Sequence record: NC_028999.1
Reading direction: 5' to 3' (one strand)
DNA length: 64,000 bases
In this document: positions 1 to 64,000 of the stretch, one piece after another
How the letters are laid out: each line of letters begins with the position of its first letter
How positions within the stretch are numbered: position 1 is the first letter of the stretch
Program-made: the position numbers and the translations under genes
The notes under the pieces: generated by a model
Told to the model about the DNA's origin: nothing
The model's database searches: none
The model's input: only the letters and a program-made list of their open reading frames with translations

Positions 1-20
1 GGATGTAAGCGGTATAAAGC

Positions 21-58
21 GGGAGCCTTCGGGCTCCCTGCTTTTCCTTTTCTTTTTT
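21..58 (+). terminator. Intrinsic terminator
   Basis: GGGAGCC-TTCG-GGCTCCC followed by a T-rich tract. Confidence 0.9.
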
Positions 59-81
59 GCCATTAAATTTTATTTCAAATC

Positions 82-89
82 TATATTAC
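82..89 (+). promoter_or_regulatory. phiKZ-type early promoter box
   Basis: TATATTAC after an AT-rich run, between a terminator and the next gene. Confidence 0.8.
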
Positions 90-127
90 GTCTTTGCTGA
101 ACCAACACTCAATCATTAGGGGTAATC

Positions 128-916
128 ATGATCACGCTTAAAAAGTCGCTGACCCAGTGCACGCTGGATAGCTGGTATACCTTCATGGCTGAGAACAGCC
201 TGTCTCGTTTTGATTGTCTGATTGATATTGGCTATCTGGATGAACCACTGCGTAAGATTCTGGAGAAGCACCCGATGTACCGTGGGGATGGTACCATTCT
301 CCTGAACCTGTCTGTGAATGCCTGTAAGCACATTAACTACAGAGGCGATGCATTTACCGGTGAGATCGGTCTTCAGGGTCGTCCGACTTCCCTGTATATC
401 CCGTACCATGCGTTCGTTTCATTGCAGATTCCGCTGTCGGAAACGGCTACAGTAGAAGCCAGTTTCCCGATCTACGACCGACTGGTATTCGATGCTCAGA
501 ACCCCACCTTCGTACACCCGTACGCTGAAGCTGGGCAACAATCGCTCCTCACTATTGCTCCTGAAGCTGTAGTGAAGTGGATGCACAATGAAGGCCACAC
601 TGAGTGTAATGTCCACAACGTCGGTGAGTTCATTAAGTACGTATGGCCTAATGGTGTACCGATGGAAGTCCAAGAATATTTGGTCGAAGAAACCGCCAAT
701 ATGCTCCGCGACCATCAAATGGCTGTACTGCAAAAGCAGTCTGCACAAGCTCCGGTTCCTTCGAATGACGATCGTATCCCGTTTGAAGAAGCTGAAATCA
801 AACCCCTGCTGGAATTCCCTGATCTCTCGGCCAATAAAGTTGTTCTGCAACAGCCGGTGGCGTCGAAGTTCAAAGGCAAGCCAACCCTGACTCTGATTAA
901 AGGAGGTAAGAAGTGA
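128..916 (+). CDS. sspB: SspB-like ClpXP adaptor protein
   Basis: ILLNLSVNAC...FTGEIGLQGRPTSLYIPYHAFVSL resembles the SspB core; C-terminal KGKPTLTLIK resembles the ClpX-binding tail (RPxLxVVK). Confidence 0.7.
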   Translation: MITLKKSLTQCTLDSWYTFMAENSLSRFDCLIDIGYLDEPLRKILEKHPMYRGDGTILLNLSVNACKHINYRGDAFTGEIGLQGRPTSLYIPYHAFVSLQIPLSETATVEASFPIYDRLVFDAQNPTFVHPYAEAGQQSLLTIAPEAVVKWMHNEGHTECNVHNVGEFIKYVWPNGVPMEVQEYLVEETANMLRDHQMAVLQKQSAQAPVPSNDDRIPFEEAEIKPLLEFPDLSANKVVLQQPVASKFKGKPTLTLIKGGKK

Positions 917-1182
917 GTGCTTCTGTCGTTGTAGGTCTTCCGACTGTTCTGCTTAGTACCATTCTCACTGCTGGGGTACAAGGTCCTGCGGGTAATAGTC
1001 AACTGGCCCAGGACTTCGAGTCTAAGGAAGCTTGCTGGCAAGCAATAGGTGCAATTCAACAAGCAACAGGTACCAATGGCGTAAAAGTACACCAGATCGA
1101 ACAAGGTGTTGTCCTTGAATATAGTTTTGAGGGCAAGAACATCCGTCGTGAAATGGTTTGTGTTAGCAAGCACAAACAGTGA
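913..1182 (+). CDS. Small hypothetical protein with hydrophobic N-terminus
   Basis: GTG start overlapping the previous stop; FESKEAC motif and a C-terminal Cys. Confidence 0.75.
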   Translation: MSASVVVGLPTVLLSTILTAGVQGPAGNSQLAQDFESKEACWQAIGAIQQATGTNGVKVHQIEQGVVLEYSFEGKNIRREMVCVSKHKQ

Positions 1183-1186
1183 ATGA

Positions 1187-1210
1187 GGGGAGTCCTACGG
1201 GACTCCCTTT
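1187..1210 (+). terminator. Terminator hairpin
   Basis: GGGAGTCC-TACG-GGACTCCC-TTT. Confidence 0.85.
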
Positions 1211-1240
1211 ATATCCCCTTCTCTTTTAGAGGCTTTAACA

Positions 1241-1993
1241 ATGAACCGACACAATTCCGAGGAAGTTCGCCAACTGATCGCCGATACGGCTGTGCAACTG
1301 GATACGCTGATGGAGAGTAATCACCTCAATGGCATCCGTTTCACTTTCGTGGCACCCAGTGAGGAGACCTTCAACGAACTGTCCAAGATCATTCATGAAG
1401 TTGAAAACCTGGGTCACACCATGCGTGTGCTGCGTGGGTCTCTCCATGACTTCAAAGAAATCATGGACGCTCAAGACTTTATCGTCACCGCTGGTAACAG
1501 TTACGGACACATGACTGGTGGTCTGGATGGTGCTCTGGCTGATATCTATCCTGATCTGATCAAACGCGTTCCATCTACCATTGCTCTTAAGTGTCATGGC
1601 GAGCTCAATGTGGGTGATGGTGTACTGGTGCATCGACATATCCAAGAACCCATCTACGAGAAGATCGTGTACAAGGATCAATACCTGGTTTACGTGCCGA
1701 CCATGCGTACTCCACGTCGGTTGGCAAAAGGTAGTGATGTACCTTATCTGGCTACCCACAAGGCCCTGAGTCTGATTCGCCAAGGCCTGATCCAACATCC
1801 TACCTTCCGTAATGTGTTCATGACCCTCATGGGTACTGGCACTGGTAACATTCCCGTGAAGGTAGCAGTCGAGCAATTCCTGCTGGCTCTTCGGAAAGCT
1901 ACTCGGATTGTCAATGTTAAGAAGCTGTTCGATGATGGTAAAGACGTCGACCATGAACTGGTTAACATTTGGAAAAGGTATGGCAATGAGTAA
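1241..1993 (+). CDS. Macrodomain (ADP-ribose binding/hydrolase) protein
   Basis: DFIVTAGNSYGHMTGGLDGAL and YLVYVPTMRTP match macrodomain motifs. Confidence 0.85.
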   Translation: MNRHNSEEVRQLIADTAVQLDTLMESNHLNGIRFTFVAPSEETFNELSKIIHEVENLGHTMRVLRGSLHDFKEIMDAQDFIVTAGNSYGHMTGGLDGALADIYPDLIKRVPSTIALKCHGELNVGDGVLVHRHIQEPIYEKIVYKDQYLVYVPTMRTPRRLAKGSDVPYLATHKALSLIRQGLIQHPTFRNVFMTLMGTGTGNIPVKVAVEQFLLALRKATRIVNVKKLFDDGKDVDHELVNIWKRYGNE

Positions 1994-2381
1994 GGACAAC
2001 GTGGGGTTAACGGTCGCACAGCGCAAGATTTACTTGGATGCGCTGGATCCAGTTATTCAAAAGATCGCATATGTCATCGATAAGGATCACAAAGGTTACG
2101 AGCCTGAAGTGCAGGTGAACTTAGCTAATCGCAGCTATGACATTATCTGCACGGAGTTCATGAAGTTCAATATGCAGCGTCGAGATGACAGTCCGCAATG
2201 GCAGTCGTTCTTCGACCAGCTCAAAGTGCCTCGTGAACTTCCCCCACGTGAGTCTGAGCAAACTGAGTACGAATGGCTGTCGATGGCTGCCCGTTCTCAG
2301 AAAGCCAAAGAGATGCAAGCAGCAATGAAGTTAGACTCTGTTGACAGAGACTACGTCAATACTTGGACGGGAAAAGTATGA
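1986..2381 (+). CDS. Hypothetical protein
   Basis: ORF track; start trimmed to MSKDNV, which overlaps the upstream stop. Confidence 0.75.
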   Translation: MSKDNVGLTVAQRKIYLDALDPVIQKIAYVIDKDHKGYEPEVQVNLANRSYDIICTEFMKFNMQRRDDSPQWQSFFDQLKVPRELPPRESEQTEYEWLSMAARSQKAKEMQAAMKLDSVDRDYVNTWTGKV

Positions 2382-2629
2382 GCGAAGAAGATTACGTCGC
2401 ATCTCAAATTCAACATGGTATTTGTCAGGAATTCCGTAAGGCTTACAAAGCAAAGATTGCTGTCTACAACTGCGAAGACATGCGAGTCAGCTTGGTCTAC
2501 GAAGATGGCCGTGTTGAACACTACCAACTCCAACACCCGACCGTCGTTTGCGATCCCGATGCTAGTCGTATCGTAGATGTCACCTACGACTTCTCCATGA
2601 TTGTCGGCAACAAACCAACTCTCCACTAA
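2378..2629 (+). CDS. Hypothetical protein
   Basis: ORF track; ATGA overlap with the previous gene. Confidence 0.75.
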   Translation: MSEEDYVASQIQHGICQEFRKAYKAKIAVYNCEDMRVSLVYEDGRVEHYQLQHPTVVCDPDASRIVDVTYDFSMIVGNKPTLH

Positions 2630-2638
2630 GGAAATACA

Positions 2639-4069
2639 ATGCACGCTTATCTCCAGCTGTTGGAAGACATCAAGAAATACGGTGTCTTCAAAGGAGATCG
2701 AACCGGGACTGGTACTCAGTCCCTTTTCGGTCGTCAGTTCCGTTTTGATCTGAAAGACAACAACCTGCCGGTTGTGACCACCAAGTTCGTTCATACCCCG
2801 TCGGTTGAAGTCGAACACGTCTGGATGAAGAACGGTCTCACTAACCTGAAGTTCCTGCTCGATCACAACGTGCGGATCTGGAACGAATGGTGCAAGCCGG
2901 GTACTGAAGTGCGCGTACCGGTGGACGAAGGTGAGCTGGTTGATCTGGTTCAACGCAAGTTCAAGTACGTTGACTTCGAAATGCACCACAGCAATGAAAT
3001 CGAAGAAGACTACAAGTTCATCCTAGATGGTGCTCGTACCAACGGCGAGAAAGGTGCGGTACTGCTGATGAGTGGTAAAGCCTGGATGGATGTCGAGCGT
3101 TTCGGCCCAGGCCCCACTACTTACGACTTCTATGGTCATGCTCGTCGAGTCTGGCAAATCGTCTGCGGAGAAACTACTACCCTTAAAGTAGGGGAAGACG
3201 GCTTTGTTTACCGTCTCGTAGATGGTGATCTGGGTCCGGTGTATGGTAAGACCTGGCGTAATATCGAGGACACTCGGATCATCAAGAAGGCTGAACTCCA
3301 GAACTTCTTGGATCGTAAGTTCACATTCGTGGTGGATGTACCGGGTACATCTCTGGAAACCGATCGAGCTGTAGTTACCCGTAATATCGATCAACTGGCT
3401 GAACTGCTCCATGACCTGGAACACAATCCGGATTCGCGGCGTCTGATCATCTGTGCCTGGGACCCGGCTCTGGTTGATGAACAGGCATTGCCTCCGTGCC
3501 ACGCATTTATTCAGTTCTGGACTCGTAAGCTGGAACTGTCCGAACGTCTGAGTCTGTGGGTTTCCAATAATGCCAATGAATTCATCAAGCATCTGTTGGA
3601 TTATAAGGGGGATTGGCCGACTCAAAACGTTATTGACATCGTCAACACTGGCGAATACCAACAAGTCATTACTCAGGTAGCCGAAAGTGATTGGCTGAAG
3701 TTTGTAGAAGCATCGGGTATTGATCTGACTGGTATTCCTGAACGAGGCATTAGTTGCCAACTCTACCAGCGATCAGTTGACGCATTCCTTGGTTTGCCCT
3801 TTAACATCACCTTCTACTCGATCATGACTCATGCACTGGCCAACCAGTTCAACATGGTTGCAGAAGAGTTCATCTGGACTGGGGGTGATTGCCACATTTA
3901 TTCCAACCACCAAGAACAGACTGATCTACAACTGACTCGGAATACGTTCCCGACTCCGAAGATTCATTTCCGTGAGAAAGGTAAACCGTATCTGGAACTG
4001 GACGTAGGTGATTTCGTGATCGAAGGTTATGAGTATCACCCACACATTGCTGGCAAGGTAGCCGTCTAA
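2639..4069 (+). CDS. thyA: Thymidylate synthase with large insertions
   Basis: DRTGTGT, GDLGPVYG, PDSRRLII, catalytic LPPCH, YQRSVD, GLPFN and GDCHIY motifs. Confidence 0.97.
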   Translation: MHAYLQLLEDIKKYGVFKGDRTGTGTQSLFGRQFRFDLKDNNLPVVTTKFVHTPSVEVEHVWMKNGLTNLKFLLDHNVRIWNEWCKPGTEVRVPVDEGELVDLVQRKFKYVDFEMHHSNEIEEDYKFILDGARTNGEKGAVLLMSGKAWMDVERFGPGPTTYDFYGHARRVWQIVCGETTTLKVGEDGFVYRLVDGDLGPVYGKTWRNIEDTRIIKKAELQNFLDRKFTFVVDVPGTSLETDRAVVTRNIDQLAELLHDLEHNPDSRRLIICAWDPALVDEQALPPCHAFIQFWTRKLELSERLSLWVSNNANEFIKHLLDYKGDWPTQNVIDIVNTGEYQQVITQVAESDWLKFVEASGIDLTGIPERGISCQLYQRSVDAFLGLPFNITFYSIMTHALANQFNMVAEEFIWTGGDCHIYSNHQEQTDLQLTRNTFPTPKIHFREKGKPYLELDVGDFVIEGYEYHPHIAGKVAV

Positions 4070-4329
4070 TGGAAAAGACCACGTTATCGTTGGAAGAACG
4101 TTGTACCTATGGAGCTCGTCAATCGATCCGTAAGGAAAGTGAGGCATCCAATGGGTATTTTGTTTGCAACAGTTTCACAATCGGTAACGTGGCTTCTCTC
4201 AAGATCTGGCAGAAGCCCAATGTCACCGATGAAGAACTACACGTCAAGTTAGATCAGATGGGTTATCCGAAATATCTGGAAGACGTGGATCCTGTTGACC
4301 TTGTTAAACAAGAAGATACCAATGTATAA
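4069..4329 (+). CDS. Hypothetical protein
   Basis: ORF track; TAATG coupling to thyA. Confidence 0.75.
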   Translation: MEKTTLSLEERCTYGARQSIRKESEASNGYFVCNSFTIGNVASLKIWQKPNVTDEELHVKLDQMGYPKYLEDVDPVDLVKQEDTNV

Positions 4330-4549
4330 ACATGTAGTAGATGGAAATGAATTGAGCAGTGCAGCCATTGATGTATTCCGCAGACTGTTCAAGAAAGGTT
4401 CCCAAGATGATGGTGATCTACCGTCCAAGTCGGGGATGCTGGAACTGATCCGTTGTGGCTTCGCCATGAAGGATTACACTATGGAATTACCTAACCGGCT
4501 GACGGTGGTAGGTCAGGAAGCTGCTGAACGTTTCTTTGGAGTACGTTAA
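4322..4549 (+). CDS. Hypothetical protein
   Basis: ORF track; start trimmed to MYKHVV. Confidence 0.75.
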   Translation: MYKHVVDGNELSSAAIDVFRRLFKKGSQDDGDLPSKSGMLELIRCGFAMKDYTMELPNRLTVVGQEAAERFFGVR

Positions 4550-4854
4550 TGCTTGAACAATCCCAGAACTGCTTCAAAATCAACTACGCTGAAATCATCG
4601 GTAACGAAGGTAAAACCGACGGTAAGCCGCTTACTGCTTTCGGTGATGAAGCCGAAGTTCAACGTCGGCTGCAAGAGCTGGTTGACAAAGACATCCTGCG
4701 TTGTTCGATTCATTGGGGCGCGCATGACTACGCCACCTTCGATATCGATGTTCCGGGTACCGACCAGGTTCAAATCCTGAAGCCCGGTGACCGTGTGAAT
4801 TTCGTTGGTGATTCGTACGAAATCGTTATCGATCCATCTAACAAGGAAGAGTAA
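4549..4854 (+). CDS. Hypothetical protein
   Basis: ORF track; TAATG coupling. Confidence 0.8.
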   Translation: MLEQSQNCFKINYAEIIGNEGKTDGKPLTAFGDEAEVQRRLQELVDKDILRCSIHWGAHDYATFDIDVPGTDQVQILKPGDRVNFVGDSYEIVIDPSNKEE

Positions 4855-5540
4855 TGTCTACGACTAGACTGGAATACATCCTCGAAAAGATTGCCATCTC
4901 TGGTAATGGTGAACAATTCAAGCACAACTTCTGTACTTACCGAAATGGTCAAGTACTTGGGTTGGGTCGTCCTGGCGTCACCAGTCGGAAACTACGTGAT
5001 TGGTTGTTCACCCAGAATGCTCACCAGTTCCTGAGTGAAGAGGACATTAGTTATCTGATTCACTGCATGGACGCCTACAGCGCAACTGTGCATGATGACC
5101 TCAATGAGTTCCTTTGTGAGCTGGGTCTGTGGTCTCCGGGGAAAGAATCTCCTGTGGATTGTCTGGCTGCGTTCACCTACCGTCTGTTCCATGGAGACTT
5201 CGTTTCGTACGAGCGTTTCCAGCGTAACAGTCGTTTTGCTGAGGCAGCTTATGGCGCTGATATGGCTACTGAGGTATCTTACAGTAAGCCTATACCAGTA
5301 TTCACCAAGACACTGGAAGAGGCTGACCTCTGGTACGAATTTGGACAAGAGATCGCTCCGATCAATGAAGATGGTATTCGCCGTCTACCTGAGGACAAGA
5401 AGATTGTCCGGGACTGGTTGAACCAGCACAATCTCCCGTTGGTGTACACCTGCTTCGACTTCAGTCCGGAGCCTGTACCCGAGGTTGATGCATCCGATGG
5501 TGAAAAGGTTCAGGAACACAAGTGTGCCATCTGTCAATAA
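4854..5540 (+). CDS. Hypothetical protein
   Basis: ORF track; TAATG coupling. Confidence 0.8.
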   Translation: MSTTRLEYILEKIAISGNGEQFKHNFCTYRNGQVLGLGRPGVTSRKLRDWLFTQNAHQFLSEEDISYLIHCMDAYSATVHDDLNEFLCELGLWSPGKESPVDCLAAFTYRLFHGDFVSYERFQRNSRFAEAAYGADMATEVSYSKPIPVFTKTLEEADLWYEFGQEIAPINEDGIRRLPEDKKIVRDWLNQHNLPLVYTCFDFSPEPVPEVDASDGEKVQEHKCAICQ

Positions 5541-5650
5541 CTACTCAAGTAACGACATGAGGCTAAGGAGAACTCCATGGGTACTCTGAAGACGGACTAC
5601 ATACGCTGCCCCACTCCGCAAGGGGGTGGGGGCGAATGTGAGTCAATCAA

Positions 5651-5908
5651 ATGTCAAGCGACAAATCCAAAAAGCAGTATCGTCATCACCATGAGCAACG
5701 CCACGTTAAAGCACAGGTGGCTATCTGGCGGTTCTACAACCAACAGGCAGCCAGTCTCGACGACCGCCGGCTCGGTCGGATGCGTAAAGAACACGCATTA
5801 AACTGTGGTCGCTCTCACTGTATGCTCTGTGTGAATCCTCGTCGGACTTGGGGTCGTAAGACTCTGGCCGAAAAGGTAGCGGATATTCGCTTTAAGGAAC
5901 AACAATAA
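5651..5908 (+). CDS. Small basic protein with probable Zn site
   Basis: HALNCGRSHCMLCVNPRR...TLAE (H/C-x-CxxC-xNPR pattern). Confidence 0.75.
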   Translation: MSSDKSKKQYRHHHEQRHVKAQVAIWRFYNQQAASLDDRRLGRMRKEHALNCGRSHCMLCVNPRRTWGRKTLAEKVADIRFKEQQ

Positions 5909-5910
5909 TA

Positions 5911-5934
5911 GAGGGGGCTTCGGCCCCTTCTTTT
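5911..5934 (+). terminator. Terminator hairpin
   Basis: GAGGGGGC-TTCG-GCCCCTTC-TTTT. Confidence 0.85.
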
Positions 5935-5954
5935 ATTCCCTCAAGGAAAATACA

Positions 5955-6263
5955 ATGCGGATAAATGATGACATGGGTTACGGGAATCTGATTGACTTCC
6001 CCGAAGAGAAATTCATGAAAGCGGGTGAGTTGGTGCTGATCCGCAAAAGAACTGCCTACGCAGGTGAAACCCCCATTGGGCTTTACCAAGTGGCGGAGGA
6101 TTGTTCTTTACCCAGACGCTACGAAGGGGAAGTCCGTGCAGACCTAGTATGGTCTGCCAAGGATAACGAGAACAGAATGCTGATCGAAGACGTTGAGAAC
6201 CTGGTTGAACAGGGTAAGCTCAAGCCAGTCGAACATACATCTATCTACTATCGGGACGAGTAA
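5955..6263 (+). CDS. Hypothetical protein, KAGE...QGKLKP repeat-domain family
   Basis: Shares the domain with the C-terminus of 6265-6975. Confidence 0.8.
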   Translation: MRINDDMGYGNLIDFPEEKFMKAGELVLIRKRTAYAGETPIGLYQVAEDCSLPRRYEGEVRADLVWSAKDNENRMLIEDVENLVEQGKLKPVEHTSIYYRDE

Positions 6264-6264
6264 C

Positions 6265-6975
6265 ATGTCAATCACAATTATTGTTTTCTCTAAGGAAGAA
6301 CCGAGTGATTCCGACATCATGACGTATGTCGGTGCTATCCCTGGACTCAGTGGAGAAGATTTCCGTTACCGTCTGGCATGGAGACATCGCTGTAATAATG
6401 ACATTCACAGCACCTTGTTTCAGATTTACGATGACGAGCATCATTCCGATAACTGTCATCTGTTGTTCAGGAATGGCCTGGTTACTGTCACAACTATGAC
6501 CGAAATTGCAGAGTTCACTCAGAACCTGCAAGACGAAATTAACTTCTACAGTAGTAACTTTGAGGAAGGGGTTAAAGCCGAAGTTTACTCGATCAGCAAT
6601 GGCGATACCTTGTACATTTTCCCTGATCAGGCCCATCGTGTTCATCATCTTCTTAAAGAAGATCTGAAATTGGTCTCCGACGACGAGAAAGAAGTAGCCG
6701 AATATACGTTGCTGGATAAGGACTATGAACTCAAAGCTGGGGAAATTGTCCAGGTGTACACCCACGTTAAATATGAAGGTGTATACGGCCACGAGTTATA
6801 CGAGGTCATCGAGGACTGCGTTATTCCCAAACGTGCTAGCGGTAGCGTTCTGAATCGCTACTTTGAAAAGGATGGTCGTAGGCAGAGAAACTACGATGAC
6901 GTTCAGACCTTAGTGGACCAAGGCAAACTGAAACCTATTAAATGCACCAGTGTTATCTACAAGGCCGAAATATGA
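6265..6975 (+). CDS. Hypothetical protein with C-terminal KAGE...QGKLKP domain
   Basis: ORF track; start trimmed to MSITII. Confidence 0.8.
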   Translation: MSITIIVFSKEEPSDSDIMTYVGAIPGLSGEDFRYRLAWRHRCNNDIHSTLFQIYDDEHHSDNCHLLFRNGLVTVTTMTEIAEFTQNLQDEINFYSSNFEEGVKAEVYSISNGDTLYIFPDQAHRVHHLLKEDLKLVSDDEKEVAEYTLLDKDYELKAGEIVQVYTHVKYEGVYGHELYEVIEDCVIPKRASGSVLNRYFEKDGRRQRNYDDVQTLVDQGKLKPIKCTSVIYKAEI

Positions 6976-7172
6976 GAAATCCATTTAGTGGCAGCAGTCT
7001 GTTCGACCTCCCTGAAGAAACCCCTGAAGAGAAGCTGCGTGCGATGTTCCATCCCTTCGGCGGTGCTTTCCGCGGCGAGATGAAATCGGATCATGGCGAA
7101 CGTACCAACCGAAAGATCAAAGATCAGCCGTTCTATCAACGTGGTCCGAAGAAGCAGATGAGGAAATACTGA
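6972..7172 (+). CDS. Hypothetical protein
   Basis: ORF track; ATGA overlap. Confidence 0.7.
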   Translation: MRNPFSGSSLFDLPEETPEEKLRAMFHPFGGAFRGEMKSDHGERTNRKIKDQPFYQRGPKKQMRKY

Positions 7173-7438
7173 TGTATCCGTTCGCTATTGCGGTTAGTCA
7201 CGTGATCGCTGTATTCCTCGTCGTCTACGCTGTTGGTGGTATGGTCATTACAGCTCGTCACGTCATTGCCTTCGAGCGAATAAAACGTTTGTTCGCTGAA
7301 GGGAAACTCCAGGAGGTTATCGCCTTTCGAAAGATGACTAAGTACGATACCCAGATGGATGGCCTGACGTATTGGTGTTGTTGGGGGTTGGGTATTACAA
7401 TCGCGATGTTGATCATTGCTGCGGGGTTAGCGCCATGA
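7172..7438 (+). CDS. Membrane protein (2 TM)
   Basis: Two hydrophobic segments; TGATG coupling. Confidence 0.8.
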   Translation: MYPFAIAVSHVIAVFLVVYAVGGMVITARHVIAFERIKRLFAEGKLQEVIAFRKMTKYDTQMDGLTYWCCWGLGITIAMLIIAAGLAP

Positions 7439-7818
7439 GATATGAAACCTGGATTAACGCCTATCTAGCGGCTATTGAAACGTTGCGCAAGCGTCATGGA
7501 TTGCGTGCGTATTACGACAAGCCGCTGGTTGAGCCGTACTACGAGCTGGAATTCAAAATGTTCAGTAAGCCTGATGAACCTCCAGCATACCTGGTCGCTT
7601 TCATGTACGAAGGACAACGGATCCAACTCCTGGTATTTGAGAATGATTCAGGTATTCAAGGACAGTTGTATAGCCTAGCTGCTGAACTTGGCGTTGCGAT
7701 CGATTTTGACCGTGATCCTTTTGGGGCTGACACTGTATTGGTTAATACACTTGGTCCATTCGTTAAGTTGATCCACCATCTGGTATTGGATGGTTACGGG
7801 GGACGGAATGCACTATAA
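7435..7818 (+). CDS. Hypothetical protein
   Basis: ORF track; start trimmed to MRYETW. Confidence 0.75.
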   Translation: MRYETWINAYLAAIETLRKRHGLRAYYDKPLVEPYYELEFKMFSKPDEPPAYLVAFMYEGQRIQLLVFENDSGIQGQLYSLAAELGVAIDFDRDPFGADTVLVNTLGPFVKLIHHLVLDGYGGRNAL

Positions 7819-8161
7819 GCTCAAGTTCTATGACATGCTCTTCCAGAACATCGTTCAGTTCCATCTGGAGGAGGGGAGTAGCTTCAAGGACTTCGAGGTT
7901 GAAAGTACCCTTGGACATAAACTCCTCTTCCGCCGTATTCGAAATGATGGCGTGGATAAGATGTCATGGGAAATCAGGATCTCTCATGAAACTGTAGAAA
8001 TTACAGCCGATCTCAACGTCCCTGGTTACGATATCAAGATCAATAAGATCCTTGACTATGAATGGAAAGAGGTTAGTTTGGATGATCCGCGTGCGGTATT
8101 CATCGCCAGTCGGTGTTGTGCGGTTTTCGTTCGATTAATGGAGGACCAGTGGTATGTCTAG
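7808..8161 (+). CDS. Hypothetical protein
   Basis: ORF track; start trimmed to MHYKLK. Confidence 0.75.
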   Translation: MHYKLKFYDMLFQNIVQFHLEEGSSFKDFEVESTLGHKLLFRRIRNDGVDKMSWEIRISHETVEITADLNVPGYDIKINKILDYEWKEVSLDDPRAVFIASRCCAVFVRLMEDQWYV

Positions 8162-8621
8162 AAAGGTCAAGTTCTATTCGCGCTTGGCTGCAATGGCTGT
8201 GACACAACCACATTACGTGATCTCCATTGGGGAAGCAAATGACGGCTGTGTATTGGACCCCGAACACAAATCGGTACTGCGTCTGGAGTTCGACGATATC
8301 CCTTATCACGTCGATGGGTATCGTCTGTTCTCGTTGACTGACGCAAGACGAATTTTAAGGTGGCTACGAGACGTTCCTGAGAACGAAACCGTTATAGTCC
8401 ACTGTGAGGCAGGGGTCAGCCGATCGGCTGCTGTAGCGCAATTCATGGTCGATCACCAGGGGTATGAACTGGAGAAAGATCAGTACTGTAATGGGAGCTT
8501 CCTGTGTGCCAATGGCCATGTTTACGGCACACTAAGAATGACTGCGTTGGAAATTACTGACCAGTACCTTCTTATGGAAGCTGAATATGATCGCAAAGTA
8601 AAGGGTATTCCCCAATGGTAG
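8154..8621 (+). CDS. CX5R (PTP/dual-specificity-type) phosphatase
   Basis: VIVHCEAGVSRSAAVA active-site loop; LRLEFDD acid loop. Confidence 0.9.
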   Translation: MSRKVKFYSRLAAMAVTQPHYVISIGEANDGCVLDPEHKSVLRLEFDDIPYHVDGYRLFSLTDARRILRWLRDVPENETVIVHCEAGVSRSAAVAQFMVDHQGYELEKDQYCNGSFLCANGHVYGTLRMTALEITDQYLLMEAEYDRKVKGIPQW

Positions 8622-8827
8622 CATCACGCTTAGCGCCACCTCCTCCACCGGGTTCTATTCTGGTGAAGGATGTACGAGATCACATCCAGGAGATGGTTGC
8701 ATCGGAAATGGGTCCGATCGAGAATGCTTGGAAATTGGAAGACTGTAAGTACATACCCAAGGCTGGGCTGGCTCTACTACAGGAAGACATCCACAAGCTT
8801 CTACGTAAACACTTTCGAGGAGAATAA
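8615..8827 (+). CDS. Hypothetical protein
   Basis: ORF track; tiles the operon. Confidence 0.65.
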   Translation: MVASRLAPPPPPGSILVKDVRDHIQEMVASEMGPIENAWKLEDCKYIPKAGLALLQEDIHKLLRKHFRGE

Positions 8828-8829
8828 CC

Positions 8830-9189
8830 ATGAGCATCACTCTGAACCAACCGCTGGTCCCTGCACTCCGGGAATTCATGTGGGACGTAAGTCGCTCCGA
8901 AGGGGGTATGGTGCGAACCCAAGCCGACCAAAGTGCGATCATCGATGTCGGTAGACCTGATGAAGATTTAATTGAGAATCCGACGGTCCGCGAAAACGAA
9001 GCCTACAACTACGGGGTAATTGCGGGTTCCCTGGGGTTGATGGATTACTTGGTTGACAAGGGGTATTCCATTATTGATCCGGCTGGAATCAAGGTGGAGC
9101 GAGCAGAGAACAAAAGCTTCCTGGAAACCTTCTCTGAGAAAAACTGGCTTAATGTAGCTACTGGCGAAACCGACGACGCGCCTTTCTAA
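8830..9189 (+). CDS. Hypothetical protein
   Basis: ORF track; GAGGAG RBS. Confidence 0.8.
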   Translation: MSITLNQPLVPALREFMWDVSRSEGGMVRTQADQSAIIDVGRPDEDLIENPTVRENEAYNYGVIAGSLGLMDYLVDKGYSIIDPAGIKVERAENKSFLETFSEKNWLNVATGETDDAPF

Positions 9190-9228
9190 GACTAATGGCG
9201 TCGTAACTAATCTAAATAAGGAAAATAC

Positions 9229-10620
9229 ATGGAAAACGTACTGGCCGAACTGAAACCCATTAAGGAAGGTTTCGGTGTCGTTGAAGAGACTCGCAAACTA
9301 GCGCGTATCGTCGAGATCGATGACGTAATCAAACACCCCAATGCCGATGCACTTGAACTGGCCATCGTTGGTGGTTGGCAACTGTGTGTGAAACTCGGTG
9401 AATACAAGAAGGGTGATCGCGCGATTTATTGCGAGATTGATTCTCTCCTGCCCCTGTCCAATATCGAACTCTTCGGTTTCCTCGAAGCGCGTCGTTCGGA
9501 CAACCGTCGTGTTAACGGCGTGAACTACCACCGGCTGAAGACCATCAAACTGCGTAAGGAACTTTCGCAGGGTCTGCTGGTGCCGGTACCGGCTGAATTC
9601 AAAGATGAACCAGTTGATACCAACCTGACCCTGAAGCTGGGTATTCTGAAATATGAATCCGCTCCGCAGATGGAACCCAAGGCTCGTATCGGTCGTGACG
9701 CCCCGTTCTTCGTGAAACTGGGCGCTCGGCTGATCGGTGATCTGGGCGGTGCTCTGCTCCCGTGGCCGAGCATGCTGACTAAGTCGGACCAAGATCGCAT
9801 TCAGAACAAAGGCGTAGCTTTCCATACTGTCAAGGAACAAGGTGACGACATGGAAGTCACCTACAAACTCGACGGTAGCTCGATGACCGTGTTCTGTGTG
9901 AATGACAAGGTTGTCCGCACTGGCGTCTGTTCGCGTAACTACGAACTGGGTACCAGTGAAGCCAACTGGACCTTCACTGAACAAGTACGTTACTGGCTGG
10001 GGAACTTCCTGATCCGTAACCGTAACGTGTTCAAGCTGAGGACCTGGTTCCGTCGTGAAGACGGCGTCCTGGAAGGTCCGCGTAAACCACGTTGGGGTCT
10101 GATCATTCCGGAATGGGTGAAGCGTGTCGATACCTCCGACAACAACTTCATCCGCGTTACTCGTGAACTTAAGATCCGCGAGAAGCTGGTGGACTACCTC
10201 CAGGCTACTGGTCGCTTCATTACTGTTCAAGGTGAACTGATTGGTCCGGATATCCAGGACAACTTTGAAGGTGTGGACAAGCCCGAATACTACGTGTACT
10301 CGGTGTACGAAGATGGTAACATCGTACTGCTCCCGAAAGAAGCACGTAAAATCGTAGCTGAACTCGGTCTGAACTACGTACCGCTGTTTGATCCCGAGTG
10401 GAAACCTACCGCTGAAACCACCGGCAAAGATGTTCTGGCGATGGCTGAAGGTCCGTCTGCGTTCAAGAACAAACGGGGCTACCGGGAAGGTCTGGTGTTC
10501 AAGTCCAATCAACGAGTACTGTCTTGGAAGGCAATCTCGAATCGCTACCTTCTGAAGCAAGAAGAAGAGCTGGAAAAGAAAGCCAAAGCCGAAGAAGCAG
10601 CTGAAGCTGTAGTAGCCTAA
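9229..10620 (+). CDS. ATP-dependent RNA ligase (Rnl2/DRB0094-like) with N-terminal OB-like domain
   Basis: Motif I YKLDGSS, QGELIG and motif IV EGLVFK; N-terminal HPNADALE...GW..V...G..K.GD...Y.EIDS.LP. Confidence 0.9.
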   Translation: MENVLAELKPIKEGFGVVEETRKLARIVEIDDVIKHPNADALELAIVGGWQLCVKLGEYKKGDRAIYCEIDSLLPLSNIELFGFLEARRSDNRRVNGVNYHRLKTIKLRKELSQGLLVPVPAEFKDEPVDTNLTLKLGILKYESAPQMEPKARIGRDAPFFVKLGARLIGDLGGALLPWPSMLTKSDQDRIQNKGVAFHTVKEQGDDMEVTYKLDGSSMTVFCVNDKVVRTGVCSRNYELGTSEANWTFTEQVRYWLGNFLIRNRNVFKLRTWFRREDGVLEGPRKPRWGLIIPEWVKRVDTSDNNFIRVTRELKIREKLVDYLQATGRFITVQGELIGPDIQDNFEGVDKPEYYVYSVYEDGNIVLLPKEARKIVAELGLNYVPLFDPEWKPTAETTGKDVLAMAEGPSAFKNKRGYREGLVFKSNQRVLSWKAISNRYLLKQEEELEKKAKAEEAAEAVVA

Positions 10621-10621
10621 C

Positions 10622-10656
10622 GGCATACGGGGAGGCTTCGGCCTCCCTTTCTATTT
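10622..10656 (+). terminator. Terminator hairpin with GGCATA flank
   Basis: GGCATAC-GGGGAGGC-TTCG-GCCTCCC-TTTCTATTT. Confidence 0.85.
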
Positions 10657-10673
10657 AACAAGAGGCCATTACA

Positions 10674-10970
10674 ATGCGTTTAGTTTGGAAAGACCAAAGC
10701 GATGTGATGCTCGACTCCATCACGAAATTGGCTACACCGATTCCCATGGATCTAATACCCATGATCCGACGTGCATTGGAGGGGTTTGAAAAGCCCTACC
10801 ATATTTCCATCACGCTGGTTCTGAAAACCGACTGGCTTAATCTGTTCGCAAGAAAGTGGAACAGCATACCAACCCAGCGATACCACCTGCGGATGGAATA
10901 CAATACAGGATACGTCTGGGATACGCTGATTGATGCTAAGGGTACATGCACTAAGAGGGCCATTCAATGA
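10674..10970 (+). CDS. Hypothetical protein
   Basis: ORF track; AGAGG RBS. Confidence 0.75.
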   Translation: MRLVWKDQSDVMLDSITKLATPIPMDLIPMIRRALEGFEKPYHISITLVLKTDWLNLFARKWNSIPTQRYHLRMEYNTGYVWDTLIDAKGTCTKRAIQ

Positions 10971-11434
10971 GTTGGCAACTACCCTACAACCATCCCAAGC
11001 GTAAGCTGGTTAAAACCAATCCATTGACTTGGATTCCTTATTTCATCCAATGGCTTCGCACCGGTAAGGGTTACCATAACCTGACCCCCATTGGTGAATT
11101 GTGGGCGTTGGGTTTGATCTTGCTGGTATGGCTCTTCTACATCTCCTATGCATGGTTCCTTTACGCGTTTCGTGCAAAGATGTGGATTGGTCGTGCTGAT
11201 CAGCTCGGGGACTGGATGCGGCAGAACTATAATCGTTATCAGTGCGATATGGCGTATTCTGCTGAAACGTTCAATGAACCCGATGCAATCGTAACGATCA
11301 CTATCCGTAAACACCCGATCTTCATAGGTCCAGAATTCATGCGGATTGAATCTCCGGGTTTCCGTGGGAAGATCCTGGAAGATAAAGTCTATTACTGGGA
11401 AAATAGGATTCCTGATGATCTCACGAAAAAGTAA
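10967..11434 (+). CDS. Membrane protein
   Basis: ATGA overlap; TM segment WALGLILLVWLFYISYAWFL. Confidence 0.8.
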   Translation: MSWQLPYNHPKRKLVKTNPLTWIPYFIQWLRTGKGYHNLTPIGELWALGLILLVWLFYISYAWFLYAFRAKMWIGRADQLGDWMRQNYNRYQCDMAYSAETFNEPDAIVTITIRKHPIFIGPEFMRIESPGFRGKILEDKVYYWENRIPDDLTKK

Positions 11435-11777
11435 TAAGCCTATTACGGGCTGTGAACCAAACTTGGCTACTATCATCATTATTGGTGGGTATTGCCTGGT
11501 GGTCTGTTTGCTCCACGTATTGTTCGTGGGGTGGTGGAAGTTCCTGTTTTGTCGGAAAGAATGGCATGTACTCGACTTGGGTGTGGCTACCGAAGACGAT
11601 ATCAACTGCCATTTTGCGCGTTCCGGTAAACTGGTTGAAAATGAACTGCATTCGATGTTGCATCGGTTCAATCGTCGTAAATGTGTTTACTGGGAAATTC
11701 GCCAACATCCGTTCTTTGTAGGGAACGATATTCTTATTATTCGCCAAGGTAATTTCAGGCGATGGGTCGTTGTTTAA
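11415..11777 (+). CDS. Membrane protein
   Basis: Hydrophobic segment LATIIIIGGYCLVVCLLHVLFVGWW; start uncertain. Confidence 0.6.
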   Translation: MISRKSNKPITGCEPNLATIIIIGGYCLVVCLLHVLFVGWWKFLFCRKEWHVLDLGVATEDDINCHFARSGKLVENELHSMLHRFNRRKCVYWEIRQHPFFVGNDILIIRQGNFRRWVVV

Positions 11778-11793
11778 AAGATAACTAGGAACA

Positions 11794-11818
11794 CTAATAC
11801 TCTGCTAATTGCTGTAAG
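11794..11818 (+). promoter_or_regulatory. Possible middle/late promoter variant
   Basis: TAATACTC-N12-TAAG, same spacing as the TACTC-N12-TATG family. Confidence 0.4.
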
Positions 11819-11826
11819 GAGTTGTT

Positions 11827-12036
11827 GTGAACGAGCAAGAAAAGCTCAAGGAACTCAGTATCCGTGTACATCAGACTGGGGACTGGCAGATCTTCTGGAC
11901 GGTCTTGGTAATATTCTGGTGTGCCGGGGTTGCAGCAGGTAAAACAACACCTGAGAAATTCTTTGCCTTGATCCCACCCTATGGTGTCTATAAAGGCGTT
12001 GAACTGTTTTTGACCAAGCTAGGATTTTTGATATGA
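11827..12036 (+). CDS. Small membrane protein
   Basis: AAGGAG RBS and GTG start; hydrophobic core. Confidence 0.8.
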   Translation: MNEQEKLKELSIRVHQTGDWQIFWTVLVIFWCAGVAAGKTTPEKFFALIPPYGVYKGVELFLTKLGFLI

Positions 12037-12578
12037 CTCACGAAGAAGTAGTAACCGAACGCACTGAAACTCCCCTGAGCCCTGCGCAGGTCTACGACAT
12101 CGCTCGTGCTATCCCTCTAGTGGCACAGCGCATCAAAACTGAATGCATGGATGACGTGACTCCGGAAGAAAAAGACTTCAACGCTGACGTGGAACGTAAG
12201 TATAACCATGACAAAGGTCTGAAGCTGCTGGAGTCTATGGGTATTCCGAGTACTGTAGAAGGTGTTGCTGAGAAGACGGATTGGTACTTCCAAGCCGAAC
12301 TCATCGGTCCGGTACGTTACAAGAAAGGTGAATACATCGTTCTGTACCCGCAGGTGGGTTATTCTCCGCAGGATGTCACTCAGGGTACTCTGATCGCTGA
12401 AGTCCTTACCGATATTGAATTCCCGTCTGACGTTGATCTCAAGTCATCTTTTGGTGAAAATCTGGAATACGCATTGCGTCCCTATGTTGATGCTGGTCAG
12501 CTTCGTCTGATCAAGCCCACTGGCGCACGTATGTATACCAGTTATTCCAAATGGTCCTTCGAGGATAAATTTAAATGA
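12033..12578 (+). CDS. Hypothetical protein, distant KAGE...QGKLKP family member
   Basis: YKKGEYIVL...EVLTDIEFP...YVDAGQLRLIKPT. Confidence 0.8.
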   Translation: MTHEEVVTERTETPLSPAQVYDIARAIPLVAQRIKTECMDDVTPEEKDFNADVERKYNHDKGLKLLESMGIPSTVEGVAEKTDWYFQAELIGPVRYKKGEYIVLYPQVGYSPQDVTQGTLIAEVLTDIEFPSDVDLKSSFGENLEYALRPYVDAGQLRLIKPTGARMYTSYSKWSFEDKFK

Positions 12579-13162
12579 CAACCCTGAAAGAACAGCTGGA
12601 ACAACTGGGACTGACGGAGGAATTCAAAAACCTCTTCATGTTCCAACACCATGATGGAGAATTTTATCTTCAAAATGGCGTCAAAGATAAAGCTCGCGAA
12701 TGGCTCATCTCGAAAGGGGTGAGCGCTGCGGAATTTATTCCTAAGTTCCCAAAGCAGCCCACTAAGGTTCTTAAGTACGGAGACTTCTGTGTGAATCAGT
12801 GGGCTGTTGTGGCTCGTGCTAAGGTACAAGCCTACATTGATCTTAAGCTGAAACCGACTTATCAAGCGTTCTGCTATGAGATGGCTGTTCTTAAAGTGGT
12901 TGACCCCGAGCTTCTCCGAGGTTACCCAACAACAGTGGCGTTGCTTGAGCAATTCTTTAAGGAACACAATCTCGTGCTCCGACAGGAATTCCTTAACCCG
13001 TCACTGTTTGAATACGTAAACTCAGTCACTAATTACGAGCATTACGTAGCCTCACGTTACCAGATGCTGAACGGTTATCCGGAGTATTTCCATGACATTG
13101 TATCGGAAAGCAGCCGGGCGCCCGAGTACATCCATGATGGGTGGGCCAGCATCGGCGTATAA
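12575..13162 (+). CDS. Hypothetical protein
   Basis: ORF track; ATGA overlap. Confidence 0.8.
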   Translation: MTTLKEQLEQLGLTEEFKNLFMFQHHDGEFYLQNGVKDKAREWLISKGVSAAEFIPKFPKQPTKVLKYGDFCVNQWAVVARAKVQAYIDLKLKPTYQAFCYEMAVLKVVDPELLRGYPTTVALLEQFFKEHNLVLRQEFLNPSLFEYVNSVTNYEHYVASRYQMLNGYPEYFHDIVSESSRAPEYIHDGWASIGV

Positions 13163-13433
13163 GAAAGTCGAACGTATGGGGAGTCGGGTTCCACCCGATC
13201 CCCTGTTTGACCGTGCGGTATTTGTACCAAAAGACGATCCCATTCCCCACAGTAAGGAAATCCGTGGGGAAGTCGTTCGTGATGAACCAAAGTGCAGCAC
13301 TCCGCTATCCACGGTGAATAATACTGAGGAGTTCCCAACTATAAGAACCTCAGTGATCATTCTACTACTCTTGTCGGGTATTGGAACGATTATTGCTGAT
13401 ACAATTGCTAACGCCTTAAGAGCAACCCACTGA
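13092..13433 (+). CDS. Hypothetical protein with C-terminal TM
   Basis: ORF track; start uncertain. Confidence 0.6.
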   Translation: MTLYRKAAGRPSTSMMGGPASAYKKVERMGSRVPPDPLFDRAVFVPKDDPIPHSKEIRGEVVRDEPKCSTPLSTVNNTEEFPTIRTSVIILLLLSGIGTIIADTIANALRATH

Positions 13434-13450
13434 CCTTAGGAACGATTGTC

Positions 13451-13759
13451 ATGAGTATTAAAGCCATTTGTAGTGAGCTTCTTTCCTGTGTTGATTTCGC
13501 CTTGACTATGGGGTTGGCGAATCGGTTGTTTGGCCAGGAACGCATAGAAGGGACTGGGGTGGAAGTGTCCCAGGTCATGGCTCATTATGAGAAATATGGT
13601 TGGAACGAAGAACGGAGTCTAGAGCTGGATCGGATGATCTATGAACTCGATGCGGACGCTCATTGGGTAGCTAAGATTATCCCATCGATGTTCAAGCCTG
13701 GCAAAGCCCGGTTTGTATTTCAAGGTGGTGGTTTCACCATAGACTACAACTTCGTTTAG
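13451..13759 (+). CDS. Hypothetical protein
   Basis: ORF track; AGGA RBS. Confidence 0.75.
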   Translation: MSIKAICSELLSCVDFALTMGLANRLFGQERIEGTGVEVSQVMAHYEKYGWNEERSLELDRMIYELDADAHWVAKIIPSMFKPGKARFVFQGGGFTIDYNFV

Positions 13760-13769
13760 GATAATACAA

Positions 13770-14273
13770 ATGGAAAAGGTGTGGACATGCACCGAGGAAT
13801 ACCTCGAAGCATGGATGCGTTGCCTGTGGTTAGAACAGCCCATGCGTCTACCAGAAGCCGATCTGAATTATCTGGTAGGTAAGTTCTATCAAGCCGTGAA
13901 GATCTTCCATCAACGTGGGCCTACCACCAATGCCGCTATGTGGAATGGCTTGACTCGATACTGGTGGGCATGGCGATTTCTAACCGAAGAGCAACAGCGG
14001 GTATGGATGGAACATAATCCCGTGATGTGGGAATACTGGCAAACTGAAACAGCCTGTCATATTCCAGCAATGGAAGAAGCCATTAAGGAAGGCAAGGTTA
14101 CCGCCTCGGAAATATTCAGACCCGAAAGATACGTTATGGATATGTACAAGGTCGCAATGGCGTTCATTGGAATGCCAACTCAAGCTCAACAGGTGGCTTT
14201 GATTGAGAAACTTAAACCTGAGGTGGATAAATGCAAGTTGGAATTGGCGAAGGCTAAGCTGGGGTTAGCTTAA
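13770..14273 (+). CDS. Trp-rich hypothetical protein
   Basis: ORF track; AGGA RBS. Confidence 0.8.
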   Translation: MEKVWTCTEEYLEAWMRCLWLEQPMRLPEADLNYLVGKFYQAVKIFHQRGPTTNAAMWNGLTRYWWAWRFLTEEQQRVWMEHNPVMWEYWQTETACHIPAMEEAIKEGKVTASEIFRPERYVMDMYKVAMAFIGMPTQAQQVALIEKLKPEVDKCKLELAKAKLGLA

Positions 14274-14274
14274 C

Positions 14275-14297
14275 GCTGCCTTCGGGCAGCTTTATGC
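14275..14297 (+). terminator. Terminator hairpin
   Basis: GCTGCC-TTCG-GGCAGC-TTTATGC. Confidence 0.8.
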
Positions 14298-14326
14298 TGT
14301 TTAATCAATGTAAAGAATTTCAAGGC

Positions 14327-14334
14327 TATATTAC
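14327..14334 (+). promoter_or_regulatory. Early promoter box
   Basis: TTTCAAGGC-TATATTAC-AA. Confidence 0.8.
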
Positions 14335-14378
14335 AACAATGAATTTAACCCATCTAAAATCCAATAGGGAAATCAAAT

Positions 14379-14873
14379 ATGTTCTGCGTACAACAACCGA
14401 ATTCTACACCGCAGGTAATGCTGCAAGGTCCAGGTCCCACAATGAATAAATTAGATGCTCTGTACCTGATCCAGAAGGCCCAACTCGAAGCCATTCTGGG
14501 TGTCTACACAAGTCACTACCGAAAAGATGCCTGTAATGACTTCCAATCCCTCACCTTTGGTATGGATGGCAAAGACGCTACCGTCTATGCCGGTTGGATG
14601 TCTGAAGGTGGTTCTCGGAGTGTGGCTCATTTCAAGGTCGTCAACCTACGGACCAATCAATCATGGCTGTTCTGTCAGAACTACAATTTCAACGTCGCAA
14701 TGAACGTTGAGATCTGGAAAGGTGACGTGGACAATAATGAGAAACTCAAAGATGGTAATGAGGGCTTCACTCTGGACGAAAGCAATGAGTTCGAGTGGGC
14801 ATTGGGTTACTTGACCGAGAGTTTGGCCGAATGGATGGAGTACCATCCAACCAACAAAGATACAATCAACTGA
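14379..14873 (+). CDS. Hypothetical early protein
   Basis: ORF track; between the promoter and a terminator. Confidence 0.8.
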   Translation: MFCVQQPNSTPQVMLQGPGPTMNKLDALYLIQKAQLEAILGVYTSHYRKDACNDFQSLTFGMDGKDATVYAGWMSEGGSRSVAHFKVVNLRTNQSWLFCQNYNFNVAMNVEIWKGDVDNNEKLKDGNEGFTLDESNEFEWALGYLTESLAEWMEYHPTNKDTIN

Positions 14874-14874
14874 C

Positions 14875-14911
14875 GGCATAAGCCCTCTCCTTCGGGAGAG
14901 GGCGCTATGTC
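14875..14911 (+). terminator. GGCATA-hairpin-TATGTC element
   Basis: GGCATAA-GCCCTCTCC-TTCG-GGAGAGGGC-GCTATGTC. Confidence 0.85.
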
Positions 14912-14980
14912 TATTTCTTTGGACTGGAAAAATATATCTGAGGTATACATTATCTGGGCGATGGCTGTAAGGAGCAGTAG

Positions 14981-15505
14981 ATGTCGACAGAAGAAATCCA
15001 TCCAGTGGTAAAAAACATCATCTACGAGGCTCTACGCAAAGGGCACGACGCCGTGAGCGCGATGGAGATGTACGAAGGGTTCTTATTGGACCTGGTCGAT
15101 AATGGGGTAAAAAGAAAAGGTATGTTGACGGCCTACGCTCAGAGTGGGTTTTTCATCAATATGAAATATCCTAAGACCACGCCACCTATAGCTCGTTACA
15201 TTACTCCCACTGGAGAACATTTAGGATTCATCGAGATCTTTACCCCGTATGACAACGTACGCAATAAAAGGCAAGCGGAGGAATACGATCATGGAACGCG
15301 CTGGTTCACTGTCATGTATGACCGCATCATGTACTTCGGTGCAGATGAGGGTAATTGCCTGACTATTGCTGAAATCAAGAAGACGTATACTGCATTAAAA
15401 GAGGTACCTCCGGATGATTTTATCTGGACGCGTAATGGGTATTTCTTTGATCCAACAGAATCCATTTTCAAACAAGCACTAGGAGAAACTAATGAATCTC
15501 AGTAA
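14981..15505 (+). CDS. Hypothetical protein
   Basis: ORF track; AAGGAG RBS. Confidence 0.8.
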   Translation: MSTEEIHPVVKNIIYEALRKGHDAVSAMEMYEGFLLDLVDNGVKRKGMLTAYAQSGFFINMKYPKTTPPIARYITPTGEHLGFIEIFTPYDNVRNKRQAEEYDHGTRWFTVMYDRIMYFGADEGNCLTIAEIKKTYTALKEVPPDDFIWTRNGYFFDPTESIFKQALGETNESQ

Positions 15506-16406
15506 AGAAGACATGGGCGTTGTGGTCGCGCACCTGTACGATGCCATCATCAATTGGCGTATTCGCGGGATAAAATTCACCACCGAAGACATGGTGCGAC
15601 TCGGTAAACAGTACAATATCACCAAGCGCAGTATTCTAGACATCATTGCCGGGATGATGCGTTGGGATATGATCAATCGACTGACCGCGGTGGCCAGTCT
15701 TGGTGATAGAGCCGATGCTCTTATTGATGGGACTATTCTTGGCTATTATGCCTTCGTGGCCGAAGATAAGACCATCCGTGATATCCCGCAGTTGGGATTG
15801 GTTCTAAAAGAAGCGCGGGTCACTCGCAGTGAAGAGTGGTACCAGAAAGGCCATCTCGTTGTGGCCATGACCCGTGAAAGCTTGATTTCCAACATCGCTG
15901 CAACCGTCCAAGTAAAGCGAGCCGATGGAGATTGGCGTTCTAATGACGAATACAGTTCGGGTTTCGCTGACTACGTCACAGCCATCGCGCGCCGACTCTT
16001 TGTCGAGTTTATTGATCGCGGTATTCAGACTAATTGTCAGGATGTAGACCAGCTCATCAAAAGAATGCAGATCATTGGAGCTGTCGACTATAACGGTTAT
16101 TTCGTTAACTTTGACAACAGGAAGTACTTGATTAGCTTCCGGGATAACATTGATATCGATGAGCTGTGCGATTATCAAACCCGTAAAGCTGAATACGTAC
16201 TGGGTCCACAACATGAAGAATGCATCAGTGAACGCGACTTTAAAGCATTTACTGAAACCATGAGTGATATCGGTTTCGTGGTTGCACAGAACGACATTTC
16301 TTCTTCCCATATGTCGTTCGCGTTGGGCGGTGTATACCCATTGCGTGTTACCGTTCAAGTTATAGGTCTAGAAGAACCTTTTAAGCCTTTCATGATCAAG
16401 GAGTAA
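15492..16406 (+). CDS. Hypothetical protein
   Basis: ORF track; AGGAG RBS. Confidence 0.8.
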   Translation: MNLSKEDMGVVVAHLYDAIINWRIRGIKFTTEDMVRLGKQYNITKRSILDIIAGMMRWDMINRLTAVASLGDRADALIDGTILGYYAFVAEDKTIRDIPQLGLVLKEARVTRSEEWYQKGHLVVAMTRESLISNIAATVQVKRADGDWRSNDEYSSGFADYVTAIARRLFVEFIDRGIQTNCQDVDQLIKRMQIIGAVDYNGYFVNFDNRKYLISFRDNIDIDELCDYQTRKAEYVLGPQHEECISERDFKAFTETMSDIGFVVAQNDISSSHMSFALGGVYPLRVTVQVIGLEEPFKPFMIKE

Positions 16407-16409
16407 GTC

Positions 16410-17042
16410 ATGCACCAGGCTATCAATATTGCAAACATGGCGAATCAGGTAAAAGCGATTGTCCGTCAATATCCCACAACACTACACATCGATACCAACA
16501 ACAGCATCAACAAGGCAGCATATTTCTGCGTCAGTGCCTCCAATGCCTTGGGGTTGACTCGTTCGGATAAAACCACTCCGGCGTGGTATCACCAATACTG
16601 GGCAGTGGAAGTTGGCAAGCTGTTTGGGTTGGCACCGGGGGATCTGACCATTCTGTGGTTGCACGATATCGTGGAAGACACTGGCTGGACTCATGAGCAG
16701 ATCTTCCAGCATTTCAGTGGTTATGTGGCTAAGGGTGTTAAAGCCCTAACCCATGAGAAACCTGAAGGTATGGTTCGTTGTGAGTGGATCGCGCTATATC
16801 ACCAGCAATTGGCCGATTCTATCGACACCTATCAGACTATCAAACTGATCGAGTCGATGACTAATCTCTGCACGATTCTGGATGGATCGAAGAAACAAAA
16901 ATTTGCTAAGGTATGGTTGGCTGAGCAGGTCCAGCTACATACCAAACTCGTTAAGGCCCATCCGGTTGTACGCGACGTTTATCATCACCTGCTATCTGAA
17001 ACCCTGGATCGTTACAACGAACTGGTGAATCAAGCAGCATAA
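16410..17042 (+). CDS. HD-domain hydrolase, SpoT/Mesh1-like (divergent)
   Basis: WLHDIVEDT, V..LTHEK and TIKLIESMTN (canonical KLADxxxN). Confidence 0.75.
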   Translation: MHQAINIANMANQVKAIVRQYPTTLHIDTNNSINKAAYFCVSASNALGLTRSDKTTPAWYHQYWAVEVGKLFGLAPGDLTILWLHDIVEDTGWTHEQIFQHFSGYVAKGVKALTHEKPEGMVRCEWIALYHQQLADSIDTYQTIKLIESMTNLCTILDGSKKQKFAKVWLAEQVQLHTKLVKAHPVVRDVYHHLLSETLDRYNELVNQAA

Positions 17043-17080
17043 TGAATATCCCTCCCTTCGGGGAGGGTTTATTCAATTTT
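17043..17080 (+). terminator. Terminator hairpin
   Basis: CCCTCCC-TTCG-GGAGGG with TGAATA/TATTCA flanks and a T tract. Confidence 0.85.
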
Positions 17081-17109
17081 CTTTTTTAGATTTAAAGCAA
17101 TTAAAAGGC

Positions 17110-17117
17110 TATATTAC
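17110..17117 (+). promoter_or_regulatory. Early promoter box
   Basis: TTAAAAGGC-TATATTAC-AA. Confidence 0.8.
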
Positions 17118-17152
17118 AAACTCGAATATCCATTAGGAAAACGGAGTTTGGT

Positions 17153-17491
17153 ATGGACCGCATTAATCTACTCATTACTAACAACAAAGAACGCTACGGC
17201 GTTCGTTCTCCCTTCACTGACATTGACGTAGTGAAACACCCGGTGGTAAATGTGGCAGTACGCCGTGATAACCGTCTGGTCATTATGGAGCTGGCGCGCG
17301 ATAAAGCAGCCAATCTGGTAATTGTGATGGACTTCAAACGTGCTGGTGTACGCAGCGCACTGGATTCCTTCTTACGTGCAATTAATATTCCTTGCACCTA
17401 CGACTTGGTCGGTACCTACAATTATAACGGGGCTGAACCGATCGAGCGCACGTTTCGAACCAACCAATACTTGATTCAGGGGGCGGCATGA
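17153..17491 (+). CDS. Hypothetical early protein
   Basis: ORF track; GGAG RBS; ends in QGAA. Confidence 0.8.
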   Translation: MDRINLLITNNKERYGVRSPFTDIDVVKHPVVNVAVRRDNRLVIMELARDKAANLVIVMDFKRAGVRSALDSFLRAINIPCTYDLVGTYNYNGAEPIERTFRTNQYLIQGAA

Positions 17492-17838
17492 AATACCTAG
17501 TGCTGATCTGGTTACTACTGTTTGTCGGATGTCAACCGTCGTTTGCTGAACGTGATATCCAGATCACCGATAAATCCTGCCAAGTGGCTGTAGACATTGC
17601 TAAAGTGGCAATGAGCCATTATCGCAAAGGGGCTAATCAATACGACGTAATGTCGGCAGTAAATGGATTCAAGGTAGAAAATAACGAGGAAGCATACGCT
17701 GGTAAAGTGTATGCTCAACTCGCTGTCTTGGATATACAAAAGAACATTCGTCGAGGTTACACCAACACCGATATCCTGAAAGTCTATGTTGAAAACTGTA
17801 AAGGTATTCGGGGTTCCAAATTCGCAAAAGGAAAATAA
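17488..17838 (+). CDS. Secreted/lipoprotein-like protein
   Basis: Signal-peptide-like MKYLVLIWLLLFVGC. Confidence 0.75.
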   Translation: MKYLVLIWLLLFVGCQPSFAERDIQITDKSCQVAVDIAKVAMSHYRKGANQYDVMSAVNGFKVENNEEAYAGKVYAQLAVLDIQKNIRRGYTNTDILKVYVENCKGIRGSKFAKGK

Positions 17839-17840
17839 CC

Positions 17841-17906
17841 ATGAAGCGCAGCACTGTCATCATTGCTATTGCAGCCGTCATTATTGCATGTTGTATTTTT
17901 GAGTAA
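17841..17906 (+). CDS. 21-aa membrane peptide (not in ORF track)
   Basis: AAGGA RBS; MKRSTVIIAIAAVIIACCIFE. Confidence 0.55.
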   Translation: MKRSTVIIAIAAVIIACCIFE

Positions 17907-17908
17907 AC

Positions 17909-17942
17909 GGCCATAAGCCCTCCCTTCGGGGAGGGCCGTGCC
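17909..17942 (+). terminator. Hairpin element
   Basis: GGCCATAA-GCCCTCCC-TTCG-GGGAGGGC-CGTGCC. Confidence 0.85.
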
Positions 17943-17963
17943 TACTAAATTTTTTTTCACATC

Positions 17964-17971
17964 TATATTAC
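17964..17971 (+). promoter_or_regulatory. Early promoter box
   Basis: ATC-TATATTAC-G after a T run. Confidence 0.8.
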
Positions 17972-17997
17972 GCTAATGGCAAACAAAGGAAACTGTA

Positions 17998-18162
17998 ATG
18001 ACCCACGAAGAAAAGAAACTAGGTTGGCACGCTGTCCTTGCAGTTGTACTGGTGGGGGCGTTCGTCATCTTTTCAATCTATCATCAGGGTAAACGTAAGC
18101 AAGAACAATGCGAACGTTATCCGCTCATCTGTAAGTCGGAATCAACCAATGAATCAAAGTGA
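17998..18162 (+). CDS. 54-aa membrane protein (not in ORF track)
   Basis: AAGGA RBS; MTHEEKKLGWHAVLAVVLVGAFVIFSIY...CERYPLIC. Confidence 0.7.
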   Translation: MTHEEKKLGWHAVLAVVLVGAFVIFSIYHQGKRKQEQCERYPLICKSESTNESK

Positions 18163-18376
18163 CTATTTACATACGCTCGACCGCAGCCAGTCTCGTGGTA
18201 CTGACCGTGTTGCGGCTTTGATGCGAACTGCGACTCTGGCACTGGAACGACATCCTGACTTGAAAGATAGGCTGAAGTCAGTTGAAGTAAATTGGGTTGG
18301 CGAGGGGAATGAACGCCAACCCAATATTCGGATTGAATTCACTGATGGTGAGGTGCGTAACCATGTCCCGGATTAA
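18149..18376 (+). CDS. Hypothetical protein
   Basis: ORF track; start trimmed to MNQSDY. Confidence 0.7.
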   Translation: MNQSDYLHTLDRSQSRGTDRVAALMRTATLALERHPDLKDRLKSVEVNWVGEGNERQPNIRIEFTDGEVRNHVPD

Positions 18377-18893
18377 GGCTACTATCTATGGTACATGGGT
18401 ACCCAATGGCGATGGTTACGAACTGGCTATTTATCCCATCGTACAGCGCTGGCGTGATGATGGAGATCGTATCATGCCTCAGGGTAGTTTCTCATTGATT
18501 AATCTTCACGACGATAAAACGTTGGAAAAGATCCTAGATGAGGACTACCGGTTCACATCGGAGATGAAAGTCCGTACCGTCTGCAATGAAGACGACGACA
18601 TTCAGAACTTCTTCGCTGCGGTTAAGAACGAGCAGTACACGCCTACTCTGGAACTGCACAACCTTGGCGAGTTCCAAGATAAGGAAGGTTTCGAATACGA
18701 AGTCTACCTCATGATCACCAACTATAACCTGACGGCTACGCCTACCTCCAGTAAGTATGCTTGGGATGGCATGTATTTGCTGGAAGACATCGAACTGGAT
18801 GAAGATGAGGAACTCGAACGCGAGATCCTAGCTACTCTTCGTAAACTCAAAGGCCCGGCTACGTTCAGTGCTGGCCGAGTGGAGAAACCGTAA
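18363..18893 (+). CDS. Acidic hypothetical protein
   Basis: ORF track; start trimmed to MSRIKA. Confidence 0.8.
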   Translation: MSRIKATIYGTWVPNGDGYELAIYPIVQRWRDDGDRIMPQGSFSLINLHDDKTLEKILDEDYRFTSEMKVRTVCNEDDDIQNFFAAVKNEQYTPTLELHNLGEFQDKEGFEYEVYLMITNYNLTATPTSSKYAWDGMYLLEDIELDEDEELEREILATLRKLKGPATFSAGRVEKP

Positions 18894-19159
18894 TGGATTC
18901 CACAATCCATGTCGCTTATAGTTACAGTATCATACGGCTATGCCAAGACTCGCCCCGCACCAGCCATACGCGACGTCGGTCATGGTCAGTTCAACGCAAT
19001 AGTTACAAAGAAAGTAACGGTGAATACCTACGTTATCCATCTAAAGCCGATGCAATAACCGGCTGGTTTTCTGCTACCAATGCACGGATTGCCAAGAAGC
19101 AGGCAAAGAGATACCTCAAACTCAACATTAACAAGTTCAAAGAACAGGTGCAAGCATGA
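18893..19159 (+). CDS. Basic hypothetical protein
   Basis: TAATG coupling. Confidence 0.7.
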   Translation: MDSTIHVAYSYSIIRLCQDSPRTSHTRRRSWSVQRNSYKESNGEYLRYPSKADAITGWFSATNARIAKKQAKRYLKLNINKFKEQVQA

Positions 19160-19509
19160 CTATTTATTTCGAAGGTAATGGTGAATCCAAGCCGGTTACC
19201 CTGAGCCAAACCCGTGACCAGTTCATGCTGGCTATCAAGAACAAGCGCGATGAGGTTCTGTCAAATCCGCTGCTGGAAACTTACGAAGACCCGGCACAGC
19301 GTGACCGCGTAGTGGCAGATGCTACTATTAAAGGTGTTCTACAAGTGCTGGATGGTGAATCCAATGACTTCCCAGCAGTGGAACTCAAGCCGTTCGTTCC
19401 AGAAGAAGACATCACCGAAGCAAAAGAAGCAGGTGCGGATTACTTAGATCCAGAATGTGCTGATTTCGGTCAAGGGTTGGCTGAGTACTGGAACTTGATC
19501 TCTTCCTAA
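19156..19509 (+). CDS. Hypothetical protein
   Basis: ATGA overlap. Confidence 0.8.
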   Translation: MTIYFEGNGESKPVTLSQTRDQFMLAIKNKRDEVLSNPLLETYEDPAQRDRVVADATIKGVLQVLDGESNDFPAVELKPFVPEEDITEAKEAGADYLDPECADFGQGLAEYWNLISS

Positions 19510-19514
19510 GGAGG

Positions 19515-19769
19515 TTGGTGATGGCAACGTTGAAAGAGGATGTCCTCGGTCAAATATCATTCGAGTTGCTAGAACTGCGCCAGGCTTTGCTTGACGACGT
19601 TCCTAACATGACCCCGAGCAAGCTGATTGATCGAGCTATCACTGGTGCAACTACGGTATTGGAAAAGAATTTTGAATTCAAAGCCAAGGCCGTTCAGGAA
19701 TGCAACGGTGATCCCCACTGGTGTGTTGGTATAACCGAGAAATACTGGGAAGACCTTACAAGCGGTTAG
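19515..19769 (+). CDS. Hypothetical protein
   Basis: ORF track; AGGAGG RBS. Confidence 0.75.
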   Translation: MVMATLKEDVLGQISFELLELRQALLDDVPNMTPSKLIDRAITGATTVLEKNFEFKAKAVQECNGDPHWCVGITEKYWEDLTSG

Positions 19770-19777
19770 GAGGGCAC

Positions 19778-20347
19778 ATGCGGATTAAACCAGAGAGGGT
19801 GTTGATGGTAGTCAACCAAACTATCTATCACCCGGATATGCCGAGTACAGTTGTTTTCCACAAGGGGGATACTCTTGAGGTTAAGGACGATGGAACGTTG
19901 GTCTACCTCAATAATGATCCCTTTACGCGGTTTCCCAAACCGGCAACACCAATGAGTAAGCAGGCTTACGATCAGTTCGTTAAACCTTATCTGGATAAAT
20001 TTCCATCGCCGGCACCTAAACCGGTACGTCCATCTCTTAAAGAACAGTGGGCGGCCGTAGGGATTGATCTGGACAAGTGGGATCCAACCACCAGACCTGA
20101 ATACGATGGACCTTCCCCTCAACTGTCATACACTCGTGAAGCTTTGCGTGCACTAGCAGACAAGAAGGTAATCGACATGTACGGGATCGTTAAGGGGGCG
20201 AAACAACAGGCTCTCATGACGCAGTTGATCCAAAGTACTGTGGTGGACACAGTGAAGGTCATTGACAAACATCTGGTTATTCAGGACGACTACCATGAAG
20301 ATGTTTGGGGGATTACTGAACAACTCTTCAACGACATCAGTAACTAG
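19778..20347 (+). CDS. Hypothetical protein
   Basis: AGGAGG RBS; start trimmed to MRIKPE. Confidence 0.8.
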   Translation: MRIKPERVLMVVNQTIYHPDMPSTVVFHKGDTLEVKDDGTLVYLNNDPFTRFPKPATPMSKQAYDQFVKPYLDKFPSPAPKPVRPSLKEQWAAVGIDLDKWDPTTRPEYDGPSPQLSYTREALRALADKKVIDMYGIVKGAKQQALMTQLIQSTVVDTVKVIDKHLVIQDDYHEDVWGITEQLFNDISN

Positions 20348-20355
20348 GAGGTCAT

Positions 20356-20925
20356 ATGTTCTTCCTCACTGAAGATACAGAATGCAGTATCAATGGGCGC
20401 ACTGTCAAAGTTTCGGAAGGGACAGTGGTTGCACCGGAAGGGCTTATCGACCTGGATATGATCCCGGTACGATTCCCTGGGCATGATGACAGCAGTACGC
20501 ATTTCCTGCCGGTCTCATCGCTACAATGGAAATACGAACCTGACCAACTGCTATTGCGTGAAGCAGTTGAAGAAACCACCGAACAGATTATTGAGGGTGT
20601 TGGGATCTATGATAACGACATCTCGTTCAATAATGCCCTCGAACGGTTGGCGAAAGTACGAAAAGATCTGCACAGGGATGTAAACAACTATCTCCCTGAA
20701 AGCATGCAAACTGTCGTTCACCTGTTGGTAGATGAATCCATCGCAGCTGGGATGAACGTGATCGCCGAGAACTACGAGCTACGTGGCGATATGCGGTATG
20801 GTCCGGATGAAGAAAATGCCATCGAGGTTTCCTACGAAACTACCCAGTCGGTCAATGATTCTCTGTGGAACACTATCTTCGAGCTAGAAGTAGATAAGCT
20901 CCAGGAGATCAGTGATGAGCAGTGA
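20356..20925 (+). CDS. Acidic hypothetical protein
   Basis: AGGAGG RBS. Confidence 0.8.
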   Translation: MFFLTEDTECSINGRTVKVSEGTVVAPEGLIDLDMIPVRFPGHDDSSTHFLPVSSLQWKYEPDQLLLREAVEETTEQIIEGVGIYDNDISFNNALERLAKVRKDLHRDVNNYLPESMQTVVHLLVDESIAAGMNVIAENYELRGDMRYGPDEENAIEVSYETTQSVNDSLWNTIFELEVDKLQEISDEQ

Positions 20926-21036
20926 AATTAATCACGTCCTTGATCCCAAGAAATAAATACGCTCGTGTGTTAGCTTGTGTGATGATTGTCGTCATCGTTC
21001 AAGCTAGCTCATTTAAATTCATCTAGGAGTAATACA

Positions 21037-21654
21037 ATGGCTGAAGTTAAATTCGAGATCACCTCGGATAAAGCTCATCTGGGTAAGACCCTGCTGGGTG
21101 CTGAACTTGTGCGCCAACTGCGTAAAGCTGGCTTTCCGGTGGTCACCGAATGCATAGACGGTGATCTGGAGTGCCGGGTTGAAGACGACGAGACTGATCA
21201 CAATCATCGCCTGAAAGAGCTGGGGAAGTTCTTCCAGGACAATGGTCATGCGGTTAAAGTGGTCGAGTACTTGACTGTTCCGCTAGCGCGCTATCCACTT
21301 TTTGATCAGCAAACCCGTGTGGTCATGCCTGTTCCGAACGGTGTTGAAAACCCCGCCGCCTTTGCAGAGGAAGTCAATGCCGCAGTGAAGGGTATCTTCG
21401 AACGGTATGGGGTACCACCAGAAGCATATGCCAAGCTTCGACAATCCAGTCTCTATGGTCGGCCGTTATCCCGTGCCGTGCTCGAACTGGATAAAGATAA
21501 CCCGGATCCATCGCATACGGCTCAACTCGTTCAAGATGCGATCAATGAGTCTGCCCATCGTGCGTTCCCACTGGGTGACCCGCGTGATCAACGTCAGGAT
21601 GTCTCTGACGCCATCGCTAATGCCAACAATGTTGTACTGTCCAAGAAACCCTAA
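21037..21654 (+). CDS. Hypothetical protein
   Basis: AGGAG RBS; start trimmed to MAEVKF. Confidence 0.8.
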   Translation: MAEVKFEITSDKAHLGKTLLGAELVRQLRKAGFPVVTECIDGDLECRVEDDETDHNHRLKELGKFFQDNGHAVKVVEYLTVPLARYPLFDQQTRVVMPVPNGVENPAAFAEEVNAAVKGIFERYGVPPEAYAKLRQSSLYGRPLSRAVLELDKDNPDPSHTAQLVQDAINESAHRAFPLGDPRDQRQDVSDAIANANNVVLSKKP

Positions 21655-21667
21655 TAGGAGCTTTACC

Positions 21668-21982
21668 GTGGAAGAAATTGAAATGACCCAAGCGCAAGAA
21701 AACAAAGAAATCGTTCGTACCTCCTACGCAGCTACCGTGCTGGCTGGAGTGGTTGAATTCGGTGGTGATCTGCTGCGCGATGTACCGAGTGATAGCGCCG
21801 CACATGCTCTGGTCCCTCAAGCCATTGCGGGTACTCTGGACGCCGTACAGAACGCCTACCACCTCGTACCGAAGATCGAGTATGTGGGTGATGACCTGCG
21901 TGATCGCGAAGCACCGGTAAATACCGAGAGCACCAAGCTTAGCGGTCTGCTGGATGAGCTCTGGGATAAGGTCTCTGGCTAA
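21668..21982 (+). CDS. Hypothetical protein, AIxGTLDAV family
   Basis: AGGAG RBS and GTG start; AIAGTLDAVQNAY. Confidence 0.75.
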   Translation: MEEIEMTQAQENKEIVRTSYAATVLAGVVEFGGDLLRDVPSDSAAHALVPQAIAGTLDAVQNAYHLVPKIEYVGDDLRDREAPVNTESTKLSGLLDELWDKVSG

Positions 21983-22119
21983 TGCCTACGGTTTTTGATA
22001 TAGCTGAAAACCGAGCCCGTTTCGTTACTTCTGTAATTAAGGAAGATAAGGCAATTCATCTGCGCTTATCTAAATCCACCGATAGTGGCGTGCTTATCGA
22101 TATCTGGAAGGATGTTTGA
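21982..22119 (+). CDS. 45-aa protein (not in ORF track)
   Basis: TAATG coupling; MPTVFDIAENRARFV...; fills the gap exactly. Confidence 0.6.
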   Translation: MPTVFDIAENRARFVTSVIKEDKAIHLRLSKSTDSGVLIDIWKDV

Positions 22120-22412
22120 TTATGAGTGAACAACTGAAGATTCGCGGTTGTAGCGAGATCCTAACGGATTTCAACAACCATCTGGTCGAAAAGCTGATTG
22201 CGGTACGTGATAACTGCACTACTGAATTTGACATCGCTCCTGAGGTGGTGAACAAGATCGTTGGTAGTACAGTTGAGGTCATGGAGACCACCTGTCGTAT
22301 TCTACCCGACTACGACAAGATCCTGACCGAGGAAGAGAAGAAAGCCGAACTCACTTTGGTCTGGAGTCCTGTGGGTTACACTGAGGCTTTCTGGAATGCC
22401 GTCAGCAACTGA
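22116..22412 (+). CDS. Hypothetical protein
   Basis: ORF track. Confidence 0.75.
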   Translation: MIMSEQLKIRGCSEILTDFNNHLVEKLIAVRDNCTTEFDIAPEVVNKIVGSTVEVMETTCRILPDYDKILTEEEKKAELTLVWSPVGYTEAFWNAVSN

Positions 22413-22590
22413 AATTGATCTGGTAGAGGCAGTCACTCGTACTGCACCTCTACCAGTCGAGAAGAATCTCTCTATTCGAGAGAAGAACGTTATCCGTCGC
22501 GTGAACCGTAAATGTAAAGCTGAACGTAAGCGTATTCATAACGCTACGCTAGGTATGTTACGTCGCATGGTGCTCGAATCGGTTAACTAA
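22396..22590 (+). CDS. Small basic protein
   Basis: ORF track. Confidence 0.6.
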   Translation: MPSATEIDLVEAVTRTAPLPVEKNLSIREKNVIRRVNRKCKAERKRIHNATLGMLRRMVLESVN

Positions 22591-22631
22591 CCCAAGGCTT
22601 AGATACCCTTGGTCAATATCTGGAGACGGGA

Positions 22632-22958
22632 ATGACTACCCAATTCTTTGGTGCTGTAAAAGAAGCTCGACAAGCGGCTATCGACCTCTACAAGACTCAG
22701 CTCACTGATGAGCAGGTCCGTGAAGCGGTCAAAGGTATGGGTGCCGACGAAATCATTGCTCACTTCACTGGTATCCGGGAACAGCGTGCAATGGATGCAA
22801 TCGACATGGCCATTGGTGGTACCCTCGATGCAGTGGAAAACCACTACGAGGAAATCATCGAAGCCACGGCCTCTGACTCGGAAGGGACGGAGATCGAAGT
22901 GAGTGTATCGTGTGTCAGCAGTCTGGCTGCTTCGTTCTTTGACGAGATCAGCAATTGA
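22632..22958 (+). CDS. Hypothetical protein, AIxGTLDAV family
   Basis: GGAG RBS; AIGGTLDAVENHY. Confidence 0.8.
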   Translation: MTTQFFGAVKEARQAAIDLYKTQLTDEQVREAVKGMGADEIIAHFTGIREQRAMDAIDMAIGGTLDAVENHYEEIIEATASDSEGTEIEVSVSCVSSLAASFFDEISN

Positions 22959-22964
22959 TGTAAC

Positions 22965-23000
22965 GGCATATCGGCTCTCCTTCGGGAGAGCCGGTGTGTT
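22965..23000 (+). terminator. GGCATA-hairpin element
   Basis: GGCATAT-CGGCTCTCC-TTCG-GGAGAGCCG-GTGTGTT. Confidence 0.85.
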
Positions 23001-23023
23001 CATTTCTTTTTTGGAATAAAACA

Positions 23024-23458
23024 ATGACGGTAACCAATTTCTTCATTTGTTTCGCCTGTGCTGGTGTGATAGTATTCATCTGGCGGTTCCTGGGTCATTT
23101 GGCTCTTGCTAAACAACAACTCTTGCAAGGCCCGGTCAACACTGACAGCCTGATGGATCTGATCATCTACCGTATGGAACATTTATACGGGGACGTTATT
23201 GAAACTTCTGCTGTCTTTCAGTTCTTGAGAATTCCATTCCAACCTGGTCGTTCGGTCTATTACCTACTGTGTTACAAGGATCGGGTTCAGGTATTCACCA
23301 CGTCTGATCAAGCAAACAATGCAGCCAATGAAGAAGCTTATTCCATTGTTGAATTGGAGATGATCGGCAAGCCTGATTTTACTGTTAAAATCAGGCAGAT
23401 GACATCGCATCATGCTGGAGTAGAAACCCATCTGCATTGGGGTGTGCAAACCCGGTGA
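23024..23458 (+). CDS. Membrane-anchored hypothetical protein
   Basis: N-terminal TM; start trimmed to MTVTNF. Confidence 0.75.
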   Translation: MTVTNFFICFACAGVIVFIWRFLGHLALAKQQLLQGPVNTDSLMDLIIYRMEHLYGDVIETSAVFQFLRIPFQPGRSVYYLLCYKDRVQVFTTSDQANNAANEEAYSIVELEMIGKPDFTVKIRQMTSHHAGVETHLHWGVQTR

Positions 23459-23518
23459 TTCTAACAGATGTTATGTATTAGCAATCCCGCTGATACTTTC
23501 ATAGCTGGAGAAACACCA

Positions 23519-23875
23519 ATGGCGATTCTCAGTCTTGTGCAAGCGGGCGAACAGCTGGCTGCCAACGAGATTGCTCCGTTCGAAGCGGACATTAACAACT
23601 ACCTGTCTCAGCCGACAACGGTTGACTTCCTGAACAACCCTGATCAGGAAGTTCACTTTGTGTTCCGTACCTACAAGGGCGTGAAAATCGCTCAGGCTTC
23701 AGTAGATGCTCTGAAAGCAGCTATCGAAGCAGCTGGTTGGAAGTCCGTAGAAGTTACCCTGGTTGGTGACGTTCTGGATGTCAAGTTCTACGTCGAAGAG
23801 CAAACTGCTGAACCCGAACCGCCGGTATCCGGTGGTGACGAAGGCGGTGAACCGGATCCGGCTCCGACTGAGTAA
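23519..23875 (+). CDS. Hypothetical protein with acidic Pro/Gly tail
   Basis: GGAG RBS; start trimmed to MAILSL. Confidence 0.85.
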   Translation: MAILSLVQAGEQLAANEIAPFEADINNYLSQPTTVDFLNNPDQEVHFVFRTYKGVKIAQASVDALKAAIEAAGWKSVEVTLVGDVLDVKFYVEEQTAEPEPPVSGGDEGGEPDPAPTE

Positions 23876-23917
23876 CAACATAATTGCCCTCTCCTTCGGG
23901 AGAGGGCGTTATGCTGT
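23875..23917. terminator. Bidirectional hairpin between convergent genes
   Basis: ACAACATAA-TTGCCCTCTCC-TTCG-GGAGAGGGC-GTTATGCTGT. Confidence 0.85.
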
Positions 23918-24087
23918 CAAACGTCTTTATAGCTTGCACCTATCTGGACGTTCTCAACGGAGGCCTTTTGATCAGCCTTGTTGAATTCTTTGGCTACCTT
24001 TTGTGGGATACCCACTTTCTTAGCAAATTCCTTTGAATGTGCGGCAGCAGCCATAGTACGCTTTTGTTTCTCACTAACTGAAGGCAT
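23917..24087 (-). CDS. 56-aa basic protein (MPSVS..Q...MAAAAH..EFAKKVGIPQ.VAKEF type; not in ORF track)
   Basis: Translated by hand; GAGGAG RBS 7 nt upstream; resembles a small-protein pattern I recall from diverse phages. Confidence 0.8.
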   Translation of the reverse strand: MPSVSEKQKRTMAAAAHSKEFAKKVGIPQKVAKEFNKADQKASVENVQIGASYKDV

Positions 24088-24132
24088 GGGCATACTCCTC
24101 TGACTTTCATATATTTAAAGCATTTAAAACCC

Positions 24133-24140
24133 TATATTAC
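24133..24140 (+). promoter_or_regulatory. Early promoter box
   Basis: ATTTAAAACCC-TATATTAC-AA. Confidence 0.8.
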
Positions 24141-24183
24141 AAATGTGATCTAACCCCTTCAAATACCAATAGGAATCTTCAAA

Positions 24184-24561
24184 ATGCAACAGATTAAAAA
24201 CGCTATGGAAGCTGTAGTTGTAGTTGGTGCTGTAGTTATCGCCGCTGCGGCCATGGTCATCATGGCTTCTCAAGCTATGCAGGAAGAAAGTTCTCCACGC
24301 CCGGTAAGACCGCGTCCTCAACCGCGTATCTGGTACACCACTCCAGAGATGCATGCTTTCATTGACGAACGCTTTGAACGCATGTACGAACGCATGGTCT
24401 TCCTGTTCGACCAACGTGAACAGCAGCTGTACTTCCATGAAGAATGCATGCGCATTGCAGTAATCGTGGAAAAGATGAGTCCCACCAGTCATCACGCTCT
24501 GGACTACCTGGATTACCTCGAACGTAAGAAACGTGAATTCCGTATCGAACACAACATCTAA
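24184..24561 (+). CDS. Early membrane-anchored protein
   Basis: N-terminal TM AVVVVGAVVIAAAAMVI. Confidence 0.8.
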   Translation: MQQIKNAMEAVVVVGAVVIAAAAMVIMASQAMQEESSPRPVRPRPQPRIWYTTPEMHAFIDERFERMYERMVFLFDQREQQLYFHEECMRIAVIVEKMSPTSHHALDYLDYLERKKREFRIEHNI

Positions 24562-24570
24562 GGACTAACC

Positions 24571-25218
24571 ATGCAACTGTTACGCAGCATTGAGATCACT
24601 CGCACTACCCATGGCTACCCAGAAGTGGCCCAACTCGACATCTATCTGGACTGGATGAACACAGTCCCGGTTTATGCCGTCCACACACCGCATGCAATGG
24701 ACTCCGAACGTGAGGTTCGTCTGCATGCTCGTTACTTCGTTTCCCGCCCCCATGTGCGGGAATTCGTGGAGGAGTACAGCAAGTGCTTCGGCCTGGGGGC
24801 TGAGTCGATCGAGATCGATAAGGGGTATTGTTGGGCAGAGCTACATCAATTGATGTTCCTGCAAGATATCGACGCTCCTAATCCATGGCGGGTGCGCATC
24901 ACCAACCATGCCGAGCTGTTCAGTGGCATACACCGTTACGTCGGCATCGACCTCAGTAACCAAGCTCCCACGGTAACGTACGAACAGCATCAAGCAGCAA
25001 AGTTCCACAGTCAGGCTCTGGCGAGCGTCATTGCCATGACCTACACCAGCGCAGCTTGTAAACCAGTATTCAACAGTCTACTGGAAGAGCTGGATAACGA
25101 GCTGATTTTCATCGTGGAACGTTACGACGATGTCGATGGTTCGTGGAAGGAATTCTGTGCACCCGACTTCGTCAGCCGTCAACCAGTCATTCAATACAAC
25201 GACTCGATAGGCCTGTAA
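24571..25218 (+). CDS. Hypothetical protein
   Basis: AAGGA RBS. Confidence 0.8.
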   Translation: MQLLRSIEITRTTHGYPEVAQLDIYLDWMNTVPVYAVHTPHAMDSEREVRLHARYFVSRPHVREFVEEYSKCFGLGAESIEIDKGYCWAELHQLMFLQDIDAPNPWRVRITNHAELFSGIHRYVGIDLSNQAPTVTYEQHQAAKFHSQALASVIAMTYTSAACKPVFNSLLEELDNELIFIVERYDDVDGSWKEFCAPDFVSRQPVIQYNDSIGL

Positions 25219-25257
25219 TACCCCAACCTCAATTCAATACACAAAAGGAATATACCC

Positions 25258-25497
25258 ATGCAACTGCAATCCAAAGCTATTTTCGGTGGTGCTCGTCAGA
25301 TCGACCTGGATCCGGTTCTGATGATGTCCGAACGCAACGTACTGGCAGTACGCTGCCTGGTGGCCTCCAAGCTTGGTCATGAAGCGCGCGCCTTCTACCA
25401 GGTCAACACCAAGGGTTACCCGTTCATCGAGGTCTGGGGCGGCGACAAAGATAAGCGCGACGAGTTCGAAGCCGAACTGCGTAAAGTCTTCCATTAA
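25258..25497 (+). CDS. Hypothetical protein
   Basis: AAGGA RBS. Confidence 0.8.
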   Translation: MQLQSKAIFGGARQIDLDPVLMMSERNVLAVRCLVASKLGHEARAFYQVNTKGYPFIEVWGGDKDKRDEFEAELRKVFH

Positions 25498-25510
25498 TAA
25501 GGAGCTATCA

Positions 25511-26017
25511 ATGGAACTGAAGCTGAAAAAGATGCCGGGTCGTGGACCTTGCATTGAAATGTACGGTCACTGGGTAACGGAGCGGGTACATGAAGTTGTG
25601 TCCCGTATGTTGAACAATAACTGGATGGGCTCTCCGGTCTATCAAGCCAAGCAACTGGCAAAGCCTTTCTTCCAAGGCGGCTTCGATAATCCGAAGGGTC
25701 GATGGATCCTCATCGAATTCTGGAATCATGATATCGATGAGTCCTGTGAATTCATTCGCCTGCTGCAAATCGGCGTCAACGACGTCCTGGGGAAATACGA
25801 ACAGAAGATCATGGTTAACCCGTACAAGATGGGTTACGATAATGGTGGTGGCTCTTATGGTGTTATCCACATGATCCAACAAGAGACCGGATGTCCTGCT
25901 GATTGGGGAGATAGCATGTCACCCATCACGTTCCTTCCGGAAAACAACAACCAGTTCTCGCAGGTCATGAGTCTGTGCGAACTGTTTGAACTGCCGGTAA
26001 CCCCGGTAAACATGTAA
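25511..26017 (+). CDS. Hypothetical protein
   Basis: AAGGAG RBS; start trimmed to MELKLK. Confidence 0.8.
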   Translation: MELKLKKMPGRGPCIEMYGHWVTERVHEVVSRMLNNNWMGSPVYQAKQLAKPFFQGGFDNPKGRWILIEFWNHDIDESCEFIRLLQIGVNDVLGKYEQKIMVNPYKMGYDNGGGSYGVIHMIQQETGCPADWGDSMSPITFLPENNNQFSQVMSLCELFELPVTPVNM

Positions 26018-26083
26018 CAAAGTACGACCTTGCAAGATCGTTTAGTAAGATAATCCAAAGATTAAATATTAGGAGTTACAACA

Positions 26084-26545
26084 ATGCAAGCTACCACCCA
26101 AGTTATTGAATCCCTGCTGCTCGAAACTTTGGCCAGCAATCGTGATCTGGATATTTCTGAGAACGGTTTGGGGTTCCATGGGTTGTACCATATTTCGCAT
26201 CCGGTTAAGGAAGATCTGGAACTGATCCAAGCCAAAGCTGTTGTCAAGGATATCATGCCTGACCTCCTGGTGTGGGAGCAGCTGGATGAGAAAAACATCC
26301 GTGCTGGTTACATGACCCTGGGTGGTTACCTGGATTCCGTCAAGTTGATGCAAGTCAGCTATGCTTACCTGGCTAATATGACTGATGAGGAAATGGTTCT
26401 CGTCCGTCGTCAGCTTGAGCATATCGACCGTCATCACCGCGTGGCCTGTGCTCAGGCTATGAGTGACAAGCTCTGCCTGTACATCGACGTAAAGGGTACT
26501 CACTACGCCCTCACCATCAACGTCATGAACCTGGCAGTGAACTAA
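26084..26545 (+). CDS. Hypothetical protein
   Basis: AGGAG RBS. Confidence 0.8.
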   Translation: MQATTQVIESLLLETLASNRDLDISENGLGFHGLYHISHPVKEDLELIQAKAVVKDIMPDLLVWEQLDEKNIRAGYMTLGGYLDSVKLMQVSYAYLANMTDEEMVLVRRQLEHIDRHHRVACAQAMSDKLCLYIDVKGTHYALTINVMNLAVN

Positions 26546-26550
26546 TCCAT

Positions 26551-26580
26551 AGGGAGCCTTCGGGCTCCCTTTTATTTTTT
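26551..26580 (+). terminator. Intrinsic terminator
   Basis: AGGGAGCC-TTCG-GGCTCCCT-TTTATTTTTT. Confidence 0.9.
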
Positions 26581-26601
26581 GTCCAATAGGAAGATATCAA
26601 A

Positions 26602-26913
26602 ATGATACCACTTGAAGAAATGCCGACTCCCGTTGATCTGCATGACCTGATGAGTTCCAACGACGAGCTTGTTTACAACAGTCTACAACGGCGACTTGTA
26701 GATGCCATGAACGTACGTGAGAACTGGAGATTCGCCCAACATGCTTTGGGCGCCTATTTCGAAAAGGATTTCTCTGTCGATAAGACCATGGGTGTCTCCC
26801 CTCTGGTAATACAGAGGTTGCGCAACAACCTTCGTGCGTGTGGCTATGTCAGTATTCACGTTGGTATTCAGGTAGGAAACGGTGACTTGCGTGTGGGGTT
26901 CTTCTGTCCATGA
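26602..26913 (+). CDS. Hypothetical protein
   Basis: AGGA RBS. Confidence 0.8.
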   Translation: MIPLEEMPTPVDLHDLMSSNDELVYNSLQRRLVDAMNVRENWRFAQHALGAYFEKDFSVDKTMGVSPLVIQRLRNNLRACGYVSIHVGIQVGNGDLRVGFFCP

Positions 26914-27332
26914 CCACACAAGAGAAACTCAATTACATCCGGGAATTCTGTCCACGCATGTTGGACGTCGAACTGAACTTCCCTGGTAATGCTCAACTAT
27001 GGCAACTGCTCGGCACGTCATCGATCAAGCATGGCAGTTACGTAGCTTTGGGTGGGGGTGACAGCAGTAAGAAGCCCTATGACGAGGAACTGTGGACTCG
27101 TTGTCTGGAGGTCAACACCTGGGTAGCCGTTATTGCTCGCTTGGTTGAACGGCAACAGAGAAAGTACAGTTGGGAAAATCCGATCAATACCAACAAATCA
27201 ATCATTGCCTGGGCACCATCATTTGATGAAGCAGTTGGCATTCTGTACAACTGGATAAAAGAACACGCTACTGACGAACGCGGTGCAGAATACTCGACAT
27301 CGCTGGAGCGTCGCTTTGTAAAATTCGACTGA
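26910..27332 (+). CDS. Hypothetical protein
   Basis: ATGA overlap. Confidence 0.8.
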   Translation: MTTQEKLNYIREFCPRMLDVELNFPGNAQLWQLLGTSSIKHGSYVALGGGDSSKKPYDEELWTRCLEVNTWVAVIARLVERQQRKYSWENPINTNKSIIAWAPSFDEAVGILYNWIKEHATDERGAEYSTSLERRFVKFD

Positions 27333-27342
27333 GGGGAACAAT

Positions 27343-27615
27343 ATGTCAAGGGACATCAAGCTGGTTAAACGTGGGGATAAAGGTTGGGTTGCTGAACTAC
27401 TGGGCACTGACCGGCGTTTCAACTTTGATCTCGATGATCAACAAACTTGGGTATCCCTTGGCATTCACCCCGAGGGCGCAGTTCGTTTCGAATGTGATAT
27501 GCGCGGTAATCTGGAACGTGTAACACTCGTGAACGGTGACGTTGAACTGGATAACCTGATCATTCCTGCCGGTAAGGCTCTGTATAACGCGGTGAACATA
27601 ACAACAGCGATCTAG
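27343..27615 (+). CDS. Hypothetical protein
   Basis: GAGG RBS. Confidence 0.8.
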   Translation: MSRDIKLVKRGDKGWVAELLGTDRRFNFDLDDQQTWVSLGIHPEGAVRFECDMRGNLERVTLVNGDVELDNLIIPAGKALYNAVNITTAI

Positions 27616-27624
27616 GAGTAGTAC

Positions 27625-28044
27625 ATGGAAGAAGATAAACTGATTCTGCTTTTTAACTTCCTGATTATCGGGGGCGCATACTTCGCATTTTGGCTCGTCA
27701 TGACCTACATCTCTAAACCGGTGTTGGAGTTTCATGTACGCGCTGTGTATTTGCAGCGACTGCGAGTACGTTGCACCGAACTACGTGGTGGATTCAAACT
27801 ACGGCGTGGTAACAATGGTTTCTATGTTATCATTGGCCTAGACAACAACGTTCGGTATCAACTACCAGGCAATAGCTTCAGGATAGCTCAGCAGAATCCC
27901 GACAACATTATCTTCCAGGTTCAGGCATTCGTTAAGAAAGGGCGTGTAATCAAATACGATTACATCCAGATCTCCAAACACAACGCCTCGCTGGATTGGG
28001 AAAGCCTCCCTATTGGCAATCCTATGCAAGCCGTTTCGGCGTAG
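27625..28044 (+). CDS. Membrane-anchored protein
   Basis: AGGAG RBS; N-terminal TM. Confidence 0.8.
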   Translation: MEEDKLILLFNFLIIGGAYFAFWLVMTYISKPVLEFHVRAVYLQRLRVRCTELRGGFKLRRGNNGFYVIIGLDNNVRYQLPGNSFRIAQQNPDNIIFQVQAFVKKGRVIKYDYIQISKHNASLDWESLPIGNPMQAVSA

Positions 28045-28062
28045 TCAATTTTGGAGCAAGTA

Positions 28063-28503
28063 ATGACCGCAGCACGTAAACCGGGTAGTGTACCCGTGTA
28101 CCTTGAAGGTGTTAACGACAAGTTCTTCTTTAAAGACCCGACCAAACCCATGGAGTACGTCATGTACACTGACGGTAGTGGTCGCCACGTGGCTACCGGT
28201 GCAATCGTACCAGGTGTTAAGTTTGATATCTGGGCACTGTGTAAACAAGAGCCGGGTCAGGAACTGCGTAACATCGTGATCGATGCCATTGTGTATCGTG
28301 ATGTTGATGGCTCCATTCAGGAATACAGCCGTGAGCATCAAGCGATCGCTGTGGATCGTCGCAACTGGGAATTCGGCTTCGTGTCGAAGTTGGCCGGTTT
28401 GCGCTGGGGCTTTACGCTTTCGATCACGCCGGAAACTGGTGAGAGCTTTATCCATGTTGATCTGAAGTCTCCTATTCTGGGGATCAAGTTCCACTTCGAA
28501 TGA
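28063..28503 (+). CDS. Hypothetical protein
   Basis: GGAG RBS; start trimmed to MTAARK. Confidence 0.8.
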   Translation: MTAARKPGSVPVYLEGVNDKFFFKDPTKPMEYVMYTDGSGRHVATGAIVPGVKFDIWALCKQEPGQELRNIVIDAIVYRDVDGSIQEYSREHQAIAVDRRNWEFGFVSKLAGLRWGFTLSITPETGESFIHVDLKSPILGIKFHFE

Positions 28504-28504
28504 C

Positions 28505-28537
28505 GACATAATGCCCTCCTACGGGAGGGCTTATGCC
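28505..28537 (+). terminator. GACATAA-hairpin-TTATGCC element
   Basis: GCCCTCC-TACG-GGAGGGC. Confidence 0.85.
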
Positions 28538-28559
28538 GCAATACAATTATTGTTAGATC

Positions 28560-28567
28560 TACATTAC
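28560..28567 (+). promoter_or_regulatory. Early promoter variant
   Basis: TACATTAC inside a 20-nt near-copy of the promoter at 79-98. Confidence 0.75.
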
Positions 28568-28599
28568 GTCTTTGCTATACGTAATCGCTTGAGGTTTTG

Positions 28600-28707
28600 A
28601 TGTCGAACCAACAATTCAAGAACAGTCCCATCAACTCCATCCTAGACCAGTCTTGGAGGAAGCGTAACGAACAGACCCGTCCCAGTAGTAAGGAGCAAAA
28701 ACAATGA
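28600..28707 (+). CDS. 35-aa peptide (not in ORF track)
   Basis: GAGG RBS; MSNQQFKNSPINSILDQSWRKR...; ATGA overlap with the next gene. Confidence 0.55.
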   Translation: MSNQQFKNSPINSILDQSWRKRNEQTRPSSKEQKQ

Positions 28708-29006
28708 GCAGTCTTGGTTCGGTAGTGAACGTCGGTATTGACCTGTTCAGTGCCCTGGCTAAATCTGACGTAGTGCGCGGCATGGTTCTACAGGCCGCTC
28801 GTGATGTATTCATCACCCGCACTGATCGTGACAAAGGTTTCAATGAGTATAAATATGCACGTGAGGGCGACGACTTGGAAGTCATCGGTGAAGACACCGA
28901 CAATCCAGACGGCGGTTTCCGTGTGATAAACCGCGACAACTACGACCAGATCGAAACCGTACAGATGAGAGATCTGGAAGATACCTTCAACGAGTATGGG
29001 AAGTAA
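28704..29006 (+). CDS. Hypothetical protein
   Basis: AAGGAG RBS. Confidence 0.8.
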   Translation: MSSLGSVVNVGIDLFSALAKSDVVRGMVLQAARDVFITRTDRDKGFNEYKYAREGDDLEVIGEDTDNPDGGFRVINRDNYDQIETVQMRDLEDTFNEYGK

Positions 29007-29219
29007 ACAAGCTGATGAACCAGCCGTACTACCAACGCATTCGTTCTGGCAAGATGAAGGGGTATTGAGGCATGTATTGGAAAGTAACCGCTTTCAACGG
29101 TACCGAGTGGACTTCCCCGGTATCTCAAACATTGATCGAAGCAGTGGAGATGTTCTGTGAACGGAACCAACTCCATATGCAAGACATCAAAATCATTGAA
29201 CGCATTGATTGAGGTAATC

Positions 29220-29417
29220 ATGACTGAAGGTGAAGTCGTCTACGCAAATGGTCAGATCACTGCCAACGTGAATGACAATGGTCGACCGTTGGTTCTAGCG
29301 CAAGACGGGGAACGTCTCCGTATCGTTGCTGAATACCCCGACGGTCAGTTTCAAGTGGAGCCGACTAACGATCCGGGTAATACGTTCTACGCCTCTCGTT
29401 ATCAACTTCGCTACTGA
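29220..29417 (+). CDS. Hypothetical protein
   Basis: GAGGT RBS; start trimmed to MTEGEV. Confidence 0.75.
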   Translation: MTEGEVVYANGQITANVNDNGRPLVLAQDGERLRIVAEYPDGQFQVEPTNDPGNTFYASRYQLRY

Positions 29418-29472
29418 TCGAGACTTTTAACTAGCCCGTTCAATGTAGTAGTTAATTGGCGGAACTGTTAAT

Positions 29473-29814
29473 ATGTTTTATGGTGAATCGGACTATCGGA
29501 TGTGGTCATCCACTACTCACGGTAGAGGTAAGCGTAAGGAAATCGTAACAACCGGAGCGTACTGTGTCGTACATGTAGGAACTGGTAAGTTCATTGTAGG
29601 TACGTCAAAGAACGTGTCCACTGAAGTAGATCGCCTGATCGTTGAAATTAAAAGCGGTCGTTCCAAATGGCCCAAGTTCAACAAACTAGTCTCTGGTGAA
29701 CCTGAGAACAGCGATCTGGAATTACTCGAATTTCCAGCTAACATGAAAGATGCTAAAGCGATTGAAGCTCGCATTCGAAAAGCAGTAGTTCCGAGTTGGT
29801 TGTTACTCAATTGA
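29473..29814 (+). CDS. GIY-YIG-like protein (degenerate)
   Basis: GAYCVVHVGTGKFIVGTSKNV...AKAIEARI...LLN. Confidence 0.65.
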   Translation: MFYGESDYRMWSSTTHGRGKRKEIVTTGAYCVVHVGTGKFIVGTSKNVSTEVDRLIVEIKSGRSKWPKFNKLVSGEPENSDLELLEFPANMKDAKAIEARIRKAVVPSWLLLN

Positions 29815-29823
29815 GGTAAGGCT

Positions 29824-30450
29824 ATGTCAGAGATCGATGATACAAAAATCTTCGACTACGCCCACAACGTGGCACGTAATCACAAACGTATTGTTGAAGA
29901 ACTTCGTGCCGAGTTGCAGGATAAAGACTACATCATCTACACCCGTGCCGGAAGCCCCATTGAATTCCCTAAGGTACAGTTTACCATTGGGAGTTTGAAA
30001 GATGATCTACCAGATTTCGTCATGACTGGGGAACTGGCACGGGAAGGCGTGGAAGCGTTCATTAAGCTCTGTCGCGATCATCTGATTAGACGAGTGCCTG
30101 AACACGTAACGCGCCTGTTGATGCATGTAGACGAGATGGTCAAGATCATCAACGAAGAGCTTGCGGCCAATGGTAACGAATTTGATGTTCGTGCTATTGC
30201 TATTGATACGTCGCAGTTCATGTGGGGCGTTGGGATGAACGCTCGGCGTTTCTATGGGGATTACGCCGAAGACGTGAAAGTGATTCAGTTGCAAGTTGCG
30301 CGTGGCGGTGTCTTCCCTGAAGATATTCATTATCCACAAGCACTGTATCCTCAGCCGTTACTGCCGACTAGTGGCTTTGGTAACTATCGTACTCCGATCC
30401 CACAGTGGGTGAAGATGCAGCGACAGTACCAAATTCACCGGTTCAACTGA
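29824..30450 (+). CDS. Hypothetical protein
   Basis: GAGGT RBS. Confidence 0.8.
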   Translation: MSEIDDTKIFDYAHNVARNHKRIVEELRAELQDKDYIIYTRAGSPIEFPKVQFTIGSLKDDLPDFVMTGELAREGVEAFIKLCRDHLIRRVPEHVTRLLMHVDEMVKIINEELAANGNEFDVRAIAIDTSQFMWGVGMNARRFYGDYAEDVKVIQLQVARGGVFPEDIHYPQALYPQPLLPTSGFGNYRTPIPQWVKMQRQYQIHRFN

Positions 30451-30460
30451 GGTACAGGTT

Positions 30461-30811
30461 ATGTCATGGCAATGGGATTCACGTTGGGCTCTCACGGGTC
30501 GTAACACAATCTATCCGAGTGAGAGCCCGTATTACGTGGCAATCTTTGACGAGGCACAGACTGAGGTCATGTGCTTCGTTCGCACTAAGGGCGAGAAACT
30601 GGGTCACTGGGCTACTGAGCCTGCTGACAACATAGAACTCGTCCGCTGGAAAGATTACCTCCAAGGTTGTAGGGCACTTCCAATGATCGCTAACAATGTC
30701 GATACATTGGAACAGCTCCGCCGTGCTGGATTCCCGTCTGGTACGTACAAATGCACACTCGTGAACCAACGCGATAACGAACGGAGTGTGTCTCAACTGA
30801 TCTACATTTAA
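30461..30811 (+). CDS. Hypothetical protein
   Basis: GAGGT RBS. Confidence 0.8.
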   Translation: MSWQWDSRWALTGRNTIYPSESPYYVAIFDEAQTEVMCFVRTKGEKLGHWATEPADNIELVRWKDYLQGCRALPMIANNVDTLEQLRRAGFPSGTYKCTLVNQRDNERSVSQLIYI

Positions 30812-30822
30812 AGGACATTACA

Positions 30823-31308
30823 ATGAGCAATCTGGGTATGGTTGTACGTGACAATAAAGTTCTCGTGGCAACCGATGATGTGGCAATGGCTCTGTTCCAA
30901 TACTGGGCTCCCAAAGGTACGATGGAAATCGAATACCAGCGGGTTAACCAGCGTGTGAAATACGTGGTAGTCGCGCAAGGCACGGCTGCGGATCGGGAAA
31001 CGATGCGTCAGTCACTGTCCACATCCCAGGCGCTCAGTCCCTGGCATATCGAAACGATTCTGCGTCAATGCGAAACACTGGGCGTGGAAGTTCGTCTGAT
31101 CGTGGAAGGTGGTGCCCATGTGTTTCAATCCATCCGTGGGGAAATGAAACATGGATTCGTTAAGGATCGTACCATGTTCTTCTCGGGAGACAATGATCAG
31201 AAGCGTAAGGCATTGTACAAGTACGGCGACCAATTCGGCCCTGACCTCAAGCGGGCTGTGCAGGATGACATCGTCCTGGGTCACTTCGACTTCGTTACCG
31301 TGCTGTAA
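30823..31308 (+). CDS. Hypothetical protein
   Basis: AAGGA RBS. Confidence 0.8.
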   Translation: MSNLGMVVRDNKVLVATDDVAMALFQYWAPKGTMEIEYQRVNQRVKYVVVAQGTAADRETMRQSLSTSQALSPWHIETILRQCETLGVEVRLIVEGGAHVFQSIRGEMKHGFVKDRTMFFSGDNDQKRKALYKYGDQFGPDLKRAVQDDIVLGHFDFVTVL

Positions 31309-31342
31309 GGCATAATGGCCCTCCCCAACAGGGAGGGCTTTC
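31309..31342 (+). terminator. GGCATAA-hairpin element
   Basis: GCCCTCCC-CAACA-GGGAGGGC-TTT. Confidence 0.8.
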
Positions 31343-31365
31343 TATAACGTCAAGAGGAAATTACA

Positions 31366-31737
31366 ATGGATAAACGCCCCGATGTAAAGAATACGAGTAT
31401 GTGCTTGGTGCAATACTCGGGTAAGTGCATGATGGATTGGTGGATTAATCGCCGTCTTTGTCAGGAACTGTGTGAAGTCCTGCATGTTAGCCTGAAGCGT
31501 CTGGATACGCTATTTCAGATCGTGGAAGACTCTGACGATGCGCTCTACGACAAGCTTCGGGATGAATTGCTGTTCTTCAGTGGTAGTTACAAGGAACTGA
31601 TGGACCTGCTATTCCGTTATCAGGGTTTGTACAAATCCCGTCACATGGATCTGGCCGTACTGGCCATCGATTCAATCATCGGTATTACCGCTGACATTCA
31701 TTACAAAGATGAATGTTACGGCAGTGAATTTCATTAA
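31366..31737 (+). CDS. Hypothetical protein
   Basis: GAGGA RBS. Confidence 0.8.
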   Translation: MDKRPDVKNTSMCLVQYSGKCMMDWWINRRLCQELCEVLHVSLKRLDTLFQIVEDSDDALYDKLRDELLFFSGSYKELMDLLFRYQGLYKSRHMDLAVLAIDSIIGITADIHYKDECYGSEFH

Positions 31738-31748
31738 GGAGAAACCAC

Positions 31749-32300
31749 ATGTTTCTTGGCACAGTTTACAGTAAGGATGGGATATTCCTGATCAGCGATG
31801 GGAAAGATACCCTCCAACAGAAAGCCGATCAAAACGTCTGGTTTGATTTCGGTACATCGAAATGCAACCAACGGGTCTTGGTGTGGGATGACCACTACAA
31901 GAACAAGATCCACGGTTTCATGCTCACTGTAAAGGATCCCGGTAAACGGGAGATCCTGCGCAACAAGCTGTACGCCATCAAGGCGTTCAACGAAACGCAC
32001 GATGAGAGCATTATCATCGAGGCACTGAGCGAGCTGAAACAAGACGACGAAGCGGCTGTACTGTTGATCACGGACTACGGTCTGCACCTGTACCAACCCG
32101 CTATCCGTCCTCAAGTCCGTAGGGTACATCTCCCGTACGAACGTCGGGATGGTTGCACTGCATTAGGGGAACTCGACAAGCGCCTGAAAGAAGAGTGCCT
32201 GAATCGTCCGTTGAATGAGTGTATCGGGATGATCAACTACAACCCGGATTTCTTCCTGATTGACGGGATGGTGTTTGAAGGAGCGGACCACTATGAGTAA
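31749..32300 (+). CDS. Hypothetical protein
   Basis: AAGGAG RBS. Confidence 0.8.
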   Translation: MFLGTVYSKDGIFLISDGKDTLQQKADQNVWFDFGTSKCNQRVLVWDDHYKNKIHGFMLTVKDPGKREILRNKLYAIKAFNETHDESIIIEALSELKQDDEAAVLLITDYGLHLYQPAIRPQVRRVHLPYERRDGCTALGELDKRLKEECLNRPLNECIGMINYNPDFFLIDGMVFEGADHYE

Positions 32301-32727
32301 GGTGGTTCCGTTCATCCCACAGTGGAAACGTGATCAGAACAATTACGATCATCGTTACTCATGGGTCGTGACGCAACATCGTGATTACATGTTCATCGAG
32401 CGGCGAGTGTATTACCGCCGTCGTAAACAGGGGGATATCCAGTTCGATACCATTCAGGTAATCCATCTGGGTAAAGATCGTCACTTCACATTTGTTCAAC
32501 GTGGCAACGATCCAATGCCAGAGTTCTCCATGGCATGGTTGATCGGTGAATTCGATAACGTGAACAAAGCACGTTACAGTGCGTTCTACGCTACCGAAAC
32601 CATCGCTGATCTACAGGCCCTGGCAAAACGACAAAACATCGTCATAGCCACTTGGGCTATCGCCTTCAACAAAGAAGTCGTCATTACACCCGAGCGCCTG
32701 CTCTGGTCTGACGTTCGGCATGAATGA
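32293..32727 (+). CDS. Hypothetical protein
   Basis: AAGGAG RBS; start trimmed to MSKVVP. Confidence 0.8.
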   Translation: MSKVVPFIPQWKRDQNNYDHRYSWVVTQHRDYMFIERRVYYRRRKQGDIQFDTIQVIHLGKDRHFTFVQRGNDPMPEFSMAWLIGEFDNVNKARYSAFYATETIADLQALAKRQNIVIATWAIAFNKEVVITPERLLWSDVRHE

Positions 32728-32739
32728 AAGGAAATTCCA

Positions 32740-33261
32740 ATGAAACTTGTACCGCTCAACAGCGTCGTTGGTAAATGCGATGGCGTTAGCATCATCCCAC
32801 GTGATGTTCCCAAATTCGCTAAGATCTGGGAAGGTCTGAAAGAACGTGACGTGGTAGTTGCTGAAGATAAGGATGCCATCAGCATCCATCTCCCACGGAA
32901 TCCTTCCGAACAAGAACAGGCTCTGTTCAAAGAAGCCCAAGCGTGGGTTGCTGAAGTCATGAAACCTAGCTTCCTTGACTCGTCGGAAGTTGACGAATAT
33001 GCTCGCTTCATTGCCGATGTCCTCAGTAAAAATACGCGGGCCCTTCTCGAATTGCGTAACAACAATTCATTTGGTCATTACGTGATTGCTGAAGATCACT
33101 TGTGGTATGTCCAGTTTAACCCACACGGGGAGACTGGCAAGATGCATTTCCGCCGTTACATTGGAAGACGTACTTCCATTCCTGAGTACGCTCCGATTTG
33201 GAGCGACGTGGATATGGAATTTAAAGTGGATTACAACTTGAAGGGTCGCCTCGATGGCTAA
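32740..33261 (+). CDS. Hypothetical protein
   Basis: AAGGA RBS. Confidence 0.8.
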   Translation: MKLVPLNSVVGKCDGVSIIPRDVPKFAKIWEGLKERDVVVAEDKDAISIHLPRNPSEQEQALFKEAQAWVAEVMKPSFLDSSEVDEYARFIADVLSKNTRALLELRNNNSFGHYVIAEDHLWYVQFNPHGETGKMHFRRYIGRRTSIPEYAPIWSDVDMEFKVDYNLKGRLDG

Positions 33262-33691
33262 ATCTAAAGAACAAAAACGTACTGAAGCTAAGGAACGTAA
33301 CGCCCTTAGTTACATGCGCCATCACATGCCTGAACTGAGCCGTCGGTTACCGGGCGGTGAATACTGGCTCCTCTGTGGTGATCACCTGTATTCGTCTAAG
33401 GATGCTGTTAAAGCCTTAGCACACATGACGCGTATCTGCAACGAGATGGGTATCACTCTGACCGGTTCCAAATCGTACGATACCTTCATGAGTTGGGCTC
33501 CGGAACAGCAGTTTGATTTCCTGTTGCATGGTAATAACCTGAATGACCTACGTGAAGGAATGGCACGTACTTACAACATGCGTTTTGGTACGATGGATGA
33601 CGCCTTCATGGTTGATGAAAGTAAGACTCGCGCCGCTATCCGAGATCTGAAACAACATATCACCGCAACGGTAGGTAAAATCAAAGCATAA
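33254..33691 (+). CDS. PGG-array paralog 1
   Basis: HHMPEL...LPGGEYW. Confidence 0.8.
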   Translation: MAKSKEQKRTEAKERNALSYMRHHMPELSRRLPGGEYWLLCGDHLYSSKDAVKALAHMTRICNEMGITLTGSKSYDTFMSWAPEQQFDFLLHGNNLNDLREGMARTYNMRFGTMDDAFMVDESKTRAAIRDLKQHITATVGKIKA

Positions 33692-33701
33692 GGAATTTGC
33701 A

Positions 33702-34049
33702 ATGACCATTGGGGTAGTGAAGATTCAAACAAAAGAACAAAGACTGAATCAACTGCGTCGGGACTACATGCTCAAGCATTTCCCGAAGTGGGCGATGAAA
33801 GCACCTAAGATGCCTGGCTTCACCAACTGGGATGATTTCATCAAAGCAACGATTGAACTCAATGCTCGCTCGATAGAAGCTCAGGTCAGTCTGTCTGGTC
33901 GTCATTGGCCGGACGATGATTTGGAAACCCTACGTAACCGTCCCATCGGTCGTTTGATCAAACGTGTGCGTGAACGTGGGTATCCGGCTCACTTGATCGC
34001 ATCTTTCGAAAACGAAGCCCTGAAACAGGGTATTCTTCAGGCAGCATAA
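33702..34049 (+). CDS. PGG-array paralog 2 (divergent)
   Basis: YMLKHFPKW...MPGF. Confidence 0.8.
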   Translation: MTIGVVKIQTKEQRLNQLRRDYMLKHFPKWAMKAPKMPGFTNWDDFIKATIELNARSIEAQVSLSGRHWPDDDLETLRNRPIGRLIKRVRERGYPAHLIASFENEALKQGILQAA

Positions 34050-34061
34050 AAGGAAAATATA

Positions 34062-34532
34062 ATGCAACAGAACCATGCCGACGCCATCCGCAGGCTGGCC
34101 GACGAAAAACCCGAACTGTACCAACACTATCTGCGGATTAAGTTCCCCCTCTGGATGTCGTATACCCCTGGTGGGCATAACTACAGTAAGGGTTATACCA
34201 ACATCGATCGTCAGTTGCATCTGATGGCCTGGGCTGCTGAAACTCGTGAACTATGTAAGCTCGCTGAAGAACTCGGCATCCGCATCGACGGAATGCCTTT
34301 CCATCACCAGTACGACAAGTCCGTTGAGCTGCTGATGATCCGCTATTCCCAAGCGGCCAATCTGCGCAAACTCCGTAACTCCTGGAAACAGGTTCTGGAG
34401 GAACTGGGTCTCAACGTCCCTGATTCGGATTGGCGGCGCGCTCGTCAACATCACGATGAATGGGCTGAGGAATGGAAACATTTCCGTAAGACCATCAACC
34501 TCGCCTACGGTCATCTGGTTATCAACAAATAA
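34062..34532 (+). CDS. PGG-array paralog 3
   Basis: FPLWMSYTPGGHNY. Confidence 0.85.
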   Translation: MQQNHADAIRRLADEKPELYQHYLRIKFPLWMSYTPGGHNYSKGYTNIDRQLHLMAWAAETRELCKLAEELGIRIDGMPFHHQYDKSVELLMIRYSQAANLRKLRNSWKQVLEELGLNVPDSDWRRARQHHDEWAEEWKHFRKTINLAYGHLVINK

Positions 34533-34546
34533 CAGGAACATACAAA

Positions 34547-35044
34547 ATGAACGAAACCAAATCGCAGAAAATCATGGTCCTCATCCAGAACCCGATGTAC
34601 CGTGTTCTGGTGAAAGAACTCTTCCCGAAATACATGTCCTATACTCCAGGAGGGGATCGCTACGTACGTGGTATGTCCGATGAATATATGTACATCCATG
34701 TGATCTCCTGGGGACAAGTAGCGCAAGAAATTGCTCTGGTTGCCAACCAACTCAACGTTACCGTCGACGGCTTCCCTCGCAGCATCACCAGCGAGGACGA
34801 ACACATGACCAAGTTGATGCAGCGCCACTCCCATGCCGCGTCCCTGCGTGACAGCCGTAACCGTTGGAAGAAGGTCATGAAAGTACCGGCCTTCGACAGT
34901 GATGACTCCCTGTGGCGTCGTTCCGATCAAAAGGAACATGACTGGACGGATGAATGGACTCGCTTCCGCGATACCGTTCATCGCTACCTGAACCAAGATA
35001 CCTATCTGAATACCGAAGGTGTGTTGGAGGAACATCATGCCTAA
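34547..35044 (+). CDS. PGG-array paralog 4
   Basis: FPKYMSYTPGGDRY. Confidence 0.85.
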   Translation: MNETKSQKIMVLIQNPMYRVLVKELFPKYMSYTPGGDRYVRGMSDEYMYIHVISWGQVAQEIALVANQLNVTVDGFPRSITSEDEHMTKLMQRHSHAASLRDSRNRWKKVMKVPAFDSDDSLWRRSDQKEHDWTDEWTRFRDTVHRYLNQDTYLNTEGVLEEHHA

Positions 35045-35447
35045 AAGTAAGGAACTCAAACGGCTGGAGGCGCAGGAGCGTAAACGGGAAATGTTGCTTA
35101 CCCATCATCTCCCTGCTTTGTTTGAAGTGCTACCGGGTGGGGAGCGGTATGACCCCACTCACGAATACTACTACCGCATGGTAAATGACCGAGCCAGAAA
35201 CGTACTGAAAATAGCTCGTGAATCCAAAACGGATATCGACTTTGCGCACTACTGGAACGGTAAGATCGATCAGATGGGTACTCGTTCTTACATTCGTATC
35301 GCTTTCCAAGGTACGAGCGGTGAGTACTATATTCGGTCGTTCAACAAGTATATGTCGATTCATTACCCCAGCTTCAAACCTGTAGCCGTACCGCATTACA
35401 TGGCCCCTCGGGTAGACGAAGCATTCCTCGCGAACATCGAGGATTAA
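35037..35447 (+). CDS. PGG-array paralog 5
   Basis: MPKSKELKR...HHLPAL..VLPGGERY; start trimmed. Confidence 0.8.
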   Translation: MPKSKELKRLEAQERKREMLLTHHLPALFEVLPGGERYDPTHEYYYRMVNDRARNVLKIARESKTDIDFAHYWNGKIDQMGTRSYIRIAFQGTSGEYYIRSFNKYMSIHYPSFKPVAVPHYMAPRVDEAFLANIED

Positions 35448-35454
35448 GTGAGAT

Positions 35455-35498
35455 CCTACTTACCTTCCTAATGGTGGGAGGTAAGTAGGTTTTATGCC
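35455..35498 (+). terminator. Long hairpin with TTATGCC flank
   Basis: CCTACTTACCTTCC...GGGAGGTAAGTAGG-TTTTATGCC. Confidence 0.8.
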
Positions 35499-35520
35499 AA
35501 TTTGCAATAAGGAATCTGTA

Positions 35521-36054
35521 ATGAATCAATGGGATCTCGTTCGTAGTATCACTGGCATGCGCGCAACCCCGACTGGCACATGCGCTATGCGTAAAGACAT
35601 GATGGTCATGCGGGAACAGCCGATGTACTACCATTGGAACCTGGTTGAGCTACGGTCATTCAATGAAATGCCTTCCGTCCATTGCTGCACCAGTGGTGCT
35701 ATGAACGGCGCCTACACCATCACGGGTGAAGCGGCTGAGCCGGTCCAGTATTCCACTATCATGGTCTATGCAGAGGCAAAGGAAACCGCTGAAGAAGTAG
35801 CTCGCTTGCTCCAAGGAGCTAAATCGCACAAAGGTGATGACCTGTTCGAGCTGGCGAAAGTCAAACGTGCAATCATCTACCCGGTGACTCAAAATGGGTG
35901 GTTGTTCTATGATGGCCTGGTTGCGGCTCGGCATGAACGCAAGCAGATTACCGATATTTATCCGCCCCATGTGGTAGATCAAATCATCAGCCATGGTTTG
36001 GAGCTGCAATCAATGCCCAAAACTAAGCTTGATGATATATTCACAGCAGCCTGA
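35521..36054 (+). CDS. Hypothetical protein
   Basis: AAGGA RBS; start trimmed to MNQWDL; ends in FTAA. Confidence 0.8.
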   Translation: MNQWDLVRSITGMRATPTGTCAMRKDMMVMREQPMYYHWNLVELRSFNEMPSVHCCTSGAMNGAYTITGEAAEPVQYSTIMVYAEAKETAEEVARLLQGAKSHKGDDLFELAKVKRAIIYPVTQNGWLFYDGLVAARHERKQITDIYPPHVVDQIISHGLELQSMPKTKLDDIFTAA

Positions 36055-36063
36055 TTAATTGCC

Positions 36064-36579
36064 ATGGAAAATCCAGAATTTCTTTATCATGGTTCCCTGT
36101 ACAAACAGAAGGAACTTATGCCAGGGTTTAAACGCTCTGGTCAACTATCGGTGTGGGATGGTGTTGAGTCTAACCTTAATCTCTACGCAACCACCAGTAA
36201 GGAGGAAGCGTACGACCTAGGGATCGGTTCAGCTACTGAGAAGAACTATGACTCGGATCGTTTCACCACGATCGATGGGAATATCTGGGTTTTCTGCCAG
36301 AAGCCGATTGATATCACGCAATGGTTACAGATGGAGCTTTACTGCTACACTATTCCATTTCGTGAAACGGATGGTTGGGTTAAGAACAAGAACCCGTACA
36401 ACAACATTGATACTGAGTGGACTACTCGTAAGACTGTTCACAATGTCAGTGTTGAGCAAGTAGACATGCGTACCGTGCTCAAAGGTCGTTGCGTAACGAT
36501 CACACAAGCGCCTATGGACGTCGATCTGTCTCAACTACTCCGTAAGTACCGGGACGTTACGAAAGTTTACCATATCTAA
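36064..36579 (+). CDS. Putative ADP-ribosyltransferase-fold protein (H-Y clade, Arr-like)
   Basis: FLYHGS...ELMPGF...NLYATTSKEEA resembles YHGT...LxPGF...YFT..A. Confidence 0.55.
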   Translation: MENPEFLYHGSLYKQKELMPGFKRSGQLSVWDGVESNLNLYATTSKEEAYDLGIGSATEKNYDSDRFTTIDGNIWVFCQKPIDITQWLQMELYCYTIPFRETDGWVKNKNPYNNIDTEWTTRKTVHNVSVEQVDMRTVLKGRCVTITQAPMDVDLSQLLRKYRDVTKVYHI

Positions 36580-36609
36580 GCGTAGAGCCCCCTACGGGGG
36601 CTTTATGCC
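36580..36609 (+). terminator. Hairpin-TTTATGCC element
   Basis: AGAGCCCCC-TACG-GGGGCTTT-ATGCC. Confidence 0.8.
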
Positions 36610-36626
36610 ATCACTAGGAGAATACA

Positions 36627-37034
36627 ATGTGTAAGCGTTACGAGTTCGATGATTTGGTCGTTCATCAGGCTTCTCGTTTTGGGACTGGTTCGCCATTCGC
36701 TTTGTCGGACTTGGGCTTTGATACACCCACGGATGCACGACTGTATATCGAAGACGTAATCAAATACATGGCCAATGAAACAGCCATCGATGAAGAATAT
36801 GTCGATCGTTGTCTGAGCAATGGGTGGGTAATGACCATCCGCTTTACTCCACAGAAGAAGACCGCATTCATTGAGCTGTTCATCTGTTCAGCTTCACATC
36901 AAGTAACTTTCAATCTTCGGTTGAAGTTGAAACGTCAGCCAGGTTGTCGTTACGACAAGATGATTGACATCCGGGAGCGGTTCGTTAATTGGATCCATGC
37001 TCGTCTGGATGATGAATTCAACGAAATTTTCTAA
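36627..37034 (+). CDS. Hypothetical protein
   Basis: AGGAG RBS. Confidence 0.8.
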   Translation: MCKRYEFDDLVVHQASRFGTGSPFALSDLGFDTPTDARLYIEDVIKYMANETAIDEEYVDRCLSNGWVMTIRFTPQKKTAFIELFICSASHQVTFNLRLKLKRQPGCRYDKMIDIRERFVNWIHARLDDEFNEIF

Positions 37035-37080
37035 AAGGAAATTCCAACGTTAGCATTTATCTCAAACGGTAGAGGTTGAT

Positions 37081-37446
37081 ATGAATACGTTGATTGTGCG
37101 GGTGAATACTAGTCGTCGTTTCGATAGCCTGATGGAGTCCGTTTTGCGCATGGGTCTTGTGGTAAAGGAACCTGTACATCACGATGGGATCAAGGACGAA
37201 TACATTCTGGTATTCGCTGAAGATCCTACTACCTGTCAGATTATCCGTGATGAGAAGCTTATTGGCTACTACTCGGCTAGTAAGTCTATGCGTGTATTGC
37301 ATAGCCTCATTCGTATGGAGGAGTTCTTTGCTCCTGGTGGTTATGAGACGATCTACATTGATCGTCATCAGTTAGATAATCGAGGTCGTATCCATCTCTC
37401 TTTCCTTGAGAAAGGTAAAGAAGAGGATGTAGAATTTTACCCATAA
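37081..37446 (+). CDS. Hypothetical protein
   Basis: GAGGT RBS. Confidence 0.8.
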   Translation: MNTLIVRVNTSRRFDSLMESVLRMGLVVKEPVHHDGIKDEYILVFAEDPTTCQIIRDEKLIGYYSASKSMRVLHSLIRMEEFFAPGGYETIYIDRHQLDNRGRIHLSFLEKGKEEDVEFYP

Positions 37447-37447
37447 G

Positions 37448-37485
37448 CAGAATAAGGTGAGGGGCTGAGTGCCCCTCTTTATTCT
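37448..37485 (+). terminator. Terminator hairpin
   Basis: AGAATAAG-GTGAGGGGC-TGAGT-GCCCCTC-TTTATTCT. Confidence 0.75.
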
Positions 37486-37527
37486 TCTCTTATATAAACA
37501 TCTACAGCTATACCGAAGGTATACCCG

Positions 37528-37746
37528 ATGTCTAAATGTAAACCGGAATACACCTGGGATCGACTTCAAGAGGAGATCCTTAATAATGGAATCAAACATG
37601 TAACCCTACTAGCAACAATGCCAGATCGTGATCCTCCAAGGATCATTCATGGTGGTACATGTGAGTGCATTCACCCAATAAGAGAATTCAAAAATGCAAA
37701 ACGAGATCACCGACCCCTCTGTTATAATCTTCACTGGTTGGGATGA
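37528..37746 (+). CDS. Possible small protein
   Basis: ORF track; GAAGGT RBS; overlaps the next gene by 53 nt. Confidence 0.45.
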   Translation: MSKCKPEYTWDRLQEEILNNGIKHVTLLATMPDRDPPRIIHGGTCECIHPIREFKNAKRDHRPLCYNLHWLG

Positions 37747-38521
37747 GCAACAAGTCGCATTGGAGTATATCCATGCTCAACGGTTGCAAGATCTGCTGGA
37801 AATCATCCTGATGGGTAAAGATGACAACGATAATACCTATTTCGTTATCCGTCCCACGAAGGTTGCTCTGCGTGAACCAGCTGGTAGTTGGGTTAAGCAT
37901 CTGACTGCCCTCGTGTACCGCATTCGCAGTAGACAACAAAATCATTCTTCTGTACGCGTATACGCGTACAAAGTACCGCTTGACACCATCTATTCGTTCG
38001 TGACGGTTGGGGGTAGCCTCTACACGTTTACTGACGCTGAACGTGCTGAGTGTCGTTCTCTGGAACCCAAGAGCTGGTATCTCCCGATTGACGGTTACCC
38101 CAAGATCTTGAAACTTCAGATCTGTGGTAATCCTATTGCTGTGCGTAGCGCTTACAAATACCTGCGTAACGAAATGCGCACGCGTACCTACATTGGTGTA
38201 CGGGACATTAAGAAAGCCATGGCATTGATGATGGCAAGTGGTGGGGATAAGGCCTACTTGCTAGCTATCACTGAAAATGGGGTGGTCGTTAAGATCGATC
38301 AAACCAAAATGTCCATCATGGAAAGCAAGAACGAATCCAACTGGCTCATGATGGATCTCATTGCCAACCACTTCACTCAACGAGACTGTACCAAGGTCGC
38401 TGAGAACCCTGAGCGACTGTGGGATGAATGGGACCAACTCCGGAAAGACTATATTCGTGCGATGCGCAACATTGCCGAACACAAAGTCCCCAATCTCAAC
38501 GTTTCTGTAAATAACTACTAA
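37694..38521 (+). CDS. Hypothetical protein, ITEDG family
   Basis: LQICGNPIAVRSAYKYL...LLAITENGVVVKI. Confidence 0.8.
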   Translation: MQNEITDPSVIIFTGWDEQQVALEYIHAQRLQDLLEIILMGKDDNDNTYFVIRPTKVALREPAGSWVKHLTALVYRIRSRQQNHSSVRVYAYKVPLDTIYSFVTVGGSLYTFTDAERAECRSLEPKSWYLPIDGYPKILKLQICGNPIAVRSAYKYLRNEMRTRTYIGVRDIKKAMALMMASGGDKAYLLAITENGVVVKIDQTKMSIMESKNESNWLMMDLIANHFTQRDCTKVAENPERLWDEWDQLRKDYIRAMRNIAEHKVPNLNVSVNNY

Positions 38522-38530
38522 GGCATTCCA

Positions 38531-39313
38531 ATGACTGACAAAGTAGCAGTAATCGCTATCCCGCGCCCACTTAGCCCCGAACACATGATCTACCTGTACA
38601 ACATGGTCGATCGACATAATGAGTCGCTCCCTGATCCTTTCTTCAACCTGGAAATGGTTGAAGATGAGGAAGGTGGTGATGGTCTCTACCTCATTCGCCC
38701 CAATGCTGGATATTACTGGGCTAGACATCGTTATACTGAAAACCTGGAAGTAATGAAATCGGAACTGATAGCACAAGATATTGGCTATCACGACTTCACG
38801 TTCGTCCGTGTTATTTTCAAAGCGATGGATACACTGAGCTATAACGGTAACCTACGCATCTTTAAGAGTCCGGAATGTGACTCTTACGAACTGGACATTC
38901 GCAAGGTAGATGTACACCTGCCGATTCCTGGAATCAGACCCAAGCTCAAGCGTATCCTGCTCACAGGCGAACATAATAGCCTTCGTAGTGTGCGTCGTTG
39001 GTTGAAATGGAACATCATCCACAACCGCGGTCGTCTGTGCCAAAACGTTATCCATGAGGCCATGAAACGCATGGGGTCTAGTAGTGTTCACTTCATCACT
39101 GAAGATGGCTTCGTGGCACGCTTGACCAAGCAAGGCATCAACATGGTGTTCGCTAATCCTCAAGCTACTGCGGTGCGAATGACTGCTTTGGCTAATGGGT
39201 TGGAGGAAGACATTTTGGTCAAAGGGCTGCGCCGTACGGAATCCCCGCCGCATGCCCCGATGTGGACCGTAATGCATGACGTCTACAGCTACAACCAAGC
39301 ATTTGCTATGTAA
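38531..39313 (+). CDS. Hypothetical protein, ITEDG family
   Basis: ILLTGEHNSLRSVRRWL...HFITEDGFVARL. Confidence 0.8.
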   Translation: MTDKVAVIAIPRPLSPEHMIYLYNMVDRHNESLPDPFFNLEMVEDEEGGDGLYLIRPNAGYYWARHRYTENLEVMKSELIAQDIGYHDFTFVRVIFKAMDTLSYNGNLRIFKSPECDSYELDIRKVDVHLPIPGIRPKLKRILLTGEHNSLRSVRRWLKWNIIHNRGRLCQNVIHEAMKRMGSSSVHFITEDGFVARLTKQGINMVFANPQATAVRMTALANGLEEDILVKGLRRTESPPHAPMWTVMHDVYSYNQAFAM

Positions 39314-39320
39314 TGGAATT

Positions 39321-39348
39321 GGACCCTTGTCAGAAATGACCGGGGTCC
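39321..39348 (+). terminator. GAAA-tetraloop hairpin
   Basis: GGACCC-TT-GTCA-GAAA-TGAC-CG-GGGTCC; no U tract. Confidence 0.6.
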
Positions 39349-39379
39349 ATCCATTTATAATCGATAACAGGAGACTCCA

Positions 39380-40165
39380 ATGAATCGTCGTACCGAATAC
39401 CGTTTCTCTCTGTCATACGACCGTGAGCTGGTCGCTGCTAATCCACTGGGTTTCGTGGTTGAAGAATTCCTTGGAGGCTGGTTCAAAGAACTCGAAGAAA
39501 AGATCAATCGAGATTATGTAGCTAGCTATAATGTGCCTTTCCATGGTAGCTGGAACTACTTTGAGTTGGAGCAATTCCAAAACAATGCTTTCTTCAACCA
39601 GTACCACGAAGTAATGCAGTCCCTCGAAGCATTGGAAAAACAACTGGGCGAACGCGCCGGATTGCGCATCCAGATCACAAAACCTGAGTGTGCTCTTACC
39701 CATGTACTGATTGGTCAGGATAAGATTTTGTTGTCTCCTGATTGTGGTCACGTGGGTATCCGTGTTCCAGAAGGGACAGTGGTGGCTAGCGAAAGATGGG
39801 GTGACCATAGAGATCGTAACGTAGATTCCATTGCTGTGTTTGGTGAGCATTCCAAGATGCGCTACGTTGCCAAGCAGGTGCGCTACGCATTGAAGCAAAA
39901 AGGTGTAACCACGATCGCTAACAGTTCGATGGCGCGATTCCTACATGACCTCTTCCACCCCACCTACGAAAACAACCAAAAGTACAAGTTCAACATGATC
40001 ATGTCTGACGTGTATGTATTGGTGTTATTCAAGGATGGTGGTGCTGAGATCTATGGCAAGGATCTGGGAGAGATCTTCGAAAACCATAACCTGATATTCC
40101 TAGAACGGGAATACACCATTTGTGGACAACATTTCCCGATGTTGACTGGAGACCGTTTGGTATAA
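39380..40165 (+). CDS. Hypothetical protein, ITEDG family
   Basis: IAVFGEHSKMRYV...VLVLFKDGGAEIY. Confidence 0.8.
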   Translation: MNRRTEYRFSLSYDRELVAANPLGFVVEEFLGGWFKELEEKINRDYVASYNVPFHGSWNYFELEQFQNNAFFNQYHEVMQSLEALEKQLGERAGLRIQITKPECALTHVLIGQDKILLSPDCGHVGIRVPEGTVVASERWGDHRDRNVDSIAVFGEHSKMRYVAKQVRYALKQKGVTTIANSSMARFLHDLFHPTYENNQKYKFNMIMSDVYVLVLFKDGGAEIYGKDLGEIFENHNLIFLEREYTICGQHFPMLTGDRLV

Positions 40166-40167
40166 TC

Positions 40168-41694
40168 ATGGAAACATTGATACATTACTACGACCTGTTC
40201 ATGACAATCAGTCAGAAGAACATGGTCATGGGGGGTGTAATTGGAGCGGGGATTGGTGCTTTCTTCTGGAGTGTCCTTCGGGGCATTCCGAGGAAGACCA
40301 TCAACGCGATTAAGTCGCAGTTGATATCCACGCTCCATATCACCAACGTGGGGAATCAGTTTAACGAGAAAAACTTCGATGCTTTCATGGAGTGGTATCA
40401 GAAGCAACCGTTGGCTGGGTATAACCGAAGACTCAGTGCGAACACAGTTGACGACTGGGTATCGTCCGATGAGAGAAAACCAACGATTGGGGTTGGCTTC
40501 GGTTTACACTTCTTCATGTACCGTGGGCGACTGTTTTGGTTTAATAAAGTTCGGATCGACGGTAACCAATCTGCCGTAGATAAGCAGGAGATTCTGATCC
40601 ATGGGTTGACACGTGATAAACAGCTCCTGGTAGACATGGTGGAAGAGTACCGTGTTAAGCGAAAGAAGAATGGCCTGACGATCTGTCATTGGGACGGCAA
40701 TCGCTGGGGCAACGAGATTGAAGTCACCAAACGTGATCTATCAACCGTTGTTCTGAACAATGAGATCAAAGCTGGACTGATGCGTCGAATGGAGGAATTC
40801 TATTCTGGACGCGCGTGGTATGATGAACGTGGGCTACCCTACAAGTTCACGGTAGTTTTCCACGGGCCACCGGGTACAGGTAAATCGTCTTTGGCTAAAG
40901 CATTCGCTTCTCACTACAATAAAAATGTCAGCACGATGTCTTTGGCAGCCATGTCGAACGATACCCTGCGGCGAGCTTTCCTGACGCTGCCTAAAGGGAA
41001 CATCCTACTCATCGAGGACTTTGACGATACACCTGCTGTCAAAGATCGCTTGTCTTCTGATCCCGTTAAATTGGAAAACGAGATTAAGCGAATGGAACGT
41101 GAATATAAGCTGGAGTATATCGGCCATCTGTTTCCGGACATGCAGGAGTATGAGAACAGTGTCCAGCGCTACGTAGCTATCGATAAAGTTGCCATTATGG
41201 CAGACCTTAGCCACGAGCCTGCCGGTCTCAGTGTCAGCATGGGTGGTGTTCGTGATGAGATTGAAAGCCAGGGCTACCAGATGGGCCCCGTCAGTATTGA
41301 TGACTACGCAATTTGTCAACGGTACGCTGAGCTTTTGGTTAAGCGCGATCAGGGTGTACAGTTTGATACGAGTTCAGGCTTGACTTTATCGGCGCTGCTC
41401 AATGCGCTCGATGGGATCGTTCCTTTGGATGAAACGATGGTTATCATGACTACTAACCATCCAGAAAACCTGGACGCTGCATTGACTCGTAAGGGTCGTG
41501 TGGATTACATGGTCGAGATCCCGTTGTTCCAAGATGCGGAGGTACGTGAGTACATCAATCTCATGTTCCCGGATTACGAGGTCCCTACGGATATTCGTTT
41601 CCGGCCCATTGCAGGTTGCGATGTCATGGCGGCCTTCAGTGAAAACCGGACCTGTCCAGAATCGATGATTCGCGCCCTACCTAAAGTAGCATAA
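40168..41694 (+). CDS. BCS1-like membrane-anchored AAA+ ATPase
   Basis: N-terminal TM; Walker A GPPGTGKSS; Walker B LLIEDFD; LSALLNALDG; TTNHPENLDAALTRKGRVD; ERGLPYK. Confidence 0.9.
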   Translation: METLIHYYDLFMTISQKNMVMGGVIGAGIGAFFWSVLRGIPRKTINAIKSQLISTLHITNVGNQFNEKNFDAFMEWYQKQPLAGYNRRLSANTVDDWVSSDERKPTIGVGFGLHFFMYRGRLFWFNKVRIDGNQSAVDKQEILIHGLTRDKQLLVDMVEEYRVKRKKNGLTICHWDGNRWGNEIEVTKRDLSTVVLNNEIKAGLMRRMEEFYSGRAWYDERGLPYKFTVVFHGPPGTGKSSLAKAFASHYNKNVSTMSLAAMSNDTLRRAFLTLPKGNILLIEDFDDTPAVKDRLSSDPVKLENEIKRMEREYKLEYIGHLFPDMQEYENSVQRYVAIDKVAIMADLSHEPAGLSVSMGGVRDEIESQGYQMGPVSIDDYAICQRYAELLVKRDQGVQFDTSSGLTLSALLNALDGIVPLDETMVIMTTNHPENLDAALTRKGRVDYMVEIPLFQDAEVREYINLMFPDYEVPTDIRFRPIAGCDVMAAFSENRTCPESMIRALPKVA

Positions 41695-41725
41695 ACAGAG
41701 AGGCCTTCGGGCCTCTCTTTATATT
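41690..41725 (+). terminator. GCATAA-hairpin-TTAT element
   Basis: AGAGAGGCC-TTCG-GGCCTCTCT-TTAT. Confidence 0.85.
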
Positions 41726-41742
41726 CAAATCCATTTAAAGCC

Positions 41743-41750
41743 TACATTAC
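41743..41750 (+). promoter_or_regulatory. Early promoter variant
   Basis: ATTTAAAGCC-TACATTAC-AA. Confidence 0.75.
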
Positions 41751-41777
41751 AAGCTTGATAACCCAAGGAGTTAAATT

Positions 41778-42128
41778 ATGTCTATCAATCTAATCCGAGA
41801 GGATTGCCGTTATGCCCTGAAGTACGCAGATCTTTTCGTAGCCGCTGCGCTCCAGGGTTCTTCGGACTTTTATATCGACTCGTGCATGGGTATGCTTGCC
41901 GCGCACGGCGATAAGTCCGAGCAGTATCGTGACTACTGGGTCTCCCGTGGTCTCGACTATAAACGGGCTCAGCTGGTTTACCTGCTGACCTTCACCAAAC
42001 TGTTGGGGGCTACTCCGAAGCATCATTCGAAAGAGTGGGTGCTGACGAACTACCACAACTACGTCCCCATCTTTGAGCAACTGGAGCGTGATCATGGAAC
42101 TGAACAAACGCATCAAACTTCTTCATGA
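41778..42128 (+). CDS. Hypothetical early protein
   Basis: AAGGAG RBS. Confidence 0.8.
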   Translation: MSINLIREDCRYALKYADLFVAAALQGSSDFYIDSCMGMLAAHGDKSEQYRDYWVSRGLDYKRAQLVYLLTFTKLLGATPKHHSKEWVLTNYHNYVPIFEQLERDHGTEQTHQTSS

Positions 42129-42417
42129 AATCCTGGGTCAATTCTCACCACTCGGTTCGATCATGAGTGACTACGAGGATGTGACCTTCGTCAATCTAAC
42201 AGTAACCAAGCGTGAGCCTGGCGTACTGGAATACAAAGTTACTTATAAACCCAAAGGTGATCTGTTCAAGCAGGTCGGTGCTTGGGATGCAGTGGTTGTG
42301 CTGAAAAGCCAATCGCAGGTCATTAACCAAGTTATCCTGAAGTCGATATTCGGTAAGTCCATCGAATGGGTATCGACCATGGACGACGTTGCAGAAGAAC
42401 TCTCGCCTACCACCTGA
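42094..42417 (+). CDS. Hypothetical protein
   Basis: GGAG RBS; start trimmed to MELNKR. Confidence 0.75.
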   Translation: MELNKRIKLLHEILGQFSPLGSIMSDYEDVTFVNLTVTKREPGVLEYKVTYKPKGDLFKQVGAWDAVVVLKSQSQVINQVILKSIFGKSIEWVSTMDDVAEELSPTT

Positions 42418-42428
42418 GAGTGAAAGGT

Positions 42429-42590
42429 ATGAACAAACTGCTAAAATGGGAATTGGACTGGGTGGCTAGCCACCCAGAACACTATCGCGACGCACGGCAT
42501 CAGTCGTATGTACAGAAACGAATTGCCGCGCGTTATCTCCTCAACTGGTTCACTAAAGCAGCTCGTGTAAAAAATCACCAGAGTTCCTAA
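42429..42590 (+). CDS. Small basic protein
   Basis: Start trimmed to MNKLLK. Confidence 0.6.
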   Translation: MNKLLKWELDWVASHPEHYRDARHQSYVQKRIAARYLLNWFTKAARVKNHQSS

Positions 42591-42690
42591 TGTTTTAGGA
42601 AGGAACTCTGGCTGTTCAATAACAAAAATCTTGGACTCAGGCCGAAAGGCTTTTATGTCCGCAAACTTCAAAGATCAAAAGGGAACGAAA

Positions 42691-43602
42691 ATGAGTGCAT
42701 GGTTGGTTGATAAGGTAATGGCTCGTATTCGTCAGTTCGACATTCAAAGGGAAGTCGAACAGGCTGCTGAACAACCGCAAGCAATCGAAGAAGTCGCACA
42801 GCAGCCAGAAACTAAGGCAGATCCCACCATGTTGGAATTCCTGCGTGGGCTTGATAATGAACTGCCGGTAATGGAAAAAGAAGAGAATCCAAAGAAAGAA
42901 AGGAGCACCACCGATATGTTCTTCGAGGACTTGAAGACCAAAGCTTTCGAAATGACCAGCTACGTTCTGCGTCGCTACATGGCCGACTATACCAATACTC
43001 AAACTGCTCCGAAAGGTAAGTCCATTACCTTTGCAGCAGTAACCAGCATCACTGGTGAAGTATGGCTGGGGGAATCCAAAGATCCGCAAGCGGTCTTTAA
43101 TCGTTTCAAGTCTGGTAAGAATCTACCGAAGAATCTCCAGGACTTGGTTGATGATGGTCAGAAACTGCATATCTATGCAACGGCGCGGGAAATCGATGTT
43201 GACTCGCTCCGCAGGGAATTGGAAGATATGGATGTCCTACTGGCTCGTACCGCACCTAACCGTCGTGGGGACGTCTGTGGGTATGTGTACGTATGCCGTC
43301 ATCGCCGCACCGGCAATTACTTCCTGAAGAAAGCTCGTGGCGCTACCCCTAACCCGGAATTGGTTCTGTCTATGTTCCTTGGTTATCTCAACAATACCAA
43401 ACAAACCTACATGGCCCACAGCAATAAACTGCTTCACAGCTTCGTTACCCAGAATGCTGCTGATTGCCTTAACAAGCAGAACTTCACTGTGGATGTGGTC
43501 GCCAAATTCAACAATGTCGATCATGCAATTGAAATCATGAATGAGTTCATGATCAATTCCATTATGGGTGTTTGCCTGAATCGCGGTTTCACCCGCCACT
43601 AA
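42691..43602 (+). CDS. Protein with two degenerate GIY-YIG-like domains
   Basis: SITFAAVTSITGEVWLGESKD and GYVYVCRHRRTGNYFL...VCLN; start trimmed. Confidence 0.6.
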   Translation: MSAWLVDKVMARIRQFDIQREVEQAAEQPQAIEEVAQQPETKADPTMLEFLRGLDNELPVMEKEENPKKERSTTDMFFEDLKTKAFEMTSYVLRRYMADYTNTQTAPKGKSITFAAVTSITGEVWLGESKDPQAVFNRFKSGKNLPKNLQDLVDDGQKLHIYATAREIDVDSLRRELEDMDVLLARTAPNRRGDVCGYVYVCRHRRTGNYFLKKARGATPNPELVLSMFLGYLNNTKQTYMAHSNKLLHSFVTQNAADCLNKQNFTVDVVAKFNNVDHAIEIMNEFMINSIMGVCLNRGFTRH

Positions 43603-43665
43603 AATATACAGGGGTGGTATTATCTTTGAGGTGATACCACTTCTAATGAATTAAAAGGAAAGCAC

Positions 43666-44328
43666 ATGTCTGCACAAATCGTAAATCTTCCATTTGTTAC
43701 ATTGATCGTACAACGAATCAACGATTACACTGTTAATCACCAATCAGGTACTGACAACATTCCGCATCTGTGCGTGAAGGTAAAACATGCCAACGGTTTT
43801 GCATGGTTTGGTATCAACGTCATGCCTGGTTTTGAACAACGCAACTGGACATCGTCTGAATCCAATCAGGTTCGTGAACGTTTCCTGGACGCGATTCACC
43901 TGCTTACTGACGTAGTCGAGATGGTTAGCAACGTCGACCGTCTGATGGACAGCCTGCAATCGATCGTCTCGGGTCATAAACGTTCGATCCAGATCTGTGC
44001 ACCCCATAACGAGTTCCTCCAGTGCTACCTCAACAACAATATCCAACTGGATGTGTATCGTGAGGAAGTCAATGAGGAAATCATGTCCTATGGTGGCTTC
44101 TTCTTCACGGTGAACATTCGCAATCAAGACTACCCTGGTTTCCTGTACCATCGCGGTATCATCCTTTACAACTATATCGACGAGGATGAAGCCAAGCTCC
44201 TGATCTCGTCCAATTTGGATACCCTGTATCCGGAATTGATCGGTTGTGATCTGGAAGCCGATGATATCATCATCCACAAGGTGGTGGAGCGTACTCGTAA
44301 CCGCGCTAATCGCCGGGAGTATGCGTAA
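43666..44328 (+). CDS. Hypothetical protein
   Basis: AAGGA RBS. Confidence 0.8.
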   Translation: MSAQIVNLPFVTLIVQRINDYTVNHQSGTDNIPHLCVKVKHANGFAWFGINVMPGFEQRNWTSSESNQVRERFLDAIHLLTDVVEMVSNVDRLMDSLQSIVSGHKRSIQICAPHNEFLQCYLNNNIQLDVYREEVNEEIMSYGGFFFTVNIRNQDYPGFLYHRGIILYNYIDEDEAKLLISSNLDTLYPELIGCDLEADDIIIHKVVERTRNRANRREYA

Positions 44329-44745
44329 GTGTCTTCACAGCTTGTTGTCGTTGACCTACTTCGTGGTTGGAGAAAGGTCAACTTCAGCGAGTTGGCAAGG
44401 GAACCACATGAAAGCCTGATGGACTACGTTGGTGAAGAAACCGAGCTGGCGTCGCTCCATCAGTTCTCGTACCATCGTGAGTACAGCGACCGACCATCGT
44501 ATCAAATCGATATCTGGTGGGACGAGGTACCCCAGCAAGCCAGACCGGAGAATTATGAACCCTCAGTTAAAGAGGCATTCGTTCACCGGCTGTGCAAGCT
44601 TTACGCAGCGGCCCTAGGCGGTTTCGTCGAAGGGGTTAAACATATCGGCCAAACCACTCACGTTTATATCAAGGTCAAAGAAGAAAAGGCCTTGCCGGTA
44701 AACTTGGATTGGATCCGGAATGAGCTGCCAGTTACAGAGGACTAA
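44329..44745 (+). CDS. Hypothetical protein
   Basis: GTG start abutting the previous stop. Confidence 0.75.
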   Translation: MSSQLVVVDLLRGWRKVNFSELAREPHESLMDYVGEETELASLHQFSYHREYSDRPSYQIDIWWDEVPQQARPENYEPSVKEAFVHRLCKLYAAALGGFVEGVKHIGQTTHVYIKVKEEKALPVNLDWIRNELPVTED

Positions 44746-44778
44746 TTGCGCAATACTATGCGTGAGTATTTCCTTTAC

Positions 44779-44859
44779 GATGCTCTTTCGACAATACGGT
44801 TAAGAATGTTTAACAACATTCGCTAGAACATGTTGGGTTCGAGTCCCAACAACCCATCA
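44779..44859 (+). pseudogene. tRNA-like relic
   Basis: T-arm TGTTGGG-TTCGAGT-CCCAACA, anticodon-like hairpin AATGTT-TAAC-AACATT and D-like TCTT...CGGTT-AAGA; acceptor pairs only GATG/CATC. Confidence 0.45.
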
Positions 44860-44934
44860 GGGGTTATCAATCGGTCAACCCCCGCTCCACTGAAAAGCCT
44901 TGAGTGAGCTTTGATGTAGAGTAATTGTAATATG

Positions 44935-44965
44935 TAAGCCCCACCTTCGGGTGGGGTTTATTTCC
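44935..44965 (+). terminator. Terminator hairpin
   Basis: GCCCCACC-TTCG-GGTGGGGT-TTATTT. Confidence 0.85.
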
Positions 44966-44987
44966 CCTTTAAAATTTGGAGCTTATA

Positions 44988-45476
44988 ATGACACAAGAAT
45001 TGAACCTGACTTTCTATCACTTGAAGTACGATGAATTGATCACCGTTCTACGTTTGATGGCTGGTGAATACAACGGAATGTCCGATCAAGGTTGCCGTGA
45101 TATGGTTCATGGTAATGCGTTCGGTACCGGCGCCAAAGTAATCGCCCAAGATTTTTCTGTCATGAATGGCTACGTGGCCATCACTGGTCCTATCCCTTCT
45201 GTACTCTTTAAAGGGGAAGAACATACCTTGTCCACAGCTGTGCTCGATCTTCCGGAACTGAGTCTACATGACTACACCGAAGAGATGTTGCACGACCTGA
45301 TTCGACGCAAGATGAGTGAGAAACTAGGTTGGTACTATACCGCTCAAGCTAATAAGGCGATCCTGGAACAACGTGAAGCTGCTGGACGTTTGACTTTCGC
45401 CAAAAGCCAACTTCCCAAACGCGCAGGAAATCCCAGCGTGGAATCGGTAAACGTCGAAGTTCAGGTCAAGCTGTAA
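44988..45476 (+). CDS. Hypothetical protein (paralog of the next gene)
   Basis: GGAG RBS; start trimmed to MTQELN. Confidence 0.8.
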   Translation: MTQELNLTFYHLKYDELITVLRLMAGEYNGMSDQGCRDMVHGNAFGTGAKVIAQDFSVMNGYVAITGPIPSVLFKGEEHTLSTAVLDLPELSLHDYTEEMLHDLIRRKMSEKLGWYYTAQANKAILEQREAAGRLTFAKSQLPKRAGNPSVESVNVEVQVKL

Positions 45477-45485
45477 GGATTCATA

Positions 45486-45890
45486 ATGGCCCGCGATATT
45501 CAAGTTACTTTTACCGTACTTCCTCCACAAGTGTTGACTATTGCACTGCGTCAACATTACGTGAAGAATGCTCGTCCGGAAAAACGACGGGAAGGAGCAT
45601 TCACAGAGACCGTTGGTCAATCACGTGGATTCGGTAAAGCTATTGACTTCATGATCATCAACGGAATCGTCGAAGCAGACGAGCGACCGATGATCAAGTT
45701 CGTGTGCGACAAGACTGGTGCCAACGTTCAGTGGCAGTTCCCCTCTATTGGGAAATCGGTTACCACTGAGCAACAAGTCGTGAATCTGGTACGAGAACGC
45801 GTGTGCAAGATTCTGCTGGAATACAATCTGTTTGATCCTAAGCAGGTTGAGATGGAAAAACGTGGTTGGGAAAAGTTACTCGCAGCGTAA
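45486..45890 (+). CDS. Hypothetical protein
   Basis: AAGGA RBS; ends in LLAA. Confidence 0.8.
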   Translation: MARDIQVTFTVLPPQVLTIALRQHYVKNARPEKRREGAFTETVGQSRGFGKAIDFMIINGIVEADERPMIKFVCDKTGANVQWQFPSIGKSVTTEQQVVNLVRERVCKILLEYNLFDPKQVEMEKRGWEKLLAA

Positions 45891-45899
45891 TGATATACG
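45873..45899 (+). promoter_or_regulatory. Bipartite middle/late-type promoter
   Basis: AAGTTACTC-N12-TATACG. Confidence 0.7.
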
Positions 45900-46281
45900 T
45901 GGAAACATTTCCCAACTAGACCGAGGTTACAGCTGGACCATCTCCCCTAGGGCTTCCCGTCGCCTAAACTAGGGTGCCACCTGTGGCCTCACTTATCAAC
46001 CCTCTGCTTTCGGTGTGAGGGGTGGTCTCTCCGTATAGAGGAGAGACGCTATAGCGCAGCTCGCCAAGCTGCAAGCCGAAGCGTGATGTCTTACCTGGCT
46101 GGTATGACTAGCGAAGTTACGACGTGGTGTACTTTCCGAAGGCCAAAGGCGCCCCGGCCCATCAGAGTAGCGCTTTCGTTTTCCTTAGAGGCTGCCCTAA
46201 GCAGGCTCGCACTGGCCAGTGAGGAAAACGTCTGTATTCGAAACCAGCATAGCCCCGCCCCATCCGGGCGGGGTTTATGCC
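45894..46281 (+). ncRNA. Large structured non-coding RNA (~380 nt), family unknown
   Basis: Promoter motif upstream, terminator downstream, GC-rich, at least 10 hairpins, no ORF with an RBS. Confidence 0.7.
46247..46281 (+). terminator. GCATA-hairpin-TTTATGCC element
   Basis: GCCCCGCCC-CATCC-GGGCGGGGT. Confidence 0.85.
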
Positions 46282-46306
46282 CTTAAATATACAAGAGGAG
46301 CTTATA

Positions 46307-47041
46307 ATGTCGATTGTTGTTTATGATGGTGAGAATCTGCTGGTAGATAAGATCACCACTGCTACCCACGACCATTATCGAAAGGTAGATGGTAAGGATG
46401 TCGAGTACTATTCTGAACTCGACTGCAAAATAAATTTCCCCAAAGGGGCGGACACCTTCAACAATAAGCTCTATGGTCGTACCGTCTCTGCTTACACGTT
46501 AGTTGGTGACACCCGAGATCAACATCGGGTAATGTTCCTACTCAACTCTGAAGTCGTGATCGACCTGCGCTGTATTTCCGATACGGCAGTGGCCTGGCCG
46601 GAGATAGGCGTATTGTCCCCTGAGACCACCCACCTTTTCATCAATGAGGATGGCGGCCTAATCGAAATGACCATGGAGATTGATCCGGATAAGGGGACCT
46701 ACAAGGTCATCGATAATATTTATCACCCAGAGAGCTTGGCTAAGGTAGGTCCGGCGGTCTTTGGCCAGCCTTCTGCCTTCCTCAACAGTTACAACCGTCA
46801 CCTGCTCCGTCGTAATTTCACTGCGTTGGAACTGATGGTGTTCGGCATGTCTCGTTATCCAGGCCTGGGACGTCGCTTCGATCATTGGCATCGCCCTACT
46901 GGCAAACTGACCAAGGATATCCTGCTGTCGGATAGGCAGCGTAGACATATTCTAAATAAGATCGCAAAGGATTCGGCACTTGTGGACCTAGCGCCGGTGA
47001 AAACACTACAGGAGTTGTACACCGATGAGAAGCTTACCTGA
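46307..47041 (+). CDS. Hypothetical protein, possible Ntn-hydrolase-like fold
   Basis: GAGGAG RBS; MSIVVYDGENLLVDK N-terminus; HLFINEDGGL. Confidence 0.75.
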   Translation: MSIVVYDGENLLVDKITTATHDHYRKVDGKDVEYYSELDCKINFPKGADTFNNKLYGRTVSAYTLVGDTRDQHRVMFLLNSEVVIDLRCISDTAVAWPEIGVLSPETTHLFINEDGGLIEMTMEIDPDKGTYKVIDNIYHPESLAKVGPAVFGQPSAFLNSYNRHLLRRNFTALELMVFGMSRYPGLGRRFDHWHRPTGKLTKDILLSDRQRRHILNKIAKDSALVDLAPVKTLQELYTDEKLT

Positions 47042-47164
47042 GGAGCGTTTAAAGCGCCAACAAAGCGCTATGCGCAAAGATCTCCTTCAGCGCTACCTGT
47101 GCTGGGGTTTCATCGGAGCGTGCGTTATACACGCTCTTTACAACCTTACAAAAGGAATTTTTTA

Positions 47165-47659
47165 ATGATCTTCATCAATAAGCCGTATCTTCCCGAAGAC
47201 CAAACCGCTCTCTGGGAAATGTTCCGTGAATCCGCCGATAATGCCTGTAGTGGGAATTATGCCATTGATCCGGAAATGCTCCCGATTATTCAGGAGTTCA
47301 ACCGTATCGAGGGTGTTACTACTCGTTACTGCTGTGAGGGTCACCCGGATGATCTCGGCGTAGATAACGCCTACGTCATGCTCGTCTGCGATCAATCTGG
47401 TCTCGAAAAGCTGATGCGTTTCAATATGCATCAAGCTTTCCATTGGATCAGTGAGAACGAGGGTGGCCAAGTCTGGCGCCTCGAACATTCCATGGCAGTG
47501 GTAGTAAATAATCGTGGTACTGAGTTTTGGTATCCGTGCGTTGTCTTGCGTAGTAACGATGGAGACAACAAGGCGACCACCACTCGTTACAACGCTTTCC
47601 TGCTCCAACAACTCCAGGGCTTTAACCGTGCCAAAACAACTGAACATCCGGAAGGTTAA
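47165..47659 (+). CDS. Hypothetical protein with IDPE...N...G..T..CxGH motif
   Basis: AAGGA RBS; AIDPEMLPIIQEFNRIEGVTTRYCCEGH. Confidence 0.8.
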   Translation: MIFINKPYLPEDQTALWEMFRESADNACSGNYAIDPEMLPIIQEFNRIEGVTTRYCCEGHPDDLGVDNAYVMLVCDQSGLEKLMRFNMHQAFHWISENEGGQVWRLEHSMAVVVNNRGTEFWYPCVVLRSNDGDNKATTTRYNAFLLQQLQGFNRAKTTEHPEG

Positions 47660-48002
47660 ACGTGAGTTCTTCGCCAATGAGCGCAGTTATCAGGCAGCGC
47701 TTTATTGCGTGGAGCGCTGCAACGCGATTATCCGGCTGGTGAACCAAGGTTACATGATCTCCGATGGAGACCAACTCATGAAACCAGAGATCACCATGGC
47801 CTACAACCCGCCTAAGGATATCGAGGATAGCCATGATGTCGATTGGGTGATTGGCATCCGCGAACGACCAAAAGGGGGGCAAACCATCATTGCTGGGTGG
47901 TGCTGGGCAGACAACGGTAAGATCTACCTTACCAAGAAAGAAATCAACGAGTACTTCTCGAAATGGCGAGCAGTACATCCGAAACACCTGATCAAACTTT
48001 AA
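47628..48002 (+). CDS. Hypothetical protein
   Basis: ORF track; start uncertain (GTG chosen). Confidence 0.6.
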   Translation: MPKQLNIRKVKREFFANERSYQAALYCVERCNAIIRLVNQGYMISDGDQLMKPEITMAYNPPKDIEDSHDVDWVIGIRERPKGGQTIIAGWCWADNGKIYLTKKEINEYFSKWRAVHPKHLIKL

Positions 48003-48024
48003 TCAACCAAAAGGAAACTACAAC

Positions 48025-48843
48025 ATGGGTATTCTTGCCGATTATGTTAACTTCCGCCGTAAGAACGGCAAAAGCGTCGCAGTACTGACCAGCATTGGCT
48101 CCAGCCTGGTAAGCCCGCGTCTGCAATCTTTCGAAGTCATTTCTGCACGGAATGGTTTCCTGCAAATCGATCACCCTCAGCTGGGGATACTCGATATCAA
48201 AGTCGATGTGGAATCCCAACAGGTAACCCACGACGGCTATATCCTCTGCACGGCTGACCGGGAACACTTCGCTAACTATCGTCGTGTTAATGAACACCCT
48301 GAACTACCGATCGCTACCGTACTGGTGGATATCAAATCCATCAGTCATCGTTTCGCTAAGGCCAGTGAACTACTACATATGCCATGGACTGTCCAACGTA
48401 AAACCAAGAACGGTATTGAACGCCGTAAGGTGGTACGTACGGAAACCACCAATGGTTTTGTCCAGGTGGAAGGCGAAACCGATCTCACCTGCATCTACGG
48501 TGAACACATCCTGCGTGATAAGGATGTAATCGCCAAAGGTGAGTCGCCCTGGGTGATCGATCCGAGCTGCCCGCTGTTCAACGAAATGAACCGTCTGTTC
48601 CGTCTCTACATGGAGAAAGTTACGGTCGATCATTTCCAAGCAATGCGTGCAGCACTGCCATGGTCCAAGCTTGCCTACATGCATAACCCGGCTCTCTCCA
48701 CTGCACCTGGTCGTGTAGTGGTACTGTTGGTTGATCCTGTTGGGCGGACCAGTGGTTATCGTGTAACCCACGACGGCAAGTTCGCATGGACCAATATCAA
48801 TGAACGCGCCTGGGCCAATGAAGGTTACGACATCGTCGACTAA
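48025..48843 (+). CDS. Hypothetical protein
   Basis: AAGGA RBS. Confidence 0.85.
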   Translation: MGILADYVNFRRKNGKSVAVLTSIGSSLVSPRLQSFEVISARNGFLQIDHPQLGILDIKVDVESQQVTHDGYILCTADREHFANYRRVNEHPELPIATVLVDIKSISHRFAKASELLHMPWTVQRKTKNGIERRKVVRTETTNGFVQVEGETDLTCIYGEHILRDKDVIAKGESPWVIDPSCPLFNEMNRLFRLYMEKVTVDHFQAMRAALPWSKLAYMHNPALSTAPGRVVVLLVDPVGRTSGYRVTHDGKFAWTNINERAWANEGYDIVD

Positions 48844-48844
48844 C

Positions 48845-48895
48845 GGCATAAAACCCCTCTCCTTCGGGAGAGGGGTCTATGTCTTTTTTTTCTTT
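48845..48895 (+). terminator. GGCATAA-hairpin-TATGTC terminator
   Basis: ACCCCTCTCC-TTCG-GGAGAGGGGT followed by a long T tract; ends the + strand block. Confidence 0.9.
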
Positions 48896-49054
48896 TTGCT
48901 GTTCTTCGAGGCGAGTTCGATAAACATGGTTATACCTCACGCCAACAGGGCATAGGCAAGGTAGTTGGACTGTTCCTCCAACTACCCTACCACCAAGGTA
49001 TCTGATGCAAGCATCAACCTCATATAATTGCATGTCTATGAGGATATGTCTTTA

Positions 49055-49246
49055 TTACCGCGGAGTGATGCGGAACGCTTTAGTCCACAGGTCTATCCGG
49101 AAGAACGGGCGGTATTCATTGCGACCGCCGCCAGCACGAATCATCTCGTTCCCTGGGGTGAGGGTCAGTCGTTCTACCCGATAGTTCGTAGCCTTGTGAA
49201 TAATGCCGTTGAACTTACGAGCGATTTCCAGCTTATTGAATTTCAT
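49055..49246 (-). CDS. Small basic protein
   Basis: GGGAG RBS 6 nt upstream on the - strand. Confidence 0.7.
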   Translation of the reverse strand: MKFNKLEIARKFNGIIHKATNYRVERLTLTPGNEMIRAGGGRNEYRPFFRIDLWTKAFRITPR

Positions 49247-49269
49247 AGATTACTCCCGTCCTGTTTGAG

Positions 49270-49295
49270 GGCATAAAGGTAGTCTTGCGACTACC
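49270..49295 (-). terminator. Terminator hairpin
   Basis: GGTAGTC-GCAA-GACTACC-TTTATGCC. Confidence 0.8.
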
Positions 49296-49302
49296 CCGTG
49301 CG

Positions 49303-49345
49303 GCTGTACCTGCGTCCACTCTTTCGACTGGTTTTACCCTACAGC
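49303..49345 (-). ncRNA. c-di-GMP-I (GEMM)-like half aptamer
   Basis: GCTGTA-GGGTAAAA-CCAGTC-GAAA-GAGTGG-ACGCAGG-TACAGC; second hairpin absent. Confidence 0.5.
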
Positions 49346-49452
49346 TAGGCTCATCAGTAATGAATTTTGCCAGCGCACATTTAGGAGGCGACAACTGTTA
49401 ATAGGTCGGGGGTGATAGCATTTGGGCCCAGTCTTTAACAGTGTCGCCAATT

Positions 49453-49541
49453 TGGCGGAAGCGCAGAGATTCGAACTCTAGGGGCCCTTTGGACCCGTCT
49501 GATTTCAAGTCAGGTGCCTTAAACCACTCGGCCACGCTTCC
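49453..49541 (-). tRNA. tRNA-Ser(TGA)
   Basis: GGAAGCG acceptor, CT-TGA-AA loop, long variable arm, TTCGAAT, encoded CCA. Confidence 0.95.
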
Positions 49542-49549
49542 ATTGTACA

Positions 49550-49641
49550 TTAGTCGTAACGATGTTTTAACCAGCGTAAACTACCGGCCCGAAGGTGGGC
49601 CGCCCGAGGGTGTTGAACCCCCGATTCTTCGTTACGACTAA
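49550..49641 (-). ncRNA. Circularly permuted, anticodon-less tRNA-like RNA
   Basis: 13-bp terminal stem enclosing a T-arm, a loop-closed acceptor-like stem and a D-arm, in that order. Confidence 0.75.
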
Positions 49642-49652
49642 ATTTCTGAATA

Positions 49653-49729
<77 letters not shown>

Positions 49730-49730
49730 A

Positions 49731-49821
49731 ATATGTGACTAGGTAGAACGAGTGCACTTTTCGCATCCAATCAACCCAAGTTAGGAAGATAGATACCACG
49801 CGCAATACCCTAGTCACATAT
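49731..49821 (-). ncRNA. Stem-closed leader RNA of the Thr/Ser tRNA operon
   Basis: 13-bp inverted repeat ATATGTGACTAGG/CCTAGTCACATAT between the promoter and tRNA-Thr. Confidence 0.55.
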
Positions 49822-49841
49822 GGTAATACACTGAGTATAGT
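49817..49841 (-). promoter_or_regulatory. Bipartite promoter
   Basis: ACTATACTC-N12-TATG. Confidence 0.7.
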
Positions 49842-49891
49842 TTTACTTACAATGACGCAATGGACCACAGTTCGTTATTCTGGCTAGATCC

Positions 49892-49923
49892 GGCATAAAG
49901 GGAACCCGAAGGCTCCCTTTATT
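49892..49923 (-). terminator. Terminator of the Kelch gene
   Basis: AAAGGGAGCC-TTCG-GGTTCCCTTT-ATGCC on the - strand. Confidence 0.85.
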
Positions 49924-49944
49924 CGCTGCTGGTATCTGACCACA

Positions 49945-51804
49945 TTAACTAGGGTTATACACGTACAGTGTTTTCTGTATAACGTTCCCAGGCTGTACGC
50001 CACCCGACACATATATCATGCCATTGACAGATGCACACGAAATGTCGTTACCAATTACAGGTAGATCAGGTAGTTGTTTCCATGTATTAGCAACCACATC
50101 ATATTCCCAGAAATCACTGAACGTTTGTGAAGCTGAAGCACCACCGACAATGTAAACCTTATTGCCAACTGACGCCATACCAAACGAAACTCTTGCCTGT
50201 ATAGCGGTGGGGACATTGGCTAGCTTTGTCCATACACGGGTATTCAAATCCAGTACATGGACATCCCTCGACATGGTAGTTCCATTCAACCAACCAAATG
50301 CCAAGACTAGTTTACCCGCAGCAATAGCCATCCGACCATTCTTGCGTGGTGGGGGTGTGGAACCAGAAACCGATGGTTTAGTCCATTTATTTCCAGTACC
50401 GTCCAGATTGTACTGATAAAGGGCATTGTCAGTTGGACCACTATCACCGAACATATAAAGACTTCGTCCATAAGAAGCCATGCAGTGACCCATTCTCCAA
50501 CTGGGCATTGCGCCATCAGTAATTGAACTCCAGGTATTTACACTGGGGTCGTATGCAAACATATCCGGTGAAGAATTAGATCCACTGAAAATATAAGTCT
50601 TCCCATCTATTGTTGCACCAGCGGTTTCATGCCTTCCTGGTCCTTGGACAGCATCTTCGCTCCATGTGTTCGTATATGGATCGTAACTGTAATTGGTATT
50701 TGTTACCACCGCGCCAGTAGATCCGTAAAGAACCCTGTATTTACCAGCACTCTCAACCCCAACAGCACTCCGGCGACCCGCAGGCATATCGGCTAGCTGT
50801 GTCCATTGGTTCTTCTCAATTGATGGGGCTAATCGAATGCGATAGACATCTTCTAAGAGGTTTGCTTTCAAGAAATATCCTTGGCTGGACATTGGAACCT
50901 TGGTACCACCACTGACAATCATATCCCCATTACCCATCGGTGCAACGGAAACGATGTTTCTATAAGGGATATTCAACTTCAGTGGTTCAGCAAATCGCTT
51001 AGTTTTAATGTGGAATCGTTGTGCATACATTTCACCATTAACGACGTTAATATAGTTGTAGTAATCGCCAGTAACGTATCCGTTACCCTGCCACACCACT
51101 CCTTTATCTTCCGGTAACGTCATCCATGGCGTTTGTTCCCAGGTACCTGCTGCATTATTGTATCTATAAACGTCGAGATACAATCCACCCTTGTCATTAT
51201 TCCAACCACCAAAATGGTAGAAGTAACCATCGTAGTAAAAAAGCTGCTGCCCTGAGCGTGTATCACCGGCGTAGTTTTGACCAGCTTTCCAATCATTAGT
51301 AGCCGGACGGAGTCTAATAGAGTTATTGGAAGTACCGTTCGCTATCATTACGTCGGTACCACCGTCAGAAGCTGCCGCTGTACCATAGAACGAAAATGGC
51401 CCAGGTACAGTGCTCACTCTGGCGCCAGTTGCCTTAGTAAAGCGCTGCATTCTATTGGTCAGACCAGTACCGCCCATACCCGCAGAGTCATATCCGGTGA
51501 TACCACCGAATGTAAAGAACTCTCCGTTATGCATTACATGGTAGCCGATAGAAAAACCAGGGGAGAACGTTCCAGCTGTGGTTGATCCAATATACGAGAA
51601 AGGTTCCAACGTATACTGCCTGAATACGGTCCCTGCTACTGAACCTTCAGTATGGTGACCAGAACCAACAAACAGTGTGTTACCATCCACGTAAGAAGAT
51701 GAACCTCCTAACGCTACTCCTAAATCACCTAGTTTATCTATCCTCCCAAAACCGGTTAAAGGTAGCTGCTCGCCTTTTCCTGACGAAAGTAATATTTCAA
51801 ACAT
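49945..51804 (-). CDS. Kelch-repeat (double beta-propeller) protein, possibly virion-associated
   Basis: About 12 repeats with GG, Y..D and W signatures (IYVSGG, VYIVGG, FYHFGG). Confidence 0.85.
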   Translation of the reverse strand: MFEILLSSGKGEQLPLTGFGRIDKLGDLGVALGGSSSYVDGNTLFVGSGHHTEGSVAGTVFRQYTLEPFSYIGSTTAGTFSPGFSIGYHVMHNGEFFTFGGITGYDSAGMGGTGLTNRMQRFTKATGARVSTVPGPFSFYGTAAASDGGTDVMIANGTSNNSIRLRPATNDWKAGQNYAGDTRSGQQLFYYDGYFYHFGGWNNDKGGLYLDVYRYNNAAGTWEQTPWMTLPEDKGVVWQGNGYVTGDYYNYINVVNGEMYAQRFHIKTKRFAEPLKLNIPYRNIVSVAPMGNGDMIVSGGTKVPMSSQGYFLKANLLEDVYRIRLAPSIEKNQWTQLADMPAGRRSAVGVESAGKYRVLYGSTGAVVTNTNYSYDPYTNTWSEDAVQGPGRHETAGATIDGKTYIFSGSNSSPDMFAYDPSVNTWSSITDGAMPSWRMGHCMASYGRSLYMFGDSGPTDNALYQYNLDGTGNKWTKPSVSGSTPPPRKNGRMAIAAGKLVLAFGWLNGTTMSRDVHVLDLNTRVWTKLANVPTAIQARVSFGMASVGNKVYIVGGASASQTFSDFWEYDVVANTWKQLPDLPVIGNDISCASVNGMIYVSGGVQPGNVIQKTLYVYNPS

Positions 51805-51865
51805 GAGTATGATCTCAAGTAATCCATCGTTGCATAGGATTAACCTTTATTATAATTGGGTAGAC

Positions 51866-51900
51866 GATATAAACCCACCCGCAATGGGTGGGTTTATGCC
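51866..51900. terminator. ATAAA-hairpin-TTTATGCC element
   Basis: ACCCACCC-GCAAT-GGGTGGGT. Confidence 0.8.
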
Positions 51901-51901
51901 A

Positions 51902-52783
51902 TCAGACTAAAATAACCCTAGCTACCGGATGGAATCTTCCACCAAATTCTGGCTCTACTTCACGGGTTTCCCCTACCAGATTTATTTGGACAAAGTATCC
52001 AGGTCTAGTTGGACTTTCAGTGGAGGTTATATACCAAGCATCAGGAGGATCTTGTATATAGCCATAATCGGTCCTGTACGGTACTTTATCTCCACGCATC
52101 ATGATAGCTGGACCTACGTACTTAATGAACTCATCCACCGTAGGACACCAACAGAACATTCTTACGCCAGCAATACCGTTATAACTGCGCGATTGAATAA
52201 CACTACCACCAAATGCGCTGATAGCTTCGGGACTAAATACCGTGGACATGTCTTTCTGGTCACCGGTTCTATCGCCCAACCAACTCCAGTTATACAAAGC
52301 TGTTACGGACCAACCGTCGGCAGCCGGGTAAATACTGGTGCAGATGTATTCATCGTCGTAGGTATAGATTCTTAACCGAGTGCGAAAAAGATCATCATCC
52401 ATGCCATGACCCCTGTCACCGGTTATATCAGTAAAATCAATCCATCTTGGCGGTCTAATACCAGCCCAAGACACAGCGACCAAAGAATTATGCTCGGACG
52501 TTTCTCTAAAACCATAAGGCGCCAATACTCCAAGTCTTGGATCATTATGCCTGAATGTTTTAACATCCGAATAATAGCTTCCCCAATCCATTACATATTC
52601 AAGTAAGTACCAATACTGGAAACCCAGTAAGGTATTGTACTCGATGATACCTATCGTACCTGGATAACTTACCCAATCAGTCGGTAATGTATCTTTTGTA
52701 AATGGCTCGTTAGCCACGTACAGTCGATATTCCTTAGGCAAGTTTAGAGAAATGGTTGGATCTAAATAAAGATGGATGCGCAT
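51902..52783 (-). CDS. Putative virion structural protein
   Basis: N-terminal beta-sandwich-like module (YRLY...TLP...YWY) shared with the next gene. Confidence 0.7.
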   Translation of the reverse strand: MRIHLYLDPTISLNLPKEYRLYVANEPFTKDTLPTDWVSYPGTIGIIEYNTLLGFQYWYLLEYVMDWGSYYSDVKTFRHNDPRLGVLAPYGFRETSEHNSLVAVSWAGIRPPRWIDFTDITGDRGHGMDDDLFRTRLRIYTYDDEYICTSIYPAADGWSVTALYNWSWLGDRTGDQKDMSTVFSPEAISAFGGSVIQSRSYNGIAGVRMFCWCPTVDEFIKYVGPAIMMRGDKVPYRTDYGYIQDPPDAWYITSTESPTRPGYFVQINLVGETREVEPEFGGRFHPVARVILV

Positions 52784-52784
52784 G

Positions 52785-53642
52785 TTATCCTCCGTTACCG
52801 ATCAAGCGCAGCGCCACTTTCCAATAAATTTTATACAAACTGGTATTCACATCCGGTGCAGTGATAAAATTGTCAGGATAAAATTTAGTCAGTCCAGCGC
52901 GGGAGTATAGCTTCTGTGTCACGTAGGAGGAAATCCTGTTTGCAACTACGATCGTATCTTCAGCTACATTAAGGAAACCAGCAGCGGCTTCAACGATACT
53001 CTTACCCCGTACTTCATGCTCTATATTCTCCAAGTACTCGGCATCGCTGTCGCAATAACTGTTCATGATGTATTCAGCCGTATTGGACATATCGAAAGCA
53101 TAGGTGAAATCGTTGATGGTGATTAACTTACCACTAGACAGCTCGGTGAGCACGTCATATAAATTCTCTGGCAGTATCTGTAAGTAACCCCCCAATGCAG
53201 TGTAGTAGTAATCACCGTTAAGATCATTGAGCTTAGTCCACTTATTGGTCCAGTTACCAATCACCAGTCCAGGTATATTCAATGCAGTGATCAATTCATC
53301 AGCCGTAGGCAATTGAGGGTCTTGTGTTACCCCAATAACCTTACCGAAGACATGTTGGCTCATTGACGAGCGCAGTTCACTACCAGGACCGTATAGACCA
53401 CTTGCCTTCATGGTAAACTGAGGACTAATGGCCTTGGTATTATTGAACACTGTCTGAATACGGTAGTTATACGTCGACCCACCAACTGCGGTAACGTCCC
53501 TGAAAGAGTTAGCAAATCCATCCAATACTGCAATGGGTGAATCTGTCGGGTCTTCTGGGATTGGGGTATCCACTGGAGTACGGAAAATGTTTATAACTGT
53601 ACGATCGGGTGGATTGGGGTTCTTAAATTCAAACTGAATCAT
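52785..53642 (-). CDS. Putative virion structural protein
   Basis: INIFR...D.TA..G.TYNYRI then GPG...FGKV; similar to phiKZ-type tail-associated families (from recall). Confidence 0.7.
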   Translation of the reverse strand: MIQFEFKNPNPPDRTVINIFRTPVDTPIPEDPTDSPIAVLDGFANSFRDVTAVGGSTYNYRIQTVFNNTKAISPQFTMKASGLYGPGSELRSSMSQHVFGKVIGVTQDPQLPTADELITALNIPGLVIGNWTNKWTKLNDLNGDYYYTALGGYLQILPENLYDVLTELSSGKLITINDFTYAFDMSNTAEYIMNSYCDSDAEYLENIEHEVRGKSIVEAAAGFLNVAEDTIVVANRISSYVTQKLYSRAGLTKFYPDNFITAPDVNTSLYKIYWKVALRLIGNGG

Positions 53643-53977
53643 TAATACACCTCAAACGTCGGCATGTACGGAGTAGCGAACTCTACTTTAAGATCAGTTA
53701 CGGGTTCAGCATGGGCGTCCATTGGGTCTTCTAATCTAACCTTAATAAGACGTGCAGGCAAGCTGCCTCCGAGGTAATTAATAACGACGTAAATGATGTT
53801 GTCTTTACCCGCACAGATGGTATCTTGGCCGGACTGGTGAGGGTGGTCTATATTGCGAAGAACGGCACTCCAACGTCTGTTCAACGGCATCCATTGATAT
53901 ACTGGGAATCTAGGATTACTCGATATCGGGAATAAAGTCGACGGAACATAGAACAGTGTATCACGCCAGATATGCAT
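53642..53977 (-). CDS. Hypothetical protein
   Basis: TAATG coupling with 52785-53642. Confidence 0.7.
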   Translation of the reverse strand: MHIWRDTLFYVPSTLFPISSNPRFPVYQWMPLNRRWSAVLRNIDHPHQSGQDTICAGKDNIIYVVINYLGGSLPARLIKVRLEDPMDAHAEPVTDLKVEFATPYMPTFEVY

Positions 53978-53992
53978 TCAACCTTTTGACGG

Positions 53993-54024
53993 AATAAAAG
54001 AGTAGCCGAAGCTACTCTCGTTAT
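53993..54024 (-). terminator. Terminator of the Asn/Tyr tRNA operon
   Basis: GAGTAGC-TTCG-GCTACTC-TTTTATT. Confidence 0.85.
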
Positions 54025-54025
54025 A

Positions 54026-54111
54026 TGGTGGTTGAAGGAAGGAATTGAACCTCTAGCCTAGGCGGGGGTGTTACAGACCCCTGACAGTAGCCATCTGTCT
54101 ATACATCAACC
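54026..54111 (-). tRNA. tRNA-Tyr(GTA), non-canonical
   Basis: GGGGT-CT-GTA-AC-ACCCC, variable arm, TTCAATT, ACCA end; atypical D-arm and acceptor. Confidence 0.8.
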
Positions 54112-54118
54112 GAAGGTG

Positions 54119-54152
54119 TGGAGACTCCATTTGACCGCTCTGGAACCTCTCC
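54119..54152 (-). pseudogene. Internally deleted tRNA (acceptor + D-arm only)
   Basis: GGAGAGG-TT-CCA-GAGCGGTCAAA-TGG-AG-TCTCCA. Confidence 0.65.
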
Positions 54153-54266
54153 GAATTTGGGCGGCATTTTTATTATACTGAGCTCCCCGCAGTCTCTCAG
54201 TCCCAGGCGGCCAGCTTTGGGCTGCTGACCTTACGCTCGGTGTGACTGTTGTTAACAGTCAGTGTT

Positions 54267-54342
54267 TGGCTCCGGAAACATGATTCGAACATGTGACCCA
54301 CAAGTTAACAGCTTGTTGCTCTACCAGCTGAGCTATTCCGGA
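54267..54342 (-). tRNA. tRNA-Asn(GTT)
   Basis: Canonical 76-nt cloverleaf; ACAAG-CT-GTT-AA-CTTGT; encoded CCA. Confidence 0.97.
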
Positions 54343-54469
54343 AGGAAATTTGACGGTTTGCTTTTTCAGAGTGGGGGAACACCGACAACCCTCTCACCAA
54401 TGCAAGCGTTTGCTCACCTGGCTTTGCGAGGACAGAATCGTTAGCCCAGTGGGCGATTGCATTTCCTCG

Positions 54470-54494
54470 TATACTATTACATACTGAGTAAGTT
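54470..54494 (-). promoter_or_regulatory. Bipartite promoter
   Basis: AACTTACTC-N12-TATACG. Confidence 0.7.
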
Positions 54495-54732
54495 ATTTAT
54501 TTTCATCGCAACGCCAACCGTACACTGTGTAGTTCCCATTATCAGAAACTTTCATGGCGGTAGCTGTGCGTTGAATCTCTACGTTCGGTAGATTCTTGAA
54601 CTTACTGTATTGTATTTCTAGGTGGTTGAGGCATTGGGGCATGGAGTCAAACTGAATGTAGGACTTCTCTACATTAGTAATACCAAACAACCCTACCTTA
54701 GCAACCAGTGCTAACATGGCTACCTTGACCAT
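54493..54732 (-). CDS. Small secreted-type protein
   Basis: Hydrophobic N-terminus; FDSMPQC and a C-terminal Cys. Confidence 0.7.
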   Translation of the reverse strand: MVKVAMLALVAKVGLFGITNVEKSYIQFDSMPQCLNHLEIQYSKFKNLPNVEIQRTATAMKVSDNGNYTVYGWRCDENK

Positions 54733-54739
54733 TGCTATC

Positions 54740-55033
54740 TTATTCCGTGTGCTTCAGATATTTCTCCAAAGCTTCGTGGGCTCGGTTGAAATACACCAGC
54801 GGAACGAACGAAACATTGGTGACTCGATGTTCGTCATGCAGTTCCCACTTGATAGCCTTTACTTGGCCATTGGGGAGAATGATATCAAGACCATTAGGGA
54901 ACAATACAATCCCTTCGTCAATCCTGATATGCTCGGGAGCAGCAGCTCCACCACGAAAAGCCGGGTTGAAAGTCAGGTTGTATAGTTTTTGAATAAGCGG
55001 CGTAATAATCGCCTGTTGCATTTGACTTTCCAT
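54740..55033 (-). CDS. Hypothetical protein
   Basis: TAATG coupling. Confidence 0.75.
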   Translation of the reverse strand: MESQMQQAIITPLIQKLYNLTFNPAFRGGAAAPEHIRIDEGIVLFPNGLDIILPNGQVKAIKWELHDEHRVTNVSFVPLVYFNRAHEALEKYLKHTE

Positions 55034-55380
55034 TATCTTCCCCTATTGTTGTTGTATGGGGTAACGGTTGCAACTATCGACATGCCCTTAAAGAAAGGAT
55101 GATAATCAAACGCAAGAATACCGGTTTCCTGTACCAGCCAGAAGGTAAGCCTGAGTGTATCTCCATTGTCCCCACGAATGGATATCTTACCTTCTGTACG
55201 GCTACGCTTGTCTACGTAACCGACTTGCACTTTGGCAGCGGGATAGATTTGACCGCGACTGTTCATCAACCGAACGTTAGAAATCCCAAACGAGTCGGTG
55301 ATCTCCGGCTGAACATTCAAGTCCTTGTAAATCGGATAATGGTTTTGTGCAATCGGAATCGTTACGTCTTGGTCAATCAT
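55033..55380 (-). CDS. Hypothetical protein
   Basis: AAGGA RBS. Confidence 0.8.
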   Translation of the reverse strand: MIDQDVTIPIAQNHYPIYKDLNVQPEITDSFGISNVRLMNSRGQIYPAAKVQVGYVDKRSRTEGKISIRGDNGDTLRLTFWLVQETGILAFDYHPFFKGMSIVATVTPYNNNRGR

Positions 55381-55500
55381 GCCATGCTTCCTTTAATAAT
55401 GGCTACGGTACCGGACCGAAACCGGTGACTGCTCGCAGTACCCCGCAGCGGATACCCAGTGTTGAATCCAAGGAGTATGCAGAGACTGTCGAGATCTCCA

Positions 55501-55525
55501 CATACCAATTCCCTTTGAGTAACTT
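55501..55525 (-). promoter_or_regulatory. Bipartite promoter
   Basis: AAGTTACTC-N12-TATG. Confidence 0.7.
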
Positions 55526-56032
55526 TTAGCTAAAGCGGATTACGAGGATGTCATTTCCAAAGGTGTCTGCTACCCATTGGTTGAATTCCTTATCAGTAAT
55601 CCCTCGAAGATTTAAATTGTAGGAAGCATTGTCTACAAGTAGATACTTTAGCCGTTTGGAGATATCTGAATTGAAGTCTTTTTGGATCGAGTATTGCTCG
55701 GGGTGACGAATGTACTTACGTAGCCTTTCAGTGATTAGATACGGTAATGTCAAGCCTGGACTCTTAGACTGAATACCCCGTTGAATTTTATCGTCCGTGA
55801 ATACAGCCAGGCATTCCCCTTGATGTCGAGTAGCGAATTCAACGAGTGCACTACTGCTACCACATTGACGACCTACAAAGAACCCTACGGTACGACATTC
55901 GCGAATCAACACGTGTGACGAGATATTACCTCGATGGTATTCCCAACCTTCATTGGTTTTTTGGATCAATGCATCCAGGATGTCCTGGTAATTTACAATA
56001 GTTCTTACGAACCGATTATAGCCATTGGCCAT
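55526..56032 (-). CDS. Hypothetical protein with degenerate P-loop-like motif
   Basis: GFFVGRQCGSSSAL; LLVDNAS. Confidence 0.75.
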   Translation of the reverse strand: MANGYNRFVRTIVNYQDILDALIQKTNEGWEYHRGNISSHVLIRECRTVGFFVGRQCGSSSALVEFATRHQGECLAVFTDDKIQRGIQSKSPGLTLPYLITERLRKYIRHPEQYSIQKDFNSDISKRLKYLLVDNASYNLNLRGITDKEFNQWVADTFGNDILVIRFS

Positions 56033-56055
56033 GATTATCTCCGGTATTACAATGC

Positions 56056-56322
56056 AACATAAAGTCCCGCCCTAGGGCAGGACCTGATGCCGACTTTGGA
56101 AAGGTCTCGTCGTCCCTTCCTCATCTACATGCGAACTTTGTTAGTGGATACAAATAACGAGATTCGCGCGTCTTTAGTCGCCCCAACGACTTCCCACAGT
56201 ACCATTAACTTTCCACTAATCGTCTCTGGTTTTCCGGGTGCTATAAGCATATCAAGTCAATGCAGTCTGCGGGGCTCGGGTGAGAGTGGCACCGCCTCGA
56301 TATGGTAGCAATTAGCTACATA
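56056..56322 (-). ncRNA. Candidate structured RNA (~260 nt)
   Basis: Promoter motif at 56319-56343, terminator at 56056-56091, multiple stems, no ORF with an RBS. Confidence 0.55.
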
Positions 56323-56343
56323 TCATCGCAACGCCAGTATATT
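56319..56343 (-). promoter_or_regulatory. Bipartite promoter
   Basis: AATATACTG-N12-TATG. Confidence 0.65.
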
Positions 56344-56347
56344 TTCA

Positions 56348-56704
56348 CTACCAGCGACTGGCACTGAATGGACGAGGATATTCAAGGCCAGCAATATCTT
56401 TACCGTTAACCACGACTACCCATTGATTCATGGTGGCGGTCTCACGGTAAACGATTGTTGGTTTAATCTCTTCACGAGTATACGTGGTTGCATACCATTC
56501 ACGCCAAACATCAATCAGACGGGCTTCCATGATTTCACGTAGTTGAGCCATGTTCCAGGTGCTATTTCCCGCTAGATCAGCCACTACCTCGCGAAGTCCA
56601 TCTAGGTATTTCTCATTTACATGGGGTTCGCCCCGGTTAGCCAATAGCTTCTCGTTGTTTGCATCCCGATCTGCTTGACTTATGAATATACGATTCGTAG
56701 TCAT
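56348..56704 (-). CDS. Hypothetical protein
   Basis: ATGA overlap. Confidence 0.8.
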   Translation of the reverse strand: MTTNRIFISQADRDANNEKLLANRGEPHVNEKYLDGLREVVADLAGNSTWNMAQLREIMEARLIDVWREWYATTYTREEIKPTIVYRETATMNQWVVVVNGKDIAGLEYPRPFSASRW

Positions 56705-57171
56705 TTTCTCAGTCCCTCAATCTCAGCACGTAAAAATGAACTAATCATACCTGCTGCTTTTCGAGTGGGCGAATCAAACATTTTGTCATTCCCGGCTACT
56801 GAGTCAGTAACTTTCTGAGCTAGTATCAGTCCAGGGATATAAGCACGATTACCATGAGTTGCGATGCGTGGTTGATCACGATAATACTCAACGTGATGAT
56901 AGCCACTAGGATGCACTACGATAACTTTGATGCTATCTCGTTCCCTAGTAATTTCGATCTTGAAATCGGACAATCCATCTTCAATCAAAGCAATCGTCAG
57001 CTTGCATTCCAGGACCTGGAAGAGTAGCTTGTCTGTGAGATGCGGTTGATTCTGAATCGTAATGGGCGCATTGAAATACAGCAAATCCCTGATACGGGCA
57101 CCGAATACTTTCTGTTCAGTGGTATCCAGATCTCTTTGCAGTTGTTCTTCGTTGTTTTGGCTCATTACCAT
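56701..57171 (-). CDS. Hypothetical protein
   Basis: AAGGA RBS. Confidence 0.8.
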   Translation of the reverse strand: MVMSQNNEEQLQRDLDTTEQKVFGARIRDLLYFNAPITIQNQPHLTDKLLFQVLECKLTIALIEDGLSDFKIEITRERDSIKVIVVHPSGYHHVEYYRDQPRIATHGNRAYIPGLILAQKVTDSVAGNDKMFDSPTRKAAGMISSFLRAEIEGLRK

Positions 57172-57300
57172 TGTCCTTTGTCTCTATGAATTTTGTCGTA
57201 TTTGATATAATAGTCTCTACCGCAGTGGGCACACCACTTGTAAAGACGGCCGCCTTGACATTGATTTCCAACTAGCTTGTGGCCCAATAGCCAGCACAGT

Positions 57301-57528
57301 TTACACCGTATTGAGTAGAGCTTCGACACGTTGCGTCCCCTGGCAAACCAGAACTGGTACTTCGATACCTTTCTCCTCGCAGTATTTTACGAGATCTTCA
57401 TGTGCCTTTCGCCACTGCTCCAGCAGCTGCCGATTCCGAATGCGATTAGCTTCCTTTTCTTCGGGAGTCAGTTCTGTTATATTACGAACACTGAGCTTGG
57501 GGATGGGATGGTATTCAGCAGATTTCAT
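57301..57528 (-). CDS. Hypothetical protein
   Basis: GGAG RBS; promoter motif at 57548-57573. Confidence 0.75.
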   Translation of the reverse strand: MKSAEYHPIPKLSVRNITELTPEEKEANRIRNRQLLEQWRKAHEDLVKYCEEKGIEVPVLVCQGTQRVEALLNTV

Positions 57529-57547
57529 ATTGGATCTCCGTTTTCTC

Positions 57548-57573
57548 TATAATGGAAAGGAAGCCAGTATATT
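57548..57573 (-). promoter_or_regulatory. Bipartite promoter
   Basis: AATATACTG-N13-TATA. Confidence 0.55.
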
Positions 57574-57590
57574 CTAAATATCTAGAGGCC

Positions 57591-57598
57591 TATATTAC
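57591..57598 (+). promoter_or_regulatory. Early promoter box
   Basis: AGAGGCC-TATATTAC-AA. Confidence 0.8.
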
Positions 57599-57649
57599 AA
57601 TTGTGATATCCAGAAGAGATATCATTCAATAACCTAAGAGGAAACTACA

Positions 57650-57844
57650 ATGAACGACAACATCATCGATTTCGAAGCTTACCGTAACAAGAACAACGGT
57701 AAGCGCAAGATGAAGAAGATCAAGAACGGCGTGTTCAAAGCCATCGACGAAACGCTGGATGATCGGGTCATAGAAAAAGTCCGTGACGTTACTATCTGCG
57801 CGGCTGTGGTTGGTATCGTCTGGTATTGCCTCACCCGTGATTGA
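57650..57844 (+). CDS. Early protein with C-terminal TM
   Basis: GAGGA RBS; own promoter and terminator. Confidence 0.85.
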   Translation: MNDNIIDFEAYRNKNNGKRKMKKIKNGVFKAIDETLDDRVIEKVRDVTICAAVVGIVWYCLTRD

Positions 57845-57850
57845 TTATTA

Positions 57851-57890
57851 GGGAGCCCTTCGGGGCTCCCTTCTATATCTTTTTTCTTTT
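57851..57890 (+). terminator. Intrinsic terminator
   Basis: GGGAGCCC-TTCG-GGGCTCCC followed by a T tract. Confidence 0.9.
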
Positions 57891-57900
57891 TGTCTGATAC

Positions 57901-57938
57901 GACATAAAGGAAGTAGCCACCGCTACTTCCTTTATTTA
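57901..57938 (-). terminator. Terminator after tRNA-Leu
   Basis: ATAAAGGAAGTAGC-GGTG-GCTACTTCCTTTAT-GTC. Confidence 0.85.
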
Positions 57939-57940
57939 AT

Positions 57941-58025
57941 TGGTACCCGAAGTGGGACTCGAACCCACACGTCACAAGGACAACTGATTTTAAGTCAGCA
58001 GCGGCTGCCTTTACGCCATTCGGGC
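57941..58025 (-). tRNA. tRNA-Leu(TAA)
   Basis: GCCCGAA acceptor, GCTGA-CT-TAA-AA-TCAGT, variable arm, GTGGG-TTCGAGT-CCCAC, ACCA. Confidence 0.95.
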
Positions 58026-58170
58026 ATATAGAGAACAGACGACAAGGCCATGTTGTAGCTTTCGCTAGTTATACGTATCTCATTCCCTAGGGAAGTGCCT
58101 AACGGCTTCTTTCGTACAACATTCATGGCTTTACAGACGTTGCTCAGCCCTCGTGAGCTGTTCTCTACAT
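58026..58170 (-). ncRNA. Stem-closed multi-branched RNA upstream of tRNA-Leu (~145 nt)
   Basis: 13-bp terminal stem with a G.U pair on the - strand; GCCATG/CATGGC; TAGC-GAAA-GCTA; GCC-GTTA-GGC; TTCCC-TA-GGGAA. Confidence 0.65.
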
Positions 58171-58193
58171 ATTAGATAACACTTGAGTATTAT
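58168..58193 (-). promoter_or_regulatory. Bipartite promoter
   Basis: ATAATACTC-N13-TATG. Confidence 0.65.
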
Positions 58194-58660
58194 CTTGGTC
58201 GCGGTCGATTCCCTGGACTCTGGCGATGAATCACCCGAGCAGGCATGTTAGGTACTTCGACAGCAGGCTTAAATAAGATCTTTGCAATCATGCGATCGAT
58301 TGCATCTTTCTGATCTTGAATAAACTCAAAGTGTTCTTCTGGTGGATCAGAGAACTTAGTGCGTGACTTACTTTGCCACTCTTCGTCTTTGGGATGGATA
58401 TATCCACCAATGACTCCGAATCGCAAGAAGTTGTCTGCTATGCCCAGACCTGGTTGACTTTCAAAACAGACCACTCGATCTGCACCACGTGAATGGCCGA
58501 TATAGAAGTCTGCTTGTGGTGGGCAAGTATCAGGCTTGCCCTTATCCATGATTACTTCTACACCTCGTTGGGTGAGGTAATCAACAATCGCAGCGTAGTA
58601 AGCCCGAGCTACATCGTTATTGATGAACAGGGGATTACCGGTGATTAGAACGGCCTTCAT
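58190..58660 (-). CDS. Minimal alpha/beta-hydrolase-like protein
   Basis: FYIGHSRGA nucleophile elbow (GxSxG). Confidence 0.65.
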   Translation of the reverse strand: MKAVLITGNPLFINNDVARAYYAAIVDYLTQRGVEVIMDKGKPDTCPPQADFYIGHSRGADRVVCFESQPGLGIADNFLRFGVIGGYIHPKDEEWQSKSRTKFSDPPEEHFEFIQDQKDAIDRMIAKILFKPAVEVPNMPARVIHRQSPGNRPRPR

Positions 58661-58690
58661 GGCGAAGCCTCCGAGTGAATCTCATAAGAT

Positions 58691-58912
58691 TCAGGCTTCG
58701 ATAGGCTCAACTACACGACGATGTTGTACAGTACCCCTGTCTGTAACTACCGTGATGGTGTTCTGGTTGTCAATAGCTACTACCTTCACCCCTTTAATAG
58801 TGGTGTGAATAGCTGCTGCCATCTCCGCTTTGGAGTAACGCCAATTGGCCATCAGGATTGCCGATACCTGGGTTTGAAGTTGTTTCAGTTCATTGATGTT
58901 TACAGACTGCAT
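58691..58912 (-). CDS. Hypothetical protein
   Basis: AAGGA RBS. Confidence 0.8.
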   Translation of the reverse strand: MQSVNINELKQLQTQVSAILMANWRYSKAEMAAAIHTTIKGVKVVAIDNQNTITVVTDRGTVQHRRVVEPIEA

Positions 58913-58965
58913 GGTTGTTTCCTTTTAGAGGGGATTTCATGAGATTAAACGTATCAGTAAAATAC

Positions 58966-59002
58966 AACATAAAGCCCCTCCCGAAGGAGGGGCTGTTATG
59001 CC
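58966..59002 (-). terminator. GGCATAA-hairpin-TTTATGTT element
   Basis: AGCCCCTCC-TTCG-GGAGGGGCT on the - strand. Confidence 0.85.
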
Positions 59003-59126
59003 AACCATCAACACAACAAGGAGAATCCCTCGACAGTGAGTCTTGCTCACTAGAAGCCACTTGGAAGGGTTAGTGGCTCCGGCGCGCCGAGTGTAGGAGA
59101 ACGAGGAGTAGGCATTCTTCTACATA
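58966..59126 (-). ncRNA. Candidate sRNA (~160 nt) with three CUCCU motifs
   Basis: Promoter at 59123-59147 and terminator at 58966-59002; hairpins AGCCACT/AGTGGCT and AGTGAG/CTCACT. Confidence 0.55.
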
Positions 59127-59147
59127 ACATTACATATTGAGTAACTT
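59123..59147 (-). promoter_or_regulatory. Bipartite promoter
   Basis: AAGTTACTC-N12-TATG. Confidence 0.7.
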
Positions 59148-59847
59148 AATTATTAATCAGTTTCTCGATACGTTCTGCAATATCGGTCTCTCCAATATTA
59201 CTGGAGAAGTCTTCCAGCCCAACATTCACACCATCGATCATGCGGACTCCAATGCGGAGAGCTTGTTTAGCATCATCCTTAAGTCCATCCTGACCGGCTT
59301 GCTTTAATGATGTCTGATATCGTTTTAGAGTTTGAACGTCTGTACTCTCAAAACTCAGATGTATATAAAGAGTTATGGGTTTATCGACGTATGATTCCAT
59401 TCCTGGACGGACCATGACCTGACCTTTGACCAACTTGGCAGCGTAATCACCTTTAATCGTTTTGTTGATGTAGCTGTTCAACCCACGTCCTATTTGTGCC
59501 AGTTCAATCATGTTGGCCAGGTAGATTGGAGGCAATGATTTGATCGAGTACAGATAAAATGAGTTATCACCAAATGCAACAAGAATCCATTGACCCTGTA
59601 CGAATTTATAACTCTGGACATTGGATTTTCCTGATAGATTCATGTAAGGAATCATTCCACCTAAGCTATTCAGAATCGCTGAGGCATTCTGAATCACAGG
59701 CGTAGGACTGGGTTGCTCATCTGGGTCCACGTCAGCACCAGATCCATCGGCAACCTGATCAAAGAAATCCTCGATGTAATCCATCAAGTTGAATTCTTCT
59801 TCAATAGAGATATTGGTTTTCATGAGCTCTACCAAAATGTTTGACAT
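59146..59847 (-). CDS. Hypothetical protein, possibly a head protein with propeptide
   Basis: Acidic N-terminus with S-I-E, like the S/A/G-x-E phiKZ head-protease sites (inference). Confidence 0.75.
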   Translation of the reverse strand: MSNILVELMKTNISIEEEFNLMDYIEDFFDQVADGSGADVDPDEQPSPTPVIQNASAILNSLGGMIPYMNLSGKSNVQSYKFVQGQWILVAFGDNSFYLYSIKSLPPIYLANMIELAQIGRGLNSYINKTIKGDYAAKLVKGQVMVRPGMESYVDKPITLYIHLSFESTDVQTLKRYQTSLKQAGQDGLKDDAKQALRIGVRMIDGVNVGLEDFSSNIGETDIAERIEKLINN

Positions 59848-59856
59848 AGAATTAAC

Positions 59857-59891
59857 GGCATACAGCCCTCCCTTCGGGGAGGGCTGTATAC
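59857..59891. terminator. GGCATA-hairpin element
   Basis: TACAGCCCTCCC-TTCG-GGGAGGGCTGTA. Confidence 0.85.
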
Positions 59892-59894
59892 TTA

Positions 59895-60317
59895 CTACTT
59901 CAGGATCTTGGTCTGACCCGAACTCATCTTAAGGATCGTAACCTCAGCTCCTACACGTGGTTCGCTATTGCTAATGGCTTCTACGAGTTGCTTGGAGCCA
60001 TCAACATCAACAACCATGTTGCAGGTATAGGTCTTCACGGACGAGACATCATTTCCAATGGCGCTTCCGATAGCTGCGCCTGCCAGTCCGCCGATCCATC
60101 CCCCAGATTTGCCGAACAGTGCTTTTTCAACAACTGCACCACCGACACCCCCAGCCGTCCCCCCGACGGCAGTCCCTACTACAGAAGTATCTTTCGCTAC
60201 CAGAGTACAATCACTCCTGCGAACGACACCTGTGGATTCTGATACGATCTCATCTGCATGGACCGTAGTACTGCCCAACATCAGAATCAGGGCAATCGCT
60301 TTAAAGTTCGAATTCAT
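59895..60317 (-). CDS. Glycine-zipper (SlyB/YcfJ-like) secreted protein
   Basis: Signal peptide MNSNFKAIALILMLGSTTVHA; GTAVGGTAGGVGG...GGLAGAAIGSAIG; start trimmed. Confidence 0.8.
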   Translation of the reverse strand: MNSNFKAIALILMLGSTTVHADEIVSESTGVVRRSDCTLVAKDTSVVGTAVGGTAGGVGGAVVEKALFGKSGGWIGGLAGAAIGSAIGNDVSSVKTYTCNMVVDVDGSKQLVEAISNSEPRVGAEVTILKMSSGQTKILK

Positions 60318-61446
60318 CCAGTTCGCCCTTATCATCCATGAGGTTGACCATATAATCGCCCTTCTTCTCTTCCTGAGCGCTACCTTGGTTAGCACCCATG
60401 TCCAGCCATTCAGCCATGTAGGGGAGCGGGTTCTTGGATGGCCATGCGAAACCATAACCTGCCAGGTCTTCAAACTCTTTACTGTAACGAACAGCTACGT
60501 CTTCTTGGATATTCAGGAAGGTGGCAGCAGCGTTACCGTTGAACAGAACCCAGTTGATGAGTTTCTGTGCATTCATGCCGGTCAGTTCACGACCTTCAGA
60601 GAACAGGTATTGAACCCAGGTAACTTCCGTACGGATGATTTCCCACAGTAGTTCCACGATCTGGTCATGGCACTGGCTGTAGGCAGTCATGCCACGTTCG
60701 GTTTTCAGCAGAGCCTTGATGACTTCTTGGCCGAACTGTGCATGAATCTCGAATTCGTCTTGAGCAATCTTCTTCACGGCATTCGCAATGGGCTGGAATT
60801 GACCAGTCTTACCAATAGCGAAAGTCACAGCGAACGACGCCAGGAACTGAATACGCTCCAGGAAGTACAGTGCAATGAAGAACATGAAGATCTTGTTGTA
60901 GAGTTCTTGGTTGTTCTCTACTTGACCCAGGGAGTAACGGTGCGACCAGTCGTGGGCTTCACCCATGACCTTAGCAACTGCCACCATGCGCTCTTGTGCT
61001 TCTTCTACGCGAAGGATCTCATCGAGGATCGCTGACGGGTTGCTGAAGCTGTTACGCACGATCTCCGAGTACGTCAGAGCGTGTACGTTTTCATTGTCAT
61101 TGATACGAACGTAACCCGACCAAACACGAGAATCGGACATGACCGGAGCCAAGATGTTCACAATCGAACGGCTGGCCACAGAGTCAGCTTCCCACTGCCA
61201 GGCTAGCGTCTTGATCATCATGTCGTAAGTGGACCGATCACAGGTCTCGAACTCCACCAGGCAGTCGCCATAGGGGAATTCGTTCTCATCCCAGTCCAGC
61301 ATCTTCAGACGCTTGTACAGGCCCCACAGCACCGGGTAATGATTGTGGATAGTATCCAGCAGCCCCGGTTCTTGACCCAGAATGATTTCCGGGACGGCGT
61401 AGTCGTCTTTCTTGGTGTTAAAAATCTTGCGATGAAGCTCGGCCAT
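60301..61446 (-). CDS. nrdB: Ribonucleotide reductase class Ia beta subunit
   Basis: WEADSVA, ENVHALTY (radical Tyr), LERIQF and DEFEIH di-iron ligands. Confidence 0.95.
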   Translation of the reverse strand: MAELHRKIFNTKKDDYAVPEIILGQEPGLLDTIHNHYPVLWGLYKRLKMLDWDENEFPYGDCLVEFETCDRSTYDMMIKTLAWQWEADSVASRSIVNILAPVMSDSRVWSGYVRINDNENVHALTYSEIVRNSFSNPSAILDEILRVEEAQERMVAVAKVMGEAHDWSHRYSLGQVENNQELYNKIFMFFIALYFLERIQFLASFAVTFAIGKTGQFQPIANAVKKIAQDEFEIHAQFGQEVIKALLKTERGMTAYSQCHDQIVELLWEIIRTEVTWVQYLFSEGRELTGMNAQKLINWVLFNGNAAATFLNIQEDVAVRYSKEFEDLAGYGFAWPSKNPLPYMAEWLDMGANQGSAQEEKKGDYMVNLMDDKGELDEFEL

Positions 61447-61512
61447 TTTGAAACGTCCTAATTGGTCTTAATATTTCTCACACTAGATAACCATCTAGAG
61501 TAATTTATCTTG

Positions 61513-61550
61513 GGCATAAAGCCCCAGCTTTCAAACTGGGGCAGTATGTC
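61513..61550 (-). terminator. GGCATAAA-hairpin-TATGTC element after nrdA
   Basis: GCCCCAG-CTTTCAAA-CTGGGGC. Confidence 0.8.
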
Positions 61551-63839
61551 TTACAGTGAGCAGGCGCCACCGGCGCAACCGCGAGTACCGTCATTATTCT
61601 CCAGCGCGGTTTCCAGCGCTTCGAGGGACAGGCTTGCAGTGGTTTCGGTGTTAATGTAGTAACGGGTCTTCACGCCCATCTTGACCGAATAGAAATGGTT
61701 AGAAAGCATCTCGTTCGAAGAGATCTTCTCGGCACCTACGATACGGCGCCACCAGTCACCAGAGATGGCCTGGTCAGTGAACTTCTGTGTGATGGCATAC
61801 ATATCGATCTGGTCTTTGATCTTGATATCGTAAGCCAGTTCGTAAACGTAAGCAGGATCGTCGCTATAGGGGGCAGCCCACTTGATCTTGTTATTAAGAT
61901 CGGATTTACCTAGAACCTTACGACGAACCGGGTACATGGAATTCGCACCACCCAGCGCTTTAGAAGACGCCTCGCCTGGCATGTAAGCAACCAGACTGGA
62001 GTGAGCGATACCACCTTGTTCGATGATCTGCTCGCGCAGCTTCTCCCAGTTGAAGTAGCTATCAAAGCCGCCTTCAACAATGGTGTCCACATTACGGTTA
62101 TAGGTATCGATCGGCAGCCAGCCTTCCGGCCACTTGGTCTTGTGAATCCACGGAGCATTACCACGTTCTTTGGCAATACGCAGAGAAGCTTCGATCATGT
62201 GGTACATGTGGCGTTCGGCCACAAAGTGAATCTCTTGCTTACCGTTGGGTTCAGAATACTTCAGACCAGCTCTAGCCAGATGAGTTGCCAGACCCATGAT
62301 ACCAACACCAGCATTCATACGTTGCTTGGCAGTGAACTCCAGGTGCGGGAACGCGTACTCTGCGTTGTTGATGCAGTAGTCGATCATCTTCAGAGCGTAG
62401 TAGCAAGCTTTCTGATACGTTTCCTTGTCCGGGATATTATCGACAGGAATGGCTGCCAGCGAGCAAGTCGAGATCTCACCACGACCATGGTCTTCTGTGG
62501 AATACAGATCGATCATGTTGTAGTAAGGGGCAGTCGGCTGAGTGATCTCCAGGCACAGGTTCGAGCTGTAGATCGGGTCTTTGAACGGAGTATGCCGGTT
62601 GATCTCGGAGATGTTCGCCATGTAGGCGGTACCCGTCTCGAAGCCTTCGTTCAGTACAACCTTCAGCAGATCACGTGCGTTGACGTAAACCTTCTTGAAA
62701 TTCGGGTCAGCTTCGTAGCGTTCGTAGATCTCTTTGAACAGTTCTTGATCCTTACCATAGAAAGCGGCATGCAGATCAGGAGCTGTGTAGACGTTGAACA
62801 GGAAGACTTCACCGCCCTTCTGTGCAGCCTTCTGGTTGAACAAGGTATTGTTGACCAGAGCGTAGTGCAGATCACGGTTCTTCTTGTCTTCAGTCGAACG
62901 CGGGTTACGCAGCTGAGAGATCAGCTCGCCTTCTGGATCGAACGCATTGTAGTAGAAGGTGATAGCACCACCACGACCTGCTTGGATGTTAGCACGAACA
63001 GCTTTACCCAGTGCATCGATGTAGGGTTTCTTACCGTTGTGAATAATGAGACCATTACGAACGGGGTCACCGATCGAACGACACATCATGTTCATGCCGA
63101 TCCCAGCAGATTTCTGGGTCATCATGTTCGCGATAAAGTCTCCAGTAGCCAGCGACTCGCCAGTATCACCAGAAGCAATGAGACAGCAAGAAGCGAAGCC
63201 ACGAAGAACAGTACCAAGGTTAACGTAGTTCGGAGTAGGTGCCGACAGCTGCTTACGAGAGAAGAGCTCGTAAAAATTCTTAACATGTTCCAGTCGCTCC
63301 GCTTTGGGTTCTTTCTCCGACAGAGTCATTGCCATCCGCATGTACACGAACTGAGGAGTTTCGTACTCCTTCTTGGTCAGTCGGTTTTGCAGAGCGTACT
63401 TGCTGCGAATGTGGTGCAGGGCAAAATGAGGAGTTTGCAGATCCAGTTCATGGTTCATGAACTTCTCGATCTGCTCGTATTCTTGGGTACTATAGTTCAG
63501 CTTGACCATAATACCATCTTTGCGCATGCGAGTGTGCAGCGCTTTAACGGTGGGGATACCGTCGTTCCCATAGAACTTCTTACGCAGCCATACGGCGTAC
63601 AGGCGCCCTGCCATCAGGTAGTAGGACCAAGTATCGCGGCTCAAGCATTCTTCAATCAGTTTCATCTGAAGTTCTTGAGAAGTCACGCGCTCGGGCAGGT
63701 GTTGGACAGTGTCCATTACCACAGAGCCCCAATCTACCATGTCGCCCAAAGTTGCAGCAGCCCATTCACCCCAGCGATTCAGTTTACCAGGGTTGAATTC
63801 CTGCTCGGTATTATCCAGCTTAATGATGGTCTTAATCAT
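61551..63839 (-). CDS. nrdA: Ribonucleotide reductase class Ia alpha subunit
   Basis: ATP-cone-like N-terminus, PTPN, SCCL, GRGG, NLCLEI, TCSL, MPGEASS, RYY and C-terminal CAGGAC. Confidence 0.97.
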   Translation of the reverse strand: MIKTIIKLDNTEQEFNPGKLNRWGEWAAATLGDMVDWGSVVMDTVQHLPERVTSQELQMKLIEECLSRDTWSYYLMAGRLYAVWLRKKFYGNDGIPTVKALHTRMRKDGIMVKLNYSTQEYEQIEKFMNHELDLQTPHFALHHIRSKYALQNRLTKKEYETPQFVYMRMAMTLSEKEPKAERLEHVKNFYELFSRKQLSAPTPNYVNLGTVLRGFASCCLIASGDTGESLATGDFIANMMTQKSAGIGMNMMCRSIGDPVRNGLIIHNGKKPYIDALGKAVRANIQAGRGGAITFYYNAFDPEGELISQLRNPRSTEDKKNRDLHYALVNNTLFNQKAAQKGGEVFLFNVYTAPDLHAAFYGKDQELFKEIYERYEADPNFKKVYVNARDLLKVVLNEGFETGTAYMANISEINRHTPFKDPIYSSNLCLEITQPTAPYYNMIDLYSTEDHGRGEISTCSLAAIPVDNIPDKETYQKACYYALKMIDYCINNAEYAFPHLEFTAKQRMNAGVGIMGLATHLARAGLKYSEPNGKQEIHFVAERHMYHMIEASLRIAKERGNAPWIHKTKWPEGWLPIDTYNRNVDTIVEGGFDSYFNWEKLREQIIEQGGIAHSSLVAYMPGEASSKALGGANSMYPVRRKVLGKSDLNNKIKWAAPYSDDPAYVYELAYDIKIKDQIDMYAITQKFTDQAISGDWWRRIVGAEKISSNEMLSNHFYSVKMGVKTRYYINTETTASLSLEALETALENNDGTRGCAGGACSL

Positions 63840-63888
63840 GTTCCGTTGAGTCCAGTGTCACGTAAAAAGTGTGGAACGAATCCGTTAA

Positions 63889-63916
63889 CATAAACTAAAT
63901 TCATCCCAGTAATTTT
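63889..63916 (-). promoter_or_regulatory. Probable nrdA promoter
   Basis: AAAATTACTG-N14-TATG. Confidence 0.55.
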
Positions 63917-64000
63917 ACTTCCCCCGCGAATTAAAAATCTATTGCATAAGGTTGGAAGAAACTTACCGACCATAAAGAAGATAATGTGCAGATCTCTGCG

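Follow-up and report, generated by a model that had tools for sequence, protein, structure and literature searches.

The tRNA-Leu unit of phage PhiPA3

What does phage PhiPA3 make from the gap between gp373 and tRNA-Leu, for which NC_028999 carries no annotated feature, and what purpose might the product serve? An initial annotation of this DNA had proposed that the gap gives rise to a 145-nt multi-branched RNA on the minus strand, which starts at a promoter TATG, abuts the tRNA and is released by RNase P. The 411 nt around the leader show 100% identity with Pseudomonas phage PhiPA3 (NC_028999, 309,208 bp, genus Miltoncavirus), a jumbo phage of the phiKZ-like, nucleus-forming type. The whole stretch of DNA that was analysed (64 kb; termed the window, to which coordinates refer unless stated otherwise) corresponds to positions 245209-309208 of its genome. 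The annotated order on the minus strand is gp375 (a homologue of phiKZ gp303), gp374, gp373 and tRNA-Leu, followed by gp372 on the opposite strand. The gp371-gp374 proteins yielded no significant Pfam domain, with one match below threshold, and gave no hint of an RNA partner.

The locus is a one-gene tRNA-Leu(UAA) transcription unit, composed of a promoter, an oversized leader of 143 nt, the tRNA and a terminator, all on the minus strand. Downstream of the gp373 stop codon (58190-58192), a motif search and the ends of RNA contigs place a promoter-like element, TACTCA-A-GTGT-N7-TATG, at 58168-58189. It is followed by the primary 5' leader of the pre-tRNA-Leu (143 nt; 58026-58168), delineated by its fold and by RNA contigs, which directly adjoins the tRNA on the same strand (58026 against G1 at 58025). 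The tRNA itself, with an encoded CCA (57941-58025), was called by ARAGORN and scores 50.7 bits with the Rfam tRNA model, while an inverted repeat at 57904-57935 forms the terminator hairpin, a perfect 14-bp stem followed by UUUAUGU. When the transcript of the whole unit (58168 to approximately 57890) was folded, leader, cloverleaf and terminator emerged as three independent modules. The tRNA calls, the inverted repeat and the folds thus bear out the positions and the strand that had been assigned to these features.

Predicted fold of the leader

The arms of the inverted repeat that frames the leader were located at 58026-58047 and 58149-58170 by a repeat finder. The minus strand of this 145-mer folds at -47.8 kcal/mol (z = -3.9), a value equalled by none of 200 shuffles, while the plus strand reaches -41.2 kcal/mol (z = -2.4). 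Furthermore, four of the 42 pairs in the minimum free energy (MFE) structure are G.U pairs, which become A.C mismatches on the plus strand. The earlier description of a 13-bp DNA stem, whose single plus-strand mismatch is a G.U pair on the minus strand, is accurate, and the minus strand is the one that folds better. The 143-nt leader taken alone folds at -46.4 kcal/mol (z = -3.5; 0 of 200 shuffles equal it), and its fold exceeds chance expectation.

The terminal helix, P1, joins RNA positions 1-11 (58158-58168) to positions 131-141 (58028-58038) with pair probabilities of 0.91-1.0, both arms being part of the inverted repeat, and leaves two unpaired nucleotides (A, U) between its 3' arm and G1 of the tRNA. 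A closing helix of at least 11 bp was obtained in 0 of 300 dinucleotide shuffles. Since the outermost two base pairs of the DNA repeat precede the transcript start, the terminal helix measures 11 bp in the RNA against 13 in the DNA; the RNA and its terminal helix stand as proposed, with the length revised from 145 nt to about 140-142 nt and the stem shortened accordingly. Within the helix, the leader holds several stable helices, including one GNRA tetraloop hairpin (UAGC-GAAA-GCUA). This hairpin and the GCC-GUUA-GGC and UUCC(C)/(G)GGAA hairpins, all of which had been noted from the sequence, are present in both the MFE and the centroid structure. The inner GCCAUG/CAUGGC helix survives in part, as four of its six pairs are retained in the centroid and a rival pairing competes with it.

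RNA evidence from infected cells

RNA data for PhiPA3-infected cells were taken from one public study, comprising two RIP-seq libraries and one RNA-seq library. These libraries match the ChmC eCLIP study (PMC11077065) and were used as assembled contigs, which were placed on the 2.5 kb of the window between 57000 and 59500. Within this region, the segment 57941-58168, which comprises the leader and the tRNA, is almost the sole part assembled in all three libraries. The RIP-seq libraries produced leader contigs at 58029-58087, 58058-58107 and 58078-58168, and the RNA-seq library a contig at 57941-58135. None of the leader contigs runs past the G of TATG at 58168. On the 3' side of the RNA, contigs with Illumina adapter sequence place junctions at 58027 and 58029, 1-3 nt before the tRNA. 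Together, the contig stop and the adapter junctions give an RNA of about 140-142 nt, the accumulating form of the leader (minus strand, 58168 to 58027/58029).

The junction between leader and tRNA is crossed by the contigs 57941-58045 and 57941-58135, as expected of a precursor, bearing in mind that contigs are not single molecules. One further contig joins 58025 back to 57941, giving G1 and the encoded CCA as the ends of the mature tRNA; it probably represents mature tRNA that was circularised by library ligation. A rare contig (depth 5) omits 34 nt within the leader, 58106-58141, and is probably the product of a reverse-transcription jump across a helix.

Word depths in one library amounted to ~2,400-7,200 for the leader contigs, 148 for the tRNA contig and 6 for the neighbouring gene. 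Contig depth is a poor measure; it may be inflated here, as structured RNA withstands the RNase treatment in eCLIP, and mature tRNAs are copied poorly. Assembled contigs, here all from a single study, are no strict proof of where an RNA starts or ends or of its level; what they support is the presence, the prominence and the approximate ends of the leader RNA. The proposal of a discrete, accumulating minus-strand RNA that extends from TATG to the 5' processing site of the tRNA is thus supported by both contig and adapter ends. The authors of the eCLIP study reported unannotated short RNAs with high coverage, which they suggested to be bound by ChmC; the leader RNA is not named among them (PMC11077065).

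A promoter class that precedes stable RNAs

The element upstream of the leader was generalised to the pattern TACTCA N0-3 RTRT N5-8 TATR. Four matches occur in the 64-kb window, against 0.04 expected, and the whole 309-kb genome holds only four, all on the minus strand (genome positions 295025, 299678, 303376 and 304331); as the pattern was derived from these same four sites, the fit is partly circular, and its informative part is the absence of other matches in 309 kb. The four matches precede the tRNA-Thr, tRNA-Asn and tRNA-Leu units and an sRNA (59123 in the window), which suggests that TACTCA-type promoters form a subclass reserved for stable RNAs in PhiPA3. The final G of TATG, 58168, is most likely the transcript start.

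TATG is the core of late and middle starts of the phiKZ type. Elements of similar make, RTRT-N7-TATR, stand before the first tRNAs of 201phi2-1, Viktualia, Psa21, RVTF4, PA1C and phiKZ. The tRNA-Leu of 201phi2-1 has been shown by cap-selective long-read sequencing to be transcribed from a middle promoter (PMC11512511), and the tRNAs of phiKZ are lost if the phage nucleus cannot form, which is consistent with transcription by the non-virion polymerase (PMC12571901). The assignment of the TATG as a promoter is hence backed by the four-match motif before tRNA and sRNA units as well as by its likeness to the sequences upstream of tRNAs in related phages. A second TATG is found on the same strand at 58025-58028, where it is made up of the last three leader bases and G1 of the tRNA; the upstream part of the motif is unmatched at this site. 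A minor start at tRNA +1, yielding a leaderless tRNA, is conceivable.

Search for relatives of the leader

The leader was compared with known RNA families and with phage, metagenome and bacterial sequences. Rfam 15, applied to the whole window at gathering score and to a 701-nt slice at E <= 10 with lax filters, returned only tRNA matches, and the best match inside the leader, to U6atac, scored 15 bits against a gathering score of 33, as expected by chance. In a distant BLAST search of the 411 nt against 50,697 phage records, other phages matched only over the tRNA. We also built a covariance model from the single leader sequence and its centroid structure, which recovered itself at 181 bits as a positive control and gave no further match in PhiPA3, 201phi2-1, Psa21, D6, Viktualia, RVTF4, PA1C or phiKZ. 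Within the PhiPA3 genome, both BLAST and the covariance model found the locus itself and no paralogue, and BLAST returned no extended antisense match to the leader in the phage genome.

Exact-pattern scans of IMG/VR gave 0 matches for two patterns and two for a junction 20-mer; the latter lie inside coding DNA of unrelated AT-rich contigs and were dismissed as chance. A pattern from the 3' half of the tRNA had 12 matches in JGI/ENA metagenomes, none of which resembles the PhiPA3 tRNA-Leu or its leader and most of which look like bacterial tRNA-Leu, while an exact-pattern scan of GTDB genomes gave 0 matches. The gp373 protein, employed as a handle, had no match in IMG/VR, and its homologues in six relatives are not followed by a tRNA. 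Finally, local alignment of the leader with 58 phage tRNAs and with other PhiPA3 spacers gave scores no better than those of shuffles. By these comparisons, the leader is a separate, lineage-specific RNA.

The phiKZ TU237 sRNA and its orthologue in PhiPA3

A 141-nt sRNA of phiKZ, TU237, lies upstream of PHIKZ302 and near tRNA-Leu, and has been validated by Northern blot (10.1101/2023.10.13.562163). It resembles the PhiPA3 leader in size, in its near-identical promoter and first bases (TATCTAATAT(T)ATGTAGA), in its tRNA-Leu neighbourhood and in having its 5' end locked in a helix. In TU237, however, this helix is a local hairpin and the RNA ends at an intrinsic terminator, whereas in the leader the helix closes the whole RNA, which ends at the 5' processing site of the tRNA. 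Moreover, the TU237 core, CGGAGCCA..CCCTTCCA..TGGCT with its hairpin, and the terminator are absent from the Leu leader.

Orthology of the leader with TU237 was rejected, as the true PhiPA3 orthologue was found 0.8 kb upstream: an unannotated sRNA gene between gp375 and gp374 (58955-59145, minus strand), which aligns with the TU237 sRNA and with a PA1C RNA. This gene, located just downstream of the gp303 homologue, possesses a TACTCA-type promoter, a 5' hairpin, the same core and an intrinsic terminator. The PA1C homologue of TU237 is positioned directly upstream of tRNA-Leu. No contig covers 58955-59145 in the three RNA libraries, a gap in contigs that proves nothing.

Sealed leaders of other PhiPA3 tRNA units

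The same promoter type and the same end-to-end pairing recur in the leaders of tRNA-Thr (88 nt, z = -4.8; 49730-49817, minus strand) and tRNA-Asn (128 nt; 54343-54470, minus strand). In PhiPA3, each of the three promoter-proximal tRNA leaders is sealed by a helix between its 5' and 3' ends that comes within 5 nt of the tRNA; for Asn the helix reaches the tRNA, and for Thr it stops 5 nt short. The closing helices measure 9 bp (Thr), 7 bp (Asn) and 11 bp (Leu), and were matched in 1, 3 and 0 of 300 shuffles, respectively. The counterpart leaders in seven related phages are 4-46 nt long (89 nt in 201phi2-1), mostly unclosed and mostly unstructured. Long sealed leaders are thus a speciality of PhiPA3, and the Leu leader is the largest of them.

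Structured elements also lie between and behind tRNA genes of the minus strand. The spacer between tRNA-Thr and tRNA-Ser (49542-49652) has a 13-bp terminal helix (z = -5.5) and a T-arm-like GGGGGUUCAACACCCUC hairpin, and a long imperfect hairpin, GGCGACACUGUUAA.../...UUAACAGUUGUCGCC (z = -3.8), is situated directly 3' of tRNA-Ser at 49375-49452. ARAGORN additionally calls a divergent tRNA-Tyr(GUA) at 54030-54112 (minus strand), which is below the gathering score of the Rfam tRNA model and bears the RefSeq label pseudo tRNA-Val. Its acceptor stem seems to start 2-3 nt upstream of the ARAGORN start (GGUUGAU.../...UUCAACC-A-CCA), as in the tRNA-Tyr of Viktualia.

Proposed origin and fate of the leader RNA

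The reading that we favour, and hold to be probable, is that the RNA is a stable pre-tRNA leader; this would account for its origin and fate, with a role in cis as the probable purpose. Transcription would start at the G of TATG. Judging from the analogous cases of phiKZ and 201phi2-1, the non-virion RNA polymerase of the phage would carry it out, in the middle phase of infection. The first 11 nt of the leader would then pair with its last nucleotides, creating a closed, multi-branched 5'-terminal domain that folds apart from the tRNA. Bacterial RNase P makes the 5' ends of tRNAs and favours U at -1. Host RNase P would cut between 58026 and 58025 and so free the tRNA; we infer this step from the mapped ends (58025 for the mature tRNA, 58027/58029 for the leader), the U at -1, the encoded CCA and the general course of bacterial tRNA maturation. 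Exonucleases would subsequently remove 1-3 nt from the leader, down to where the helix begins, and the sealed RNA would persist and accumulate at 140-142 nt.

Such persistence would be explained by two features: neither terminus is single-stranded and open to RNase E, RppH or 3' exonucleases, and the helices are too short for RNase III. It is well established that 5'-terminal stem-loops protect RNAs against 5'-end-dependent decay and that 3' exonucleases require a single-stranded tail. The Dip protein of phiKZ, as cited in PMC8244752, inhibits the degradosome. The selected role of the leader would most likely be exercised in cis, by shielding the 5' end of the precursor and by insulating the folding of the tRNA. 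Some points weigh on the other side. Related phages make do with leaders of 4-46 nt, and the elaborate 143-nt fold goes beyond the needs of 5'-end protection, which hints at an extra function, and the phage, IMG/VR, metagenome and GTDB searches, which returned no homologue of the leader, also count against this explanation.

Alternative explanations

The leader may instead be the actual gene product, a trans-acting sRNA or RNP component, for instance a ligand of ChmC, a nucleus-associated protein that binds RNA, or a sponge for another protein, with the tRNA doubling as its 3'-end processing signal, much as mascRNA does for MALAT1. We regard this as a possible but rather unlikely alternative. 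In length and in the elaborateness of its fold, with its GNRA hairpin and a number of stable helices, the leader far exceeds the tRNA leaders of related phages; it stands out in RIP-seq (eCLIP) libraries whose authors suggested that ChmC binds short RNAs (PMC11077065); and phiKZ-like phages make abundant structured sRNAs of similar size (10.1101/2023.10.13.562163). However, the leader is conserved nowhere among the records searched and lacks an extended antisense match in the phage genome. Contig depth is unusable as a measure of enrichment, and the IP and control libraries are indistinguishable in the contig data. Besides, any by-product that resists nucleases should be abundant if its tRNA gene is strongly transcribed. 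A broader version, to which we would give similarly limited credence, holds that the tRNA units of PhiPA3 are processing cassettes for functional structured RNAs, the Leu leader being a trans-acting RNA with a 3' end made by RNase P. Once released, it might, for example, serve as a ligand or sponge of ChmC or another protein, or the leader might act as a handle that takes the pre-tRNA from the phage nucleus to cytoplasmic RNase P.

Three further readings fare considerably worse. The initial annotation had raised the idea of an RNA polymerase decoy and had named 6S RNA (RF00013) for comparison: size range and paired termini are comparable, and the terminal helix holds an RNA version of the promoter start region. 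Yet neither RF00013 nor any other family matched in the covariance search, even under lax filters and at E <= 10, and the rod shape once ascribed to the RNA gives way to a closed multi-branch with three or four hairpins, whereas 6S RNA is a long rod with a central bubble that resembles an open promoter; a 6S-like function is thus very improbable. It is just as hard to credit a regulatory leader, that is an attenuator, riboswitch or leader-peptide switch gating transcription into the tRNA, as might be suspected of any long structured leader in this position. Neither the sequence nor the fold of the leader shows a terminator-like hairpin and U-tract anywhere from the start to the tRNA, the sole ORF of the region (43 aa; 57995-58126) has no Shine-Dalgarno sequence and continues into the tRNA, a single closed fold dominates in place of two competing ones, and the leader-tRNA junction is spanned by a contig. 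Finally, the 13-bp terminal inverted repeats, the length of 145 bp and the lineage-specific occurrence, with the element missing from equivalent places in relatives, could be those of a feature of the DNA, be it a small mobile element, an insertion scar or decayed tRNA genes. This, too, is highly unlikely: the element is single-copy in the genome by BLAST and the covariance model, has no copies in the other records searched and is no more similar to 58 phage tRNAs than shuffled controls are, while its G.U pairs favour the RNA strand, its repeat ends fall exactly on the promoter start and on tRNA +1, and abundant RNA is made from it.

Significance

PhiPA3 is a model nucleus-forming jumbo phage without a published transcript map. 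The present analysis contributes two items to this model: an RNA that lacks annotation, is evidently very abundant and has its ends mapped, and a type of promoter that PhiPA3 reserves for tRNA and sRNA units. It also leads to the question as to how, in these phages, precursors travel from the phage nucleus, where tRNAs are synthesised by the phage polymerase, to host RNase P, which is presumably located outside, and whether this journey involves the sealed leaders of PhiPA3, which at 88, 128 and 143 nt are oversized by comparison with the 4-46 nt of relatives. Should the leader be only a nuclease-resistant by-product, it would remain a helpful natural illustration of the way in which an RNA gains stability in infected cells once both its ends are sealed.

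Comparison with known systems

Several systems share parts of the logic of a stable leader processed from a pre-tRNA. Ever since T4, phages have been known to yield stable RNAs from their tRNA operons: T4, a member of a different phage family, makes the species 1 and 2 RNAs (rnaC and rnaD), which are stable, roughly 120-140 nt long, co-transcribed with tRNAs and excised by host tRNA-processing enzymes; they lie within or after the tRNA cluster and are not a 5' leader. In E. coli, 3'ETS-leuZ, a 3' trailer that pairs with sRNAs through Hfq, demonstrates that a by-product of tRNA processing can be functional. In mammals, RNase P cuts at the tRNA-like element of MALAT1/mascRNA and thereby makes the 3' end of the upstream RNA, the same 3'-end logic as proposed for the PhiPA3 leader, but in a eukaryotic setting.

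A close parallel is an sRNA that derives from a 5'UTR and directly precedes a tRNA in 201phi2-1; PAK_P3 offers a similar case (PMC11512511). Like the PhiPA3 leader, the 201phi2-1 sRNA is short and abundant and comes from the beginning of a tRNA transcription unit in a phiKZ-like phage, and the core of the middle-type promoter of the 201phi2-1 tRNA-Leu, GTGTAATACTATATG, closely resembles that of PhiPA3, GTGTTATCTAATATG. The two RNAs nevertheless share no homology of sequence or structure. The 201phi2-1 leader, of 89 nt, is not closed end-to-end, whereas the Leu leader of PhiPA3 is, and the 3' end of the 201phi2-1 sRNA has been ascribed to premature termination (PMC11512511), while that of the PhiPA3 leader is the tRNA processing site. 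As far as we found, what is new here is an unannotated and apparently undescribed member from PhiPA3 that stands without relatives; the kind of RNA to which it belongs, the tRNA-leader sRNA, is already known from 201phi2-1 and PAK_P3.
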